NCBI GenBank assembly: GCA_046292055.1
Contig: JBKBRQ010000001.1
Span: forward strand, 24,108-88,107
Source of the DNA: Spirosomataceae bacterium
Lineage (GTDB): Bacteria; Bacteroidota; Bacteroidia; Cytophagales; Spirosomataceae
DNA: 64,000 nt
Direction: 5' to 3'
The notes under the pieces are model-generated. The model saw only the letters and a program-made list of their open reading frames with translations. It did no database searches and was not told where the DNA came from. Position numbers and translations under genes: made by a program. Below are positions 1 to 64,000 of this stretch, in pieces. Within the stretch, counting starts at the first letter, position 1. The number at the start of each line of letters is the position of its first letter.

Positions 1-2
1 AT

Positions 3-326
3 AGATTTGGTAGATTACCACAAGAAGTTCTGAGTTTACTTCAAATTGTTCGTCTCCGTTGGAAAGCAGAAATCATTGGTTTTGAGAAAGTTACTTTAAA
101 AAATAATATACTTAAAGGCTTTTTCGTTTCATCGAAGCAAGAAAGTTTCTTTCAGTCGCCCAAATTTGGTAAAATACTTGAGTTCATACGTGATAATAAG
201 TCAGGATGCCAATTGAAACAAGTTAAAGATAAATTAATCTTTACGGCAGAAAGAATACAAACGATTGAGAAAGCAGACTTAATTTTTGAATCTATCGCTA
301 AACTTTTTAATCCGTCGAATGATTAA
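3..326 (+). CDS. mfd: transcription-repair coupling factor Mfd, C-terminal fragment (5' end lies outside the window)
   Basis: Frame 3 is open from the window edge to TAA at 324-326. The translation RFGRLPQEVLSLLQIVRLRWKAEIIGFEKVTLKNN... matches my memory of the RFG-x-LP start of the Mfd C-terminal TRCF domain. Not in the ORF track because it has no start codon. Confidence 0.7.
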   Translation, partial: RFGRLPQEVLSLLQIVRLRWKAEIIGFEKVTLKNNILKGFFVSSKQESFFQSPKFGKILEFIRDNKSGCQLKQVKDKLIFTAERIQTIEKADLIFESIAKLFNPSND

Positions 327-461
327 TTTAAGTTCCAGAGACTTAGTAAATAGACTTTCTTTTATTATGTCTCTCATATATCGGTAGATATAATTTTTAT
401 AGTCATAGTTTTCATATTATTTTGCAACATTATTATTTAGATATAAAATCAAAGTGCTATA

Positions 462-1718
462 ATGAATAGACTTATTTTAGGTGCATCAATGCTGCTTGTC
501 GCGTCTAGTGTTTTTACAGCTTGTAAAGACCAAAAAAAGGTGAGTAGTTTAAATCCTGGTAAGAAAAGTACAGCAACTGGTATCGCGTACGCAACCAAGG
601 ACAAAGAAGGTTTCAGGGTATCGTCATTCAGTGGCCAACCGACAGGGCCAAACATGGTCTTTATTGAAGGTGGTCGTTTTACGATGGGTACTGTCGAGGA
701 AGATGTAACGTTTACACGTGATAACTTAGAAAGAACAGTTACTGTTGCTTCTTTTTACATGGACGAGACAGAAATCACAAACATTCACTGGCGCGAATAT
801 CTTTATTCAGTTCAAAAAGACTCGTCTTATGAATTTTATGAATCTGCCTTACCTGACACAACAGTTTGGGCAAATAGAATGTCATTCAATGACCAATACA
901 TTGACCAATACCTACGTTATCCTGGTTTCAATTTTTACCCAGTTGTCGGTGTTTCTTGGTTACAAGCAAACGACTATTGTAAGTGGAGAACAGAGGCGGT
1001 CAATGCAGAGCTTTTGCGTTTAAATTCACCGAAAGAAAAAGCGCCTAAAAAATCACGTCGTGGAGAAGAGGCCACAGCCGTAGCGGCTCCCAAAACCAAT
1101 GTAGGTGGTAGGACTGCTGTTGAGTCAGGGATTGTTTTACCAGCTTATAGACTCCCAACAGAAGCAGAATGGGAGTATGCTGCCAAAGCAATGATTGGGA
1201 CACAATATGTAGATGAAAACCAAGTTAGTCAACGTATTTATCCATGGGATGGTTCTTCTATGCGCTCTTCAAAAGGAAAACAAAAAGGCGAGATGCGTGC
1301 TAATTTCAAGAGGGGTCGTGGTGACTATGCAGGTATAGCCGGTAGAAGTAATGATGGAGCGATTATTACTGCAGAAGTTAAATCCTATCAACCAAATGAT
1401 TACGGTCTTTATGATATGGCAGGAAATGTAAACGAATGGGTATATGATTTATATAGACCAAATTCATACCAAGATTTCAACGATCTGAACCCGATTCGTA
1501 GAAACGACTACTTAGATGAAGCTTCTAATTATGACAGTAAAAACTTTAACTCGTTAATTGATAATTCTCTTCGTGTTTATAAAGGTGGTTCTTGGAATGA
1601 TGTCGCTTATTGGCTTTCACCTGGAACCAGACGTTTCTTACCACAAGATTCTTCAACAGCTACAGTTGGCTTCCGTTGTGCAATGATAGCTATCGGACCT
1701 AAAGGTAAGAAGATGTAA
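462..1718 (+). CDS. gldJ: gliding motility lipoprotein GldJ-like (FGE-sulfatase/SUMF1 fold)
   Basis: Lipoprotein signal (LVASSVFTAC). FIEGGRFTMG...SFYMDETEITN...ALPDTTVW...YPVVGVSWLQA...WRTEAVN matches my recollection of GldJ rather than GldK, and no gldLMN follows. At 418 aa it is shorter than F. johnsoniae GldJ as I remember it. Confidence 0.7.
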   Translation: MNRLILGASMLLVASSVFTACKDQKKVSSLNPGKKSTATGIAYATKDKEGFRVSSFSGQPTGPNMVFIEGGRFTMGTVEEDVTFTRDNLERTVTVASFYMDETEITNIHWREYLYSVQKDSSYEFYESALPDTTVWANRMSFNDQYIDQYLRYPGFNFYPVVGVSWLQANDYCKWRTEAVNAELLRLNSPKEKAPKKSRRGEEATAVAAPKTNVGGRTAVESGIVLPAYRLPTEAEWEYAAKAMIGTQYVDENQVSQRIYPWDGSSMRSSKGKQKGEMRANFKRGRGDYAGIAGRSNDGAIITAEVKSYQPNDYGLYDMAGNVNEWVYDLYRPNSYQDFNDLNPIRRNDYLDEASNYDSKNFNSLIDNSLRVYKGGSWNDVAYWLSPGTRRFLPQDSSTATVGFRCAMIAIGPKGKKM

Positions 1719-1745
1719 TCTTTACCATTCATAACTTTTTACAAT

Positions 1746-1776
1746 AATAGCCACTGTTTAATAAGCAGTGGCTATT
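1746..1776. terminator. hairpin between convergent gldJ and comF (AATAGCCACTG / CAGTGGCTATT)
   Basis: 11-bp perfect stem with a 9-nt loop. The right arm overlaps the last comF codons. The U-tract is weak. Confidence 0.45.
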
Positions 1777-2450
1777 GTTATAATAACAACCTTTGAAACT
1801 CCAACATTTTTCAAAATTTGGGCTATCTCTTCTAATGTTGCCCCTGTGGTAAGTACGTCATCTACAATAGCTATATTCTTACCTTTCAAAATACCTGCTT
1901 CAATTATTTTGAAAGAACCCTTTATATTTTCAAATCTTTCTTGCTTGTTTTCCTTTGTTTGACTTACGGTCTCTCTTGTTTTCAATAAAACGTCAGTCAA
2001 AGTTTTTATTTCCAGCGACTCCGATAACCCTTTTGAAAATACTTCTGCTTGATTATATCCTCTTGTTTTTAGTTTTTTAGGATGTATTGGTACAGGTAAT
2101 AGGTAGTCCAATTTGTATTCTTCTACTTCTTTCTTAATTAACTTCCCATAATAGACACCAATATCATTTCCTATTTTCTCATTTGCTTTATATTTCAAAG
2201 CATGTAATAATTTTTGAACACCCGATTTTTTTGAAAACCTCACAAATGAGAAAATTTTAGCGACGTCAACTCTTCCTACAAACTTATTCTCTAAAGCTAT
2301 GATACCAACTTTATGTGTATCTGTGTAGGGTAGGTCTAATAAGCAACTTGTGCAAATCTGATTTTCATTTATTTGTAATTGATTTTCACATGTGATACAT
2401 AATTTAGGATACAAGATATCCAGGAGAGATTTGAACCAATTTGTCCGCAT
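1758..2450 (-). CDS. comF: ComF family protein (phosphoribosyltransferase domain)
   Basis: N-terminal Cys-rich CITC...CTSC and C-terminal PRTase motif IAIVDDVLTTGATLEE. Confidence 0.85.
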   Translation of the reverse strand: MRTNWFKSLLDILYPKLCITCENQLQINENQICTSCLLDLPYTDTHKVGIIALENKFVGRVDVAKIFSFVRFSKKSGVQKLLHALKYKANEKIGNDIGVYYGKLIKKEVEEYKLDYLLPVPIHPKKLKTRGYNQAEVFSKGLSESLEIKTLTDVLLKTRETVSQTKENKQERFENIKGSFKIIEAGILKGKNIAIVDDVLTTGATLEEIAQILKNVGVSKVVIITIATAY

Positions 2451-2482
2451 TTTACTTATTTATAGTTAATCATGACTTAATT

Positions 2483-2836
2483 ATGCAAGATATTGAAATA
2501 CAAGAAAATTGGCAAAAATTGATGCAGTTCTTCAAAAGTACAATTGGTAAAAAGCCAGCTGATTTAAAAGCAGTTCTCTTTTTAATTGGACTTCAGGAGT
2601 ATGGTAGGGGAGCCAAACATTTTTCAAAGGAGGAAAAGCAAGATTTAATGCATATTGCTATCTGTAAAGTTTTGAGTTTAGGTGGCTTTTATGAAATTGA
2701 TGGATACGATACCGATGGATGGCCTCATTGGAAATTAATAAAAAAACTACCTCCATTTGATTTAATTAAGCAAGAAATCCTTCTCAAACATTTTGTAATA
2801 GAATATTTTAAGAAAGAAATCGGTGTTCATCTTTAA
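2483..2836 (+). CDS. conserved hypothetical protein (~117 aa)
   Basis: Long ORF with coding-like composition. I chose the ATG at 2483 (MQDIEIQ...) because the track start at 2441 overlaps the comF start. No motif recognised. Confidence 0.55.
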   Translation: MQDIEIQENWQKLMQFFKSTIGKKPADLKAVLFLIGLQEYGRGAKHFSKEEKQDLMHIAICKVLSLGGFYEIDGYDTDGWPHWKLIKKLPPFDLIKQEILLKHFVIEYFKKEIGVHL

Positions 2837-2853
2837 CGTTTATAAACATTATT

Positions 2854-2882
2854 TGTGGATAACTTTCGATATTTGTGGATAA
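2854..2882 (+). promoter_or_regulatory. two perfect DnaA boxes (TGTGGATAA at 2854-2862 and 2874-2882), direct repeat with 20-bp period
   Basis: ATTTGTGGATAA occurs twice, 11-39 bp upstream of the xth ATG (2893). Both are 9/9 matches to the reverse complement of TTATCCACA. Confidence 0.6.
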
Positions 2883-2892
2883 ATTTCAAATT

Positions 2893-3657
2893 ATGCGAAT
2901 AGTATCTTATAATGTTAATGGTATCCGAGCGAATATCAAAAAAGGTCTTTTTGATTGGCTTTCTCAGTATCAACCGGATGTAGTTTGTCTTCAAGAAATT
3001 AAATTAGCTGAGACAGAACTTGTTGAACCTTCTATACAATCCCTTGGATATCAATGTTTTTGGTTTCCTGCTATTAAAAAAGGATATAGTGGCGTCGCCA
3101 TTTTATCAAAAATATCTCCTATTTCTTTTGATTTAGGAATGAACAACCCAGTATTTGATGCAGAAGGTAGAGTTATTCGCATCAATTTTCCCGAATTCTC
3201 CGTTCTATCTTGTTATTTACCTTCTGGGTCTTCTTCGAGTGAAAGACAGGATTTTAAAATGAAATTTCTAGATGACTTTTACGTTTTCGTTGAAAACTTG
3301 AAACAAAATGTGGATAACTTAATTATCACAGGAGATTTTAATATCTGTCATCAAGCCATTGATATTCATAACCCAGTAGCCAATGCAAAATCATCTGGGT
3401 TTCTCCCTGAAGAACGAGATTGGATATCTAAATTTATAGAGTTGGGTTTTGTTGACTCCTTTCGTTTTTTCACTAGTTCACCTCACCATTATACTTGGTG
3501 GACCTACAGAGCAGGTGCTAAAAGTAAAAATCTAGGTTGGCGCATCGACTATATTTTTGTATCAAATTCTTTAAATTCTCGCCTACAATCTGCTTCAATT
3601 TACCCAGAAGCACTCATGTCTGACCATTGTCCTATTTCAATTGAAATTGATTTATAA
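2893..3657 (+). CDS. xth: exodeoxyribonuclease III
   Basis: MRIVSYNVNGIRA..., ...SDHCPISIEI and the EEP-family layout. The ATG at 2893 is preferred over the GTG at 2875, which lies inside a DnaA box. Confidence 0.92.
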   Translation: MRIVSYNVNGIRANIKKGLFDWLSQYQPDVVCLQEIKLAETELVEPSIQSLGYQCFWFPAIKKGYSGVAILSKISPISFDLGMNNPVFDAEGRVIRINFPEFSVLSCYLPSGSSSSERQDFKMKFLDDFYVFVENLKQNVDNLIITGDFNICHQAIDIHNPVANAKSSGFLPEERDWISKFIELGFVDSFRFFTSSPHHYTWWTYRAGAKSKNLGWRIDYIFVSNSLNSRLQSASIYPEALMSDHCPISIEIDL

Positions 3658-3661
3658 TCTT

Positions 3662-6600
3662 ATGAAAGAGAACGCTAGTATTTCACCTATTCTTTTACAA
3701 ATTAAAGAGTACAAGAAAAAATATTATCAAAATCAACTGATTCGCGGGCTTTTTATAGGCCTTTCTATTATTCTAATTACTTTTCTTGTTATCTCTACAA
3801 GCGAATACTTTGGGCATTTCAGCCAAATTTTGAGGGCGGTACTCTTTTTCTTCTTTCTCTCTGTTTGCTCATACGTTTTTTTCTTCCTCGTTTTTAAACC
3901 TATTTTTTATCTCATTGGCTTTCGTAAATCAATTTCTGATGAAGGTGCTGCACAGTTAATTGGATCTCATTTTCCCGAAATTAAAGATAAACTTCTCAAT
4001 ACGCTTCAATTGTCATCGATGAATACTTCTGAGAACGATTTAATTCAGGCAAGTATTCAACAAAAATCAAATGAACTTACTGTTTTCAAATTTGACCAAG
4101 CGATTGATTTTACAAAAAATAAGAAGTTTCTTCCGTTCTTACTCATTCCTTTTTTTATCACACTATTCATTTTACTTGCCTCACCTAGCTTTTTTAGCTC
4201 AAGTACTGAGCGAATCGTCTATTTTAGAAAAAACTTTATCCAGCAAGCTCCTTTTAGTTTCATATTAAAGAATGAGAATTTATCCATCTCTAAAGGGGAT
4301 AACTTTACTGTTATACTAGGTTTAAATGGCTCTGCTTTTCCTGATGATGTCTATTTGGTTCATAAAGGTAGAAAATTTAAAATGGAACGTCTTTCGACAA
4401 ATAACACTTTCAATTTTACTTTTTCTACCATTGAAGATGACATAGCGTTTTATTTTGAAGCAGGTGGTTTCCAGTCAAACACTTTCAAGGTTACTGTTCT
4501 TTCTAAACCTACTTTAAATGGATTCCAAGTAGAGGTTAGTTATCCAGTTTACTTAAATAAGCCCTCTGAAGTTTTTCAAAATCAGTATGACTTCATCGTT
4601 CCTATGGGTTCAACTATTTCTTGGCAATTTGATGCAACTGATACCAAATTTATTGACCTCATTTTTGACAATAAACAAAAGACGAGATTAACGAGTGGAC
4701 TTTTGGGAGGCTATCAGTTTAGTAAAAAGCTCATTTCTTCTACTACTTATTCTGTTCATTTGGTCAATGAGGTTTCAAGTGCTGTTACATCTAATTTACA
4801 TCAAATCGAGGTTATTGCCGATGCGTATCCTGCCATTTCTTTAGAACAAACGATTGACTCAACTTTTTTCCAATACCTTGGTTTTTCTGGCCAAATTTCA
4901 GATGATTACGGTTTAAGTTCTCTTTCGTTCAATTATAGATTAGTAAAAGAAAAAAGTACTAGCACTTCTTCTTTCAAAAAGAAGTTCATCAATATTGATA
5001 AAAACAGTAAAACTCAAAATTATTCCTATTTACTTGAGTTAGCCTCAACGAATATTCAACCTGGAGATTTTCTTGAGTATTATTTTGAAGTAGGGGATAA
5101 CGATGGTTTGCAAGGTTCCAAATTTACTAAAACGAGTTTAAATAGATTCATTTTTCCTTCTAGTTCTTTATTGTCCAAGGATATTACCAAAGACATTTCC
5201 AACTCAGAGAATCAACTTGAGCGTATTTTATCTCAATCTCGAGATTTACAAGAACAGTTAAAGTCTATTCAGAACAAAATCAAGAAAAATGAATTTGACA
5301 ATACAGATAAAAGAGCTGTTCAACAACTTTTAAGAGATCGTGAAAAATTACAAAATGAGGTAAATGATTTAAAAAACAAACTCGCTGAATTACAGAAAAA
5401 GCAAGCTCTCTTCGAAAAGCCTAGTCCACAAATCACAGAGAAAATGCAGCAACTGCAACAAATTATCCAAGACTTACTTTCGAAGGAAGATACAAAACTG
5501 TTTGAGGAGTTAAAGAAAATGTTGGAAGAAAATACAGAAAAGGACTTACAAGACCAGCTTGATAAGATTCAGCAAAATGATAGAAATTTGAACAGGAATA
5601 TTGATCGTAGTTTACGGATGTTTAAAAATCTGCAGTTACAGCAGAAAATTGAATCCGCTATAAATCAGCTTGAATCTATTTCGAGTCAAGAAGATAAGTT
5701 AGCAAGTGAAGAAAAGGAGAACTTAGCGAGTGAGCAAGAAAAAGTGAATGATGCATTTGAGCAAGTAAAACAAAACCTTAAAAAAGCGGAACAATTAAGC
5801 AAAGAGTTACGGAAAGAAACAGATTTAGAAAAGGATTTACAAAGGGAGATTTCGAATGATTTAGACAAAATTGATGATTTAATACAAAAAAAGTTACCGT
5901 CAGAAGCTCAAAATCAAATGAAACGTACAGCTCAAAAAATGAAAAAAATGGCTGATAAGCTAGCTGGTGAAATGCAATCTGGTGAAATGAAACAAATGAA
6001 TGAGGATATCGATGCTCTTCGTGCTTTGCTTGATAATCTCTTGAAGTTGTCTTTTGACCAAGAACGCTTGATGAAAGAACTTCGCGGAATCTCTAAGTTT
6101 GACCCAAAGATTAATCTGATTGCACAAGAACAACTCAAGTTATCTTCGGATGCTAAAATGGTTGAAGATAGTCTTTATTCACTTGCAAATCGCGTTTTGC
6201 AAATACAGAGTTTTGTCACACGTGAAGTAACAACAATGCGTAACTCGATTGATGAAACTTTGCAACTAGTCAAGGATAAAAAATATCCTCAAGCTGCCTC
6301 AAAGCAACAGTTTTCCATGACATCAATCAATAACCTTGCTTTGCTTTTATCCGATACGTTTTCACAAATGCAACAAATGATGGCAAATCAAGGTAGTGGA
6401 AAAAGTAAGGGTAAAAATAAAAATCCTTCTAGTATTCCATCTTTTGGTGAACGACAAAATGATATCAACAAAAAGTTAAACCAATTACAAGGAGAACAAC
6501 AATCTGGTAAGCAACTTTCTCAGGAGCTCGTTCGTCTTGCTCAAGAGCAAGCAAAATTGCGTAAAGAACTTAGTCAAGCTCAACAGAAGTTAAAAGGTAC

Positions 6601-6943
6601 TGAGTTAGGAAAAAAAATTGGGGATGAGTTAAATGAAATCCAGAAGCAAATGGATGAATCAGAAAATGATTTAATTAATAAACGCATTAATCCATCTCTT
6701 CAAAAAAGACAAAAAGATGTTCAAACAAGATTGTTAGAAGTAGATAGGGCTCTAAAAGAACAAGAGCTAGATCCCAATAGAAAGGGAAATCCAAATTTTG
6801 ATTACACAATCAATAAACCTGCGGAACTCGACAAGTTCATCAAAAAACAAAACAACCAAATAGAGTTTATAAAAAGCATACCAACTAACTTATCACCTTT
6901 TTATAAAAGTCAGTCTTCAAATTATTTCAAACGAATCAATTAA
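3662..6943 (+). CDS. large membrane-anchored coiled-coil protein of unknown function (possibly DUF4175-type)
   Basis: Three hydrophobic helices in the first ~190 aa, a beta-rich middle, then ~500 aa of K/E/Q/L-rich heptad-like sequence. The DUF4175 label is only a recollection. The ATG at 3662 is preferred to the TTG at 3641, which overlaps xth. Confidence 0.75.
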   Translation: MKENASISPILLQIKEYKKKYYQNQLIRGLFIGLSIILITFLVISTSEYFGHFSQILRAVLFFFFLSVCSYVFFFLVFKPIFYLIGFRKSISDEGAAQLIGSHFPEIKDKLLNTLQLSSMNTSENDLIQASIQQKSNELTVFKFDQAIDFTKNKKFLPFLLIPFFITLFILLASPSFFSSSTERIVYFRKNFIQQAPFSFILKNENLSISKGDNFTVILGLNGSAFPDDVYLVHKGRKFKMERLSTNNTFNFTFSTIEDDIAFYFEAGGFQSNTFKVTVLSKPTLNGFQVEVSYPVYLNKPSEVFQNQYDFIVPMGSTISWQFDATDTKFIDLIFDNKQKTRLTSGLLGGYQFSKKLISSTTYSVHLVNEVSSAVTSNLHQIEVIADAYPAISLEQTIDSTFFQYLGFSGQISDDYGLSSLSFNYRLVKEKSTSTSSFKKKFINIDKNSKTQNYSYLLELASTNIQPGDFLEYYFEVGDNDGLQGSKFTKTSLNRFIFPSSSLLSKDITKDISNSENQLERILSQSRDLQEQLKSIQNKIKKNEFDNTDKRAVQQLLRDREKLQNEVNDLKNKLAELQKKQALFEKPSPQITEKMQQLQQIIQDLLSKEDTKLFEELKKMLEENTEKDLQDQLDKIQQNDRNLNRNIDRSLRMFKNLQLQQKIESAINQLESISSQEDKLASEEKENLASEQEKVNDAFEQVKQNLKKAEQLSKELRKETDLEKDLQREISNDLDKIDDLIQKKLPSEAQNQMKRTAQKMKKMADKLAGEMQSGEMKQMNEDIDALRALLDNLLKLSFDQERLMKELRGISKFDPKINLIAQEQLKLSSDAKMVEDSLYSLANRVLQIQSFVTREVTTMRNSIDETLQLVKDKKYPQAASKQQFSMTSINNLALLLSDTFSQMQQMMANQGSGKSKGKNKNPSSIPSFGERQNDINKKLNQLQGEQQSGKQLSQELVRLAQEQAKLRKELSQAQQKLKGTELGKKIGDELNEIQKQMDESENDLINKRINPSLQKRQKDVQTRLLEVDRALKEQELDPNRKGNPNFDYTINKPAELDKFIKKQNNQIEFIKSIPTNLSPFYKSQSSNYFKRIN

Positions 6944-6962
6944 CTTTATATTTAAAATACAA

Positions 6963-6978
6963 CGTTTCACGTGAAACA
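6963..6978. promoter_or_regulatory. parS centromere-like site CGTTTCACGTGAAACA (15/16 to TGTTTCACGTGAAACA)
   Basis: Direct match to the ParB/Spo0J binding-site consensus tGTTNCACGTGAAACa. Intergenic. Confidence 0.75.
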
Positions 6979-6998
6979 CATCCCGAAATAGGGCAATT

Positions 6999-7014
6999 TG
7001 TTTCACGTGGAACA
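6999..7014. promoter_or_regulatory. parS centromere-like site TGTTTCACGTGGAACA (reverse complement equals the B. subtilis consensus TGTTCCACGTGAAACA, 16/16)
   Basis: Perfect consensus, centred 36 bp from the first site and 17 bp upstream of the mnmG ATG. Confidence 0.8.
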
Positions 7015-7030
7015 GCAAATCAAGAAAAAT

Positions 7031-8893
7031 ATGTTTCAAGAGTATGATGTAATCGTAGTAGGAGGGGGGCATGCAGGTTGTGAGGCAGCAAACGCTGCAG
7101 CAACTATGGGTTCTAAAGTATTACTAGTAACAATGAACCTTCAAACAATCGCGCAAATGTCATGTAATCCAGCTATGGGTGGTGTAGCAAAGGGACAAAT
7201 AGTTCGCGAAATAGACGCTTTAGGAGGTTTATCTGGTGTAATCAGTGATAAGACCATGGTTCAATTTAGAATGCTAAATAGGTCGAAAGGACCAGCTATG
7301 TGGAGTCCTAGATGCCAAAGTGATAGACACCTTTTTGCTGCCGAATGGAGGGAACAATTGGAAAATAACCCCAATGTAGACTTTTGGCAAGAAATGGCTG
7401 TTGGATTGGTCATAAAGAATAATAGAGTATTAGGGATTAAAACATCACTAGGACTCGAAATCAAGAGTCGGTCAGTTGTTTTGACAAATGGTACATTCCT
7501 AAATGGAAAGATACATATTGGAGAAAAAAGCTTTGGTGGAGGAAGAACCGGAGAGGCTTCTTCAAAAGGTATTACTGAACAATTAATTGAATTAGGCTTT
7601 GAATCAGGGAGAATGAAAACAGGAACTCCTCCGAGAGTTGATGCAAGATCTTTAAAATTTGAAGCATTCACAGAACAAAAAGGAGATGAAAATCCCGAAA
7701 AGTTCTCCTTCTCTGATACACCAATTATTCAGAAACAAAAAAGTTGCTGGATAACTTACACGAATTCAAACGTACATGATATGCTAAGGACTGGCTTTGA
7801 TCGCTCACCTATGTTTTCAGGAAGGATCCAGGGTTTAGGGCCAAGATACTGCCCATCTGTTGAAGATAAAATCAATCGATTTGCAGATAAAGATCAACAC
7901 CAAATATTTGTTGAACCTGAAGGCTGGAATACAGTTGAAATGTATATTAATGGATTCTCCACATCTTTACCAGAGGATATTCAATACAAAGCTCTAAAAC
8001 TTGTACCAGGTTTTGAAAATGTAAAAATGTTCAGACCTGGATATGCCATTGAATACGACTTTTTCCCACCAACACAGCTTAAAAATACATTAGAAACACA
8101 TCTAATTGAAAATCTATACTTTGCCGGACAGATAAATGGAACAACGGGATATGAAGAAGCTGCATGTCAAGGCTTGATTGCCGGTATCAATGCACACAAC
8201 AAAGTGCATGAAAAGAGTGAGTTTGTGTTAAAAAGAGACGAAGCTTACATAGGTGTATTAATTGATGACTTAATAAACAAAGGCACAGAAGAGCCATATA
8301 GAATGTTTACTTCAAGAGCCGAATTTAGAACTTTACTAAGACAAGATAACGCAGATATTAGATTAACTGCCAAAGGATATGAGATTGGCCTAGCTTCTGA
8401 AGAAAGAATAAAAAAAGTGAATCAAAAGATAAGCAACGCAAACAACTTATTTGATGAACTTCAAAAAATTAAAGTAAGTCCGACGGAAGCAAATCCAATA
8501 TTAAACGAGCTTTCATCAACAGAGATAAGAGAAAAAGTAACACTTTATAGTTTATTAAAAAGACCAGAGATTGAAATTGAACAACTAAGTAAATTTTCAG
8601 TCGATATTAAAAACAGTTTAGAAGATTTTACAAACGAAGAGAAAGAACAAACATCTATCAGGGTTAAGTATGAACGTTACATTGAGAAGGAACTCCAACT
8701 AGTAGATAAAATGAAGAAATTGGAGAATTTAATCATTAATCCAGAATTTGACTACGAATCACTCACTTCATTATCTATAGAGGCTAGACATAAACTCAAG
8801 AAAATAAAACCAACCACATTAGGTCAAGCATCTAGAATAAGTGGTGTTTCTCCTGCTGATATTTCAGTACTTATGATTCATTTAGGAAGATAA
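7031..8893 (+). CDS. mnmG: tRNA uridine 5-carboxymethylaminomethyl modification enzyme MnmG (GidA)
   Basis: FAD motif [16 protein letters not shown] and full-length GidA-like sequence. The ATG at 7031 is preferred, because the track's TTG start at 6998 simply translates parS as MFHVEQ. Confidence 0.97.
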
Positions 8894-8897
8894 ATCA

Positions 8898-8927
8898 ATA
8901 GACCTCTACCAAATAGAGGTCTATTTC
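8898..8927 (+). terminator. intrinsic terminator after mnmG (ATAGACCTCT / AGAGGTCTAT)
   Basis: 10-bp stem, 7-nt loop, followed by TTTCAT. Confidence 0.55.
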
Positions 8928-8937
8928 ATATAAAACT

Positions 8938-10542
8938 ATGCATAAAGTAATTTTTTTTTCATCATTTATCTCGATTATATTATCCGGATGTGCACAATTT
9001 GTACCACCAACAGGAGGAAAAAAAGACACAACTCCTCCAAAATTGCTTAGTAGCTATCCAGAAAATAAAGCACTGAACAGTCAAACTCGATTTATCCAAT
9101 TGGAATTTGATGAAGCAATTGATGTAAACACATTAAAACAAGAGCTTTCAGTATCACCTGAACTAGAAGGTGGCTATGATATAAAAAGTAAATTAACCAG
9201 TGTAGAGCTAAAACTGAATCAAAAGTTAAGAGATAGCACTACTTACACATTTAACTTTAAAAATGGAATCAAGGATTTAAACGAAAAAAATCCAGCAAAA
9301 AACTTAAGACTTGTTTTTTCTACAGGTAATAAAATTGATTCACTCGGTTTAACAGGAAAGGTGATTGATTTATTTACCAAAAAAAATGTAGGTGAAACAA
9401 CAGTTGGATTATATGACTTAACACGACAAGATACAATTCCATATTACACGAGAAAACCAGATTATTTTGTAAAAACAGACAGTGCAGGAATATACAGATT
9501 TGAGAATATCAGAGATGGCTTATTCCGAGTTTTGGCTTTTCAAGATAAAAATAACAATCTATTACCCGAATTTGGAACTGAAAAAGCTGGGTTTATTAAA
9601 GATACACTAAAGTTAAAAACGCAATTTGAAGATAAGCAAATTGAACTTTTTACAGCAGATTCGGACACAGTTACTATTAAAAAAAGAACACCACGAGCGA
9701 ATACATTTATTCTTGGAGTTAGCAAACCTATTAAGGATGTACAGTTAGTATCAAAAAATGATTCAATAAAGTATTCATTTACAACTACGGAAATAACATT
9801 TTACAAAGATGTTAACAGACAACTAGATAGTTTATCCGTTCAATTGGTGGTTACAGATTCGACCAATCGGCTAAGCCACATAAATGAGAAAATTAAGTTC
9901 CTAACTAGTTCATCCACTAAAAAAACAAATACGGAAGTAAGTTGGACATCAAGACCTGAATCCAGAAAGCAAGTTGTCGAGCTAAATGAAATAAAAATTA
10001 AAACACAAGTTCCAATAGAAAAAATTGAAACAACTAAAATAGTAATACGGAAAGACACTATAAATGATATACCTTTTGAACTAACTAAAATTACAGACAC
10101 CGATTTTTTAATTACACTAGCCTCATCAATTACACAAAAAGAGAAAATTGAAATTAGTATAAATGATGGAGCACTGACTTCAGTTTTAGGAGATACCAAT
10201 ACAACTAAGAAAGTCGAGATAAATGTACTACCCAAAAGTGAAACCGGTCAACTCACACTTGTACTCGGAAAAGAATGTACAACTTGTTTTGTCGAACTCC
10301 TTGATGCATCAAATTTATCTGTTATAAGAAAAGAGAAGATACGGACGAAAATTGTCCTACCCAATTTGATCAGCGGAGACTACAGATTTAGAATCATTGA
10401 AGATATCAATGAAAATACGTTTTGGGATAATGGGGACCTCAAAAATAACATTTTACCCGAAAATATCTATTTTCATCCTGAAGTCATCAAAATAAAAACC
10501 AATTTTGAAATTGAGCAACAAATTGCCAATTTCCCCAAATAG
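8938..10542 (+). CDS. Ig-like (SbsA/Big_5-type) domain lipoprotein
   Basis: Lipobox ILSGC, then FVPPTGGKKDTTPPKLL, typical of Bacteroidota Ig-like-domain lipoproteins. The rest is beta-rich. Confidence 0.6.
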   Translation: MHKVIFFSSFISIILSGCAQFVPPTGGKKDTTPPKLLSSYPENKALNSQTRFIQLEFDEAIDVNTLKQELSVSPELEGGYDIKSKLTSVELKLNQKLRDSTTYTFNFKNGIKDLNEKNPAKNLRLVFSTGNKIDSLGLTGKVIDLFTKKNVGETTVGLYDLTRQDTIPYYTRKPDYFVKTDSAGIYRFENIRDGLFRVLAFQDKNNNLLPEFGTEKAGFIKDTLKLKTQFEDKQIELFTADSDTVTIKKRTPRANTFILGVSKPIKDVQLVSKNDSIKYSFTTTEITFYKDVNRQLDSLSVQLVVTDSTNRLSHINEKIKFLTSSSTKKTNTEVSWTSRPESRKQVVELNEIKIKTQVPIEKIETTKIVIRKDTINDIPFELTKITDTDFLITLASSITQKEKIEISINDGALTSVLGDTNTTKKVEINVLPKSETGQLTLVLGKECTTCFVELLDASNLSVIRKEKIRTKIVLPNLISGDYRFRIIEDINENTFWDNGDLKNNILPENIYFHPEVIKIKTNFEIEQQIANFPK

Positions 10543-10915
10543 GATAGTGGATAAGTATGTGTATAACTCTAATAAATACGTTGAAAACAAGTGTATAACT
10601 TTTCACTAAGTGTGTACAAACATTCTACAATGTGTATAAGTATTAAAACTTCTAGGTTATTAACATACAGTACACAGTCTATCCACGTGGAAAAAGTATG
10701 TGAATAACATAAATTAAATTGTTAATTAATAATTGGAAGTAATACACAAAATTTATATTTACTTTATTATCAACAACTTAATAGTGGATAAGATGAGTAC
10801 TTATTCACATCTGAAAAAATAAGGTGTGTACAAAAATGTATATTTAATCCACAATAAAATCTAATCAACATATCAACAGTCCTAATAGAATATAATAATA
10901 AAAATTTAAAAAAAT
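10543..10915. other. candidate oriC: DnaA-box cluster plus AT-rich unwinding tract
   Basis: 12 DnaA-box variants with 2 or fewer mismatches, in both orientations, between 10546 and 10853. A GC clamp sits at 10878-10882, followed by a 27-nt pure A/T run at 10889-10915. No ORF is present. Confidence 0.6.
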
Positions 10916-12721
10916 ATGATTGTTATTAGAGTATCCCTTATTCTTCTTTTTTGTATTTCTTCTTTATTGCTTTCAGGACAATCATATGATCTAGCGAAGG
11001 AATATTTAAAACAAGGTGATTTGAGTAAAGCAGAAAATGAATTTGAAAGTATTGTTCGAAAAAAAAATAATCTGGATATTATCTATCCAGATTATTTACA
11101 GTTGTTAATAAAATTGAGGAAATTTGAAAAAGCTCAAAAACTTATTCAAAGTCAAATAAAGACGAATCCGACCAAGATTACTTTTTACGTTGACTTAGAA
11201 AATATTCAATGGCTGATGAATAACATTGAAGAAGCAAAACTTACAAAACAAAGGTATATTCTACTTGCAAGTCAAAATGACCAGATGGTTTATGAAATTC
11301 AAAATAAATATTATGTCGAAGGTAAATTCAGTGAATTAGTGGATTTTCTTAAAGAAGTTCAGTTAAGTCAAACGATACCACATAAATTTGGAATTCAGCT
11401 TGCTCGTGCCTACTTGTTTAATGGACAAAAAAATAAAATGCTAACTGAATTATTAAATTGGGGTTTACTTAACGGAAATGTTGATTACATTCGAAATAAC
11501 TTAACTGATAACTTCAAAACAAATGATGAATTAGGTTTAGTAGAGAAAACCTTGTTTGATTTGATTCAGCAAAAACCAAATGAAGTTTTTTATAATGAAA
11601 TGCTGATTTGGTTTTACACAACACAAAAAGATTTTAAAAAGGCCTTTCGGTTTGGTAAAGCACTTGATAAGCGATTAAAACTGAATGGACAGAACTTGTT
11701 AGATTTGGGTTTATTGGCTTTTAATAATGAAGGGTATCTTGAGGCACAAGAAATTTTCTCATATCTAAGTCTGGAATATAAAAACACTTCTCTTTTTCAG
11801 ATTTCAACATATTGGTTAATACAATCGAGAGAAAAGATAATTAAAAATACATTTCCTATTAAGAAAGAAGACTTAATCTCGCTTAGGAATGAATACCAGT
11901 CGCTCAGGGCAACGATTATGCAAAATGCGGTGTCCTATGACATTACACGTAATTTAGCTCTGCTGGAGGCATTTTATCTGGACAATAAAATGGTTGCAAT
12001 CCAATTGCTTGAAGATTTAATAGCCAACCCTGATATAAATACGCTTTTAAAAGATCAATGTAAAATTGATTTAGCCGATATCTATCTTTTAAATGATGAA
12101 GCTTGGGAGTCGAGCTTATTATATATGCAAGTTGAAAAGTCGCAAAAAGAGAATCCATTGGCTGAAACAGCAAAATTAAAAAACGCCAAACTCTACTATT
12201 TCCAATCTGAATTTGAGTTAGCAAAAGAAATATTAGACATACTTAAAAAGGCTACAACAAGAGAAATCGCTAATGATGCTATTAAATTAGCTTTACATAT
12301 TCAGGAAAATATAGGTGATGATTCGGTTTCAACCCATTTACAAAGTTTTTCAAAAGCTGAACTACTCCTTTTTCAAAATAAATACAACGAAGCAGACCAA
12401 ATTTTAGATTCCTTATTTGCTGTCTCAAAAGAGTTATCTATTGCTGATGATATTTTATGGACAAGAAGTGAGATTGCCTTAAAATTAGGTAGGTATGACG
12501 CATCAATTAAGTTATTAGAAGAAATAAGTCAAAATTATGGGTTTGATACACTAGCAGACGATGCCGTTTATCAAGCAGCGATGATTGAAATGAATTATCT
12601 GAAAAACCCTGTTAGGGCAACCGAACTTTACGAGAAAATTATCTTTACATATCCAGGAAGTGTATTTACTGTAGATGCAAGGAAGAAGGTCCGAGAATTA
12701 AGAGGAGATAAGTTAGAGTGA
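10916..12721 (+). CDS. tetratricopeptide-repeat protein with signal peptide
   Basis: N-terminal hydrophobic leader, and repeated A/Y/L-spaced helical-hairpin pattern throughout. Confidence 0.65.
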   Translation: MIVIRVSLILLFCISSLLLSGQSYDLAKEYLKQGDLSKAENEFESIVRKKNNLDIIYPDYLQLLIKLRKFEKAQKLIQSQIKTNPTKITFYVDLENIQWLMNNIEEAKLTKQRYILLASQNDQMVYEIQNKYYVEGKFSELVDFLKEVQLSQTIPHKFGIQLARAYLFNGQKNKMLTELLNWGLLNGNVDYIRNNLTDNFKTNDELGLVEKTLFDLIQQKPNEVFYNEMLIWFYTTQKDFKKAFRFGKALDKRLKLNGQNLLDLGLLAFNNEGYLEAQEIFSYLSLEYKNTSLFQISTYWLIQSREKIIKNTFPIKKEDLISLRNEYQSLRATIMQNAVSYDITRNLALLEAFYLDNKMVAIQLLEDLIANPDINTLLKDQCKIDLADIYLLNDEAWESSLLYMQVEKSQKENPLAETAKLKNAKLYYFQSEFELAKEILDILKKATTREIANDAIKLALHIQENIGDDSVSTHLQSFSKAELLLFQNKYNEADQILDSLFAVSKELSIADDILWTRSEIALKLGRYDASIKLLEEISQNYGFDTLADDAVYQAAMIEMNYLKNPVRATELYEKIIFTYPGSVFTVDARKKVRELRGDKLE

Positions 12722-12766
12722 AAGGACAAAAAAAAGTTCATCAATGAAAGTATATTGTAGTTTTCC

Positions 12767-12774
12767 TATCTTTG
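12767..12774 (+). promoter_or_regulatory. Bacteroidota -7 box TAtcTTTG (accD promoter)
   Basis: Exact TAnnTTTG, 26 nt upstream of the accD ATG. Confidence 0.5.
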
Positions 12775-12799
12775 CATAATCATCTAATCTATTTATCGT

Positions 12800-13645
12800 A
12801 TGTCATGGTTCAAAAGAACAGATAAGGGTATTCAGACACCAACAGAACTAAAGAGAGAAGTTCCAGATGGTTTGTGGTATCAATGCTCTAGTTGTAAAAA
12901 TGTAATGCACACACGTGAACATAAACTAAACTCGTTTACTTGTATTCATTGCAATTATCATGAAAAAATAGGTTCTGAGGCTTATTTTCAATTATTATTT
13001 GATGAAGGAGTTTATACAGAAATAGACGCTACATTACACTCAGGAGACCCACTTCAGTTTATCGACACAAAAGCGTACCCTGATAGATTACGTGCAACAG
13101 AGGCTAAATCAGGATTAAAAGATGCTGTCAGAACGGCTCATGGCTTTATGAATGGTGTAAATCTAACCATTTGCTGCATGGATTTTGGCTTTATTGGTGG
13201 ATCAATGGGCTCGGTTGTTGGAGAAAAAATTGCACGCGGTATTGATTTTTCTATCAAAAATAAACTACCGTTTTTGATGATTTCAAAATCGGGTGGTGCA
13301 AGAATGATGGAAGCAGGCTTTTCGCTTATGCAAATGGCAAAAACCTCTGCTAAACTTGCTTTACTTGCAGAGAATAAACTGCCTTACATTTCACTTCTTA
13401 CAGACCCAACTACCGGTGGTGTAACAGCTTCTTATGCGATGTTAGGTGACTTTAACATTGCAGAGCCTGGTTCATTGATTGGTTTTGCAGGTCCTCGTGT
13501 AATCAAAGAAACTATTGGAAAGGATTTACCAAAAGGTTTTCAAACAGCTGAATTTGTATTGGAGCATGGATTCTTAGATTTTATTGTGGATAGAAAAGAT
13601 ATGAAAGATAAGTTATCGTCTTTATTATCTCTCCTTCACGCATAA
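12800..13645 (+). CDS. accD: acetyl-CoA carboxylase carboxyltransferase subunit beta
   Basis: MSWFKR start, Zn ribbon CSSCKN...CIHCNYH, and [11 protein letters not shown]. Confidence 0.96.
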
Positions 13646-13674
13646 ATTATTCATATTCGTTTACCTTTATATAG

Positions 13675-13699
13675 TTATCCACATAAAACATGTGGATAA
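13675..13699. promoter_or_regulatory. inverted pair of perfect DnaA boxes (TTATCCACA 13675-13683, TGTGGATAA 13691-13699); also a hairpin that may terminate accD
   Basis: TTATCCACAT-AAAAC-ATGTGGATAA followed by TTTTATTT. Both boxes match 9/9. Confidence 0.6.
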
Positions 13700-13720
13700 T
13701 TTTATTTATCAACAAACTAG

Positions 13721-14878
13721 ATGAACAGACATATTGCAATTTTAGGTTCTACGGGTTCTATCGGTACACAAGCTTTACAAGTTATTTCTGAACACCCCGA
13801 TAAGTTTACAGTAGAAGTGCTAACTGCACAATCGAATGCTAACTTATTAATTGAGCAGGCAAGAGTTTTTGTGCCTAATGTTGTTGTTATCGGTGACGAA
13901 GCACACTATGAATTAGTAAAATCTAGCTTATCTGATTTACCCATCAAGGTATATACAGGTGCAAATGCACTTAACCAGGTTGTAACAATAGAATCTGTTC
14001 ATATTGTTCTTACGGCTTTAGTGGGTTATGCAGGATTGATTCCAACTGTTCATGCAATACGGGCAAAAAAACACATAGCTCTTGCAAACAAAGAAACACT
14101 TGTTGTTGCTGGGGAATTAATCACTGAGTTAGCTAGAGAAAATGGTGTGGATATTTTACCAGTTGATTCTGAACATTCAGCTATATTCCAATGTCTGTCA
14201 GGAGAATTTCATAATAAGATTGAAAAAATAATTTTAACGGCCTCTGGTGGTCCATTCCGGGGGAAGGATAAATCACTTTTAAGTTCAGTAACTAAAGAAC
14301 AAGCTTTAAAACACCCTAACTGGTCTATGGGGGCAAAAATTACCATTGATTCTGCCTCATTAATGAACAAAGGACTTGAAGTAATCGAAGCTAAATGGTT
14401 ATTTGATTTGGCACCAAGTCAAATAGAAGTAATTGTTCATCCGCAATCAATCATTCATTCTTTGGTTCAGTTTGAAGATGGGAGTATAAAAGCCCAAATG
14501 GGGTTGCCAGATATGAAACTACCGATTCAATATGCGTTAGCTTATCCTAATAGAATTTCATCTCTTTCTCGTCGTTTTTCTTTTACAGATTATCCAACGT
14601 TAACATTTGAGCAACCTGATTTAGAGACTTTCCAAAATCTTACTTTAGCTTATGAAGCTCTAGAAAAAGGAGGGAATATGCCTTGCATTTTGAACGCAGC
14701 AAACGAAATTGCAGTCAATGCTTTTTTAAATGATCAGATTTCATTTTTAGGTATGTCTGATTTAATTTCCAGTTGCATGCAAAAAATTTCTTTTATCAAG
14801 CAACCGATATTAGAAGATTATATTCAGACAGATGAGATAACAAGAAGAAAAGCAATTGAATTATTACAAAGTATATGA
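13721..14878 (+). CDS. dxr: 1-deoxy-D-xylulose 5-phosphate reductoisomerase
   Basis: ILGSTGSIGTQAL NADPH motif, and ...NKGLEVIEA... Confidence 0.97.
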   Translation: MNRHIAILGSTGSIGTQALQVISEHPDKFTVEVLTAQSNANLLIEQARVFVPNVVVIGDEAHYELVKSSLSDLPIKVYTGANALNQVVTIESVHIVLTALVGYAGLIPTVHAIRAKKHIALANKETLVVAGELITELARENGVDILPVDSEHSAIFQCLSGEFHNKIEKIILTASGGPFRGKDKSLLSSVTKEQALKHPNWSMGAKITIDSASLMNKGLEVIEAKWLFDLAPSQIEVIVHPQSIIHSLVQFEDGSIKAQMGLPDMKLPIQYALAYPNRISSLSRRFSFTDYPTLTFEQPDLETFQNLTLAYEALEKGGNMPCILNAANEIAVNAFLNDQISFLGMSDLISSCMQKISFIKQPILEDYIQTDEITRRKAIELLQSI

Positions 14879-15600
14879 AAAAACCATTTCACATAATTTA
14901 CGAAGACAATCACCTGATTTTAGTCAACAAAGCAGCTGGTGTTTTGGTACATGAAGATAAAACCGGTGATAAAACGCTAGGAGATTATGTAAAAGAGTAT
15001 TTAAAAGTTAAGTACGATAAACCAGGGGATGTATTTTTAGGAACGATACATCGTTTAGATAGACCAGTTAGTGGATTGGTTATTTTTGCAAAAACCTCGA
15101 AAGCTCTTGAAAGAATGAACGAGTTATTTCGCAAAAGAGACATTCAGAAAACATATTGGGCAATTACTAAGCGTAAACCAGAAAAAAAAGCAGGAAAATT
15201 AACGCATTGGCTTGTAAAAAATAACGAAAAAAATACAGTTACTGCTCACAAATTTGAAGTTGAAAACGCACTGAAAGCAGAGCTTAATTATAGATACTTA
15301 GGCACGATTAATAAATTTCACTTAATTGAAATCGAACCAATTACAGGTAGACCACATCAAATTAGAGTACAACTTGCGTCTATAGGTTGCCCGATTAGAG
15401 GAGATGTAAAGTATGGATACCCTGAAGGCAATAGAGATGGTAGTATAAATCTTCATGCAAGAAGAATCTATTTTATACATCCGGTAAAGAAAGAGCCAAT
15501 AATTTGTAAAGCGGCAGTACCTGAAATTTCTTTCTGGGAAGAATTTTTAGAGTTAGATAAAGAGGATGTTAAAGATGAAAACTTGGATTTTCTCTATTAA
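14875..15600 (+). CDS. RluA-family RNA pseudouridine synthase
   Basis: HRLDRPVSGLVIFAKT catalytic motif. ATGA overlap with the dxr stop. Confidence 0.88.
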   Translation: MKKPFHIIYEDNHLILVNKAAGVLVHEDKTGDKTLGDYVKEYLKVKYDKPGDVFLGTIHRLDRPVSGLVIFAKTSKALERMNELFRKRDIQKTYWAITKRKPEKKAGKLTHWLVKNNEKNTVTAHKFEVENALKAELNYRYLGTINKFHLIEIEPITGRPHQIRVQLASIGCPIRGDVKYGYPEGNRDGSINLHARRIYFIHPVKKEPIICKAAVPEISFWEEFLELDKEDVKDENLDFLY

Positions 15601-15764
15601 AATTGAGCCTCTTCTTTTTGTAGGATATCTTCCTTTGCTTGTAAATATACTTTCTTTATCCCTTCAATTACGCCAACAAAAATAGCAAGCGGAACAGTTA
15701 TAGGAACAAACATAATCCATTGGAATAGTCTGTAAAAGTTTATGTATCGTTTCATATTCATCAT
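15597..15764 (-). CDS. unannotated 55-aa single-pass membrane protein (candidate)
   Basis: My own translation is MMNMKRYINFYRLFQWIMFVPITVPLAIFVGVIEGIKKVYLQAKEDILQKEEAQF*. It has one hydrophobic helix. A TAtaTTTG -7 box (reverse complement of 15786-15793) lies ~21 nt upstream. It is below the track's 60-aa cutoff. Confidence 0.35.
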   Translation of the reverse strand: MMNMKRYINFYRLFQWIMFVPITVPLAIFVGVIEGIKKVYLQAKEDILQKEEAQF

Positions 15765-15815
15765 ATAGGTTTATCAAACTTCCAACAAATATAGAATTAT
15801 CTTATGATTTTATAT

Positions 15816-15846
15816 AAAAATAGGGCTAAAATTTAGCCCTATTTTT
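15816..15846. terminator. bidirectional intrinsic terminator after nagB (AAAAATAGGGCTAAA / TTTAGCCCTATTTTT)
   Basis: Near-perfect palindrome flanked by A- and T-tracts. Confidence 0.75.
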
Positions 15847-15851
15847 ATATT

Positions 15852-17774
15852 TTAGTACTTCCATCTTACAAAAGCTTCCATTGCTTGATACTCAGCAAGT
15901 CCCAATTGATTATACAATCGAGCTGTTGCTTCGTTTCTTTCTTCTGCTCTTTGCCAAAATTCTCTTGTATCAGAACCTTGAAATACTACACCATCTTTTT
16001 GAGATTGATGTTTGAAAATACCATATCTTTTCTGTAAAACTTGGTCTGGACTCATTGGAACTGCCATTTCGATTTCATGTATGTCCCATTCTGCCCAAGC
16101 TCCTCTGTATAACCAGACCCAACAATCTTCCATGAATTCTTCTTCTTTAAGTGTTTCAACAGATGTTAGTACGGCATCAAGACATACTTTATGGGTACCA
16201 TGTGGATCTGCTAAATCACCAGCAGCGTAGATTTGGTGAGGTCGGACTTTTTCTATTGTATTTTTTACAATATCAATATCAATTTGACTCAATGGTTTTT
16301 TCTGAATTGTTCCGGTTTCATAAAAAGGCATATCAAGAAAATGAACATTTATACTCGGTATTCCTATGTGTCTACAAGTAGCTTTTGCTTCACCTCTTCT
16401 AATTATCCCCTTTACTTTTCTGATGACTTCATTATCTACTTCACTATTTTTCTTATCAGAAAGGTATTTTTTGGCTTCGTTGAAATTAGCAATTGTTTCA
16501 GGGCTGTCAATATAAAATTGATGGTTATAGTCAACAACAAAATCTATAAACCGGAGTGCTTCGTCATCTGCAACAGCAATATTACCAGATGTTTGGTAAG
16601 CAACATGCACATCATGCCCTTGGTCCACTAATCTTTGGAAAGTACCACCCATTGAGATAATATCGTCATCTGGATGCGGACTAAAAATCAGCACTCTTTT
16701 CTTCGAAGGGTTGGCTCTTTCTGGTCTATTTTTATCATCCGCATTCGGTTTCCCGCCAGGCCAACCAGTGATTGTATATTGTAATTGATTGAAAATCTCA
16801 ATATTTATTTCATATGCTTGTCCATGTTGAGCAAGTAAATCACTCAATCCATTATCATTGTAATCTTTATTTGTAAGCTTAAGAATAGGTTTATTTAAAG
16901 TTAGTGATAATGTAGTCACTGCTTTTTTCACCATCAAAGGTGTCCACTCTACATCTTCGACCAACCAAGGTGTTTTAATTCTTTTTAGGTTAGAAGCCGC
17001 AGCTTCATCAACTACAAATAGGGCATTTGGATGAGTTTGTAAGTAAGAGGCAGGATTTTGTTCACTAACTATACCTTCAACTGCTTCAGCGATTTTATCT
17101 GCTTTTCTTTCTCCCCAGGCTAATAATACAATTCTTTTTGCATTCAAAATTTTGGATACACCTAAAGTGATTGCTTTTTTAGGGACTTTAGATAATTCTC
17201 CACTGAAGTCCATCGTCGCGGCAACTCTTGTTGAATGATCAAGCATCATTAATCTCGTTTTAGAGTTAATTAATGAGCCAGGTTCGTTAAATCCTATATG
17301 ACCGTTGCCACCAATACCAAGAAGTTGGAAGTCTAGTCCACCTAATTGATCAATTTTTCGTTCATATTCTAGACAATATTCACTAATCCTTTCTTGTGGT
17401 ATTGTTCCATCCGGGATAAAATAGTTTTCTTTTGGAATGTCTACATGATCAAATAATTGCTCTTTCATAAATCTCCAATAGCTTTGAACTGCATTGGGTT
17501 CCATTGGATAGTATTCATCCAGATTAAATGAAATTACATTTTGGAAACTTAATCCATCCTCTCTATGCATGCGAATCAGCTCCGCATAGACTGTTTTGGG
17601 AGAGGAGCCCGTTGCAAGTCCTAGAATACATTTTTGACCTTGCCTTTGTTTTTCTTTGATTAACTCTGCAATTTCTAATGCAACAGACTTTGAAGCATCT
17701 TTTGGGTCTTTAAAGATACGGGTTGGGATTTTTTCATAAGCAATTGGCTCACGAAGAATGGTTTGTTTTTGCAT
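15852..17774 (-). CDS. nagB: glucosamine-6-phosphate deaminase, long Bacteroidota form with C-terminal LmbE/PIG-L-like domain
   Basis: LGLATGSSPKTVY and IGGNGHIGFNEPGS (NagB), then VLIFSPHPDDDIISMGGT (LmbE-like). Confidence 0.93.
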   Translation of the reverse strand: MQKQTILREPIAYEKIPTRIFKDPKDASKSVALEIAELIKEKQRQGQKCILGLATGSSPKTVYAELIRMHREDGLSFQNVISFNLDEYYPMEPNAVQSYWRFMKEQLFDHVDIPKENYFIPDGTIPQERISEYCLEYERKIDQLGGLDFQLLGIGGNGHIGFNEPGSLINSKTRLMMLDHSTRVAATMDFSGELSKVPKKAITLGVSKILNAKRIVLLAWGERKADKIAEAVEGIVSEQNPASYLQTHPNALFVVDEAAASNLKRIKTPWLVEDVEWTPLMVKKAVTTLSLTLNKPILKLTNKDYNDNGLSDLLAQHGQAYEINIEIFNQLQYTITGWPGGKPNADDKNRPERANPSKKRVLIFSPHPDDDIISMGGTFQRLVDQGHDVHVAYQTSGNIAVADDEALRFIDFVVDYNHQFYIDSPETIANFNEAKKYLSDKKNSEVDNEVIRKVKGIIRRGEAKATCRHIGIPSINVHFLDMPFYETGTIQKKPLSQIDIDIVKNTIEKVRPHQIYAAGDLADPHGTHKVCLDAVLTSVETLKEEEFMEDCWVWLYRGAWAEWDIHEIEMAVPMSPDQVLQKRYGIFKHQSQKDGVVFQGSDTREFWQRAEERNEATARLYNQLGLAEYQAMEAFVRWKY

Positions 17775-17790
17775 AATTGTCTAGACAATT
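17775..17790. promoter_or_regulatory. perfect 16-bp palindrome AATTGTCTAGACAATT, candidate GntR/HutC (NagR/DasR-like) operator
   Basis: Directly abuts the nagB start codon. The core GTcTAgAC fits the HutC-family GT-N-TA-N-AC signature. Confidence 0.45.
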
Positions 17791-17989
17791 TAATGATGAA
17801 CAAATTTCTATAATTATAAATTAATATAAAATAGTTTCTTATATTTTTAATTTATTTTAAAATACCTCCTGTGTAATTTGCCAAACTAATCCTCATTTAG
17901 AATCGTTTAAATGGAGTTACTCTAGTTATCCATACATACATTATCATTTCATCTTAGTTTATTCTGAATGATAAGTTATCAATCTTAAA

Positions 17990-20347
17990 ATGAAATCAAT
18001 ATTAATTACTTTACTTTTTTTATTTCCTCCATTTCTATTTGCTCAAGATAAAATTGCAATCAGTGGTTACATTCGAGATAAAGCTGATGGAGAAGCTTTA
18101 ATCGGGGCTTCTGTTTTTATAAAAGAAGCAAATATCGGTATACAAACAAATGTATACGGGTTTTATTCATTGTCTGTTCTGCCAGGAAATTATACGATAA
18201 GCGTTTCGTATGTAGGATATGAGACTGTAGAGACAAAATTAAATGTAACTAAAAATTTTCAAAAAAACATTGAACTAGCTACTTCTTCAAATCAATTGAA
18301 TGAGGTGGTAATTTCTGCAGAATCTCCGAATGAAAATGTGAAAAGTTTGGAAATGTCTGTGAGTAAAGTAGCCATGAGTACTATTCGTAAAATGCCTGCT
18401 TTATTAGGTGAAGTTGATGTAATCAGGAGTATTCAGTTTCTACCTGGTGTTAGTACAGTAGGAGAAGGATCGTCAGGTTTTAATGTAAGAGGTGGAGGTA
18501 TAGACCAAAACTTAATCCTTTTAGACGAAGCACCTGTCTATAATTCGTCACATTTATTCGGTTTTTTCTCTGTCTTTAATCCAGACGCGGTAAAAGATGT
18601 TAAATTAATCAAAGGAGGAATTCCTGCAAATTATGGTGGACGTATATCCTCTATTTTGGATGTGCGAATGAAAGAAGGTAATTCAAAAAAAGGTGAATTT
18701 ACAGGAGGTATCGGGACAATTTTTACTCGTTTAGCTTATGAAAGGCCTATCGTGAAAGATAAGGGCTCATTTATTGTTGCTTTAAGGCGTTCCTATATTG
18801 ATGTTCTTGCGAAACCATTCTTAAATACTGATTTAAGAAACTCGCAGTTTTACTTCTATGATTTTACAGCTAAAGCAAATTATCGAATAAATGATAGGAA
18901 TAATGTTTACTTATCGGGATATTTTGGTCGTGATGTTTTTGGTTCAGGGTTTGGTTTTAATTGGGGAAATGGTACAACCACACTGCGTTGGAACCATGTT
19001 TTCAATCCTAAGTTATTTTCTAATTCAACAGTATTTTATAGTAATTACGATTATTCATTAAATTCTAATCTTGACGGTTCAGATACACAAGATTCTTTTC
19101 AATGGAAGTCAAATATCATCAATTACAGTTTTAAGCAAGATTTTACGTACTATCTGAATTCTAAAAACACGATGAATTTCGGGGGACAAGTCATTTATTA
19201 TGACTTTAGTCCAGGAGAAGCAATTGCAATTTCGAGCGGAGAAGAACGTAAAATAGGCTTAGATAATAAATATGCAGTAGAAACAGCATTTTATCTAGAT
19301 AATCAGCAAAGTATAGGTCGTAAATTGAGTTTGCAATATGGTCTGAGATATTCTATTTACCACTATATTGGACCGGGTAGAAAATTTACAATCACACCAA
19401 ATCAAGTAAATCTAGCTGATAGAGGAACGATTAGTAAAGTTGAAGATGTAAATAAGGGGGAAACAATTCAAATGTATGGGAATTGGGAACCACGCTTCGC
19501 GATGAATTATTCTTTATCGGCAAATAGTTCTTTTAAGCTTAGCTATAACCGTCTTGCTCAGTACGTTCATTTATTATCAAATACAGCTGCTTCTTCTCCT
19601 TTAGATGTTTGGACTCCTAGCACAAATAATATCAAACCACAAATTTCGAATCAAATAGCATTGGGTTATTTTCTGAATTTCAGTGAGAATAAATTTGAAG
19701 CTTCTGTAGAAACGTATTACAAGTCATTAGAAAATCAAATAGATTATGTAAGAAATGCTGATTTGTTATTAAATCCATTTGTAGAAGCTGATTTACTAAA
19801 TGGCACAGGTCGCGCGTATGGCGCAGAGTTTTATCTCAAGAAAAAAACAGGTAAATTAAATGGATGGGTAAGTTATACATTGTCTAAAACAGAGAGAAAG
19901 GTAAACGGGTTAAATAATGACGATTGGTTTGTTTCACGTATTGATAGACCACACAATTTGTCGGTAATTGCCATTTTTGAACCCAATAAAAGGATTAATT
20001 TTTCAGCTAATTTTACGTTTACAAGTGGAACCCCAGCTACATTTCCAAGCAATAAATTTCTTTTTCAAGGATATGCTTTGCCACATAACTTCAGTGATAA
20101 TCGAAATAATTATAGAATACCAGACACACATAGATTAGACATTTCCGCCACATTAAAAAACAAATATGCCTTATTCAAAAAAGGAGAAAGTGAATGGGTT
20201 TTATCTGTTTACAATGTGTACAATAGAAAAAACCCCTTTTCAGTTTATGTGAGACAAAATCCGGATAACCCTTCACAAACACAGGCAGTACGATTGGCGG
20301 TATTTGGTTCAATTCTTCCTGCAATTACATACAACTTTAAATTTTAA
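17990..20347 (+). CDS. TonB-dependent receptor with N-terminal carboxypeptidase-regulatory-like domain
   Basis: Signal peptide, ISGYIRDKADGEALIGASVF (CarboxypepD_reg), plug region, beta-barrel ending in a terminal ...YNFKF. Confidence 0.9.
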   Translation: MKSILITLLFLFPPFLFAQDKIAISGYIRDKADGEALIGASVFIKEANIGIQTNVYGFYSLSVLPGNYTISVSYVGYETVETKLNVTKNFQKNIELATSSNQLNEVVISAESPNENVKSLEMSVSKVAMSTIRKMPALLGEVDVIRSIQFLPGVSTVGEGSSGFNVRGGGIDQNLILLDEAPVYNSSHLFGFFSVFNPDAVKDVKLIKGGIPANYGGRISSILDVRMKEGNSKKGEFTGGIGTIFTRLAYERPIVKDKGSFIVALRRSYIDVLAKPFLNTDLRNSQFYFYDFTAKANYRINDRNNVYLSGYFGRDVFGSGFGFNWGNGTTTLRWNHVFNPKLFSNSTVFYSNYDYSLNSNLDGSDTQDSFQWKSNIINYSFKQDFTYYLNSKNTMNFGGQVIYYDFSPGEAIAISSGEERKIGLDNKYAVETAFYLDNQQSIGRKLSLQYGLRYSIYHYIGPGRKFTITPNQVNLADRGTISKVEDVNKGETIQMYGNWEPRFAMNYSLSANSSFKLSYNRLAQYVHLLSNTAASSPLDVWTPSTNNIKPQISNQIALGYFLNFSENKFEASVETYYKSLENQIDYVRNADLLLNPFVEADLLNGTGRAYGAEFYLKKKTGKLNGWVSYTLSKTERKVNGLNNDDWFVSRIDRPHNLSVIAIFEPNKRINFSANFTFTSGTPATFPSNKFLFQGYALPHNFSDNRNNYRIPDTHRLDISATLKNKYALFKKGESEWVLSVYNVYNRKNPFSVYVRQNPDNPSQTQAVRLAVFGSILPAITYNFKF

Positions 20348-20351
20348 ACGA

Positions 20352-21263
20352 ATGAATTATAAAAAAATAGCTTTCTTTTTTCTCATAAATATCAGTCTTA
20401 TGAGTTGTGAAGATGTGATAGATTTTAATTTGCTAGCTGACGGTGAAAATCAATTGGTAGTGGATGCTTGGTTAAATAATACAACTGACACTCAAAAAGT
20501 AGTTCTTAGTTATTCACAGCCATATTTTGATAATACAGATCCTAAAATGGTAAAAGGTGCTCGTGTATATTTGATAGATGAGGACCAAACGTTGTATAGT
20601 TTTAATGAAGGAAATGAACCTGGTGTTTATGAGTTTCAGCCAGTTTCAGAAACGCAAAGGTTTAATAAAATAGGTAAAACGTATCAATTATTTATAGAAA
20701 ATAATGGTGAGGTTTTTACATCTATTACAAAGCTAAATAGAGTTCCGACTATAGATTCTGTTCGGTATGAGTACTTCCAATTACCATTTGCTCCATCGGA
20801 CTCGGAAAATAGAGAGGGGTATATTGCAGAATTTTTTGCTAGAGATTTTCCTGGATTAGGAGATACATACTGGATTCGGCACAAAAAGAATGGAGTAAGA
20901 AATAATTCTCCTTCTCAAATTACCTTGGCTTACGATGCTGGTTTTTCGCCTGGTTCACAATCAGATGGTTTGATATTCATACAACCAATTCGAAGGTCTA
21001 TCAATAATGGTTCAAATTTATACCAAGATGGAGACGAAATTGAAGTAGAGTTAAATTCCATTTCTAACGAAGCATACTTGTTCTTGTCTTTGGTACGACA
21101 AGAGTCGTCGAATGGAGGAATATTTGCCGTTCCTTCAGGTAATATTCCAACAAATATTTTGAATGTTAATCAAAATTCGCGAGAAAAAGCACTTGGTTTT
21201 TTTGCAATTTCTGCTGTTAGCACATTTAAAACTCAGGTTAGAAGAGAATTAGCAAGAAAATAA
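20352..21263 (+). CDS. DUF4249-like lipoprotein (usual partner of this TonB-receptor class)
   Basis: Lipobox LMSC, and position immediately after the receptor. The family name is from memory. The ATG at 20352 is preferred to the overlapping track start. Confidence 0.65.
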   Translation: MNYKKIAFFFLINISLMSCEDVIDFNLLADGENQLVVDAWLNNTTDTQKVVLSYSQPYFDNTDPKMVKGARVYLIDEDQTLYSFNEGNEPGVYEFQPVSETQRFNKIGKTYQLFIENNGEVFTSITKLNRVPTIDSVRYEYFQLPFAPSDSENREGYIAEFFARDFPGLGDTYWIRHKKNGVRNNSPSQITLAYDAGFSPGSQSDGLIFIQPIRRSINNGSNLYQDGDEIEVELNSISNEAYLFLSLVRQESSNGGIFAVPSGNIPTNILNVNQNSREKALGFFAISAVSTFKTQVRRELARK

Positions 21264-21275
21264 AGAGAAGCTAAT

Positions 21276-21320
21276 AAAACAGCCGATTTACCAAATCAGT
21301 TTGATAAATCGGCTGTTTTT
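21276..21320. terminator. bidirectional intrinsic terminator (AAAACAGCCGATTTA / TAAATCGGCTGTTTTT)
   Basis: 15-bp stem between the convergent DUF4249 and mraY genes, with A- and T-tracts on either side. Confidence 0.8.
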
Positions 21321-21404
21321 ATTTTGTGTTTTCCTAAGTTCAAAAATGGATATGGAATGCAATTTTAATTCTGAACTTCTATCCATAAATGAATAGGTAA
21401 ATAT

Positions 21405-22613
21405 TTATCTCAGTTTCAAAGTGACCAAACTTAAAACGGCTAGAATAACACCTATAATCCAGAATCGTGTGACTATTTTAGCCTCGTGGTATCCTTTTTT
21501 CTGATAATGATGATGTAAAGGTGACATTAAGAAAAGCCTATTTTTTTGAGCATATTCTAATCCATGCTTTTTCTTCATGTATTTGAAATAAGACACTTGA
21601 AGAATCACTGATAGGTTTTCTACCAAGAAAATACCACACAAGATTGGAATAATAAGTTCTTTGCGAAGAATAAGAGAAAGTGTGGCAATGACACTACCAA
21701 GCATCAAACTGCCTGTATCACCCATAAAAACCTGTGCTGGGTATGCATTATACCACAGAAAACCTATACAAGCCCCCACAAAAGCAGCGCAAAATATGAC
21801 AACCTCACCAGAATTTGGGATTAGCATGATGTTAAGGTATTCAGCAAATATCTTATTACCAGATAAATATGCAAAAATAGCTATTGTTAGACCAATAATT
21901 GCGGAGGTTCCTGCTGCTAGTCCATCAATTCCATCTGTAATATTTGCACCATTTGAGACTGCTGTAATGATGAAAATACAAATTAGCACATACGGAATCC
22001 AAGCGAGTGAATCTGGAAGAAAAGAGGATAAGTGAGAGTAGTCCAATTCATTATTTTTTAGAAAAGGCACAGTTGTAGTTAAGGTGTTTTTATCGATAAA
22101 TCGAGTGACCTCACCAAGACTATTTTTTTTGAATACCCGTACAACTACATTTTCATTGAAATACAAAGTAAGTCCAACGATTAAGCCAAGACCAATTTGA
22201 CCAATCACTTTGAATTTACCTTTCAGTCCTTCTTTATCCTTCTTAAAAACCTTTATGTAGTCATCAGCAAAGCCGATCATGCTTGTCCAAAGTGTGGTTA
22301 TAATAAGTAGAATAACATACACATTGTCGAGTCGGCTAAACAAAATAACGGGAATTAATAATGAAGCAATAATGATAAAACCGCCCATTGTTGGTGTTCC
22401 TTTTTTCTCCATTTGACCTGAAAGTCCTAGGTCTCGGATACTTTCACCAATCTGTAAATTTTGGAGTAATGAGATGATTTTTTTTCCAAAAATAGCGGCA
22501 ATTAAAAGAGATAAGATTGTAGCTGCGGAAGCTCTAAAGGAAATGTATCTAAATACACCGGCACCTGGAAAATCAAATGTTTGGTCTAAGTAATTAAATA
22601 AATAGTATAGCAT
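21405..22613 (-). CDS. mraY: phospho-N-acetylmuramoyl-pentapeptide transferase
   Basis: MLYYLFNYL...[14 protein letters not shown] start, and [11 protein letters not shown]. The ATG at 22613 is chosen; the track's upstream extension is implausible. Confidence 0.95.
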
Positions 22614-22632
22614 AAAGTATTGTTTAGTTGAG

Positions 22633-22640
22633 CAAAGGTA
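22633..22640 (-). promoter_or_regulatory. -7 box TAccTTTG (mraY promoter)
   Basis: Reverse complement of CAAAGGTA, 19 nt upstream of the mraY ATG and just downstream of the preceding terminator. Confidence 0.45.
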
Positions 22641-22641
22641 T

Positions 22642-22674
22642 AAAAAAAGAGAAGTACAAGAATAGTACTTCTCT
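22642..22674 (-). terminator. intrinsic terminator after the VWA-like lipoprotein gene
   Basis: AGAGAAGTAC / GTACTTCTCT 10-bp stem. On the minus strand it is followed by a 7-U tract. Confidence 0.75.
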
Positions 22675-22695
22675 GTGTATATAATTATATTGATA

Positions 22696-23472
22696 TTAAA
22701 TTTCTTCAAAAGATGAAGCACCTAGACTTTCGAAGACGACTTTCCAATAGGTACTTACTGTTGGGTTATTTATTTTGGTTGAACTGAGTGGGTCAAAAGG
22801 TAATATACTTTTTATCGTGACACCATTCAAATTGATATCCTGCATTTTTTCAACATCTTCTTCTGCCCATTTTGTAGCTTCATCCATACTTGATGGTGGA
22901 TTTACATGAAAGTCTCTTCCGTTTGACGTACTTTCTATCATATCACTAAAAAAATAAACAGAAATTACTTTTTCACCAGTATTATGCGCATTGATAATTT
23001 GAAGGGAAGATGTAATGTCTGTAAATTTATTTGACTCTTGATTGTTTTTCGTACCAAATATCTTGAGTATTTTCTTTGTAAATTGATTTTTCTCTTTTCC
23101 AATTTGGAGTTGATAGTCAAGCTCACTCATTTCTTTATCCGTTGTATTCATGTTGGAGATATCTTCCATTTCTGTCATGCAATTCAATGTCAGACAACGT
23201 CCTTTTAAGGTATTTTCATGAATATAATAGCCTTCTAATTGGTCTCCGGCTTTTAAAACACCTTCTTGTAAAATAGTAGTGACAGCTTCCTTATATTTTG
23301 ATTGTACGTATGAATTGTCAAAGTCTATACTTACTGATTTATCAATGAAGATAAGCGATAAAATATTTTTGGATTTAGGTAAATTTTCATTCGTTGCTTC
23401 AGGTGAGCAGCTAAATGTAACACTAGAAATGAAGGCGATACTAAGTATAACCCAGACTTTTTTGAATTTCAT
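22696..23472 (-). CDS. lipoprotein with VWA-like fold signature (putative MIDAS DxSxS)
   Basis: Lipobox [16 protein letters not shown] (D-x-S-x-S), TDITSSL and [11 protein letters not shown] are spaced as in von Willebrand A domains. Assigned by eye only. Confidence 0.6.
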
Positions 23473-23490
23473 AAATGGTAGAAAGTAAAT

Positions 23491-23847
23491 TTAAAATATG
23501 TCTTTAAAATGTTCCAACTGTAACTCCGGTTTTTGAATAATTGAAATAAAGTCAAATCGAATATCGCCTGCCCACGGTTTTCTAGAAAGGTACGCCTCAC
23601 CTGCTCTAAAGATTGCTTGTTTCTTTGCCTTAGACATTCCATCCTCCGGGAATCCAAATGTTGCATCATTTCTTAATCTAATTTCTACAAATACAAGTAT
23701 GTTTTTCTCTTGTGCAACGACATCAATTTCCAAGTTTCCAATGCGTACATTGCGTTCTTGAATTTGATAGTTGTTTTTCACTAGGTACTCAACGGCATAA
23801 TCTTCTCCAAATTTTCCTTGTTCTTTTTTATCTTTCATGGCACTCAT
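23491..23847 (-). CDS. yraN: YraN family (UPF0102) endonuclease-like protein
   Basis: GEDYAVEYL...NLEIDVVAQEKNILVFVEIRLR pattern. The ATG at 23847 is chosen. Confidence 0.85.
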   Translation of the reverse strand: MSAMKDKKEQGKFGEDYAVEYLVKNNYQIQERNVRIGNLEIDVVAQEKNILVFVEIRLRNDATFGFPEDGMSKAKKQAIFRAGEAYLSRKPWAGDIRFDFISIIQKPELQLEHFKDIF

Positions 23848-23922
23848 TCTTGTTTGAAGTTGTAATTTAATAAAAGTTACTTTAATTAGAAATTTTCTAA
23901 TTTTAACAAAACGAATGTTTAA

Positions 23923-24636
23923 ATGGAAAAAAATAAACAAGTCATTTTCAAATCGCTTGGTTTGATTGACTATAAACAAGCTTGGGATTTACAAGAAGGA
24001 TTGTTCAAAAATACGGTAGATAGTAAGTTGGAAAGTAAAAGACAGCCAAGTAGTAATGCAATACAGACTACAAACCATCTTTTGTTTTGTGAACATCCTC
24101 CTGTTTATACGCTGGGGAAAAGTGGAAAAATGGAAAATCTTTTACTTAACGAAGAAGAGCTAAAGGATAAAGGAGCCAATTTTTATAAAATTAATCGGGG
24201 AGGTGACATTACTTTTCATGGTCCTGGACAATTGGTAGCTTATCCTATCTTAGATTTAGATAATTTTTTTACGGATATCCATAAATATATGCGACTCTTG
24301 GAAGAAGCAGTTATCTTGACCTTACAAGATTTTGGAATTGAAGCTGGTCGAATTGATGGATTAACTGGAGTGTGGGTTGATTATATTCAACAGAAAAATC
24401 CACGTAAAATTTGTGCAATGGGTGTAAAAGCAAGTCGTTGGGTTACGATGCATGGCCTCGCTCTGAACGTAAATACAGATTTACACTATTTTAATTACAT
24501 CGTACCGTGTGGGATTGATGATAAGGCTGTCACTTCTATGAATTTTGAATTAGGAAGGGAAGTTCCAATGTCTGAGGTTGAATTGGCTTTGAAATTACAC
24601 CTTGCGGATTTATTTGAGATGCACATTATCGATTAA
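23923..24636 (+). CDS. lipB: lipoyl(octanoyl) transferase
   Basis: RGGDITFHGPGQLVAYPI, and KICAMGVK (catalytic Cys/Lys region). Confidence 0.95.
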   Translation: MEKNKQVIFKSLGLIDYKQAWDLQEGLFKNTVDSKLESKRQPSSNAIQTTNHLLFCEHPPVYTLGKSGKMENLLLNEEELKDKGANFYKINRGGDITFHGPGQLVAYPILDLDNFFTDIHKYMRLLEEAVILTLQDFGIEAGRIDGLTGVWVDYIQQKNPRKICAMGVKASRWVTMHGLALNVNTDLHYFNYIVPCGIDDKAVTSMNFELGREVPMSEVELALKLHLADLFEMHIID

Positions 24637-24647
24637 TAATTGAAAAA

Positions 24648-25787
24648 ATGCATAAAATATATTTTGATAATGCTTCAACAACACTCTTATTTCCTGAAGT
24701 TTTGGAAAAAATGACAAAAGAGTATCATTACTTATTTGGTAATCCATCTAGCAGATTCCATTCTGCTGGTTGGGAGGCTGATGAAAAAGTGTCTGAAGCA
24801 AGAGCTTTTATTTCTGCTTTTTTGGGTGCTTCTCCAACTGAATTGGTTTTTACAAGTGGTTCTTCAGAGGGAATAAAAATGGTTTTCAATCATTTTTTTT
24901 GGAATAAAAAAGTACATGTTGTTACAAACAAAACAGAACATAAAATTACTCTTTTAGGGGCTGAGTCTCTTCAAAAAAGAGATTGGCAGGTGACGTACTT
25001 ATCTGTTGATACAAAGGGTGGATTAGATTTTGAATACGAAGTAGATAATCTTCTGAAAGAAGAACACTACTTATTCGTACTTATGCTTGGTAATAACGAA
25101 ATTGGCACCGTTCATGATTTAGCTCAATGCGTCAAAAAGATAAGACGTAACTTTCCCAATGCCTATATATTAACAGATGCTACACAGGCAGTTACAAAAA
25201 TTACCATTGATTTTCAGTCGCTTGATGTTGATTTTCTTGTTTTTTCTGCACACAAATTTCATGGTCCTAAGGGCATTGGTGGTTTATTGATTAAAAAAGG
25301 CACTGAGTTTAGTCCATTTGGGATTTCGGAAGGACAAGAAAGAGGTAGGCGAGGTGGTACTTTAAATGTTCAAGGTATTCGTGGAATGTACCATGCATTG
25401 AGACAAGTACGTGCGATGAGTAAGGATTCAGTATTTCATTTAAAACAAAAAAGAGACATATTTGAGCAACTAATTTTTGCTGAAATCAATGAAGTTCAAA
25501 AGATAGGTGATGTAGAGAATAGATTACCCCATATTTCTAATTTATTGTTTCAGGGCATTTATTCAGAAGAGCTATTGCATTCATTCACGAAAGTAGCAGC
25601 ATCAAATGGTTCCGCATGTAATTCAGCTAATATTTACCCTTCACACGTTCTTCTAGCAATCGGACTGACACCAGAGTTGGCGTTAAGTTGTGTTCGGTTC
25701 AGTTTTTCTTTTCTAACTACAGAAGAAGAAATAGAAAGTGGTGCAAAACATGTGATTGAGTGCATAAAAAAACGCTGGAAAAAATAA
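24648..25787 (+). CDS. cysteine desulfurase (class V aminotransferase, NifS/IscS-like)
   Basis: PLP lysine FSAHKFHGPKGIG and active-site Cys SNGSACNS. Confidence 0.85.
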   Translation: MHKIYFDNASTTLLFPEVLEKMTKEYHYLFGNPSSRFHSAGWEADEKVSEARAFISAFLGASPTELVFTSGSSEGIKMVFNHFFWNKKVHVVTNKTEHKITLLGAESLQKRDWQVTYLSVDTKGGLDFEYEVDNLLKEEHYLFVLMLGNNEIGTVHDLAQCVKKIRRNFPNAYILTDATQAVTKITIDFQSLDVDFLVFSAHKFHGPKGIGGLLIKKGTEFSPFGISEGQERGRRGGTLNVQGIRGMYHALRQVRAMSKDSVFHLKQKRDIFEQLIFAEINEVQKIGDVENRLPHISNLLFQGIYSEELLHSFTKVAASNGSACNSANIYPSHVLLAIGLTPELALSCVRFSFSFLTTEEEIESGAKHVIECIKKRWKK

Positions 25788-25803
25788 TTTCCAGCGTTTT
25801 TTT
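25771..25803. terminator. bidirectional intrinsic terminator (AACGCTGGAA / TTCCAGCGTT plus T-tract)
   Basis: 10-bp stem overlapping the cysteine desulfurase stop codon. The T-run extends to 25803. The convergent dsbD-like gene ends at 25811. Confidence 0.75.
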
Positions 25804-25810
25804 ATGCTTG

Positions 25811-27802
25811 TTAGTTGTCGAAAAACTTATTTTTTCCTTCATTAAGCCAATTCAGAAAGTCTTTTTCAGACGAATAGCCAATGGGTTTCATTATAATTGA
25901 GCCTTTTGCATCAATGATGATGTAATACGGTTGTGCATTGTTATTGAATTGTGTAATCTCATACTCCATATTTTTTGCTCCAATTGTCTTAATCATTTCG
26001 TTACTGTAACTTGATAGATATTGCTTTTCAAGTGGTAATTCTTTCTTGTCATCTACGTATAAAGAAGCAATGATAAATTCATCACCTAACACCTTTTTCA
26101 CTTCAGGCTTTGACCATACATTTTCTTCCATTTTCCGACAATTTGCACACGCATATCCAGTAAAATCAATTAATATCGGTTTATTTGCCTGAACAGCATA
26201 CATTTTTGCGTCATCAATGTCATAAAATCCCCAAAGATTATGTGGAAGTGCCCTCATGTTTTCAGCGGGTGCATTATTGGCGTTTGCTGTAGTTTCAATG
26301 GGAGCGGGTGGGAGTATACCAGACAAAGCGGATAAAGATTTTCCCGTAATTCCTGGAACCATGTAAAGTGTAAGTGCGGCAAAAATAGAGGCAAAAAACA
26401 GACGTGACCAATGGTATTTTTCAACTCGATTATCTTTAGAAAATCGAATAAGTCCAAGAATATAAAGTGTGATTAATACGCCTATAACTATCCAGATTAA
26501 TAAGAACAAGTTTCTGTGAATCAGGTTTAGGTGATATGTCAAGTCAATGTTGCTCAAAAACTTAAGTGCTAATGCAAATTCTAAAAGTCCAAATACTGCT
26601 TTTAATTCATTTAGCCATCCACCAGATTTTGGCAGTGTTTTAAGGAACTGCGGGAACATGGCTAATCCGGAAAAAACAAGAGCGAAAGGAAGCCCAAAAG
26701 CTAGCATTCCATAAAGTGGACGCATTACCTCACCTTGCGACGAGTAAATCAGTAATGAACCTACAAAAGGTACAGTACAGCTAAATGATACAACGACGAG
26801 TGTCAGTGCCATGAAGAATATCCCAACAAGTCCACCTTTTTCGGATAATTGATCAATTTTATTGACTGTTTCATGAGGCATCACAATTTCAAATGCACCT
26901 AAAAGTGAAATACCAAATACAATAAATAGGATAAAGAAAATTAAATTAGGTATCCAATGTGTACTAATGAAGTTTAGGAAAGGTGCACCAAATAGCATAG
27001 TTACAAAACCCATAACACTGAAAATCGCCATGATGGACACGCCATAAAATATTGCCTTAAATTTACCCTTCTCTTGTTTGGTAAAGAAACTTACCGTCAT
27101 CGGCATAATTGGGTAAATACATGGCATAAATATAGAAGCTAAACCCGCCATGAAAGCGATGAAAAGGAAGTCTAGTAAAGAAGATTCTTCTTCTTTTTCT
27201 GTTTCTAATTCATTTGTTTTTTGTAGTTCTTTTTGGGTTTGTAATGTATCAATTTGTGTAGGTTGTGCCGATACATTTGTTGTATCTTTTTCAACCAACA
27301 TGAGCGAGTCTTTTTTAGTGACATTTTTTACAGTCGGACTTGCTGCGACAGAAATCGTAAATTTCTCTTTTCCGTTAATACATCTTCCATCAACATCTGT
27401 ACAAGATTGAAATTCGATTTCTCCTGATACAGACACATTTTCGGATAAAATTTGTATTTTTTGTACAAATACTGCTTTGTCTGTAAAGTATTTGATATTT
27501 GCTCCCCAAATTTCATCATACTTTGTTTTTGGACTTTTTGGAGAAACGCCACCGATTAGTTTATATTCTTTACTAGGATTGAATAGAAATCTCGTTACAA
27601 TTGGTCCAATTTCGGGGTCAAAGTCTGATGAGTATAGATACCATCCTTTTTTTATAGATGCTTCAAATCTTAATTCGATTATTTCACCGACAGTAGGATT
27701 TATATTCGATGCGGAGGATGTCCAAGTAGTTGGTGTTTCAATTTGAGCAAAAGAGACGATACTACTTATTAGAAGAATGAAGAACAAGGTTATTTTTCGC
27801 AT
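25811..27802 (-). CDS. DsbD-like thiol:disulfide interchange protein (N-terminal periplasmic domain, CcdA membrane core, thioredoxin domain)
   Basis: Signal peptide MRKITLFFILL, multiple TM helices with a CIYP motif, and C-terminal FTGYACANCRKME (CxxC). The ATG at 27802 is chosen. Confidence 0.85.
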   Translation of the reverse strand: MRKITLFFILLISSIVSFAQIETPTTWTSSASNINPTVGEIIELRFEASIKKGWYLYSSDFDPEIGPIVTRFLFNPSKEYKLIGGVSPKSPKTKYDEIWGANIKYFTDKAVFVQKIQILSENVSVSGEIEFQSCTDVDGRCINGKEKFTISVAASPTVKNVTKKDSLMLVEKDTTNVSAQPTQIDTLQTQKELQKTNELETEKEEESSLLDFLFIAFMAGLASIFMPCIYPIMPMTVSFFTKQEKGKFKAIFYGVSIMAIFSVMGFVTMLFGAPFLNFISTHWIPNLIFFILFIVFGISLLGAFEIVMPHETVNKIDQLSEKGGLVGIFFMALTLVVVSFSCTVPFVGSLLIYSSQGEVMRPLYGMLAFGLPFALVFSGLAMFPQFLKTLPKSGGWLNELKAVFGLLEFALALKFLSNIDLTYHLNLIHRNLFLLIWIVIGVLITLYILGLIRFSKDNRVEKYHWSRLFFASIFAALTLYMVPGITGKSLSALSGILPPAPIETTANANNAPAENMRALPHNLWGFYDIDDAKMYAVQANKPILIDFTGYACANCRKMEENVWSKPEVKKVLGDEFIIASLYVDDKKELPLEKQYLSSYSNEMIKTIGAKNMEYEITQFNNNAQPYYIIIDAKGSIIMKPIGYSSEKDFLNWLNEGKNKFFDN

Positions 27803-27912
27803 TTTAAAGGCTTTTAGCATGCCTAGATAGGTCATGCAAAATTTGAGAATACATTTTAAACAAAAAATTGCTTGAAAGTATTCCATTTCAAGCAATTTCT
27901 GAAGTTTAAAAC

Positions 27913-28356
27913 TTAGGCTTCTGTTTCAAGGATGTTAATTTTTTGAATTTTGTCTCCCTGTTTAATTAAATCGACAATATCAATGCCTTCCACTACTTTT
28001 CCGAAACACGTATGATTTCTATCTAAATGCGCTGTGTTTTGGCGATTGTGGCAAATGAAAAATTGTGAACCACCTGTATTTCTACCTCGGTGTGCCATAG
28101 ATAATACACCCCTGTCGTGGTACTGGTTTCCACCATCAAGTTCACAAGGAATTGTATATCCAGGTCCACCGGCGCCAGTTCCGGTTGGGTCTCCTCCTTG
28201 AATCATGAAATTGGGTATAACACGGTGAAAGGTTATACCGTCATAATATCCCTCTTTTGCTAATTTGATGAAGTTTTCGACAGCAATTGGTGTGTCATTT
28301 TCATAAAATTCAATAATCATGGTTCCTTTATCAGTTACCATTTCTGCTTTTCTCAT
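27913..28356 (-). CDS. peptidylprolyl isomerase, cyclophilin type
   Basis: FHRVIPNFMIQGGDPTGTG and SMAHRGRNTGGSQFFI. Confidence 0.95.
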   Translation of the reverse strand: MRKAEMVTDKGTMIIEFYENDTPIAVENFIKLAKEGYYDGITFHRVIPNFMIQGGDPTGTGAGGPGYTIPCELDGGNQYHDRGVLSMAHRGRNTGGSQFFICHNRQNTAHLDRNHTCFGKVVEGIDIVDLIKQGDKIQKINILETEA

Positions 28357-28372
28357 TTCAAAATATTTAGGT

Positions 28373-29032
28373 TTAATTTAATTCTGCTATAACTGTTTCT
28401 CCTCCGATTGGTTTGTCATCTAATTTAACCAAAACTTTAGCATCTAGTGGTAAATATATGTCAATTCTAGATCCAAACTTAATAAACCCGAATTCACTCC
28501 CTTGTTCTACCTCTTTACCTTCTTCTACATACCAACAAATTCTTCTTGCTAATGCTCCCGCAATTTGTCTAAATAGAACTTCTGTTCCATTAGGATGTTT
28601 CGTAACAATAGTTGTTCGTTCATTTTCAGTGCTCGACTTTGGGTGCCAAGCAACTAAATACTTACCTGGATGATATTTAAAATACGAAATTATTCCTGAT
28701 AAAGGGTTAAAGTTAATGTGGACATTAAATGGCGACATAAATATGGAAATTTGTTTCCTCTTGTCTTTAAAATATTCTCCTTCATAAACTTCCTCAATTA
28801 CAACTACTTTTCCGTCAGCTGGTGCTATAATTTGATTTACATTTTGTATTGTTTTTCTAACGGGTTTACGAAAGAATTGCAGAACGACTAAAAATAATAC
28901 AATGCTTAGTATCCCGATAGAAGTGACAAACCATTGAGGAAACGAACTGTAAAACCGTAATAATGTGTTGATAATAGTTAGTCCAAAAATACTTATTAGT
29001 AATGTTGCTGTACCTTCTTTATGAATAGTCAT
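28373..29032 (-). CDS. psd: phosphatidylserine decarboxylase proenzyme (short form)
   Basis: Two N-terminal TM helices and FGFIKFGSRIDIYLP (G-S processing site). Confidence 0.9.
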   Translation of the reverse strand: MTIHKEGTATLLISIFGLTIINTLLRFYSSFPQWFVTSIGILSIVLFLVVLQFFRKPVRKTIQNVNQIIAPADGKVVVIEEVYEGEYFKDKRKQISIFMSPFNVHINFNPLSGIISYFKYHPGKYLVAWHPKSSTENERTTIVTKHPNGTEVLFRQIAGALARRICWYVEEGKEVEQGSEFGFIKFGSRIDIYLPLDAKVLVKLDDKPIGGETVIAELN

Positions 29033-29167
29033 ACGAATGAGGGTTTATGGTTTCAGACTACAAATATAAAGATATTGCCTCCTTTACAGGTAATCTTACG
29101 TTATTTTTACAGTTTTAATATGAATGGGGTTTTTAAAAGTTAAGTATGCTGGATATAATTTATGACA

Positions 29168-29183
29168 TGTTTCACGTGAAAAG
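29168..29183. promoter_or_regulatory. parS-like site TGTTTCACGTGAAAAG (14/16)
   Basis: Intergenic between divergent psd and the 830-aa membrane protein gene. The left half and core are perfect, with two mismatches at the right end. Confidence 0.5.
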
Positions 29184-29213
29184 GCAAATATATCCTTAAA
29201 TAAATACTATATA

Positions 29214-31706
29214 ATGAGAGAAAAAAAACTTAAAAATGTACTTACGAGTGTGGTTCTCGTCACAATCTCAAGTGTACTCTTATACTTTAATTACCAGACA
29301 ATTGATGACTTAATTGGCTGGAATAATGTAAGCGAATTAAGAAATACGCAAATCATTGAAAAATTTGCTTTGGATAGTTTAAATAAATGGGAAGTACCAC
29401 TTCCTCTTTATTATGTGTTCGAATATTATTTGCCTAAGCAAATCCCTAGATACGAATGGCTAAACTATTTCGTAGCATGTACCTTTATAATTGGTACAAT
29501 GGGCACACTATACTATACCTTGAAAATTTCAAATAAATACTCATTTATTTTATTTATCACAGTGTTAGTTGCTTGGACATTGAGTCTAAATGTAGAAAAC
29601 ATCATAGGAACTGCAAGAAATGGAGCGTTTTTAATCTTATTTATGCCGATAGCTATCGCTAGTTATTGCATACAAACATTTAGCAGTTTTCAGCGAAAAT
29701 CACTCTTGATTTGGTCAACGCTCACAGTTATTTTAATACTTCTGTTAGTTTACTTCGGACAAATAGATCATGCAAATATTGTAAGTGTAATAATTAATCC
29801 TTTTTACTTTTATCTTACTCTAAGTATTGGTTTTATCTTTTTATTGTCCAACACTGTCTTTGAGTTTTTAGTCCAGACTATTTCATCAAGTACTTCTGCT
29901 AAAGGTATAAGTTATTGGAAGAAAATAGTCGTGGTATTTTTAATTTACCTATCAAATGTAGTGATTTTGTATGCACAGGAAGCAAAGTTTATAGAGGTAC
30001 AACAAAGAGTATTCACACCAATAACTCTTGTTGTTATATCATTACTGATTATCATTTGGAGTCTTAAAAGTTGGAAAAATAACACAAAGCTACTTTTTTG
30101 GAGTACGTTAATGATAATGGCTACGCTCCAAATATATATGACTTTGTATGTTCATGAGGCATTCCAAGAGTTTATCGCAGAATATATAACTATTGCGTAT
30201 ATGCTAGTTCCAACAGCATATCTAATTTATCTTTTACTTAATTTTTATCCAATTATAAATCAAGGCTTACCTGTACATAAAGTTATTCATAAACCAGTAA
30301 ATGTTTCGTGGCTTCTTCCACAAGTAGGAGCAGGTTTTGCTATTATATTTTTTCTTTCTTTCAAAAACGGATATTCTGTTAATCAAATTATTGCCACAAA
30401 AAATAGCTTAATGGCTGATTTTTACCTAGAAAAAAAGGAAGAAAATATCGCAGAAACATTTCTTAAAACTAGTATCGCGTATGATTTATACAATCATAGG
30501 GCAAATTATGTATTGGGAGGGTTGGCAGATAAATACGGAGATAAGTCGGCAAGTATATATTACTATAAAAAGGCAATTCAAAAATACCATACAGCCCACA
30601 GTTATATCGCATTAGCCCAAGTATTAGAAAATGAAAATTTATTTTTTGATGCTTTATTTGATCTATCAAAGGGAAATACATTCAATACAACTTCAAATCA
30701 ATTAGCTACATATCAGGCGAAGTTGTATGATAAAATAAATAATCAGGATAGTACATATATTTATCTGCAAAAAGCAAGTAAAATTTGTTCATCATGTGAG
30801 ATTGAACAAATGAATGATGTCAGCTTTTGGGTGAAAAATGGAACAGAAAAGAAAAAAAAGAATCTGATAAAAGATATAAGAAACCTAGATTTATCTAAAA
30901 GTCACCCTAATTTAAGTGCAATTACTGTACTCTCCGGAAGTATTCATACAAAAGAAAACGACTTTATATTGAAAAGTGAAGTATTAAGTGTACTTGACTT
31001 TGCGATTTTATTCAATCGAATTTCAAATAGGAATGATTTGTATAAATTAAGTCCAGAAAAGATGAAAAGTATTGTAGAAAATCCACTAAATGAGCAGTTT
31101 GCCTCTGAATTAATGTTTATCGAAGCTATTAATTTATATAAATATGGCAAAAAAACGGATGCTATCTCAAAATTAGTTCAACTGAATACATTGGCAAAAG
31201 AGAAAACAAATATACACGGAAATGTAGCCTTCGGTTTGTTATTTGAAGAAGCGGCGTTTGAGGTAATAAAGGAAAAACTGGGAACTTATATTCCTGAAGA
31301 AAAACAAAAATGGTTGATTGAACCAGATATTGTAGAAGTATTTAAGAAGAAGAATAAGGAAAAGTATGAGAATTTAAAAAATATACATGAACGAAAGGAA
31401 ATAAACATAGATTCACTTTATCAACAAGCACCATACAATACAGATTGGATAATTTATCTGGTGAATAAATCAGAAAAAGAATATGGGAAAGAACGTGCAT
31501 ATCGGTTCTTGGTGAGTACACTTGAAAATAATCCACATGAAAGTCTATTATGGAAACTGTATGTGGAAAAAAGTATTGAAATGAATTTATTGAGTTACGC
31601 GGAAGATGGTATTTATGAATTAGAAAAATTAGGTGCAGAGACTGATTTTGTAAAGGAAACCAAGAAGACAATAAAATCTATAAAAGAATCGAATACTTTC
31701 AAATAG
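29214..31706 (+). CDS. polytopic membrane protein (about 10-12 TM helices) with C-terminal TPR-like helical domain, unknown function
   Basis: The hydrophobic N-terminal ~400 aa are followed by a soluble helical-repeat region (YYKKAIQKYHTAHSYIALAQVLE...). Confidence 0.7.
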   Translation: MREKKLKNVLTSVVLVTISSVLLYFNYQTIDDLIGWNNVSELRNTQIIEKFALDSLNKWEVPLPLYYVFEYYLPKQIPRYEWLNYFVACTFIIGTMGTLYYTLKISNKYSFILFITVLVAWTLSLNVENIIGTARNGAFLILFMPIAIASYCIQTFSSFQRKSLLIWSTLTVILILLLVYFGQIDHANIVSVIINPFYFYLTLSIGFIFLLSNTVFEFLVQTISSSTSAKGISYWKKIVVVFLIYLSNVVILYAQEAKFIEVQQRVFTPITLVVISLLIIIWSLKSWKNNTKLLFWSTLMIMATLQIYMTLYVHEAFQEFIAEYITIAYMLVPTAYLIYLLLNFYPIINQGLPVHKVIHKPVNVSWLLPQVGAGFAIIFFLSFKNGYSVNQIIATKNSLMADFYLEKKEENIAETFLKTSIAYDLYNHRANYVLGGLADKYGDKSASIYYYKKAIQKYHTAHSYIALAQVLENENLFFDALFDLSKGNTFNTTSNQLATYQAKLYDKINNQDSTYIYLQKASKICSSCEIEQMNDVSFWVKNGTEKKKKNLIKDIRNLDLSKSHPNLSAITVLSGSIHTKENDFILKSEVLSVLDFAILFNRISNRNDLYKLSPEKMKSIVENPLNEQFASELMFIEAINLYKYGKKTDAISKLVQLNTLAKEKTNIHGNVAFGLLFEEAAFEVIKEKLGTYIPEEKQKWLIEPDIVEVFKKKNKEKYENLKNIHERKEINIDSLYQQAPYNTDWIIYLVNKSEKEYGKERAYRFLVSTLENNPHESLLWKLYVEKSIEMNLLSYAEDGIYELEKLGAETDFVKETKKTIKSIKESNTFK

Positions 31707-31795
31707 AAAGAAATCCATTAATATACAATATAAACCACTTTCATAAAGATTAAGCGCGTTGATATAAATTAAATAGCACACCGAAAGGAAGTTAG

Positions 31796-31803
31796 TAAGT
31801 TTG
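31796..31803 (+). promoter_or_regulatory. -7 box TAagTTTG (promoter of ABC ATPase gene)
   Basis: Exact TAnnTTTG, 19 nt upstream of the GTG start. Confidence 0.4.
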
Positions 31804-31822
31804 TTATCTAAATGAGTGAAAA

Positions 31823-32560
31823 GTGAAAATAATTGAAACAAAAAATATCTCCAAGAGATATGTAATGGGTACAGAGATAGTTGACGCACTAAAGTCTATC
31901 TCAATAACTATTGAAAAAGGAGAATATGTAGCATTTATGGGGCCTTCAGGCTCTGGAAAGTCAACCTTAATGAATATTATAGGTTGCTTAGATTCACCAA
32001 CGTCTGGTAACTATATATTGAACAACAAAGATGTCAGTTCAATGTCAGAAGGAGAATTGGCAGATGTGCGGAACAAAGAAATTGGCTTTGTTTTTCAAAC
32101 ATTCAATTTATTACCTAGGCAAAGTTCTCTTGAAAACGTGGCATTGCCTTTAATATATGCAGGATTTAATAAACGAGACCGTACTGAGAGAGCACAACAA
32201 GTGTTACAAAGTGTTGGGTTGGGAGAAAGGTCTATGCATAAACCAAATGAACTGTCTGGTGGTCAAAGACAAAGGGTTGCAGTTGCGCGCGCATTGGTCA
32301 ATAACCCAAGTATACTTCTTGCTGATGAGCCAACGGGTAATTTGGATACACGTACTTCGTATGAAATTATGGGCTTATTTGAAGAAATTCATGCAAAGGG
32401 GAATACAATTATCATGGTAACACACGAGGAGGATATTGCAAATTATGCGCATAGAATTATACGATTAAGAGATGGGTTAATAGAGTCAGACACAAGAAAC
32501 CCGAACCCAACAAATCCAAAAAAAATGGCAGAGGAGTTAAACAAAAAACTTTCGAACTAA
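31823..32560 (+). CDS. ABC transporter ATP-binding protein (MacB/LolD-like), GTG start
   Basis: Walker [10 protein letters not shown], signature LSGGQRQR, Walker [13 protein letters not shown]. No permease gene is adjacent. Confidence 0.93.
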
Positions 32561-32593
32561 ATTTATCGTTTATATCAAAAAAATATAATTCAA

Positions 32594-33091
32594 ATGAAAA
32601 GTATCCTAGTAACCCTATTGACAGTAATATTTGCTGTAACGAGCACAATAGCACAAAAAGCGCCAGCAAGCCCTAAAGTTGTAGCTGAAAGTCAAAATAC
32701 TGTAATTACATACGGGCAACCTTCCAAAAAAGACAGAGAAATTTTTGGTAAGCTTGTTCCATACGGCCAAATTTGGAGAACAGGCGCCAACGAAGCAACG
32801 ACTGTTCAGTTTAAAAAAGACGTTACTTTTGGCGGAAAGAAAGTGAAAGCAGGCACGTATTCCTTGTTTACAATTCCGACAGAAAGTGAGTGGACAATTA
32901 TTCTTAACTCAGAATTAGGACAGTGGGGTGCATATAAATACAATGATATCAAGAAAAGTAATGTGGCAGAAGTTAAGGTAAAGGCGACTAGTCAGTCGGC
33001 AACTTTAGAGAAGTTAACAATTACAACAGACGATAAAAACATTACAATTGGTTGGGATAAAACATCTGTATCTGTGGATACAAAATTCTAA
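32594..33091 (+). CDS. DUF2911-like secreted protein
   Basis: Signal peptide, and the GQIWRTGANEATT motif that I associate with DUF2911. Confidence 0.65.
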   Translation: MKSILVTLLTVIFAVTSTIAQKAPASPKVVAESQNTVITYGQPSKKDREIFGKLVPYGQIWRTGANEATTVQFKKDVTFGGKKVKAGTYSLFTIPTESEWTIILNSELGQWGAYKYNDIKKSNVAEVKVKATSQSATLEKLTITTDDKNITIGWDKTSVSVDTKF

Positions 33092-33112
33092 GTTATCCTT
33101 AGTTTTAAAACC

Positions 33113-33150
33113 AAAAAGAGGCGGAGTAACACATTACTCCGCCTCTTTTT
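33113..33150. terminator. bidirectional intrinsic terminator (AAAAAGAGGCGGAGTAA / TTACTCCGCCTCTTTTT)
   Basis: GC-rich 12-bp core stem flanked by A- and T-tracts, between convergent genes. Confidence 0.85.
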
Positions 33151-33168
33151 GTGAAATTAAGCTCAAAT

Positions 33169-34110
33169 TTAGTGTACACGAACGTTGACATTCTGAACAT
33201 AATCAGCGTACACTTGTTCGATACCTGATTTCAAGGAAATAGACGCTTCCCAGCCAAGTTCGCGCAATTTGGATACGTCCATTAATTTTCTTGGTGTGCC
33301 ATCAGGTTTACTCGTATTCCAAACAATTTCACCTTTAAAACCTACAACCTCTTGAATTGTCTCAGCCAATTCGCGGATAGTTACATCTACTCCCGTTCCG
33401 ATATTGACAAGTGTTGAATCATGGTAATGTAACATAAGAAAATAGCAAGCGGAGGCAAGGTCGTCGGCATGTAAAAACTCACGCATAGGCTTGCCAGAGC
33501 CCCAAACTTCTACAGACGAGGAATTATTCGTTTTTGCTTCATGAAACTTACGAATCAGAGCAGGAAGCACATGAGAGTTATTCAAATCATAATTATCATT
33601 TGGACCAAATAAGTTGGTAGGCATCACAGATATGAAATTGCAACCATATTGGCTTCTATATGCTTCACACATTTTGATTCCCGCAATTTTAGCAATAGCG
33701 TAAGGCTCATTTGTTTCTTCCAATGTGCCTGTTAAAAGATATTCTTCTTTTAATGGTTGAGGGGCTAGTTTGGGATAAATGCAAGAAGAGCCTAAAAATA
33801 AGAGCTTTTTAACTCCATGTAGATAAGACTGATGAATAATATTATTCTGAATCTGAATATTATCGTAGATAAACTCTGCTCGATATGTATTATTGGCATG
33901 AATTCCGCCTACTTTAGCTGCAGCTAAAAAAACATAATCTGGTTTTTCCGTTTCAAAAAAATGAGCCACAGCCGCTTGGTTTCGCAAATCAAGTTCTGAA
34001 GACGTACGGAAAACAAAATGAGAGTAACCCTCAGATAAAAGTTTTCTATGAATGGCAGAACCGACCATCCCACGGTGACCGGCAATGTATATTTTGGCTG
34101 ATTTTTCCAA
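33169..34110 (-). CDS. fcl: GDP-L-fucose synthase
   Basis: [14 protein letters not shown] Rossmann motif, and YAIAKIAG (YxxxK). Confidence 0.92.
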
Positions 34111-34171
34111 TTTTTTGTTAATTTGTAGCGTTTTACAAAGATTACGCGAATTTACGACACCTTATTCTAAA

Positions 34172-35125
34172 ATGAAAAATAAAGTAATTATATGTGCGCT
34201 TCTGCTTTTAAACTCTGGGGGGGAACTGCATAGTCAATCTACTATACCAAAACCAAAAACGAGGGAAGAAATTCGAGCTGAACGTAAAAAAATGACTATT
34301 GAACAGAAAATTGAGAGTATTTTACCTGTTGATGTTGATTTACCAAGTTTGAAAATGAATGGGGAGAAGGCAGATATACAGTCGGTTGACGACGCAAAAA
34401 AGTTTATCAAAGAAACAATTCCCGGCATTGGTCAAAAAGCAAAGGATAAAGTAAAAAAAACGGTTGACAAAGGGGAAGAAATATTGACAGTTTTTGATGG
34501 TAAAAAATACAAGGGTATACCCATATCAAAACAGGTAATCAAACAAGGTACTGGCGCACGTTTTCGTTACACAGAATTTTACACCTTGAAAACCTTTCAA
34601 TCCCCAAATCCTTACATCAGAGAACTACATTGGATGGACACCAAGACAAAAAAAGTTGTAACGGGGATTGGTAGAGATAGAAATAGATATGTCCTATTAC
34701 ATGGTCCTTACCAAGAATATATAGGTGAGGTTTTAATACAAGAAGCAAATTACTATTTAGGTGCAAAGGATGGTAGATGGCTTACGCATGACAGAAATAA
34801 TATCCTTCTAGACAAAGAATATTGGCAAGAAGGATTTTTAGAGGAATCAGAAAAAACGTTCTACGATAGTTCCAAAACAAAATTAAAGGAAGTTATTCCG
34901 ATAAAATTTGGCGAAAAAAATGGTAAGTACTATGCGTATCATCCGGAAGGAACTCTTTGGATGGAAGGAGAAATGCAAGATGGTCTGCGTGTAGGAAAAT
35001 GGATTGAGTATTATCCGCAAGGCAATAAAAGGAAGCGTGAATTAGAATACACAAAAGAAGGAAACGAAGAAAAAGTACTTCGTGAATACGACGAGAAAGG
35101 TAAAATAGTATTCGAATTAAAATAG
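34172..35125 (+). CDS. secreted MORN-variant repeat protein (YwqK-like repeats)
   Basis: Signal peptide MKNKVIICALLLL, and repeated G-x-W/Y-x-Y-Y-x-x-G-type motifs (DGRWLTHD, NGKYYAYHPEG, VGKWIEYYPQG). The ATG at 34172 is chosen. Confidence 0.7.
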   Translation: MKNKVIICALLLLNSGGELHSQSTIPKPKTREEIRAERKKMTIEQKIESILPVDVDLPSLKMNGEKADIQSVDDAKKFIKETIPGIGQKAKDKVKKTVDKGEEILTVFDGKKYKGIPISKQVIKQGTGARFRYTEFYTLKTFQSPNPYIRELHWMDTKTKKVVTGIGRDRNRYVLLHGPYQEYIGEVLIQEANYYLGAKDGRWLTHDRNNILLDKEYWQEGFLEESEKTFYDSSKTKLKEVIPIKFGEKNGKYYAYHPEGTLWMEGEMQDGLRVGKWIEYYPQGNKRKRELEYTKEGNEEKVLREYDEKGKIVFELK

Positions 35126-35281
35126 ATTGAAGGAAATAAAACCACTAGAAATAGACAAATGAAGTGATTTTTTAAAGGTTTACAAAACATAGATTCCATA
35201 TATTCTACAATAAAAAGGGCAAATTCTTTACTATTCTCTAAAAAAAATCCAATATAGATTTGCTTTATAGTGAATGTGTTA

Positions 35282-35289
35282 TAATTTTG
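35282..35289 (+). promoter_or_regulatory. -7 box TAatTTTG (atpD promoter)
   Basis: Exact TAnnTTTG, 45 nt upstream of the atpD ATG. Confidence 0.5.
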
Positions 35290-35318
35290 CAATCCAAAAA
35301 CTACGATTATTTTTCTAA

Positions 35319-36839
<1,521 letters not shown>

Positions 36840-36842
36840 TAA

Positions 36843-36868
36843 AAATCCCATCTTAACCGATGGGATTT
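36843..36868 (+). other. intercistronic stem-loop between atpD and atpC (AAATCCCATC / GATGGGATTT)
   Basis: 10-bp perfect stem with a 6-nt loop, with no U-tract after it. Confidence 0.5.
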
Positions 36869-36889
36869 CACGCTGAAAAGAGTATAAAT

Positions 36890-37132
36890 ATGCGCTTAGA
36901 AATAATTACTCCAGATAAAAAAGTATTCGAATGTGAAGTTGACTCTGTGATTCTCCCAGGGAATCAAGGCCAGTTTCAGTTGCTGAAAGATCACGCGCCA
37001 ATGGTCAGTACATTAGCTAAAGGTGACTTGTTCTACGAAGAAGCAGGTTCAAAAAAGTCGATGGTTGTAGATGGCGGTGTGGTAGAAGTATCCAAAAATA
37101 AAGTTTTGGTACTCGCTGAAGCAGTTCTTTGA
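36890..37132 (+). CDS. atpC: F0F1 ATP synthase subunit epsilon (short form)
   Basis: MRLEIITPDKKVF...VILPG..G.F.LL..HAP pattern. The ATG at 36890 is chosen. Confidence 0.9.
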   Translation: MRLEIITPDKKVFECEVDSVILPGNQGQFQLLKDHAPMVSTLAKGDLFYEEAGSKKSMVVDGGVVEVSKNKVLVLAEAVL

Positions 37133-37140
37133 AAAATATC

Positions 37141-37188
37141 AATCATAAAAAAAGCTCAATTCTGACCGAATTGAGCTTTTTTATGATT
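37141..37188. terminator. bidirectional intrinsic terminator (AAGCTCAATTC / GAATTGAGCTT within a longer palindrome)
   Basis: Long palindrome AATCATAAAAAAAGCTCAATT...AATTGAGCTTTTTTATGATT between convergent atpC and the acetyltransferase gene. Confidence 0.85.
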
Positions 37189-37195
37189 GATAGGC

Positions 37196-37834
37196 TTATT
37201 TTTTAATGTTTACAGCAGGATTTCCAAAGACAGTTTCTTTCTCTTTTACATCTGAAACTACTACAGAACCCGCACCAATTCGTGCGTTCTTCCCGATTTT
37301 TACACCACTAACTATAACTGCACCTGACCCGATGAACACGCCTTCTTCAATTTGAACTCCAGAATTAATGAGCGCGCCAGAGCCAACGTGTACAAAATCT
37401 GCTATTTCAACATTAGGATCTATGACAGAATTGCTAAGTAAAATGCAATGATTCCCAATACTAGCTCCGGCGTTTAAAACAACACCAGCAGCAATCAAAT
37501 TCCCATGGCCAATTATGGCTTCTTCAGAAATAAATGAACGAGGATGGATACCATTTACAGGCATGACCTTGCGTCTTTCAAGAAGTAATTTAACTATCGA
37601 CTTTCTATCAGCTAAGTGTGATATAGCCACAAATGCTTCTGTTTTATATCCAATTAATTTTAAAAAACCGTCATCATCTGTTTCCCCTAAAACGGTGACT
37701 TCACTTATTTCTTTGGTATGCAATTCTTTATTATCATCTAAAATTCCATAAATAAGAACTTCATTCTGATTGAAAATGTCGATAGCTAGTTTTCCTAATA
37801 CACCACCACCGAAAATTATAACTGGGTTTTTCAT
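37196..37834 (-). CDS. NeuD/PglB-family sugar O-acyltransferase (left-handed beta-helix)
   Basis: N-terminal IIFGGGVLGKLAID Rossmann-like segment followed by hexapeptide repeats (IG.G..I..GV.IG). Confidence 0.85.
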   Translation of the reverse strand: MKNPVIIFGGGVLGKLAIDIFNQNEVLIYGILDDNKELHTKEISEVTVLGETDDDGFLKLIGYKTEAFVAISHLADRKSIVKLLLERRKVMPVNGIHPRSFISEEAIIGHGNLIAAGVVLNAGASIGNHCILLSNSVIDPNVEIADFVHVGSGALINSGVQIEEGVFIGSGAVIVSGVKIGKNARIGAGSVVVSDVKEKETVFGNPAVNIKK

Positions 37835-37867
37835 TTTTTACTTTTCTTTAAATCACAAAGATACGGG

Positions 37868-38788
37868 TTACTTATTTTGCTTAAGCCAATCCAAGAATAA
37901 AATGTAATGCTCTTTGTATTTCTCTTGTGTCGTATTTAGTAAAATAGAAAGAGCAAATGGGATATGATTTGATTTATTACCACCATAAATCGAGGAATCA
38001 ATTTCTTGAAGTGCGTCCAATAGTCGCTGGTTTGGTATTTCTTGGAAAATTTCTTTTGTCGTGAAAGAAGTGTAAGGCTTTTTTTCCAACCATTCCATAT
38101 ATTCTTTCCATAAAACCAAGGACTTTACGATATTGTCGGTGTTTGTAAAATCTTTGGTTTGTTTCTTGAAAGAATTGGTGAAAACTTTATTTTTCCTGCT
38201 AAAAAGAAATAAATGATACTGTATTCGAATTCTTTTTCCCATAAAAGCATAAATAAAGAAAGCTATAGCTAGTAAAATAACCACACCTCGTAAAAAACCG
38301 AATAGATTAAAGTCCTTTGGGAGGTTCTCGATTACGGGGTATTTTTTAAGTGAAAAACTGCTTAATCCTGTTGCTTTAGGGAAATAAGTGTGAGTGTATA
38401 TACGATCATTTTTACTATATATCGCCAAGCTATCACCTGTAGGTTTCCTAGAGAAAACAGGCATCGAAAGGTCATGGTATGGACTAATATCAAAAGTAAC
38501 CAATGTGTAAACAATACTATCTGTACTTACATTATTTTGAGTACGCGTAGGGAAGAATGTTCGATTAATGATTTCAAATGGTGGAATTGAATAGGATTCA
38601 TCTGGAAAGAATACGTCCTCGTTTGGCGCATGTTTGTATGTCAAAGAATAATAAATAGGCTTTCCTATAAAAAGGCTATCGTCAATAAATTTACCATAAA
38701 CAGGGGCTACTTGGGCCTCTAGTTTGGGAGAGAACAAGCCAAAGGCAGTCAGTATAAGTATTGCAAAAAAATTACTTGGATGAAGCAT
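37868..38788 (-). CDS. hypothetical membrane protein (signal peptide, beta-rich periplasmic part, one TM, helical cytoplasmic tail)
   Basis: Sits 7 nt downstream of the DUF58 gene. The layout is reminiscent of BatD/DUF4381-type partners in MoxR-DUF58 operons, but no motif was recognised. Confidence 0.6.
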   Translation of the reverse strand: MLHPSNFFAILILTAFGLFSPKLEAQVAPVYGKFIDDSLFIGKPIYYSLTYKHAPNEDVFFPDESYSIPPFEIINRTFFPTRTQNNVSTDSIVYTLVTFDISPYHDLSMPVFSRKPTGDSLAIYSKNDRIYTHTYFPKATGLSSFSLKKYPVIENLPKDFNLFGFLRGVVILLAIAFFIYAFMGKRIRIQYHLFLFSRKNKVFTNSFKKQTKDFTNTDNIVKSLVLWKEYMEWLEKKPYTSFTTKEIFQEIPNQRLLDALQEIDSSIYGGNKSNHIPFALSILLNTTQEKYKEHYILFLDWLKQNK

Positions 38789-38795
38789 TTATTTA

Positions 38796-39659
38796 TTAAT
38801 TTCTAATTCGAAATAATTGAACCAATCTTGGTACATAGTCTTCTTGTGCATCTATACTTAGATAAGCTGCATTGTGTTGTTTACAAAATAGTTCAAGCGT
38901 TTGTTGACGATCAATAATTACTTGTCTTATATCTTTTTTTGTCGTGTTGGAGGATGTGTTCAACCAAATGGTACTACCAGATTCTTTATCGACAACCGGA
39001 ATAATACCTAAGCTGGGTAGTTCAACTTCACGTTTATCAAATAAATGGATAACGACTAAATCGTGTTTTCTGGAAAGTGCTTTGAGGTTATTTAGATAAT
39101 TTTGATCATCTAGGAAGTCAGAAATCAAGATTAGTACACTTTTTCGCTTCAAAATATTCATAGCAAAATGTAATGCAGCGTTAATATCTGTTTTTGAGGA
39201 TATAGACTGTAGTTTGAATAACTTCAAGATAAACTCATACCCATGCTTCATCCCGTGAGAAGGTCGAAGGTAGAGTTCCTTTTGGTCAGTAAAGCAGTAT
39301 AAACCTACATGGCTCGCTTCACGAATAGCAGATAGGGCAAGAACACCACAAATTTCTTTAGACGTATCAATCTTTTGCCGATTTGTGTTTCCAATCTCTT
39401 GAGATGCGCTAATATCAAGCATAAAAAATACGTTTTGTTCTTTTTCCTCTTTAAAAATCTTAACGTACGTTCCGTGTCCTTTTGCTGTTGTATTCCAATC
39501 AATACTCCGAATATCATCACCGTATTGATAGGTACGCAAGTCACTAAATTCCAATCCTGAACCCTTAAAAATAGAATGAAAGCTACCCCTCATTTGGGAA
39601 TTAACCGCTTTTCGTATTTTGATTTCATACTTTATCAGTTTTGATAGAATATTCTGCAT
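38796..39659 (-). CDS. DUF58 domain protein (MoxR-system-associated VWA-like family)
   Basis: DLRTYQYGDDIRSIDWNTTAK signature and VFFMLDISASQ (DxSxS-like). Confidence 0.85.
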   Translation of the reverse strand: MQNILSKLIKYEIKIRKAVNSQMRGSFHSIFKGSGLEFSDLRTYQYGDDIRSIDWNTTAKGHGTYVKIFKEEKEQNVFFMLDISASQEIGNTNRQKIDTSKEICGVLALSAIREASHVGLYCFTDQKELYLRPSHGMKHGYEFILKLFKLQSISSKTDINAALHFAMNILKRKSVLILISDFLDDQNYLNNLKALSRKHDLVVIHLFDKREVELPSLGIIPVVDKESGSTIWLNTSSNTTKKDIRQVIIDRQQTLELFCKQHNAAYLSIDAQEDYVPRLVQLFRIRN

Positions 39660-39751
39660 AAGTGTTTCGCTATTACATTAGAAATATGAAAGGCCACTAA
39701 AAAATACGTTAATCCTATTAACTTTGTTATTCGGTAAATAATGTACTAAAA

Positions 39752-40174
39752 ATGGATAGGCTACGATTAAAGCTACGTAAATTAAATCAATTTATTCTAT
39801 TTTATCCATGGGTAGTCGCTGTGGCAAATATAGGGTGTGTTTCAGAACCTAAACAACCAAAGGATATAATTCCCCGAAGTATAATGGTAAAAGCAATCGC
39901 AGACTTTTACTTGCTAGACGCCAATGTTTCAAGAATGAATTTTGTAGATTTAGATTCTGCAAAAATAGCTTTTCATTACTTTGAAAAAAAAATATACGAT
40001 AAATATCAAGTCGATAGCGCTCGATATGCAAAATCGTATCAATTTTATGGCGAACAACCACAAATTATGTTAGAAATATATCAGAATGTAAGCCAAGAGC
40101 TTGAATTAAAGAAGGATAGTATCTACCAAATCAAAATGACGAAACCATCTAAACCAATCAAAGCATCTTCATGA
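39752..40174 (+). CDS. DUF4296-like lipoprotein
   Basis: Lipobox ANIGC. It sits upstream of, and has an ATGA overlap with, the polyprenol-phosphate mannosyltransferase gene, as I remember for Flavobacteriia. Confidence 0.6.
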   Translation: MDRLRLKLRKLNQFILFYPWVVAVANIGCVSEPKQPKDIIPRSIMVKAIADFYLLDANVSRMNFVDLDSAKIAFHYFEKKIYDKYQVDSARYAKSYQFYGEQPQIMLEIYQNVSQELELKKDSIYQIKMTKPSKPIKASS

Positions 40175-40911
40175 AAGAAAATTTAGTGATTATTCCTACC
40201 TATAATGAACGCGAGAATATAAATGCCATATTAGAAAAGGTTCTTTCTCTCCCAATAAGGTTTGATGTTTTAATAGTGGATGATGGTTCCCCCGATGGCA
40301 CTGCTGAAATTGTAAAAGAAAAAATAAATCTATATCCCGACCAAGTTTTTATTGAAGAAAGAAGTGGTAAAATGGGACTCGGGACTGCTTACATTCATGG
40401 TTTTAAGTGGGCTTTACAAAGAAATTATGCCTATGTGTACGAAATGGATGCCGATTTCTCACATAATCCCGATGATCTTATTCGATTATATAAAGCTTGC
40501 TCAGAGGAAAAGTATGACTTGGCAATTGGTTCAAGGTATATTAGGGGGGTTAATGTCGTGAATTGGCCTATCGGGAGAGTATTAATGTCATATTTCGCGG
40601 GTGTATATGTTCGTTTTATTACAAGAATGCCAATTATGGATCCTACAGGTGGTTTTATATGTTATAGTAACCAAGTTCTGACAACAATACCACTTGATAA
40701 GATTACATTTGTGGGTTATGCATTTCAAATTGAAATGAAGTTTAATGCTTATTTATATGGCTTTAACTATGTTGAAGTACCTATTATTTTCACAGATAGA
40801 ACAAAAGGAACTTCTAAAATGTCTACCAAGATTTTCAGAGAAGCTGTTTTTGGTGTGTTACTTATGAAAATATGGAGTTTGTTTAAAAAATTTACGCGTT
40901 CATCAATCTAA
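40171..40911 (+). CDS. polyprenol monophosphomannose synthase (GT2, Dpm1-like)
   Basis: VIIPTYNEREN and VLIVDDGSPDGT motifs. Confidence 0.9.
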   Translation: MKENLVIIPTYNERENINAILEKVLSLPIRFDVLIVDDGSPDGTAEIVKEKINLYPDQVFIEERSGKMGLGTAYIHGFKWALQRNYAYVYEMDADFSHNPDDLIRLYKACSEEKYDLAIGSRYIRGVNVVNWPIGRVLMSYFAGVYVRFITRMPIMDPTGGFICYSNQVLTTIPLDKITFVGYAFQIEMKFNAYLYGFNYVEVPIIFTDRTKGTSKMSTKIFREAVFGVLLMKIWSLFKKFTRSSI

Positions 40912-40924
40912 ACAAAATTATTAA

Positions 40925-42028
40925 ATGTCTTTAAAGTCTATTCCATTACAAAAAATACATGAAGAAATGGGAGCCAAAATGGTTCCGTTTGCTGGTTTCT
41001 TAATGCCCGTGAGATATTCATCTGATTTAGAAGAACACCTCTGTATACGTCAAAAAGTTGGTGTTTTTGATGTATCTCATATGGGGGAGTTTATAATTGA
41101 AGGAGAGGGAGCTCTAGATTTAATTCAGCGTGTTTCAGCAAATGATGCTTCTAAGTTAATCGATGGAAAAGTGCAGTATAGTTATTTGCCAAATCAAACG
41201 GGAGGAGTTGTAGATGACTTACTCGTATATAGAATGGGTGAAGAAAAGTATATGCTGGTTGTGAATGCCTCTAATATTGATAAAGATTGGGACTGGATTA
41301 GTCAATTTAATGTATCAAATGTAAAAATGACGAATATCTCAGCTGAAACCTGTCTTTTTGCTTTGCAAGGATCTAAAAGTGTGGATGTGTTATCCAAATT
41401 AGTTGATTTGGAGAAAGTTGATTTAAAATCAATGGAGTATTATTCGTTTAAAATTAGCGACATAAAAGAGGTAAAAGAAGTAGTTATCTCTGCAACAGGA
41501 TATACAGGAGCTGGTGGTTTCGAATTATATGTGTCCTCAGATCAAGCAGAAACTCTCTGGAATTTGTTATTTGAGGCAGGTAAAGAATACGAAATATTAC
41601 CAATTGGTCTTGGTGCTAGAGATACCCTGAGGTTAGAAATGGGTTATTGTTTATATGGAAATGATATAACCGACGAGACTTCACCTATTGCTGCTGGTTT
41701 AGGTTGGGTTACAAAGTTTACAAAAGACTTTACCAACTCTACAAGTTTATTTGAACAGAAAAAATCAGGTACAAGCGAAAAGCTAGTCGGACTACTAATG
41801 GAAGATAAGGGAATTCCAAGAAGTCATTATAGAATAGCAGATGAACAAGGCCATGAGATAGGGGAAATCACTTCGGGAACAATATCACCTGTTTTAAATA
41901 AAGGAATCGCTTTAGGTTACGTGATGTCGGAGTTTGCGACAGTAGGACAAATTGTATTTGTGAAAGTTAGAGACAAATTGCTTAAAGCAAAGATTGTAAA
42001 GTTGCCTTTTGTAGGAAAAACAGTGTGA
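40925..42028 (+). CDS. gcvT: glycine cleavage system aminomethyltransferase T
   Basis: VFDVSHMGEF and GYTGAGGFELY. Confidence 0.96.
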   Translation: MSLKSIPLQKIHEEMGAKMVPFAGFLMPVRYSSDLEEHLCIRQKVGVFDVSHMGEFIIEGEGALDLIQRVSANDASKLIDGKVQYSYLPNQTGGVVDDLLVYRMGEEKYMLVVNASNIDKDWDWISQFNVSNVKMTNISAETCLFALQGSKSVDVLSKLVDLEKVDLKSMEYYSFKISDIKEVKEVVISATGYTGAGGFELYVSSDQAETLWNLLFEAGKEYEILPIGLGARDTLRLEMGYCLYGNDITDETSPIAAGLGWVTKFTKDFTNSTSLFEQKKSGTSEKLVGLLMEDKGIPRSHYRIADEQGHEIGEITSGTISPVLNKGIALGYVMSEFATVGQIVFVKVRDKLLKAKIVKLPFVGKTV

Positions 42029-42048
42029 ACGGTCTAATAAATAAGGTG

Positions 42049-42090
42049 AAACGAGGTGGCTTATCGAGTATAAGTCACCTCGTTTTGTTT
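42049..42090 (+). terminator. intrinsic terminator after gcvT (AAACGAGGTG / CACCTCGTTT plus TTGTTT)
   Basis: 10-bp stem with a 17-nt loop, followed by a T-rich tail. Confidence 0.65.
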
Positions 42091-42124
42091 AACTTTGAGT
42101 CAAACAACCTAACAAATATTACAA

Positions 42125-42832
42125 ATGAAATTGAAAGATAAAGTCGCAATTATTACAGGTGGAGCAAAGGGAATTGGAAAGGCAACTGCTGAGTTATTTG
42201 TGGAAAATGGTGCAAAAGTTTATGTGTGGGATCGTGCAGAAATGGACGAAAAGGAAGGTCAAGTATACATGTCAGTTGATGTAACAAACTATGAAAAAGT
42301 TACAGAGGCTGTTCAAGCTATCCTTGATAAAGAAGGGAAAATAGATATTTTGGTAAATAATGCAGGCATAACAAAGGATAAATCATTATTGAAAATGACA
42401 CAAGAGGATTGGCATCAAGTGATAGATATCAACCTGACAGGCGTGTTTAATTGTACAAAAGCGGTTAGTCAATCCATGGTTGATAGAAAATTTGGTCGTA
42501 TTTTATGTGCTTCATCCGTGGTTGGTATAACAGGTAATTTCGGACAAACGAATTATGTAGCTACAAAATCTGCGCTCATTGGTATGGTTAAGACTTGGGC
42601 AAAAGAGTTAGCAAAACATAATATTACAGCGAATGCAGTGGCACCTGGTTTTATAAAGACAGACATGACAGATTTAATACCAGATGAAGTTAAAAAGACA
42701 ATTGAAAGTGGTATTCCCGCAAAACGAATGGGACAACCTATAGATATTGCCAATGCATACCTATTTCTAGCGTCCGATGATGCCGCTTACATAAATGGTC
42801 AATGTTTGTCCGTAAATGGTGGAATGGCTTGA
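42125..42832 (+). CDS. short-chain dehydrogenase/reductase, FabG-like 3-oxoacyl reductase
   Basis: ITGGAKGIGKA, NNAGI, and YVATKSAL (YxxxK). Confidence 0.88.
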   Translation: MKLKDKVAIITGGAKGIGKATAELFVENGAKVYVWDRAEMDEKEGQVYMSVDVTNYEKVTEAVQAILDKEGKIDILVNNAGITKDKSLLKMTQEDWHQVIDINLTGVFNCTKAVSQSMVDRKFGRILCASSVVGITGNFGQTNYVATKSALIGMVKTWAKELAKHNITANAVAPGFIKTDMTDLIPDEVKKTIESGIPAKRMGQPIDIANAYLFLASDDAAYINGQCLSVNGGMA

Positions 42833-42868
42833 TTGGTATGCTTGCATACTAATTGATAATTAATTAAC

Positions 42869-42914
42869 TTTAAGCCTCTCAAATATGCAATATAGCATAT
42901 TTGAGAGGCTTAAA
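42869..42914 (+). other. 20-bp perfect-stem hairpin (TTTAAGCCTCTCAAATATGC / GCATATTTGAGAGGCTTAAA, 6-nt loop)
   Basis: Lies between the SDR gene and the acyl-CoA dehydrogenase gene. There is no clear U-tract. Confidence 0.7.
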
Positions 42915-42939
42915 TTGTTCAACTCTATCATCAACAACA

Positions 42940-44079
42940 ATGAATTTTACACTTTCTGAAGAACATTTGGCTGTACAGTCAGCTGCAAGAGATTTTGCTG
43001 AAACAGAATTGCTACATGACAGTATTGAAAGAGATACTAACTCTGTCTTCCCGTATGAACAAGTTAAAAAAATGGGAGAACTCGGGTTTATGGGAATGAT
43101 GGTCTCTCCTGAGTATGGCGGTGGGGGTATGGATACCCTTAGCTATGTGTTAGCCATAGAAGAAATTTCAAAAGTAGATGCCTCAGCAGGCGTCATTATG
43201 TCGGTTAATAATTCGTTGGTTTGCTATGGACTCAATGAATATGGTTCCACATATCAAAAAGAAAAATATCTTACAGACTTAGCATCTGGAAAAAAACTCG
43301 GTGCGTTTTGCCTATCAGAACCTGATGCCGGGTCAGACGCGACTTCACAAAAGACAACGGCGGTAAAAGAAGGAGATAATTATATCTTGAATGGTATAAA
43401 AAATTGGATTACAAACGGAAGTACATCCGATATTTGTCTTGTTATGGCGCAAACAAATCCAGAATTAAAGCACAAAGGAATCAACTGCCTGATTGTAGAA
43501 AAAGGGGTTGAGGGTTTTGAAGTTGGAAAAAAAGAAGATAAAATGGGGATTCGTTCCTCTGATACGCACTCATTGATGTTTACAGACGTGAAAGTATCGT
43601 CGGAGAACAGAATCGGTGAGGAAGGTTTTGGCTTTAAGTTCGCCATGAGTACGTTGAATGGTGGACGAATAGGCATTGCCGCGCAAGCGTTAGGGATTGC
43701 GGCCGGCGCATACGAGCGTTCTGTGCAATATGCAAAGGAAAGAAAGGCATTCGGAAAAAAGATTTCCGAGCATCAAGCCATTCAGTTTAAATTGGCTGAC
43801 ATGAGAACTAGAATACAAGCTGCGCGTTTGCTTGTATATGAAGCAGCTCTCTTAAAGGATATGAAAAAAGATTATGTAGAGGCAGCAGCAATGGCTAAGT
43901 TGTATGCTTCAGAGGTTGCTATGTGGGTAACAACAGAGGCCGTACAAATTCATGGAGGATATGGATACGTCAAAGAATTCCATGTTGAACGAATGATGAG
44001 AGATGCAAAAATTACCCAGATTTATGAGGGCACATCCGAAATACAAAAAATGGTCATTGCAAGAGAAATTCTGAAATAA
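42940..44079 (+). CDS. acyl-CoA dehydrogenase (short/butyryl-chain type)
   Basis: MNFTLSEEH start, CLSEPDAGSDA, QIHGGYGYVKEF, IYEGTSEIQ. The ATG at 42940 is chosen, because the track's TTG start lies inside the hairpin. Confidence 0.94.
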   Translation: MNFTLSEEHLAVQSAARDFAETELLHDSIERDTNSVFPYEQVKKMGELGFMGMMVSPEYGGGGMDTLSYVLAIEEISKVDASAGVIMSVNNSLVCYGLNEYGSTYQKEKYLTDLASGKKLGAFCLSEPDAGSDATSQKTTAVKEGDNYILNGIKNWITNGSTSDICLVMAQTNPELKHKGINCLIVEKGVEGFEVGKKEDKMGIRSSDTHSLMFTDVKVSSENRIGEEGFGFKFAMSTLNGGRIGIAAQALGIAAGAYERSVQYAKERKAFGKKISEHQAIQFKLADMRTRIQAARLLVYEAALLKDMKKDYVEAAAMAKLYASEVAMWVTTEAVQIHGGYGYVKEFHVERMMRDAKITQIYEGTSEIQKMVIAREILK

Positions 44080-44095
44080 GTAAACGTTATCTCAT

Positions 44096-44135
44096 AAAAG
44101 GGCTGTAAGATGATTTATCGTCTTGCAGCCCTTTT
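44096..44135 (+). terminator. intrinsic terminator (AAAAGGGCTGTAAGA / TCTTGCAGCCCTTTT)
   Basis: 11-bp GC-containing stem with one G-U pair, followed by a T-tract. Confidence 0.85.
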
Positions 44136-44478
44136 GCAATAAGATTAAAATTTGGACAAAAAATAGATGGTTTTTGTATCTATCAATGTGAAAGTCCAAA
44201 AAAAGGTAAGAAAAATAAAATTTCTTTTTTTCTTACAAGTAGCATAGAGTGTATCAATACTCGTAAAATAGGCTATTAATTAGACTTTTTTAAGAAATAA
44301 AAGAAAAAAATACAATCATTGTAGTATAAAACGTGTATCATAAAATAATCATAAATTTGAAAATTTTAGAATAATTATTAGTTTTGTACAAATTCTAAAA
44401 CCAAAAAATAAGAATAAATACGGTTTTTGACGAAAATACTTACCCATTTTACGAGTTAAACTCCTTTTCATACATATT

Positions 44479-45402
44479 ATGGAAGATTACAATAAAATCA
44501 TCGAATCCTTAGGTGTCAAGTTTGCAAAAGCGAGACATATCCGTATTTTACAGCCCATCACAATCAAAAATGTGTACGATGTAGAAAATACTTTAATGGT
44601 TCTTTACGACGGAGATGTAAATATTGCTGGAAGCGATGAGCGAATCGAGCCGGGTGATATGCTGTTTATCCCAGGAGGAAAGGCAGCAACAATTACGTAT
44701 GGAGTCGGTGAGGCAAAGCCCATATCGTATGAGGAGTTCATGACAAGAAGAGAAAATTACTTTGACGCCATGCGTGTGAAAGAGGAAATCGGGAAAATTA
44801 AGAATTCATTTGGGCTGATTGCCTTTGAGGCCAAGGTCTTTGATTCTGTGAATTTCTTTACGTCATTAGACATACCACCCTTTTTCATTCGTAAACACTC
44901 CAAATTAGCTCAACTCATTAAGGAAATTCTTCAAGAAGATTTCACGGATGAAGTAGGAAGAGGGCGTGTTATCCGAAATAAAACGGAGGAAGTAGTAATA
45001 GAAATTGTTCGTTACATTTTGGCTAATAGAATGTTTGTAGAACAGCTGGCTACAAACAGTACATACTTCAAAGATCCACGACTCATTGATATCTTTACTT
45101 ATATCAAGAACAATATTGACGGAGATTTGTCAAATAAGCAGTTGGCAAATGTTGCAAACGTGTCAGAAGATTATGTTGGTCAATATTTTAAAATGTTGAC
45201 AGGTATTAATCCACAAGATTACATAGAATATCAACGTATGGAGGCTGCCGTAACACTTCTAAGAACATCGAAGAAAAGCATTCGTGCAATCGGTGCAGAG
45301 GTAGGATACAAAGATACTGCCTACTTTTGTAGAAGGTTTAAAATGATGTTCGGTATACCCGCAGGAAAAATGAGAAGAAGAGAATCACTCATGATTGGAT
45401 AA
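44479..45402 (+). CDS. AraC-family transcriptional regulator (cupin-like N-terminus, C-terminal HTH)
   Basis: C-terminal ...VGYKDTAYFCRRFKMMFGIPAGKMR, typical of the AraC HTH_18 domain. Confidence 0.88.
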   Translation: MEDYNKIIESLGVKFAKARHIRILQPITIKNVYDVENTLMVLYDGDVNIAGSDERIEPGDMLFIPGGKAATITYGVGEAKPISYEEFMTRRENYFDAMRVKEEIGKIKNSFGLIAFEAKVFDSVNFFTSLDIPPFFIRKHSKLAQLIKEILQEDFTDEVGRGRVIRNKTEEVVIEIVRYILANRMFVEQLATNSTYFKDPRLIDIFTYIKNNIDGDLSNKQLANVANVSEDYVGQYFKMLTGINPQDYIEYQRMEAAVTLLRTSKKSIRAIGAEVGYKDTAYFCRRFKMMFGIPAGKMRRRESLMIG

Positions 45403-45424
45403 AAGAAAATGACAAGTAATTTGG

Positions 45425-45461
45425 AAAAGGGCGGAATGTTTTCATCATTCCGCCCTTTTTT
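45425..45461. terminator. bidirectional intrinsic terminator (AAAAGGGCGGAATG / CATTCCGCCCTTTTTT)
   Basis: GC-rich 10-bp stem between convergent genes. Confidence 0.85.
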
Positions 45462-45855
45462 AGTTAGCAACAATCACTTCTTCAGGGAAAAAGGAAACCT
45501 TTTGTATGTAATTTAAATCAATAGAATCAACTTCGAATACAAACCGTTTGTCCAATAGTTGGTCATTTACCCAGCAACTAACCCAATATTCATTTTCAAG
45601 GACAAAGACAGAGGGGTCAATCCGTTCAATCAGTTGGTGTTGCCCAGGAAGTAGTTCTTCATAAGAGTGCCGTAAGGTAGACGTTTGCGTAACAGATTCG
45701 TCGATTAACCCATAACCTGTAGAAGCAACCATGATGTTCTTTAAGGTTTCTTGTGAATGATTTATTAAAATAACTTGCCATTGGAAATCATCCGTTAATG
45801 GTTTCGCTATAACCGAAACGTCTTCCATGGGTAAAAGTAGAATGTCTTTTTTCAT
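45460..45855 (-). CDS. hypothetical protein, 131 aa
   Basis: Clean ORF bounded by a terminator. No signal peptide or motif recognised. Confidence 0.55.
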   Translation of the reverse strand: MKKDILLLPMEDVSVIAKPLTDDFQWQVILINHSQETLKNIMVASTGYGLIDESVTQTSTLRHSYEELLPGQHQLIERIDPSVFVLENEYWVSCWVNDQLLDKRFVFEVDSIDLNYIQKVSFFPEEVIVAN

Positions 45856-46029
45856 AAAAATGGATAAGATAAAGGAACTACAAAGAAAATAGAAAAAAAT
45901 GTAGTGCTGAAAGAAAAATCGATAAATAGAAATGGGTTATATGAATTCGTTCGAAGAAAGTCGTGCGGTGTAAAAAACAAATTGATTAATTTTACAACAA
46001 ATTAATCAAGTTAAACAGATATTGATAAA

Positions 46030-46596
46030 ATGATATACCCTATTGTTGCATACGGAGATCCAGTTTTGAGAAAAGTTGCTCGTGATATAGATGAGAATGA
46101 AACAGATGTAAAAAAGTTAGTTGCAGATATGTTTGAAACAATGTATGCTGCATCAGGTGTAGGGTTAGCGGGGCCACAAATTGGAAAAGACTGGCGAATT
46201 TTTGTCGTAGACGGAACTCCAATCAACGAAGGAGAGGAGGAAATAGATGCATCACTCATTAATTTCAAAAAAGCATTTATAAATGCCGAAATAATCGAAG
46301 AGTCTGGTGAAGAATGGCCATATGAAGAAGGATGTTTAAGTATCCCAGGGGTGAGAGCAGACGTGAAGAGACCTTCTGAGGTAACTATAAGATATCGGGA
46401 TGAAAATTGGAATGAACTGACAGAAACGTATAGTGGAATGGCAGCCAGAATTATCCAACACGAATATGATCATATAGAAGGAATCTTATTTACAGACTAT
46501 TTGGCGCCTTTGAAAAAACAAATGCTCAAAAAAAGATTGACGAACATCACAAAAGGTATTGTAGATGCGGATTACCGAATGAAGTTCCCTAAATGA
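46030..46596 (+). CDS. def: peptide deformylase
   Basis: GVGLAGPQIG, EGCLSIPG, QHEYDHIEG. Confidence 0.97.
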   Translation: MIYPIVAYGDPVLRKVARDIDENETDVKKLVADMFETMYAASGVGLAGPQIGKDWRIFVVDGTPINEGEEEIDASLINFKKAFINAEIIEESGEEWPYEEGCLSIPGVRADVKRPSEVTIRYRDENWNELTETYSGMAARIIQHEYDHIEGILFTDYLAPLKKQMLKKRLTNITKGIVDADYRMKFPK

Positions 46597-47366
46597 TTTC
46601 AGAATCTTTGCGCATAGGAATTGTCCAGACAAATATTTACTGGGAGAGTACAATAGCAAATTTGTCTAGCTTGGAAGAAAAATTGGCTACTTTTTCATCA
46701 AAAGTAGATATTCTTGTTTTGCCTGAAATGTTTGCAACTGGGTTTTCTCCCAAATCTTTTCATTTAGCAGAAACCATGAATGGTCAGATTCATAGATGGA
46801 TGAAGATGATGGCAAAAAAAATAAATTCTGCAGTGGTTGGTAGTGCGTTAATTCAAGAAAATGGACACTTTTATAATCGAATCATTTGGGTTGATCCAAT
46901 CGGTACAACTGAGACGTACGATAAAAAGTATCTTTTTTCACATGCAGGTGAGGACAAGTGGCTAACGCCAGGAAGTCATCGAAAAGTCATTCATTGGAAA
47001 GGATGGGCAATAAAGCCATTAATTTGTTATGATTTACGTTTCCCAATATGGAGTTGGCAAGACGAGAATGAAATACACGATGTTTTGATTTATGTAGCTT
47101 CGTGGCCACAAAAGCGAAGTCCTGCATGGGCAGCATTGCTAAAGGCAAGAAGTATTGAAAATCAATGTTATGTAGTAGGGGTGAATCGCGTAGGAAAGGA
47201 TGGATTAGGAAGTGATTACAACGGACTTTCTAGCTTATATACTTTCTCCGGTGATAAAATAGTTGAATTAGTGAATGAAGAAATAGTGCAGATTGTGCAA
47301 ATTACAAAAAGTGACTTGAAAGAATTTAGGGATAACTATTCATTTATTCGAGATGGTTTTAAATAA
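46593..47366 (+). CDS. carbon-nitrogen hydrolase family amidohydrolase (YafV/omega-amidase-like)
   Basis: LPEMF (Glu), and CYDLRFP (catalytic Cys). ATGA overlap with the def stop. Confidence 0.85.
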   Translation: MISESLRIGIVQTNIYWESTIANLSSLEEKLATFSSKVDILVLPEMFATGFSPKSFHLAETMNGQIHRWMKMMAKKINSAVVGSALIQENGHFYNRIIWVDPIGTTETYDKKYLFSHAGEDKWLTPGSHRKVIHWKGWAIKPLICYDLRFPIWSWQDENEIHDVLIYVASWPQKRSPAWAALLKARSIENQCYVVGVNRVGKDGLGSDYNGLSSLYTFSGDKIVELVNEEIVQIVQITKSDLKEFRDNYSFIRDGFK

Positions 47367-47413
47367 AATTCAATTTTTTTTCGAAAAAGTTTGGAATTTA
47401 AAAAATAATCCTG

Positions 47414-47421
47414 CACCTTTG
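47414..47421 (+). promoter_or_regulatory. -7-like box cAccTTTG upstream of tRNA-Val
   Basis: 7/8 informative match to TAnnTTTG, 26 nt before the tRNA 5' end. Confidence 0.35.
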
Positions 47422-47447
47422 CAATCCCAAACGACATCAAAGTCAAC

Positions 47448-47522
47448 GGGAGCATAGCTCAGCTGGTTCAGAGCATCTGCCTTACAAGCAGAGGGTCAGG
47501 GGTTCGAATCCCTTTGCTCCCA
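47448..47522 (+). tRNA. tRNA-Val (anticodon TAC)
   Basis: Hand-folded cloverleaf: acceptor GGGAGCA/TGCTCCC, D arm GCTC...GAGC, anticodon stem TCTGC/GCAGA with loop CTTACAA, T arm AGGGG-TTCGAAT-CCCTT. 75 nt, with no encoded CCA. Confidence 0.93.
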
Positions 47523-47523
47523 C

Positions 47524-47554
47524 AAGCCTCCACTCACTCAGTGGAGGCTTTTTT
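47524..47554 (+). terminator. intrinsic terminator after tRNA-Val (AAGCCTCCACT / AGTGGAGGCTT plus TTTT)
   Basis: 11-bp stem, 5-nt loop, T-tract. Confidence 0.85.
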
Positions 47555-47621
47555 GTTATGTGATAAATCAAAAAAAACATCCATCGGTAAAAAAAGGATG
47601 TGTAAAAATGCATAGATGAAT

Positions 47622-47629
47622 TATATTTG
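47622..47629 (+). promoter_or_regulatory. -7 box TAtaTTTG (mreB promoter)
   Basis: Exact TAnnTTTG, 60 nt upstream of the mreB ATG. Confidence 0.45.
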
Positions 47630-47688
47630 TGCAGAATAGTTTTAACTTTGTGTGCTAATTACAGAACAATTAATCAACATAGGCTCAA

Positions 47689-48720
47689 ATGGCTGGATTT
47701 TTCAATTTTTTAACAAGTGATATCGCAATAGATTTGGGTACAGCAAATACCCTCATTATCTATAAAGACCAAATTGTTGTGGACGAACCATCCATTATAG
47801 CCTTGGACAGAGTTTCTGGTAAGGTGCTTGCAATAGGGCATAAAGCCATGCAAATGCACGAAAAAACGAATGAGAACATTAAGACAGTTCGTCCACTAAA
47901 AGACGGAGTTATTGCAGACTTTACAGCTGCTGAATTGATGATTCGTGGGATGATTAAAATGATTAACACAGGAAAGAGTTTCTTGTTTTCTCCCTCACAC
48001 AGAATGGTAGTTTGTATCCCATCTGGGATTACTGAAGTTGAGAAAAGAGCTGTAAAGGATTCTTGTGAACATGCTGGAGCAAAAGAAGTGTATATGGTGC
48101 ATGAACCAATCGCTGCAGCTATAGGAATAGGAATAGACATTCAACAGCCTAATGGTTCTATGATTGTAGACATTGGTGGAGGTACCACCGAGATCGCTGT
48201 CATCGCGCTTTCTGGTATCGTGTGTGAAGCTTCTATAAGAACTGCTGGTGACTTGTTCACAAGAGATATTGTTGATTACATGCGTAGAGAGCATAACTTA
48301 TTGATAGGTGAGCGCTCAGCAGAATTTATAAAAATACAAGTAGGAGCTGCATTACCAGACCTTGAAAATCCACCAGCTGATATCGAAATCCGAGGAAGAG
48401 ATTTGATGACGGGTATTCCAAAGGAAATTAAAGTCACATTTAGTGAGATTGCGTATGCTTTGGATAAATCTATTTCTAAAATAGAAGAGGCAATTATGCG
48501 TGCACTTGAAATGTCACCGCCAGAGTTATCCGCAGATATTTATGAGAATGGTATTTACCTAACGGGTGGTGGTGCTCTATTACATGGGCTTGATAAAAGG
48601 TTAGCTTTAAAGACAAAACTCCCTGTTCACGTTGCTGATGATCCACTTAAAGCAGTTGTTAGAGGAACGGGTGAAGTGCTTAAGAACATAGAAAAGTATC
48701 AAGGAGTTCTTGTACAATAA
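47689..48720 (+). CDS. mreB: rod shape-determining protein MreB
   Basis: IDLGTANTLI and VDIGGGTTEIA actin-fold motifs. Confidence 0.98.
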   Translation: MAGFFNFLTSDIAIDLGTANTLIIYKDQIVVDEPSIIALDRVSGKVLAIGHKAMQMHEKTNENIKTVRPLKDGVIADFTAAELMIRGMIKMINTGKSFLFSPSHRMVVCIPSGITEVEKRAVKDSCEHAGAKEVYMVHEPIAAAIGIGIDIQQPNGSMIVDIGGGTTEIAVIALSGIVCEASIRTAGDLFTRDIVDYMRREHNLLIGERSAEFIKIQVGAALPDLENPPADIEIRGRDLMTGIPKEIKVTFSEIAYALDKSISKIEEAIMRALEMSPPELSADIYENGIYLTGGGALLHGLDKRLALKTKLPVHVADDPLKAVVRGTGEVLKNIEKYQGVLVQ

Positions 48721-48760
48721 GAGGTCTTCGTTTTTAGTATAAAAGATTATAATTAATTCG

Positions 48761-48814
48761 AGTACCCAAAGGCATTCTATCGTAGAAAAGAAAAATGCTT
48801 TTGGGTACTTTTTG
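48761..48814 (+). terminator. stem-loop plus T-tract between mreB and mreC (partial terminator/attenuator)
   Basis: AGTACCCAAAGGCAT ... ATGCTTTTGGGTACT with one mismatch, followed by TTTT. Ends 9 nt before the mreC ATG. Confidence 0.6.
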
Positions 48815-48822
48815 TTTAAGCT

Positions 48823-49674
48823 ATGTCACAATTATTTCGAATTTTTTTACAAGCAAGAAACTTTTTGCTCTTTATTGTATTAGAAATACTATGTATTTAT
48901 TTGATACGGAAGAATAATAGTTACTGGGGGGTAATTGCCTTTGACTCTTCCAACTACTACGCAGCAAAAACATTGGAGTTTGCCAATGGTTGGAAAAACT
49001 ATTGGGGCTTATTTCAAGTAAATGATGCTCTGGTAAAAGAAAATTTACACTTGAGAAAAAAGTATACAGATTTGTTGCAGGCGCCAATTGGAACAGACGC
49101 TAAATTGTATCATCCTGATAGTGTATTTAAAACACGATTTGATTTCAAAGTTGCTAAGGTTATTAATAGTTCAGTTGAATTAGTGGATAACTATATTACT
49201 ATTGATAAAGGAACAAAAGACGGAATAAGACCAGGAATGGGAGTAATTAGTCCGACGGGCGTTGTAGGGCAAGTAATGGCTTGTACTGAGCATTTTTCGA
49301 GGGTTTATTCTATTCTCCATTCGAGTTACACGCTTTCTGCAGAAGTTGTAAATAAGAATCTAAGGAAAGATCCGAATATGAGTGCCTTAGGTATAGCGAA
49401 ATGGGACGGGAAGGACCCTAAAATCATACAATTAACAACTATCGATAGATTTAAGCCAATTACAAAAGGAGATACGGTACTCACTTCACAACAGAATGCT
49501 ATTTTCCCAGCTGGAATACCCGTCGGCAGAATCATTAGACTTGCTTCAGAAGCAGATGACGCATTCTTCAAAATTAGTGTGTTACTATCAACAGATTTTA
49601 GAAGTTTATCTTATGTTTACATTGTTGATAATAAGTTAAAAGACGAACAAGAATTAGTAGAAAAAACAAATTAA
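48823..49674 (+). CDS. mreC: rod shape-determining protein MreC
   Basis: N-terminal TM, coiled segment, ...GIRPGMGVISPTGVVGQV... beta-domains. Position after mreB. Confidence 0.92.
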   Translation: MSQLFRIFLQARNFLLFIVLEILCIYLIRKNNSYWGVIAFDSSNYYAAKTLEFANGWKNYWGLFQVNDALVKENLHLRKKYTDLLQAPIGTDAKLYHPDSVFKTRFDFKVAKVINSSVELVDNYITIDKGTKDGIRPGMGVISPTGVVGQVMACTEHFSRVYSILHSSYTLSAEVVNKNLRKDPNMSALGIAKWDGKDPKIIQLTTIDRFKPITKGDTVLTSQQNAIFPAGIPVGRIIRLASEADDAFFKISVLLSTDFRSLSYVYIVDNKLKDEQELVEKTN

Positions 49675-49680
49675 AAAAAT

Positions 49681-50184
49681 ATGGCTAGCGTTCAGCTTTT
49701 TAGACAATTATTCATCATCCTTGTTTATGTCTTTCTACAAGTATTTATCTTCAGAAACTTGGTTATAGCAGATGTGGCTTTTTGTTTTATATATATAGGG
49801 GTTATACTCTTTATACCATACGAAACATCTGACTTTTGGGTTATTCTATTGGGTTTTTTAATTGGCTTGTTGGTTGATATTTTTTACAATACGGCAGGTA
49901 TACATGCTTCAGCTACAGTGGCAATGGCATTTGTTAGAGGATTTATCATAAAAGGTATTTTTCCTTCAAAAGGTGGTGATGCAGATATAGAATTGTCTAT
50001 GGTAGGTATGGGAAGTGAAAAATTCATACGCTATGTATTAATAATGACAATGATACATCACTTTATCTTATTCTTCGTCGAAGTTGGCCATCTGGGCTAT
50101 TTTGTTGGTACGTCAATCAAAGTTATTGGGAGTATCATTTACACAACAATTGTATTATCATTTTTACACAGAGTACTCAAATAA
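49681..50184 (+). CDS. mreD: rod shape-determining protein MreD
   Basis: 167-aa polytopic membrane protein immediately after mreC. Confidence 0.85.
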   Translation: MASVQLFRQLFIILVYVFLQVFIFRNLVIADVAFCFIYIGVILFIPYETSDFWVILLGFLIGLLVDIFYNTAGIHASATVAMAFVRGFIIKGIFPSKGGDADIELSMVGMGSEKFIRYVLIMTMIHHFILFFVEVGHLGYFVGTSIKVIGSIIYTTIVLSFLHRVLK

Positions 50185-51386
50185 TGTTTATTAGGAAAGC
50201 CTATTTTTACTTTTTATTTCTAGTTGGTATCGTTCAATTTGTATCATGTAGAAATAAAGAAGGAAAGTCAGAAAAGAGAGAAGAAAAAGTTGATCTAATT
50301 GCAATGAAAAAGCAGTTAGAAGCGATTAGAAAAGAGATAAATGCAGATGACAAAGAAAGAAAATTAGAAGATTTAATAAGAAGAAGAATAAAGAATGGGT
50401 TTAATGGAAGTATATTGATTGCTCAGAAAGGAATTGTTCTTGAGGATACATCAGTGGGTTATTCGGATTTGTCGACAAAAAAGATAAATATCTCCTCTTC
50501 AAAATTCCAACTTGCATCAATCTCAAAGACATTTACTGCCATAGCGGTAATGCAACTTGTTGAGGCAGGTAAAGTAAACTTGGACTATGAAATCCAAGTC
50601 TATTATCCTAATTTCCCGTACAAAGGAATTACAATAAGAAGTTTATTGTCTCATCGTTCAGGGCTTCCATATTATGAGTATAGCTTCGATAAAACGGTTC
50701 GTTATGAAAAGAAATATCCTACAAACCAAGAGATAATCAAGTGGTTTGAAGAAGCCAATCCACCGCCTGCAATTCATAACCTGCCAGATCACTACTTTGC
50801 CTACAACAATACTAATTTTGCTATTTTGGCTGCAATTGTTGAAAAAGCATGTAATTGTAGTTTTCAAACATATGTGAAAAAGAATATCTTTGACCCACTT
50901 GAAATGAAGGATAGCTTTGTTCAAAGTCAACAAAACGATACACTGTATGTCGAAAATAGAACATATGGGTATCAATATGGACGAAGACTACCCTTTGACT
51001 TTTACGATAATATAGTAGGTGATAAGGGCGTTTTTTCCTCTTCAAGAGATTTGTATAAATGGTATCAGGCATTAAGAGATGCCAAAATCGTGTCTAAAGA
51101 GAGTTTAAAAGAGATATTTTCGCCAAGAAGTTTCGAGTTTCCTGGTCTCAGAAATTACGGGTATGGCTTCAGGCTTTGGTTGAATAACAAGCAACAAACA
51201 GACTATATTTATCACACGGGTTGGTGGAAAGGTTACAATACAATCTTCTTCTTTGATTTGAAAAGGGACTTTGTAATCATAGTATTAAGTAATAAATTAG
51301 ACAAGTCTGTGTACCAAATAAGAGATTTGATTGATGTTCTGGAAGATGGAAAGGCAAATACATTAGAAAATGATATTTTAGAGTAA
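50184..51386 (+). CDS. beta-lactamase-family serine hydrolase (class C / AmpH / DD-peptidase-like), exported
   Basis: Signal/lipobox-like FVSC. SxxK (ASISKTF), YxN (FAYNNTN), HTG (YIYHTGWW). TAATG overlap with the mreD stop. Confidence 0.85.
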   Translation: MFIRKAYFYFLFLVGIVQFVSCRNKEGKSEKREEKVDLIAMKKQLEAIRKEINADDKERKLEDLIRRRIKNGFNGSILIAQKGIVLEDTSVGYSDLSTKKINISSSKFQLASISKTFTAIAVMQLVEAGKVNLDYEIQVYYPNFPYKGITIRSLLSHRSGLPYYEYSFDKTVRYEKKYPTNQEIIKWFEEANPPPAIHNLPDHYFAYNNTNFAILAAIVEKACNCSFQTYVKKNIFDPLEMKDSFVQSQQNDTLYVENRTYGYQYGRRLPFDFYDNIVGDKGVFSSSRDLYKWYQALRDAKIVSKESLKEIFSPRSFEFPGLRNYGYGFRLWLNNKQQTDYIYHTGWWKGYNTIFFFDLKRDFVIIVLSNKLDKSVYQIRDLIDVLEDGKANTLENDILE

Positions 51387-51399
51387 ATACTTTAAGTTA

Positions 51400-52728
51400 A
51401 TGATAAAAAAAATAGGATTTAATGTAATCATTATTCTTCTCATTATTTCGTGTAAAGAGGTGGATAAAAACGTGTACGAAGAAAAAACATTATCACCAAA
51501 ATGGTATCACGAAACGATGGCTCAAGTTACAGACGTCATCATACACGATATACTATCTCCACCCGTTGCGAGCAGGGTGTATAGTTATGTGACATTAGCG
51601 GGTTATGAAGCACTTGTATTTCAAAATGATTCTTTACAAACAAATGTCAATTTATTTAAAGGTCTAACGTCTTTTCCGAAGCCAGAAGAAGGGAAAACGT
51701 ATAGCTTTCCTGTGGCGAGCTTTACAGCCATGCTGAAGGTGGCAAAAAGTCAGACATTTACGTTAGAAAAATATGATACGTTTGAAAAAGAAACCTACGA
51801 ACAGTTTGAGGCGATGGGAATTCCGTCAAGCGTAATGAAAAGGTCGAAAGATTTTGGAGGGCAAATAGCTGATCATGTTATCCAATATGCAAAGGGGGAT
51901 AATTATCTCCAAACAAGAGGGTTACGTTACACTGTGAAAAATGAAGAAGGAAAATGGGTTCCTACTCCACCCCAATATGGGGATGCAATGGAGCCTTATT
52001 GGCCAACAATTAGACCTTCTTTAATGGATTCTGCAGGTCAATTTCCACCAGCCCCGGTAATTCGATATAGCAAAGATGCAGGAAGTCCTTTCCAGAAAGA
52101 GGTAAAGGAGGTATATGAGACCGTCAAAAACTTAACAGAAGAACAGAAAGCTATAGCTTGGTTTTGGGATGATAATGCCTTTGTAATGAATGTGCAAGGT
52201 CACGTAACCTTTGCAAATAAAAAGATGACGCCAGGTGGGCATTGGATAGCAATTACAAGAACACTTTGTGAAAATAATAAAGCATCTTTAGCACAATCCT
52301 CACGTGCTTATATGGCAGTTGCAACAGCATTACACGAAGGTTTTATCAGTTCTTGGCATGAAAAATACAAAAGTGAAAAAATAAGACCAGAGACTGTCAT
52401 AAATACAGAAATTGACCCTAATTGGGAGCCTTATTTACAAACGCCTCCATTTCCCGAGTATGCGTCAGGGCACAGTACTATTTCTAGTGCTTCTGCCGAA
52501 GTTTTAACAGCTATATTCGGAGATAACGTAGCATTTACAGACTCAACAGAGTATAAATACGGACATGGTGTTCGAAGCTTTACATCGGTAAGACAAGCTG
52601 CAACGGAATGTTCCTATAGTCGTTTATATGGAGGCATTCACTACCGTTCTGGTTGTGAACAAGGGCAAGCTGCTGGTATTAGAATTGGTCAATTTGTTAT
52701 AAAAAAGCTAGAATTAATGTCAAAATAG
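51400..52728 (+). CDS. PAP2-superfamily lipoprotein, vanadium-dependent haloperoxidase-like
   Basis: Lipobox IISC. KYKSEKIRP (K-x6-RP), YASGHS (SGH), SRLYGGIHYRSG (SR-x5-H). Confidence 0.75.
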   Translation: MIKKIGFNVIIILLIISCKEVDKNVYEEKTLSPKWYHETMAQVTDVIIHDILSPPVASRVYSYVTLAGYEALVFQNDSLQTNVNLFKGLTSFPKPEEGKTYSFPVASFTAMLKVAKSQTFTLEKYDTFEKETYEQFEAMGIPSSVMKRSKDFGGQIADHVIQYAKGDNYLQTRGLRYTVKNEEGKWVPTPPQYGDAMEPYWPTIRPSLMDSAGQFPPAPVIRYSKDAGSPFQKEVKEVYETVKNLTEEQKAIAWFWDDNAFVMNVQGHVTFANKKMTPGGHWIAITRTLCENNKASLAQSSRAYMAVATALHEGFISSWHEKYKSEKIRPETVINTEIDPNWEPYLQTPPFPEYASGHSTISSASAEVLTAIFGDNVAFTDSTEYKYGHGVRSFTSVRQAATECSYSRLYGGIHYRSGCEQGQAAGIRIGQFVIKKLELMSK

Positions 52729-52838
52729 CATGTTTGGTTTCTTGAAAAGTAAAAATGTGTGACAAGTTGTCTTTTTTTGTTGGTTGGAACATAAATTGAA
52801 AAATATGAATCAAGTTTCAATTTAAAATCAGAATAAAA

Positions 52839-53249
52839 ATGAAGGCAATAATTAAAAATACCGCGTTTCATCCTTTCTTTTCGAACCATGTTCAGTATTT
52901 TGTAAATAATGTAGAAAATAAAGTAAAAAGCACGTTGAGTCCTAATACAAATATAAAAGAGGCTCCCACACACTTTTGCATTCAGATAGCTGCACCAGGT
53001 TTGGAGAAAAGTGATTTTGACGTGACAGTTTTAGAAAAAACACTAGAGATAAAAGTTGAAAAAAAAGTGAATGAAGAGTCTCAGTGGATTCGAAAAGAAT
53101 TTGAGTTTACAGATTTTAAGAAAACGTTTTCTTTGCCTAAAAATATTGATAAAGAACGGATTCAAGTAAAATATAAAGCAGGAATTTTGGAAGTTGAATT
53201 GTATAAAACGGAGAAAATAGAAGAACCTAAGAAACTCCTAGTCAGTTAA
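52839..53249 (+). CDS. Hsp20/alpha-crystallin family small heat-shock protein
   Basis: ...FCIQIAAPGLEKSDFDVTV....F.LP..ID...I.VKYKAGILEVEL pattern. Confidence 0.9.
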   Translation: MKAIIKNTAFHPFFSNHVQYFVNNVENKVKSTLSPNTNIKEAPTHFCIQIAAPGLEKSDFDVTVLEKTLEIKVEKKVNEESQWIRKEFEFTDFKKTFSLPKNIDKERIQVKYKAGILEVELYKTEKIEEPKKLLVS

Positions 53250-53250
53250 T

Positions 53251-53289
53251 AAAAAAATAGGAGTCAAAAATCATTTTGACTCCTATTTT
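53251..53289 (+). terminator. intrinsic terminator after hsp20 (AATAGGAGTCAAAA / TTTTGACTCCTATT plus TTG)
   Basis: 14-bp stem, 5-nt loop, T-rich tail. Confidence 0.8.
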
Positions 53290-53382
53290 GTTTATACAGT
53301 ATCAAACCCTTTTATTTGAAAAATAAAAAGAAATAAAAACTCGTTTGTTTTTGTAAATTTTACCCGTAAATCATCAAAAAAT

Positions 53383-54906
53383 ATGCTTAAGTCGAATTGG
53401 AAAACAATACTTATTGCCGTTACAAGTAGCCTAGCTACAGTTGTTGGTTATCACTTTGTAGCGGGTTCTGGTAATGATGTCATTCTCAATGAAGTAGGTT
53501 CAGATGTAAAGTCAATGAATAGGCTTACTAACTTGTCAGGTGTTCCATCTGGTACTTCAACAGATTTTACATATGCAGCGGCTTTGGCTTCACCATCCGT
53601 AGTACATATTAAAGTGAAGTCTACTCAACAAAGCCGTCGAAGACCTTCTTTTTTTGATGAATTTTTTGGTTATGACCCAGAGATGTTCGGGCCACAATCG
53701 AGGCAACAAGAATCATCTGGCTCAGGTGTAATTATCTCAAGTGATGGATATATTGTAACAAATAATCATGTAATTGAAGGAGCAGATGAGTTGGAAATCG
53801 TTACATTTGATAAGCGTTCGATCAAAGGAAAATTAATAGGCAGTGACCCTTCTACTGATATTGCAGTTGTTAAAATAGATGAAAAAGATTTGCCAGCATT
53901 GGTTTTTGGTAATTCAGATGAGTCAAAAGTTGGTGAGTGGGTTTTGGCAGTTGGAAATCCATTTAACTTAGAGTCAACAGTTACTGCCGGAATTGTTTCT
54001 GCAATTGGAAGAGATATTAGTATTCTAAAACAAAAATATGCACGTAGTACACCAGAAGCAAGAACAGCAGGCGATACACCAATAGAGTCTTTTATACAAA
54101 CAGACGCGGCTGTCAATCCAGGTAATAGCGGTGGCGCCTTGGTGAATTTGAAAGGAGAGTTAATCGGAATAAATACAGCCATCGCCTCACCCAATGGGGC
54201 ATATGCTGGGTATTCATTCGCGGTGCCGTCAAGTATTGTTAAAAAAGTGACTGCTGATATTATTAGGTATGGAAATGTGCAAAGAGGCTATTTAGGAATT
54301 GTTCCAATAGAGATTAATACGAAAGTAGCCAAAGAATTAGGTCTCAAAGCATCGGCTGGGATTTATGTAGACCAAGTTCCTGAAGAAGGGGCTGCTTATG
54401 CGGCAGGTGTACGGAAAGGAGATATTATAGAGAAAATAGATGGGATTGATATAAAGACAGAGCCTAAGTTTAGAGAAATGATTGGTAGAAAAAGGCCAGG
54501 TGAGTCTGTTACTATTCACGTAAATAGAGATGGAAAAGAAAAAGACTTTAATGTTGTGCTTAGAAACCGTGAAGGAGGGAAAGATATAATTAAAAAGACA
54601 GAAACAGCGAGTGTATTACAAAACTTTGGAATTGAGTTAGAAGATATAGATGCTCAAACAAAATCAAGACTTGGTGTTGCCAATGGAGTTAGGGTTAAAA
54701 GAGTGATTGCTGGAGGAGAGGTAGCGCAAAATACAGATATAGAAGCAGGTTTGATTATTATACGCGTTGGTAATGTTAGAGTAAATAGTGTAGGGGATTT
54801 TGAAAAAGCGATTCTTACTGCCAAAAAGAATAGAGAAGATGGCGTTTTGGTTTGTGGAGTATACCAAGGTGTGTCTAGAAACTATTGTTGGGGTTTAGCA
54901 CTCTAA
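53383..54906 (+). CDS. htrA: Do/DegP/HtrA-family periplasmic serine protease with two PDZ domains
   Basis: VTNNHVIEGA (His), DIAVVKI (Asp), GNSGGALVN (Ser), and two PDZ-like C-terminal segments. Confidence 0.95.
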   Translation: MLKSNWKTILIAVTSSLATVVGYHFVAGSGNDVILNEVGSDVKSMNRLTNLSGVPSGTSTDFTYAAALASPSVVHIKVKSTQQSRRRPSFFDEFFGYDPEMFGPQSRQQESSGSGVIISSDGYIVTNNHVIEGADELEIVTFDKRSIKGKLIGSDPSTDIAVVKIDEKDLPALVFGNSDESKVGEWVLAVGNPFNLESTVTAGIVSAIGRDISILKQKYARSTPEARTAGDTPIESFIQTDAAVNPGNSGGALVNLKGELIGINTAIASPNGAYAGYSFAVPSSIVKKVTADIIRYGNVQRGYLGIVPIEINTKVAKELGLKASAGIYVDQVPEEGAAYAAGVRKGDIIEKIDGIDIKTEPKFREMIGRKRPGESVTIHVNRDGKEKDFNVVLRNREGGKDIIKKTETASVLQNFGIELEDIDAQTKSRLGVANGVRVKRVIAGGEVAQNTDIEAGLIIIRVGNVRVNSVGDFEKAILTAKKNREDGVLVCGVYQGVSRNYCWGLAL

Positions 54907-54917
54907 ACGGGTTCATT

Positions 54918-54963
54918 AAAAAAAATTGGGGCAATGAAATTTATCATTGCCCCAATTTTTTTT
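54918..54963. terminator. bidirectional intrinsic terminator (AAAAAAAATTGGGGCAATGA / TCATTGCCCCAATTTTTTTT)
   Basis: 12-bp core stem flanked by A8 and T8 tracts, between convergent htrA and the SPOR gene. Confidence 0.88.
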
Positions 54964-55504
54964 AATGAAGTTTTAAACTGTTTTTTAAACTGACAGATTC
55001 AGGAATAATCTTACAATTCGGAAATCGATTTTTGATAAGTGAGGAATACCTTTCAGCATCTAATTTATTGGTAAAATCTCCCATTTTTAGACGATAGGTT
55101 GGTTGGCTGTAACTGACGTATAATTCAGCATTTGGGAAATTTTGAAGAATATATACGCGCGCCTTTTCAAATTCTTCTTTATTATTTCCAACAAAAACTA
55201 AGATACGGTAACCCGATACTTCAGATATATTTTGATTATTTTGAACCATTGCTTCAATTTTAGACTGTAACTCCCCGTGAATACTTTGTACATTTGTTGA
55301 GGAGTTGTCTATATTTATGTCTAGCTCAACAAATTCCTCAGAAAATTCAATAAGATCACTGCTAAATTTTGGGCGTATCAATGAAAGGTCTTCTTCATAA
55401 GAAGAGAGACGAGCGTCTTCAGAGAAGGTTTGTCTTAAATTGGATGGCTTACATTCGTAAAGAAAGAGAGTAAACAAAAGAATGGATAATCTAGCGTTTT
55501 TCAT
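54962..55504 (-). CDS. SPOR domain-containing lipoprotein
   Basis: Lipobox-like LYEC, and a C-terminal YRILVFVGNNKEEFEKAR...YRLKMGDFTNKLDAERY SPOR pattern. Confidence 0.8.
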   Translation of the reverse strand: MKNARLSILLFTLFLYECKPSNLRQTFSEDARLSSYEEDLSLIRPKFSSDLIEFSEEFVELDINIDNSSTNVQSIHGELQSKIEAMVQNNQNISEVSGYRILVFVGNNKEEFEKARVYILQNFPNAELYVSYSQPTYRLKMGDFTNKLDAERYSSLIKNRFPNCKIIPESVSLKNSLKLH

Positions 55505-55595
55505 TGCTTTAGATTAATTTGTGATGGTGAAGTCAATACAAATATACCTATTTGGACGAAATACAAGGTGACAATTCGTGAAAATCAAAATAAGA

Positions 55596-57080
55596 ATGAA
55601 GAAAGAGATACTATTTTTACTAGTAATTATCCTTCATCCTGCTATCATAAAGGGACAAAATCTAGTTTCTAAACATGATTTTAGGTTTGAAACTGGGTTT
55701 ATCGTTGCTAATAATGGATACGTACCGTTTGGTCTTAGAACAAATACAAATGGCTTAGTACCCGATTCTGGCCCAATTATTTATCAAGATGTCGAGATAA
55801 AAAGAGGGAATGATAGTCTCTACAGTATGAATGGGCAATTAAAAAAGTTTTCGATAAGTTATGGCTTAAAAACAAGGTTTAATGTTGGGCAAAAAAAAGA
55901 GGTACGTATAGGGGAAGCTTATCTAGGTATGAGGTATGGAGCTTTTGAGTTATATGGAGGAAGACGTTTTGAAATCCAGGGTATTGTGGATAGTTCTAAT
56001 TCATCAGGGTCTTACATTTGGTCAGGAAATGCACTGCCACTACCAAGAATAAATATTGCAATAACAAAATATACACCTATTACAAAAAACGGAATAATCT
56101 CAATAAAAGGTAATTATGCACACGGTTGGTTTGATAATGGAGTGGTAATTGGCTCTATGCTACACCAAAAGTCATTTTACATGAGAATTGGGAAAAAGGA
56201 CTGGAAAACAAAGTTTTACGGTGGGTTCAATCATCAAGTTCAATGGGGAGGTAAACCCGAAAAGCCATATATAGACCCACCTACTGGAAGACTAATTACT
56301 ACTTTTTCATCTGGAATAGATACTTATGTGAATGTCGTAACGGGCATTAGTCTCAACAAAAACGATGCAGGGGTAGATTTGGATGGAGTTCCATACAACG
56401 AAGCCTTCAATAGAGCAGGAAATCATTTAGGTACTGTAGACATAGGGATGGAGTTTTTTGCGAAGGGAAGTGATATATTAATCTACAGACAAAGCATATT
56501 TGAAGATGGGTCACTTTTCTATTTGAATAACATCACAGATGGGCTTTATGGCGTCTCATGGACAAACAGAAGGCAAAATTCTACATTAAAGAAAATAACA
56601 GTAGAACACCTAGATACAAGAAGCCAAGGTGGAGAAACAGGAAGTGGAAATACAATTCCACAATTGAGGGGTAGAGATAATTACTTTAACAACAGTATTT
56701 ATTCAAATGGTTGGACGTATAAAGGACAAGTAATAGGAAGTCCACTTTTAGCAACTATTTCACAATTAAACCTTGATCTCATAAGCCAAGTAGGTATTTC
56801 ATCTCGTCTACCTAGAAGTTATGTAATCAGTAACCGAATTTCTAGTTGGTATATGGGTGTTGAGTATGGCTGTCAAATACTTGATTTTATAACACGAATA
56901 ACACATATTTCAAGTTTGGGAAATTACTCGGTACCTATGGATGTCAAAAATACGTCTCTTTACCAAGGGGTTCGTTACGGAATCCGTGAATTTACTATAA
57001 AAAGTGACATAGGTGTAGATATTGGTAATTTATTAAGAAGTAAATTTGGAGTTCAAATTTCTATCTCAAGAGGTATTTAA
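55596..57080 (+). CDS. outer-membrane beta-barrel protein, capsule assembly Wzi-like
   Basis: Signal peptide and alternating beta-strand pattern. Lies immediately upstream of the Wza-like gene. The Wzi assignment rests on context and memory, not on a motif. The ATG at 55596 is preferred to the GTG at 55578. Confidence 0.5.
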   Translation: MKKEILFLLVIILHPAIIKGQNLVSKHDFRFETGFIVANNGYVPFGLRTNTNGLVPDSGPIIYQDVEIKRGNDSLYSMNGQLKKFSISYGLKTRFNVGQKKEVRIGEAYLGMRYGAFELYGGRRFEIQGIVDSSNSSGSYIWSGNALPLPRINIAITKYTPITKNGIISIKGNYAHGWFDNGVVIGSMLHQKSFYMRIGKKDWKTKFYGGFNHQVQWGGKPEKPYIDPPTGRLITTFSSGIDTYVNVVTGISLNKNDAGVDLDGVPYNEAFNRAGNHLGTVDIGMEFFAKGSDILIYRQSIFEDGSLFYLNNITDGLYGVSWTNRRQNSTLKKITVEHLDTRSQGGETGSGNTIPQLRGRDNYFNNSIYSNGWTYKGQVIGSPLLATISQLNLDLISQVGISSRLPRSYVISNRISSWYMGVEYGCQILDFITRITHISSLGNYSVPMDVKNTSLYQGVRYGIREFTIKSDIGVDIGNLLRSKFGVQISISRGI

Positions 57081-57097
57081 ACAAAAACAAAAGGTCA

Positions 57098-59425
57098 ATG
57101 ATTTACGTAAACAAAAAGCAGGTATCTATTAGGATGCGGCTAGCAGTTCTTTTTCTCTTTCTATCAAGTATCGCATTTGGACAAAATACACCAACTGTTG
57201 AAAATATTTCTGATAAAGAGTTAATGGCTTTGATAAAAGAGGCTGAAAGTAGAGGATTAAGCGAAGAACAGATTGAAACCCTAGCATTGGCAAGAGGTTA
57301 TTCGCAGTCAGATATTCAAATAATTAAAGACAGAATTAATCAAATAAAGTCAGGTGTTTCGTCCCAAAAAATTGGAAATAACAATGAGTCAAGTAGAAAA
57401 CAACTAGGTGAATTATCTGAAAGGGTTGTTACTACCATTGAGACGGAGGGTGAGACACAAAAGGAAAAAAGAGAAAGATTTGGGAAAGCATTATTTAGTA
57501 ATAAAAAACTCGCATTTGAGGCAAATTTAAAAATACCCACACCTAAAAATTATCAGTTAGCGGCATCAGATCAACTCAAGATTGATATAACAGGATATGC
57601 TTATCAGCACTATGACGCAACGGTTTCGAATGAAGGGACAATTAAAATCGAGAATTTAACTCCTATTTATGTTAATGGCCTAACCGTAGATGAAGCAAAA
57701 GTAAAAATAGTTGAAAGACTAAAAAGTTTATATGCAGGCTTAAGAAATGGAGGGTTATCTATTGATGTAACCCTTGGAGATGTAAGGAGTATTCAAGTAA
57801 CCGTCATTGGTGAAGCCGAGTCGCCAGGAACCTACACCGTTTCCTCTCTATCCTCTGTGCTAAATGTTATCTATTTGGCGGGAGGTCCTTCTGATATAGG
57901 AACTATGAGAAATATTCAGGTATATCGTGAAAATAAACTTGTAAAATCGTATGATATTTATGATTTATTGCTCCACGGCAAAAGAGACAATATGATTCTC
58001 AGAAATCATGATGTGGTTTTAATTCCAGTATCTGAGTACAATATTGATATTCATGGTGAAGTACGTAGACCAGGCATCTATGAGTTAAAAGCTGGAGAGT
58101 CTATGAGTAAACTGATAAATTATGCCGCTGGATTTACAGAAAAAGCATATCGGTCGTCAATCACTGTTAAACGAATGACGGAAAAAGAAAGAGAAATTAT
58201 CACATTACTAGAAGCAGACTTGAATAGATCATTAGCAAAAAATGGTGACGAAGTAATAGTGGGTACTATATTGGACAGATTTACAAATAAAGTAGAGGTA
58301 ATTGGTGCTGTATTTAGACCTGGAGAATATGCAATAGGAAAAGATATTCAAACTGTAAAACAACTAATCAATGCAGCCGAAGGAGTCAGGGAGGATGCAT
58401 ACGCACAAAAAGTTTTTTTACAGAGACTTAAAGAAAATGGTGATGTAAGCATCAGTCAAATTAATTTGATTGATATCCTAAATGATAAAAAAGAAGATAT
58501 AGTACTGAAAAGGGAGGATAAAATAATTATCAAGTCGATTACGGAGATACGGGAAGCAAGAAGTATTAAAGTCATTGGCTCAGTGGTTACTCCAGGAGAT
58601 TTCGATTACTTGGAGGGAATGACGGTTGAAGATGTCATTGTCTTTGCTGGAGGATATAAAGAAGGAGCAAATAAAGGTCAGGTAGAGGTAGCGAGAAGAG
58701 TACTAATTTCTGGGGATAATAAAGGAAAAGAAATGACAACACAAATTTTCACCTTCAATCCAAGTAGAGGTGATGATTTGAAGTTTAAGCTAAACCCTTT
58801 CGATGAAGTGTACGTAAGAGATAATTCAAATTATGAGGTTCAAAGAAAAGTGATTGTGTCTGGACAAGTAAAGTACCCTGGAAAATATGCTTTAGAAGGG
58901 CAGACGGATAGAATTTCAGATTTAATTAATCGTTCGGGAGGATTGAAAGAAAATGCTTTCATCGAGAGTGCTAAGTTCTACAGAAAAAAACAACTTTTGG
59001 GCGTTGACATTGCCACGATTGTTAAAGATGAAAGTTCAAATAATAATTTAGTTCTATTCGAAGGAGATAGTTTATATATCCCGACAAAAATAGCTACTGT
59101 TGAAGTAAAAGGGCAGGTCTTGAATCCTACAGTTGTAGCCTACAGCCCAAATTATTCATTTGGTGATTACATTTCACTCGCGGGTGGATATACAGATAGT
59201 GCGAGTGTCAAAAAATCGTACGTAATCTATGGGAATGGTTTAATGGACAAAACAGAAACATTTTTAGGGATTAAGAAGTATCCTAAACCGGAAATGGGGA
59301 TGACTGTTGTTGTACCTACAAAAAGAAAAAATACACTTACAAAAGCGGAGGTATTCACATTGAGCTCAAGCTTAGCTTCATTGGCATTGGTACTTGTTAA
59401 CTTGGTTAGATTGATTCAGCCGTAA
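57098..59425 (+). CDS. polysaccharide export protein, Wza-like with multiple SLBB domains
   Basis: The Poly_export-like segment (YQLAASDQLKIDITGY...) is followed by repeated V.V.G.V..PG.Y SLBB units and a C-terminal TM helix. An alternative start is the ATG at 57134. Confidence 0.88.
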   Translation: MIYVNKKQVSIRMRLAVLFLFLSSIAFGQNTPTVENISDKELMALIKEAESRGLSEEQIETLALARGYSQSDIQIIKDRINQIKSGVSSQKIGNNNESSRKQLGELSERVVTTIETEGETQKEKRERFGKALFSNKKLAFEANLKIPTPKNYQLAASDQLKIDITGYAYQHYDATVSNEGTIKIENLTPIYVNGLTVDEAKVKIVERLKSLYAGLRNGGLSIDVTLGDVRSIQVTVIGEAESPGTYTVSSLSSVLNVIYLAGGPSDIGTMRNIQVYRENKLVKSYDIYDLLLHGKRDNMILRNHDVVLIPVSEYNIDIHGEVRRPGIYELKAGESMSKLINYAAGFTEKAYRSSITVKRMTEKEREIITLLEADLNRSLAKNGDEVIVGTILDRFTNKVEVIGAVFRPGEYAIGKDIQTVKQLINAAEGVREDAYAQKVFLQRLKENGDVSISQINLIDILNDKKEDIVLKREDKIIIKSITEIREARSIKVIGSVVTPGDFDYLEGMTVEDVIVFAGGYKEGANKGQVEVARRVLISGDNKGKEMTTQIFTFNPSRGDDLKFKLNPFDEVYVRDNSNYEVQRKVIVSGQVKYPGKYALEGQTDRISDLINRSGGLKENAFIESAKFYRKKQLLGVDIATIVKDESSNNNLVLFEGDSLYIPTKIATVEVKGQVLNPTVVAYSPNYSFGDYISLAGGYTDSASVKKSYVIYGNGLMDKTETFLGIKKYPKPEMGMTVVVPTKRKNTLTKAEVFTLSSSLASLALVLVNLVRLIQP

Positions 59426-59437
59426 TCAAATAATAGA

Positions 59438-60472
59438 ATGGAACAGAAAGAAGAAATTATCACGATAAGTTTGAAAGATTTTTTTCAAGTAATATGGAAA
59501 GAAAAGATAATTGTTGTTGCAATTATATCTTTGTTTATTGGGCTTGGAGCATATATAGCATTTACAAAACAAGAACAGTTTACGGCAAGTGGGCGTATAT
59601 TACCTGAGTTTGAAACAAAAGGAGGCGGACTCAGTCAATTTGCTGGACTTGCTAGTTTAGCGGGTGTCAGTTTAGATAAGGCGAGTGGGGGCGAGGCAAT
59701 TCGACCGGATTTGTATCCTGATATTCTGAAAAGTATTCCTTTTTTTAATACTCTTTTTGATTTTCAAGTCATTACGAGGAATAACCAGAAAATGACTTTC
59801 AATCAGTTTTATGATAAGGTGATTGATCAAGGTAGGGAAGTAGATCCTAAAAAACTAGATTCGTTTAAAATTAAACCAAACGGATACCTTATCCAAAATC
59901 AGTTAAAAGAGGAAAGAATTGAGGCATTAAAGGAAAGAATTACGGCGGTAATTGATAAAAAAAGTGGGGTTATTACAATAACTGTAAAAATGCCTGATCC
60001 TGTTGTAGCGGCGCAGATAACCAAATTTTCGATGGATTATCTCACAGAATATGTGACAGAATACCGGACAGTCAAAGCTAAAAAAGATTTGGACTTTTTA
60101 GCGGATAAGGTTGCAGCAGCAAGAGGTAAATTTTATACAAAACAATCGCAAAAGGCGCAATATGCAGACCAGTTCCAAGCACCTACAATTCGACTTCAAT
60201 CTGCAGATATTCAAAGGGAGCGAATTGAGTCAGAGTACAGAATATCTTCGTCGTTTTATAATGAGTTATTGAAGAAGTACGAAGAAGCGAAAATAAAGTT
60301 GCAGCAGGAAACTCCAGTGTTTCAAATTTTAGAGCCACCTGTAGCGCCGACACAGAAATCTGAACCCAAAAAGGCAGTAATTCTATTGGCTTTTGCTGTG
60401 GTAGGTGGATTGATTTCCACAATTATGGCATTATTGGTACGTAAAAATTATAAACAAGTTTTTCAGTCCTAA
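59438..60472 (+). CDS. Wzz/chain-length-determinant family protein (no kinase domain)
   Basis: N- and C-terminal TM helices flank a coiled periplasmic domain. No Walker A motif is present in the ORF. Confidence 0.8.
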   Translation: MEQKEEIITISLKDFFQVIWKEKIIVVAIISLFIGLGAYIAFTKQEQFTASGRILPEFETKGGGLSQFAGLASLAGVSLDKASGGEAIRPDLYPDILKSIPFFNTLFDFQVITRNNQKMTFNQFYDKVIDQGREVDPKKLDSFKIKPNGYLIQNQLKEERIEALKERITAVIDKKSGVITITVKMPDPVVAAQITKFSMDYLTEYVTEYRTVKAKKDLDFLADKVAAARGKFYTKQSQKAQYADQFQAPTIRLQSADIQRERIESEYRISSSFYNELLKKYEEAKIKLQQETPVFQILEPPVAPTQKSEPKKAVILLAFAVVGGLISTIMALLVRKNYKQVFQS

Positions 60473-60488
60473 GACGAAATAAGTAACA

Positions 60489-61064
60489 ATGAAAATTTGC
60501 CTTGCTACCAATAACCAGCATAAAGTTGAAGAATTCGTAAGCATGCTTCAAAATGCTAACTTTGAGATTGTAACCTTGAAGGAACTAGGGTGCCACGAGG
60601 ATATTGAAGAAACAGAAGATACGCTTGAAGGTAACTCTATGTTGAAGGCGAAGTTTATCTTTGAAAAATACGGAGTAAGTTGTATGGCTGATGACTCCGG
60701 TTTAGAAATTGATGCTTTGGGAGGAAAACCAGGAGTATACTCGGCGAGATATGCAGGTGAGTACGGGAATCACGATAAAAATATCCAAAAAGTACTCGAC
60801 GAACTAGAAAAAATAGAGAATAAACAGGCACAGTTTCGAACTGTAATTACATTGATTATTGATGGTGTTTTAACTCAAGTAGAAGGAATCGTACGTGGTC
60901 AAATAAGTAGTGTCAAGAAAGGACAAAACGGATTTGGGTATGATCCCATATTTATTCCGGATGGTTTTACAAAAACATTCGCAGAAATGACAATGCAAGA
61001 GAAGAATCCAATCAGTCACAGAGGCCTTGCTTTAGAAAAGGCAATCAAGATTCTAAACAAATAA
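60489..61064 (+). CDS. rdgB: RdgB/HAM1 non-canonical purine NTP pyrophosphatase
   Basis: MKICLATNNQHK..., DDSGLEIDALGGKPGVYSAR, FGYDPIF. Confidence 0.95.
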   Translation: MKICLATNNQHKVEEFVSMLQNANFEIVTLKELGCHEDIEETEDTLEGNSMLKAKFIFEKYGVSCMADDSGLEIDALGGKPGVYSARYAGEYGNHDKNIQKVLDELEKIENKQAQFRTVITLIIDGVLTQVEGIVRGQISSVKKGQNGFGYDPIFIPDGFTKTFAEMTMQEKNPISHRGLALEKAIKILNK

Positions 61065-61096
61065 AAAAAGCGAAGAGTTACTCTTCGCTTTTTTTA
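61065..61096 (+). terminator. intrinsic terminator (AAAAAAGCGAAGAGT / ACTCTTCGCTTTTTTT)
   Basis: 10-bp stem plus T7. Confidence 0.88.
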
Positions 61097-61204
61097 TTTG
61101 TAGGTGTTTGTAATTTCGTCTTAAAAAGGCCCGTAGGTTTTTGTACGACAAAATTCGAAAATACATCTAAGTATAACTACGCTCAAATTACCAAGAAGTA
61201 GTGC

Positions 61205-61212
61205 TATATTTG
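61205..61212 (+). promoter_or_regulatory. -7 box TAtaTTTG (promoter of the second AraC gene)
   Basis: Exact TAnnTTTG, 42 nt upstream of the ATG. Confidence 0.45.
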
Positions 61213-61253
61213 CATAATGTAATAGATAAAACACAAATGAGGGGTAATTTAGC

Positions 61254-62096
61254 ATGAAAGTCACCTTTGAGAATATAGCACCGGATATTGGCAGCTCGTT
61301 TAGAATGATTCATTGGTTATCAGAAAATGATAAATTCTTTTGGCATCAACATCCCGAATATGAAATTATTTTCATAAAAAAAGGGAGTGGAAGCATCCGT
61401 GTAGGAGATTTTCAAGGAAGATATGAAGAGGGACAGCTTCTTTTTTTAGGACCTAATCTTCCACACACTGGACTAGGCTATGGTGTAATTGGTGAACACG
61501 AAGAAATAATTATACAACTTCGAGAGGACTTTCTAGGGAAAACAATCTGGGATGCACCAGAAATGCAACAAATTCATCGTCTATTTGAACGTTCAAAAAG
61601 AGGCATAGTATTTAATGGGTCAAAAAAAGAAAAGGTAGGTGAGTTATTAGAAAAAATGCTAGAAAAAGAACCTTTTCAACGGCTACTTATTCTCTTAGAT
61701 GTTTTACAGAAAATGGCCGAAATACAGGAGTTTGAATTAATGAATGCATCAAGTACATTGGCTGATGTTACACATTTAGATGAACAAAGAATGTTAGCTA
61801 TTTATAAGTTCGTTGAGGAGAATTACAAAAAAACAATTGCTATGAAAGATATAGCTGAAGTAGCGAATCTTACGATTCCTTCTTTCTGTCGGTATTTTAA
61901 AAAGAAAACTCGGCAAACATTCATTGATTTCTTGAATGAATACCGAGTTAACCAAGCGTGTAAAAGCTTACAAACCTCAAAAGGTGTAACGGAAATATGT
62001 TTTGATTCAGGATTTAATAATGTGTCACATTTTAACAAAACATTCAAAAAAGTGACTGGAAAAAGTCCTAAAGAATACAGATTTGAGATTAAATAG
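61254..62096 (+). CDS. AraC-family transcriptional regulator (cupin N-terminus)
   Basis: HQHPEYEIIFI cupin-like segment, and C-terminal ...CFDSGFNNVSHFNKTFKKVTGKSPKEYR HTH. Confidence 0.9.
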   Translation: MKVTFENIAPDIGSSFRMIHWLSENDKFFWHQHPEYEIIFIKKGSGSIRVGDFQGRYEEGQLLFLGPNLPHTGLGYGVIGEHEEIIIQLREDFLGKTIWDAPEMQQIHRLFERSKRGIVFNGSKKEKVGELLEKMLEKEPFQRLLILLDVLQKMAEIQEFELMNASSTLADVTHLDEQRMLAIYKFVEENYKKTIAMKDIAEVANLTIPSFCRYFKKKTRQTFIDFLNEYRVNQACKSLQTSKGVTEICFDSGFNNVSHFNKTFKKVTGKSPKEYRFEIK

Positions 62097-62103
62097 GAAA
62101 TTA

Positions 62104-62583
62104 TTAGCGCATTCTATCTGCAGACTTCACTAACTTTTCATCTCTACGTATCATTCTATTAGCAACCCAATTGCTGAATAGAGATACAAAAGCAGCCCAA
62201 AAGCCAATACCAAAGATACCTTCAATACCGGCATCACCCATGGGATTAGCCATATATTGAATGTTATAAACGGTAAGCCCTACGGCAGCCCCCATAAGAA
62301 GCGAGTTCAAGGCAACAAAAAGCATTTGACGTATTCTGTTCTTGTATTGAAATATCGTGAATATCGATAATCCAGCTGCTAAAACAGCTAAAATAGCCAC
62401 ATAATATACGGGATGGTCTGTTGTGACTAATGAACCCGAAGCATTTGCCTCGAATACATGATACGGATTCACAACAACAGTCGAGCCATCACCGTTTGTT
62501 TTTTTCCATGAATTAGTCCCTAAAAAAACAAACATACCCAAGGCAGATACGAGTAATAATAATGATTGAAAACGCTGTAACAT
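62104..62583 (-). CDS. DUF4293-like polytopic membrane protein
   Basis: MLQRFQSLLLL... start and four hydrophobic helices. The family name is from memory. Confidence 0.6.
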   Translation of the reverse strand: MLQRFQSLLLLVSALGMFVFLGTNSWKKTNGDGSTVVVNPYHVFEANASGSLVTTDHPVYYVAILAVLAAGLSIFTIFQYKNRIRQMLFVALNSLLMGAAVGLTVYNIQYMANPMGDAGIEGIFGIGFWAAFVSLFSNWVANRMIRRDEKLVKSADRMR

Positions 62584-62689
62584 AGCAAACAGAATTAAAA
62601 TGAGAATTGATTTTTTGCAAATCTACACATTAACTCAATTTTTATATAAGGTTCAAAGGGAATTCATAAAACGAGAAATCTTTCTTTTA

Positions 62690-62697
62690 TAACTTTG
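62690..62697 (+). promoter_or_regulatory. -7 box TAacTTTG (gldG promoter)
   Basis: Exact TAnnTTTG, 37 nt upstream of the gldG ATG. Confidence 0.45.
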
Positions 62698-62734
62698 ACA
62701 TTAAATAATTACGTATCTATTCGTTTCATTACAG

Positions 62735-64000
62735 ATGAAAAAACATATAAAATCCTTTTTGCTTATTTTCGGTGGTATAGTTCTTTTAAATATCGGTTCG
62801 TATCATATCTACAAACGATGGGATTTAACCGAAGAAAAACGATATTCTCTTACGGATGCGTCTATCCACTTGCTTGAAAATGTTACAGAACCTGTTGTGA
62901 TAAAGGTATATTTGACAGGAGATGATTTACCCGGGGGATTTAAAAGGCTTGAAAAAGCTATCAATGAAACTTTGGAAGATTTTAGAAATATTTCTAATCG
63001 AAAAATTGACTACGAATTCATTGATGTAAATCAAATCTCGGATATAAACTCCAAACAGAAACAGATTGACGAGCTACTAGAGATGGGTATGCAGCCCACA
63101 AATATTTACGATAACCGCGGAGGAAGTAAAATAGAGACGTTGGTTTTTCCGTACGCAACTGTTTGGCAAAACGGAGAAGAGAGAATTGTTTTACTTTTAA
63201 AAGGAAACCAAGGTGCTAGCGCGCAAGAAAAGCTAAATCAGTCCTACGAAAATATTGAATATGCATTTACAAGTGCAATTCGACAATTAGAGCAGAAAGA
63301 AAAAAAGAAAATTGGGTTATTAACAGAGTTTACGACTTTGCAGCCCGTCCAATTTGCGGGATTTATCACTGCTCTACAAAAGTATTATGATTTGTTTATT
63401 CTTGATGCAAAAGCATCGATTACATTCGATGGATTAGATGCCTTGATTATCCCCAAACCAGAAAGACCAATTGATGATTCAACCAAATGGAAAATTGACC
63501 ACTTTGTTACAAGTGGAGGAAAAGTACTCTTTTTTGTGGACGGTGCGCGCGTAGATTCGTTGAATCTCTCTGGTAACTTTGCACAACCATTTTCGTCTAA
63601 TCTAGAAGACCTATTCTTTCATTGGGGCATACGTATCAACAACGACTTAATCAAAGATGCAGGAAATGCCCTTGCGATTCCTATGGTAGTAGGGAATATG
63701 GGAAATAGACCCAATATACAACCTGTACCTTTTCGATTTTTCCCTCTCATAAATTCATTCGGTCAAAGTCCAATTACACGGAATATAAACATGGTTTTTA
63801 CACGCTTTTCTTCGAGCTTAACAGCAGTGAAAGGGAATTCAAACTATCAAATTACTCCATTATTGCAAACAACGAAATACACAAAAGTTATTCAAACACC
63901 GGCGATGTTGTCATATAATGAGTCTAGAGAGGAGACAAGTTTTGACGAGTATGATCAAGGTGTTAAAACAGTTTCATATTTAATTGAAGGGGATTTCTCA
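62735..64000 (+). CDS. gldG: gliding-associated ABC transporter substrate-binding component GldG, N-terminal 422 codons (3' end outside the window)
   Basis: My own translation from the ATG at 62735 is MKKHIKSFLLIFGGIVLLNIGSYHIYKRWDLTEEKRYSLTDASIHLLENVTEPVVIKVYLTGDDLPGGFKRLEKAINETLEDF... The frame stays open to the window end (...GVKTVSYLIEGDFS). It is missing from the ORF track because no stop is reached. Confidence 0.8.
   Translation, partial: MKKHIKSFLLIFGGIVLLNIGSYHIYKRWDLTEEKRYSLTDASIHLLENVTEPVVIKVYLTGDDLPGGFKRLEKAINETLEDFRNISNRKIDYEFIDVNQISDINSKQKQIDELLEMGMQPTNIYDNRGGSKIETLVFPYATVWQNGEERIVLLLKGNQGASAQEKLNQSYENIEYAFTSAIRQLEQKEKKKIGLLTEFTTLQPVQFAGFITALQKYYDLFILDAKASITFDGLDALIIPKPERPIDDSTKWKIDHFVTSGGKVLFFVDGARVDSLNLSGNFAQPFSSNLEDLFFHWGIRINNDLIKDAGNALAIPMVVGNMGNRPNIQPVPFRFFPLINSFGQSPITRNINMVFTRFSSSLTAVKGNSNYQITPLLQTTKYTKVIQTPAMLSYNESREETSFDEYDQGVKTVSYLIEGDFS

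Follow-up and report, generated by a model that had tools for sequence, protein, structure and literature searches.

A probable dnaA-unlinked chromosomal replication origin between mnmG-Big_5 and a TPR-repeat protein gene in an uncultured Spirosomataceae-like bacterium

Richardson is said to have described, in 2016 and 2019, a basal unwinding system in the incC region of the Bacillus subtilis oriC, which comprises DnaA boxes, a GC spacer, DnaA-trios and an AT-rich 27-mer. Boxes #6 and #7 of B. subtilis form a tandem pair followed by a 4-nt spacer (Pelliciari et al. 2021, PMC8287927 supplement); the spacer of a basal unwinding system is at most 16 bp long and typically a G/C cluster of roughly 4 bp (PMC8287927), and the DnaA-trio is defined as 3'-GAT-5' in the direction leading away from the boxes (PMC8287927 supplement). 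In Mariniflexile, the oriC assigned by Ori-Finder adjoins mnmG, agrees with the GC skew and is explicitly apart from dnaA (PMC11278836). The Ori-Finder oriC of a strain of the Bizionia/'Algorimicrobium' group likewise adjoins mnmG and agrees with the GC skew (PMC12843772), and in Blattabacterium the oriC has been reported beside mnmG (gidA) (PMC4009838). For the order Cytophagales, the only experimentally confirmed origin that we found is that of Cytophaga hutchinsonii, which is noted as confirmed in PMC3531139 (oriC plasmids, Xu et al. 2012). Closest to the present case is an entry for Dyadobacter fermentans DSM 18053 (ORI93030263, a DoriC/Ori-Finder prediction; PMC8287927 supplement), the module string of which falls within the orthologous gap.

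The DNA analysed here is a 64-kb stretch (64,000 nt, hereafter the window) from an uncultured Cytophagales (Spirosomataceae-like) bacterium, in which the initial annotation had proposed a dnaA-unlinked chromosomal origin in the gap at 10543-10915. We consider it highly probable that this gap is the chromosomal oriC, because a switch in strand composition, footprinting, a box cluster conserved family-wide at the same syntenic position, identity with the DoriC prediction, nearby parS sites and the absence of dnaA all support the proposal. As far as the sequence allows a prediction, DnaA would bind in the gap, the site and strand of unwinding would be those of the predicted element, and initiation would occur here. 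The particular origin of this lineage is not catalogued, while the orthologous locus is already database-predicted in Dyadobacter, so that no prior view is overturned. The features of the locus are collected in Table 1.

Table 1. Features of the predicted origin and its surroundings (coordinates within the window)
Feature	Coordinates	Strand	Remarks
oriC core (predicted): box cluster and unwinding element	10543..10915	.	fills entire Big_5-TPR intergenic gap
Distal (left) box array	10546..10707	-	mostly TGTGNATAA orientation on top strand
Overlapping palindromic box pair cTATCCACGTGGAaAA	10679..10694	.	relatives carry TATCCACGTGGATAA
Central and right boxes	10740..10853	.	10740(+), 10767(+), 10783(-), 10801(+), 10825(-), 10845(+)
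Abutting tandem box pair TAATCAACA+TATCAACA	10862..10878	+	TTATCCACA orientation; adjoins unwinding element
G/C spacer GTCC	10879..10882	+	family consensus G-N-C-N
Putative A/T-rich DNA-unwinding element	10883..10917	.	TAATAG, then 29-nt pure A/T run 10889-10917
Two parS sites CGTTTCACGTGAAACA and TGTTTCACGTGGAACA	6963..7014	+	upstream of mnmG
mnmG (gidA), origin-indicator gene	7031..8893	+	from translation; orthologues match Pfam GIDA
Big_5 lipoprotein gene	8938..10542	+	left neighbour of gap
TPR-repeat protein gene	10916..12721	+	right neighbour; start codon abuts putative unwinding element
Satellite box triplet TTATCCACA, TGTGGATAA, TTATCAACA	13675..13714	.	accD-dxr gap
Two direct perfect boxes, 20 nt apart	2854..2882	-	just upstream of xth

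Allowing up to 1 mismatch, the gap contains 8 DnaA boxes, and 17 if up to 2 are tolerated. When its sequence was shuffled 5000 times with dinucleotides preserved, the corresponding means were 0.18 (maximum 3) and 2.26 (maximum 9), and an earlier estimate that about 0.1 boxes with at most 1 mismatch would arise by chance was thus of the right order. Box density in the gap is the highest of the 64 kb, the runner-up interval of 373 nt holding 4 boxes with at most 1 mismatch. The 12 boxes originally listed have the coordinates and mismatches given to them (8 with 1 mismatch, 4 with 2), and we add 2-mismatch boxes at 10657, 10686, 10740, 10862 and 10870. The gap is, as had been noted, the second-largest ORF-free stretch of the window (373 nt, compared to 399 nt at 44080-44478), and the caveat that no box inside the cluster has the perfect consensus stands.

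Since the gap has a G+C content of only 23.6% and many of its boxes deviate from the consensus as the TGTGTATAA variant, the array might be thought to bind another factor or to have arisen by chance from the composition of A/T-rich intergenic DNA. We give this explanation next to no chance, as the shuffles never produced more than 3 boxes against the 8 observed, the boxes are conserved islands amid diverged spacers, and more G+C-rich relatives have the perfect TTATCCACA at the same positions, where it is the commonest variant (116 copies). An Rfam scan of the gap gave no family match, i.e. no alternative RNA element was found. Matches to σ70-type promoters in the gap were no commoner than in shuffles, in a scan that does not cover Bacteroidota promoters.

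Poor conservation of the boxes in related species had been named at the outset as an argument against an origin; both footprinting and box density across the family show that the boxes are conserved. Footprinting involved four genomes (the window and three relatives, at 68–82% protein identity), and the genome closest to the window, at 82% protein identity, is a MAG designated 'Cytophagales bacterium'. Columns invariant in all four genomes amount to 68% in the boxes, 25% in the spacers and 13% at four-fold sites of the adjacent gene. The 3' module, at the end of the gap that faces the TPR gene, has 47 of its 54 columns invariant (87%, versus the 13% at neutral sites), with 9 of 9 columns for box 10870 and 6 of 9 for box 10862. 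Boxes of the left array mostly have 7–8 of 9 columns invariant, with 5 in the case of 10611 and 10679. Seven boxes of this array are in the TGTGNATAA orientation (10546, 10558, 10590, 10611, 10631, 10686 and 10699), and two have the opposite one (10657 and 10679). Two boxes further to the right, 10767 and 10825, lack conservation in close relatives and may be chance matches.

The same picture emerges from a wider set of relatives. In complete or chromosome-level genomes among them, the orthologous gap falls at about 4,160,164-4,160,559 of CP029480.1, 2,757,283-2,757,680 of CM128248.1, 593,300-593,700 of OZ252236.1, 3,359,650-3,360,050 of NZ_JBHRYQ010000001.1, 3,832,500-3,832,900 of NZ_OZ245776.1 and 2,780,700-2,781,100 of CBDIQW010000001.1. 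Across 75–81 Spirosomataceae loci, the gap upstream of the TPR gene carries 14.5–15 boxes/kb, and coding and other intergenic DNA of these loci about 0.6 boxes/kb; at least 3 boxes are present in the gap of 71 out of 81 loci. An unbiased search for enriched 8-mers returned almost exclusively DnaA-box words (25–70 fold). Boxes located 260–360 nt from the tandem pair favour the TGTGNATAA orientation by 180:4 family-wide, and the linkage between TPR gene and gap is kept throughout the Spirosomataceae. In 79 of 83 loci the gap ends with a tandem pair (counted with at most 4 mismatches in total), a 4-nt G/C spacer and an A/T tract, the spacer having G at position 1 in 84% and C at position 3 in 65% of the family loci.

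This terminal module had been recognised in its main parts from the start. The two weaker boxes at 10862-10878 are present (the 2-mismatch boxes 10862 and 10870), AGTCC occupies 10878-10882, and the pure A/T run begins at 10889, reaching 29 nt if the first two letters of the ATG are included, as it extends into the start codon of the TPR gene. No pure A/T run of the window is longer than that of the putative unwinding element, which also ranks as the second least stable 40-bp stretch. In its boxes and spacer, the module corresponds to a basal unwinding system, with a pair in fixed orientation beside the putative unwinding site and the 4-nt GTCC. It shares with B. subtilis the abutting tandem pair, the orientation of this pair to the A/T tract, and a G/C spacer of 4 nt; the respective strings are TTATCCACA-AATCCACA-GGCC in B. 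subtilis, TAATCAACA-TATCAACA-GTCC in the window and TTATTCACA-AATCCACA-GGCA in Dyadobacter. Unlike the oriC of B. subtilis, the predicted origin is not located beside dnaA/dnaN.

The DnaA-trios are a different matter. We required at least 3 consecutive NAN triplets with the consensus 3'-GAT-5', on the strand that carries 3'-AATAGGTGT-5'. The series TAA-TAG-AAT-ATA-ATA-ATA exists as described, but its reading as DnaA-trios needs correction, as it follows the top strand 5'->3' away from the boxes, which is the non-canonical strand. The canonical strand has CAG-GAT-TAT at offset 0, overlapping the G/C spacer, and TAT-TAT-TAT at offset 13; three trios on this strand are the bare minimum, and they occur in A/T-rich DNA. 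B. subtilis has six or more trios on the canonical strand, whereas the window has CAG-GAT-TAT only, with the A-rich strand being the opposite one. Because the A-rich TAA/TAG triplets lie on the strand opposite to that of B. subtilis, and 2–3 canonical trios are conserved, the Spirosomataceae origin may depart from the canonical unwinding module, either by DnaA engaging the other strand or by an E. coli-like unwinding through the T-rich strand (TTATT); we regard such a departure as rather unlikely.

The closest catalogued counterpart is that of Dyadobacter. The D. fermentans string differs by 1 mismatch in 32 from positions 9891-9922 of the D. beijingensis locus (L084) and has further matches in four other Dyadobacter loci; each of these matches, that in D. 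beijingensis included, falls in the orthologous gap. As in the window, the predicted Dyadobacter oriC directly precedes the conserved TPR gene and follows mnmG-Big_5, and it has the same layout of tandem pair, spacer and A/T tract. The window differs in belonging to another genus, in a much more A/T-rich genome, and in a cluster devoid of perfect boxes. The DoriC strings of Leadbetterella byssophila, Runella slithyformis, Spirosoma linguale and Cytophaga hutchinsonii had no match at up to 6 substitutions in the loci compared. The Leadbetterella string resembles the module of one of these loci (L009) in layout only (…CACT TATNCACN…).

Strand composition was evaluated at four-fold degenerate sites because raw GC skew is confounded by coding-strand composition; in 2-kb sliding windows, the raw skew has its cumulative minimum near 4–5 kb, and this position was rejected. 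Within the 64-kb window, which extends only 10.5 kb leftwards of the gap, four-fold-site GC skew is -0.172 on the left and +0.172 on the right, and the cumulative curve reaches its lowest point at 10936. Maximum likelihood puts the change point at 10936-10996 (2-unit support interval, 10344-13270), which resolves the switch only to about 10.3–13.3 kb. Genes on the + strand left of the gap have a skew of -0.194 (n=201; left against right, Fisher test, p=1.3e-6). To the right, + strand genes show +0.179 (n=1062), while - strand genes show -0.150 on their own coding strand (n=367); these opposite coding-strand skews imply that the bias tracks replication and not transcription. A top-strand switch from negative to positive has the direction expected for an origin rather than a terminus.

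The pattern of skew signs is the same in three close relatives (L002, L003 and L005). When 10 kb on either side were compared, the skew of the right flank exceeded that of the left flank in 60 of 78 loci (Wilcoxon p=1.7e-8), and the relatives from Emticicia and Larkinella have no clear switch within this distance. In the window, xth, DUF4175, mnmG and Big_5 each have negative skew. Pooling over four genomes brings the genes nearest to the gap (mnmG, Big_5, TPR and accD) close to zero, and xth and DUF4175 are still significantly negative. AT skew at four-fold sites had no consistent pattern.

Could the gap be a regulatory or titration locus for DnaA, or a relic or secondary origin that now serves as a DnaA-controlled promoter of the TPR gene, with initiation taking place elsewhere, e.g. 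by dnaA? Since the A/T tract directly adjoins the start codon of TPR, transcription signals for this gene must lie in the gap as well or pass through it, and a precedent exists in Pseudomonas aeruginosa, where DnaA-box clusters upstream of gidA (the oriCII region) are described as regulating transcription and not initiation (PMC13438810). We nevertheless consider this explanation quite improbable. A promoter or titration site alone would not cause the four-fold GC skew to flip at the gap, in the direction of an origin; the succession of tandem pair, spacer and A/T tract that is kept in the 79 loci is an unwinding architecture; DoriC, which also uses the Z-curve, picks the orthologous gap in D. 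fermentans; and parS is nearby.

The parS sites agree with the initial annotation, which had placed a consensus parS 3.5 kb from the gap: the site at 6999-7014 is perfect, and that at 6963-6978 has 1 mismatch. Of 75 relatives, 48 have a parS in the corresponding position, allowing for 1 mismatch at most. The reported lack of dnaA is confirmed by a homology search of the window, and no dnaA turned up within 10 kb of the TPR gene, on either side, in any of the 89 related loci, with a query confirmed as DnaA by Pfam. The reservation that gene orientation does not diverge at the gap is justified, as the five genes at 2441-10542 point towards it; these genes (a 131-aa ORF, xth, DUF4175, mnmG and Big_5) are transcribed head-on to the gap over ~8 kb, with mnmG ending 1.65 kb from it. 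The TPR gene on the other side encodes a conserved, secreted protein.

Several of these traits recall the oriC of Escherichia coli, which is likewise dnaA-unlinked, lies close to mnmG and has its DnaA boxes in opposed arrays. In both, a TGTGGATAA-oriented box has the T-rich strand of the unwinding element on its 5' side, and the TATTAGGA string is common to them. However, mnmG points towards the origin in the window and not away from it, and the Big_5 gene intervenes. Among the hallmarks of the E. coli type, neither GATC nor 13-mer AT-rich repeats were found in the gap, and the resemblance to an E. coli-type (Dam/SeqA-controlled) oriC is positional only. The predicted mnmG-adjacent origins of the Flavobacteriales follow the same phylum-level pattern in a different order, the likeness noted here being one of position.

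We propose that DnaA would occupy about 15 conserved boxes in two opposed arrays, a distal one (10546-10707, mostly TGTGNATAA) and the proximal tandem pair (10862-10878, TTATCCACA). Located one GTCC spacer away from the A/T tract, the tandem pair would direct a DnaA oligomer onto 10883-10917, a step modelled on the 'basal unwinding system' of B. subtilis. Opening of the duplex would be followed by helicase loading, and forks would depart bidirectionally.

The comparative set provides about 80 predicted Spirosomataceae origins with one module at one syntenic position, about two-thirds of them having parS near mnmG. It indicates that the box-pair layout of the B. subtilis type is retained in a phylum in which replication origins have hardly been studied by experiment, and the conserved module is a defined substrate for asking whether DnaA-trios, and on which strand, matter in Bacteroidota. 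Placement of the origin is also useful for estimating growth rates from metagenomic read depth, for orienting or rotating assemblies, and for constructing oriC shuttle plasmids like those of Cytophaga hutchinsonii.

Perfect DnaA boxes near the gap had been announced on both sides, and we locate them at 2854, 2874, 3309, 13675 and 13691. Perfect boxes lie 2.8 kb and 7.7 kb from the gap, while the cluster itself has none. The perfect boxes between accD and dxr are conserved in L002, L003 and L005, and those upstream of xth in L002-L005. As the sole perfect TTATCCACA boxes in the vicinity, and with this conservation in close relatives, one of the two sites (13675-13714 or 2854-2882) could be the true place of initiation, with the large cluster acting as an auxiliary DnaA reservoir; the skew support interval, which reaches 13270, comes close to the accD-dxr gap. 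This is highly improbable in our view. The satellites consist of 2–3 boxes over 30–75 nt, have no long A/T tract, and are missing in L006-L008 and most of the family: of 73 loci, 50 are free of boxes in the first intergenic region that follows TPR, and 65 in the second. The accD-dxr site is just beyond the 2-unit support interval, and the negative skew of xth, DUF4175, mnmG and Big_5 puts the switch to the right of 2882, which argues against the xth site.

The departure from the canonical module that we rate as rather unlikely may also involve the satellites. As the putative unwinding element runs straight into the TPR gene and perfect boxes flank the locus (accD-dxr, upstream of xth), the origin could be composite, with initiation coupled to transcription through the unwinding element or to the satellites as DnaA reservoirs.

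In the family loci, boxes are enriched 1.6–3.2 kb downstream of the TPR start. When intergenic DNA only is counted, the first intergenic region after TPR has 3.4 boxes/kb, a modest enrichment. We dropped the idea of a general bipartite origin since this region lacks boxes in the 50 loci mentioned above, and many of the Emticicia boxes that had suggested it fall within an ORF. By its position, this Emticicia ORF matches the M48/MORN gene of L006-L008.

In our judgement, the 373-nt gap between the Big_5 lipoprotein and TPR genes is very probably a replication origin, as the initial annotation had proposed from its DnaA boxes, which we confirm. This reading is supported by a switch in strand composition, by conservation of the boxes and the unwinding module, and by a match to a DoriC entry; the exception is the strand to which DnaA-trios had been assigned. 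All 12 boxes listed initially were recovered with their coordinates and mismatch numbers, and five additional 2-mismatch boxes were found, so that the gap holds 8 boxes at ≤1 mismatch and 17 at ≤2. Shuffling the gap itself (23.6% G+C) 5000 times with dinucleotides preserved gave corresponding means of 0.18 (maximum 3) and 2.26 (maximum 9). At ≤1 mismatch, the runner-up 373-nt window in the 64 kb has 4 boxes, and the whole window (34.5% G+C) has 42 vs 21.6 expected.

Homologues of the TPR protein indicate an affinity to the Cytophagales, near Spirosomataceae (~40–44% identity to Arcticibacterium, Jiulongibacter, Leadbetterella, Emticicia and Lacihabitans). The closest sequences are from uncultured organisms (82%, 76% and 68% identity; loci L002, L003 and L005), where synteny is identical to that of the window and the gap is 374 nt long. 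When the four gaps are aligned, the boxes stand out as conserved islands amid diverged spacers. The fraction of columns invariant across all four genomes is 68% for boxes, 87% for the last 54 nt of the gap (tandem pair to ATG), 25% for spacers and 13% for four-fold degenerate positions in the neighbouring TPR gene. Ten of the 12 initially listed boxes are conserved in these relatives, while those at 10767 and 10825 are not. A chance array, or one of sites for another factor, is excluded by the shuffles and by this footprinting.

The scan was extended to 80 further Spirosomataceae loci, one genome per species, from genera including Emticicia, Lacihabitans, Leadbetterella, Jiulongibacter, Arcticibacterium, Siphonobacter, Larkinella, Dyadobacter and Runella. 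Among 81 distinct loci, the 400 nt 5' of the TPR gene contain 14.5 boxes/kb vs 0.2–0.7 in most other bins, with at least three boxes in 71. When only intergenic DNA is counted, the orthologous gap has 15.0 boxes/kb vs 0.6 in other intergenic DNA and coding sequence. Nearly all words from an unbiased 8-mer enrichment of the origin gaps derive from the DnaA box (TCCACA core, 25–70 fold). The sole clearly different word near the top, ATTAACGT/ACGTTAAT, occurs in the gaps of 26 loci at about 34-fold enrichment (78 loci compared). In Emticicia (L024–L060), box-like words recur at roughly +2.6 to +3.1 kb relative to the TPR start, within a 427-aa ORF 3' of the TPR gene that matches in position the M48/MORN gene of relatives L006–L008. 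A repeated coding motif, not DnaA binding, probably accounts for these words, and they inflate the apparent secondary box enrichment.

As raw GC skew is confounded by coding, G vs C was compared at four-fold degenerate third positions. Right of the gap, the skew is +0.179 in + strand genes (n=1062) and −0.150 on the own coding strand of − strand genes (n=367); these opposite signs show that the bias tracks the replication strand, with a top-strand skew of about +0.165 and a transcription effect near zero. On the left, the nearest four large + strand genes (xth to Big_5) give −0.194 (n=201), and five out of five large + strand genes are individually negative (left vs right, Fisher p=1.3e-6). 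The cumulative minimum is at 10936 and the maximum-likelihood change point at 10936–10996 (2-log-unit support interval 10344–13270). A top-strand skew that turns from negative to positive indicates an origin, not a terminus, and the family-wide conserved synteny argues against a recent inversion breakpoint. Skews per gene, pooled over the four close genomes (see table), centre the switch on the gap with a resolution of only a few kb. Of 78 loci, 63 have a negative left flank and 60 a higher skew on the right than on the left (Wilcoxon p=1.7e-8). In Emticicia and Larkinella, the 10 kb on each side show no clear switch, which we regard as a limitation.

Features around the gap, with four-fold skews pooled over four close genomes
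Feature	Position	Strand	Pooled skew	Remark
Two direct TGTGGATAA boxes	2854–2882			perfect (2854, 2874), 20 nt apart, directly 5' of xth start
xth	2875–3657	+	−0.41	
Third DnaA box	3309–3317			perfect, within xth
DUF4175 protein gene	3641–6943	+	−0.24	
parS	6963–6978			1 mismatch
parS	6999–7014			perfect
mnmG/gidA	about 7031–8893	+	−0.06	
Big_5 lipoprotein gene	8938–10542	+	−0.09	
Gap	10543–10915			373 nt
TPR protein gene	10916–12721	+	+0.04	601 aa
accD	12800–13645	+	−0.03	
Three DnaA boxes	13675–13714			within 40 nt of the 75-nt accD–dxr gap: TTATCCACA, 7 nt, TGTGGATAA, 6 nt, TTATCAACA; perfect at 13675, 13691
dxr	13721–14878	+	+0.22	
Pseudouridine synthase gene	14875–15600	+		
rluC			+0.13	
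parS-like site	29168–29183			2 mismatches, weaker
ORF-free stretch	44080–44478			399 nt

In box pair, spacer and A/T tract, the right end of the gap has the B. subtilis layout. A tandem pair of boxes, TAATCAACA-TATCAACA, is followed by a GTCC spacer and an A/T tract, where the supplement of PMC8287927 gives TTATCCACA-AATCCACA-GGCC-(trios)-AT-rich for B. subtilis, with identical box orientation relative to the A/T tract. The run at 10889–10917 is the longest pure A/T run in the window and its second least stable 40-bp stretch. Across the family, the abutting pair is present in 79 of 83 loci, invariably in TTATCCACA orientation, and is followed by G-N-C-N, TAATA(A/G)…, an A/T-rich tract and the TPR start codon; the distal array, 260–360 nt from the right end, is almost entirely in TGTGGATAA orientation (180:4). 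By analogy, DnaA bound to the pair would nucleate an oligomer that would extend onto the neighbouring single strand and open 10883–10917, while the opposed distal array would provide additional DnaA. Evidence for DnaA-trios is weak: the canonical strand offers no NAN trios beyond CAG-GAT-TAT, which overlaps the spacer, and TAT-TAT-TAT at offset 13; those proposed initially (TAA-TAG-AAT…) are on the non-canonical one. The bottom strand is T-rich, and its TTATT motifs lie 5' of boxes in TGTGGATAA orientation, which is nearer to the E. coli arrangement, although the gap, unlike E. coli oriC, has no GATC and no 13-mers.

Unwinding-module strings of DoriC origins, written 3'->5', are given in the supplement of Pelliciari et al. 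2021 (PMC8287927). The one for Dyadobacter fermentans (ORI93030263) matches the D. beijingensis locus (L084, 9891–9922) with one mismatch in 32 and also matches the equivalent place in four more Dyadobacter loci, within the orthologous gap; an oriC at this locus is thus already a DoriC prediction for the family. For the Leadbetterella string, the module of L009 is alike in layout with no close match, and none of the loci compared matched the Runella, Spirosoma or Cytophaga string. The gap might instead have a regulatory or DnaA-titrating role, or be the relic of an origin, with P. aeruginosa oriCII, reported 5' of gidA (PMC13438810), as a precedent. Against this stand the skew switch, the unwinding architecture and the match in DoriC.

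A DnaA domain III–IV query (Pfam-validated: Bac_DnaA 5e-59, Bac_DnaA_C 1e-33) has no tblastn match in the window or in any of the 89 loci. The origin is thus unlinked from dnaA, with at least 10 kb between them to the left or at least 53 kb to the right. Such origins near mnmG are already predicted across Bacteroidota: Ori-Finder origins adjoin mnmG in Flavobacteriaceae, consistent with GC skew (PMC11278836, PMC12843772) and in Mariniflexile explicitly away from dnaA (PMC11278836), and Blattabacterium is similar (PMC4009838). The most useful product of our comparison is the family-wide definition of the conserved box-pair, spacer and A/T module.

The perfect boxes reported outside the gap were also verified. 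Those in the xth region are all kept in the close relatives; the two between accD and dxr are kept in L002, L003 and L005 and absent in L006–L008. The accD–dxr triplet may be a satellite DnaA site or mediate DnaA control of dxr. Initiation at these perfect-box sites, rather than in the gap, is disfavoured because they are very small, come without an A/T tract and are missing from most family members (in 50 of 73 loci, no box occurs in the first intergenic region past the TPR gene). Moreover, four genes with negative skew separate the site upstream of xth from the switch, and the accD–dxr site is just beyond the skew support interval.

The gap is indeed the second-largest ORF-free stretch of the window, and a scan for a non-coding RNA there gave no Rfam family match. 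The largest (see table) opens with a G+C-rich terminator-like hairpin, is otherwise A/T-rich, and has neither a DnaA-box cluster nor an Rfam match. The parS noted near mnmG proved to be two sites, 36 nt apart, 5' of the gene, where 48 of 75 relatives also have parS at ≤1 mismatch. The start listed for the mnmG ORF ('TTG MFHVEQ…' at 6998) is parS read-through, and mnmG probably begins at an ATG near 7031. Mid-origin, at 10679–10694, two boxes overlap as a palindrome, TATCCACGTGGA(A/T)AA, whose CCACGTGG core is similar to the parS centre. Many contigs of Larkinella, Dyadobacter and Ravibacter (L067–L088) stop at the same relative place, 3.5–5.5 kb past the TPR gene, which suggests an assembly-breaking repeated element close to the origin, perhaps an rRNA operon.
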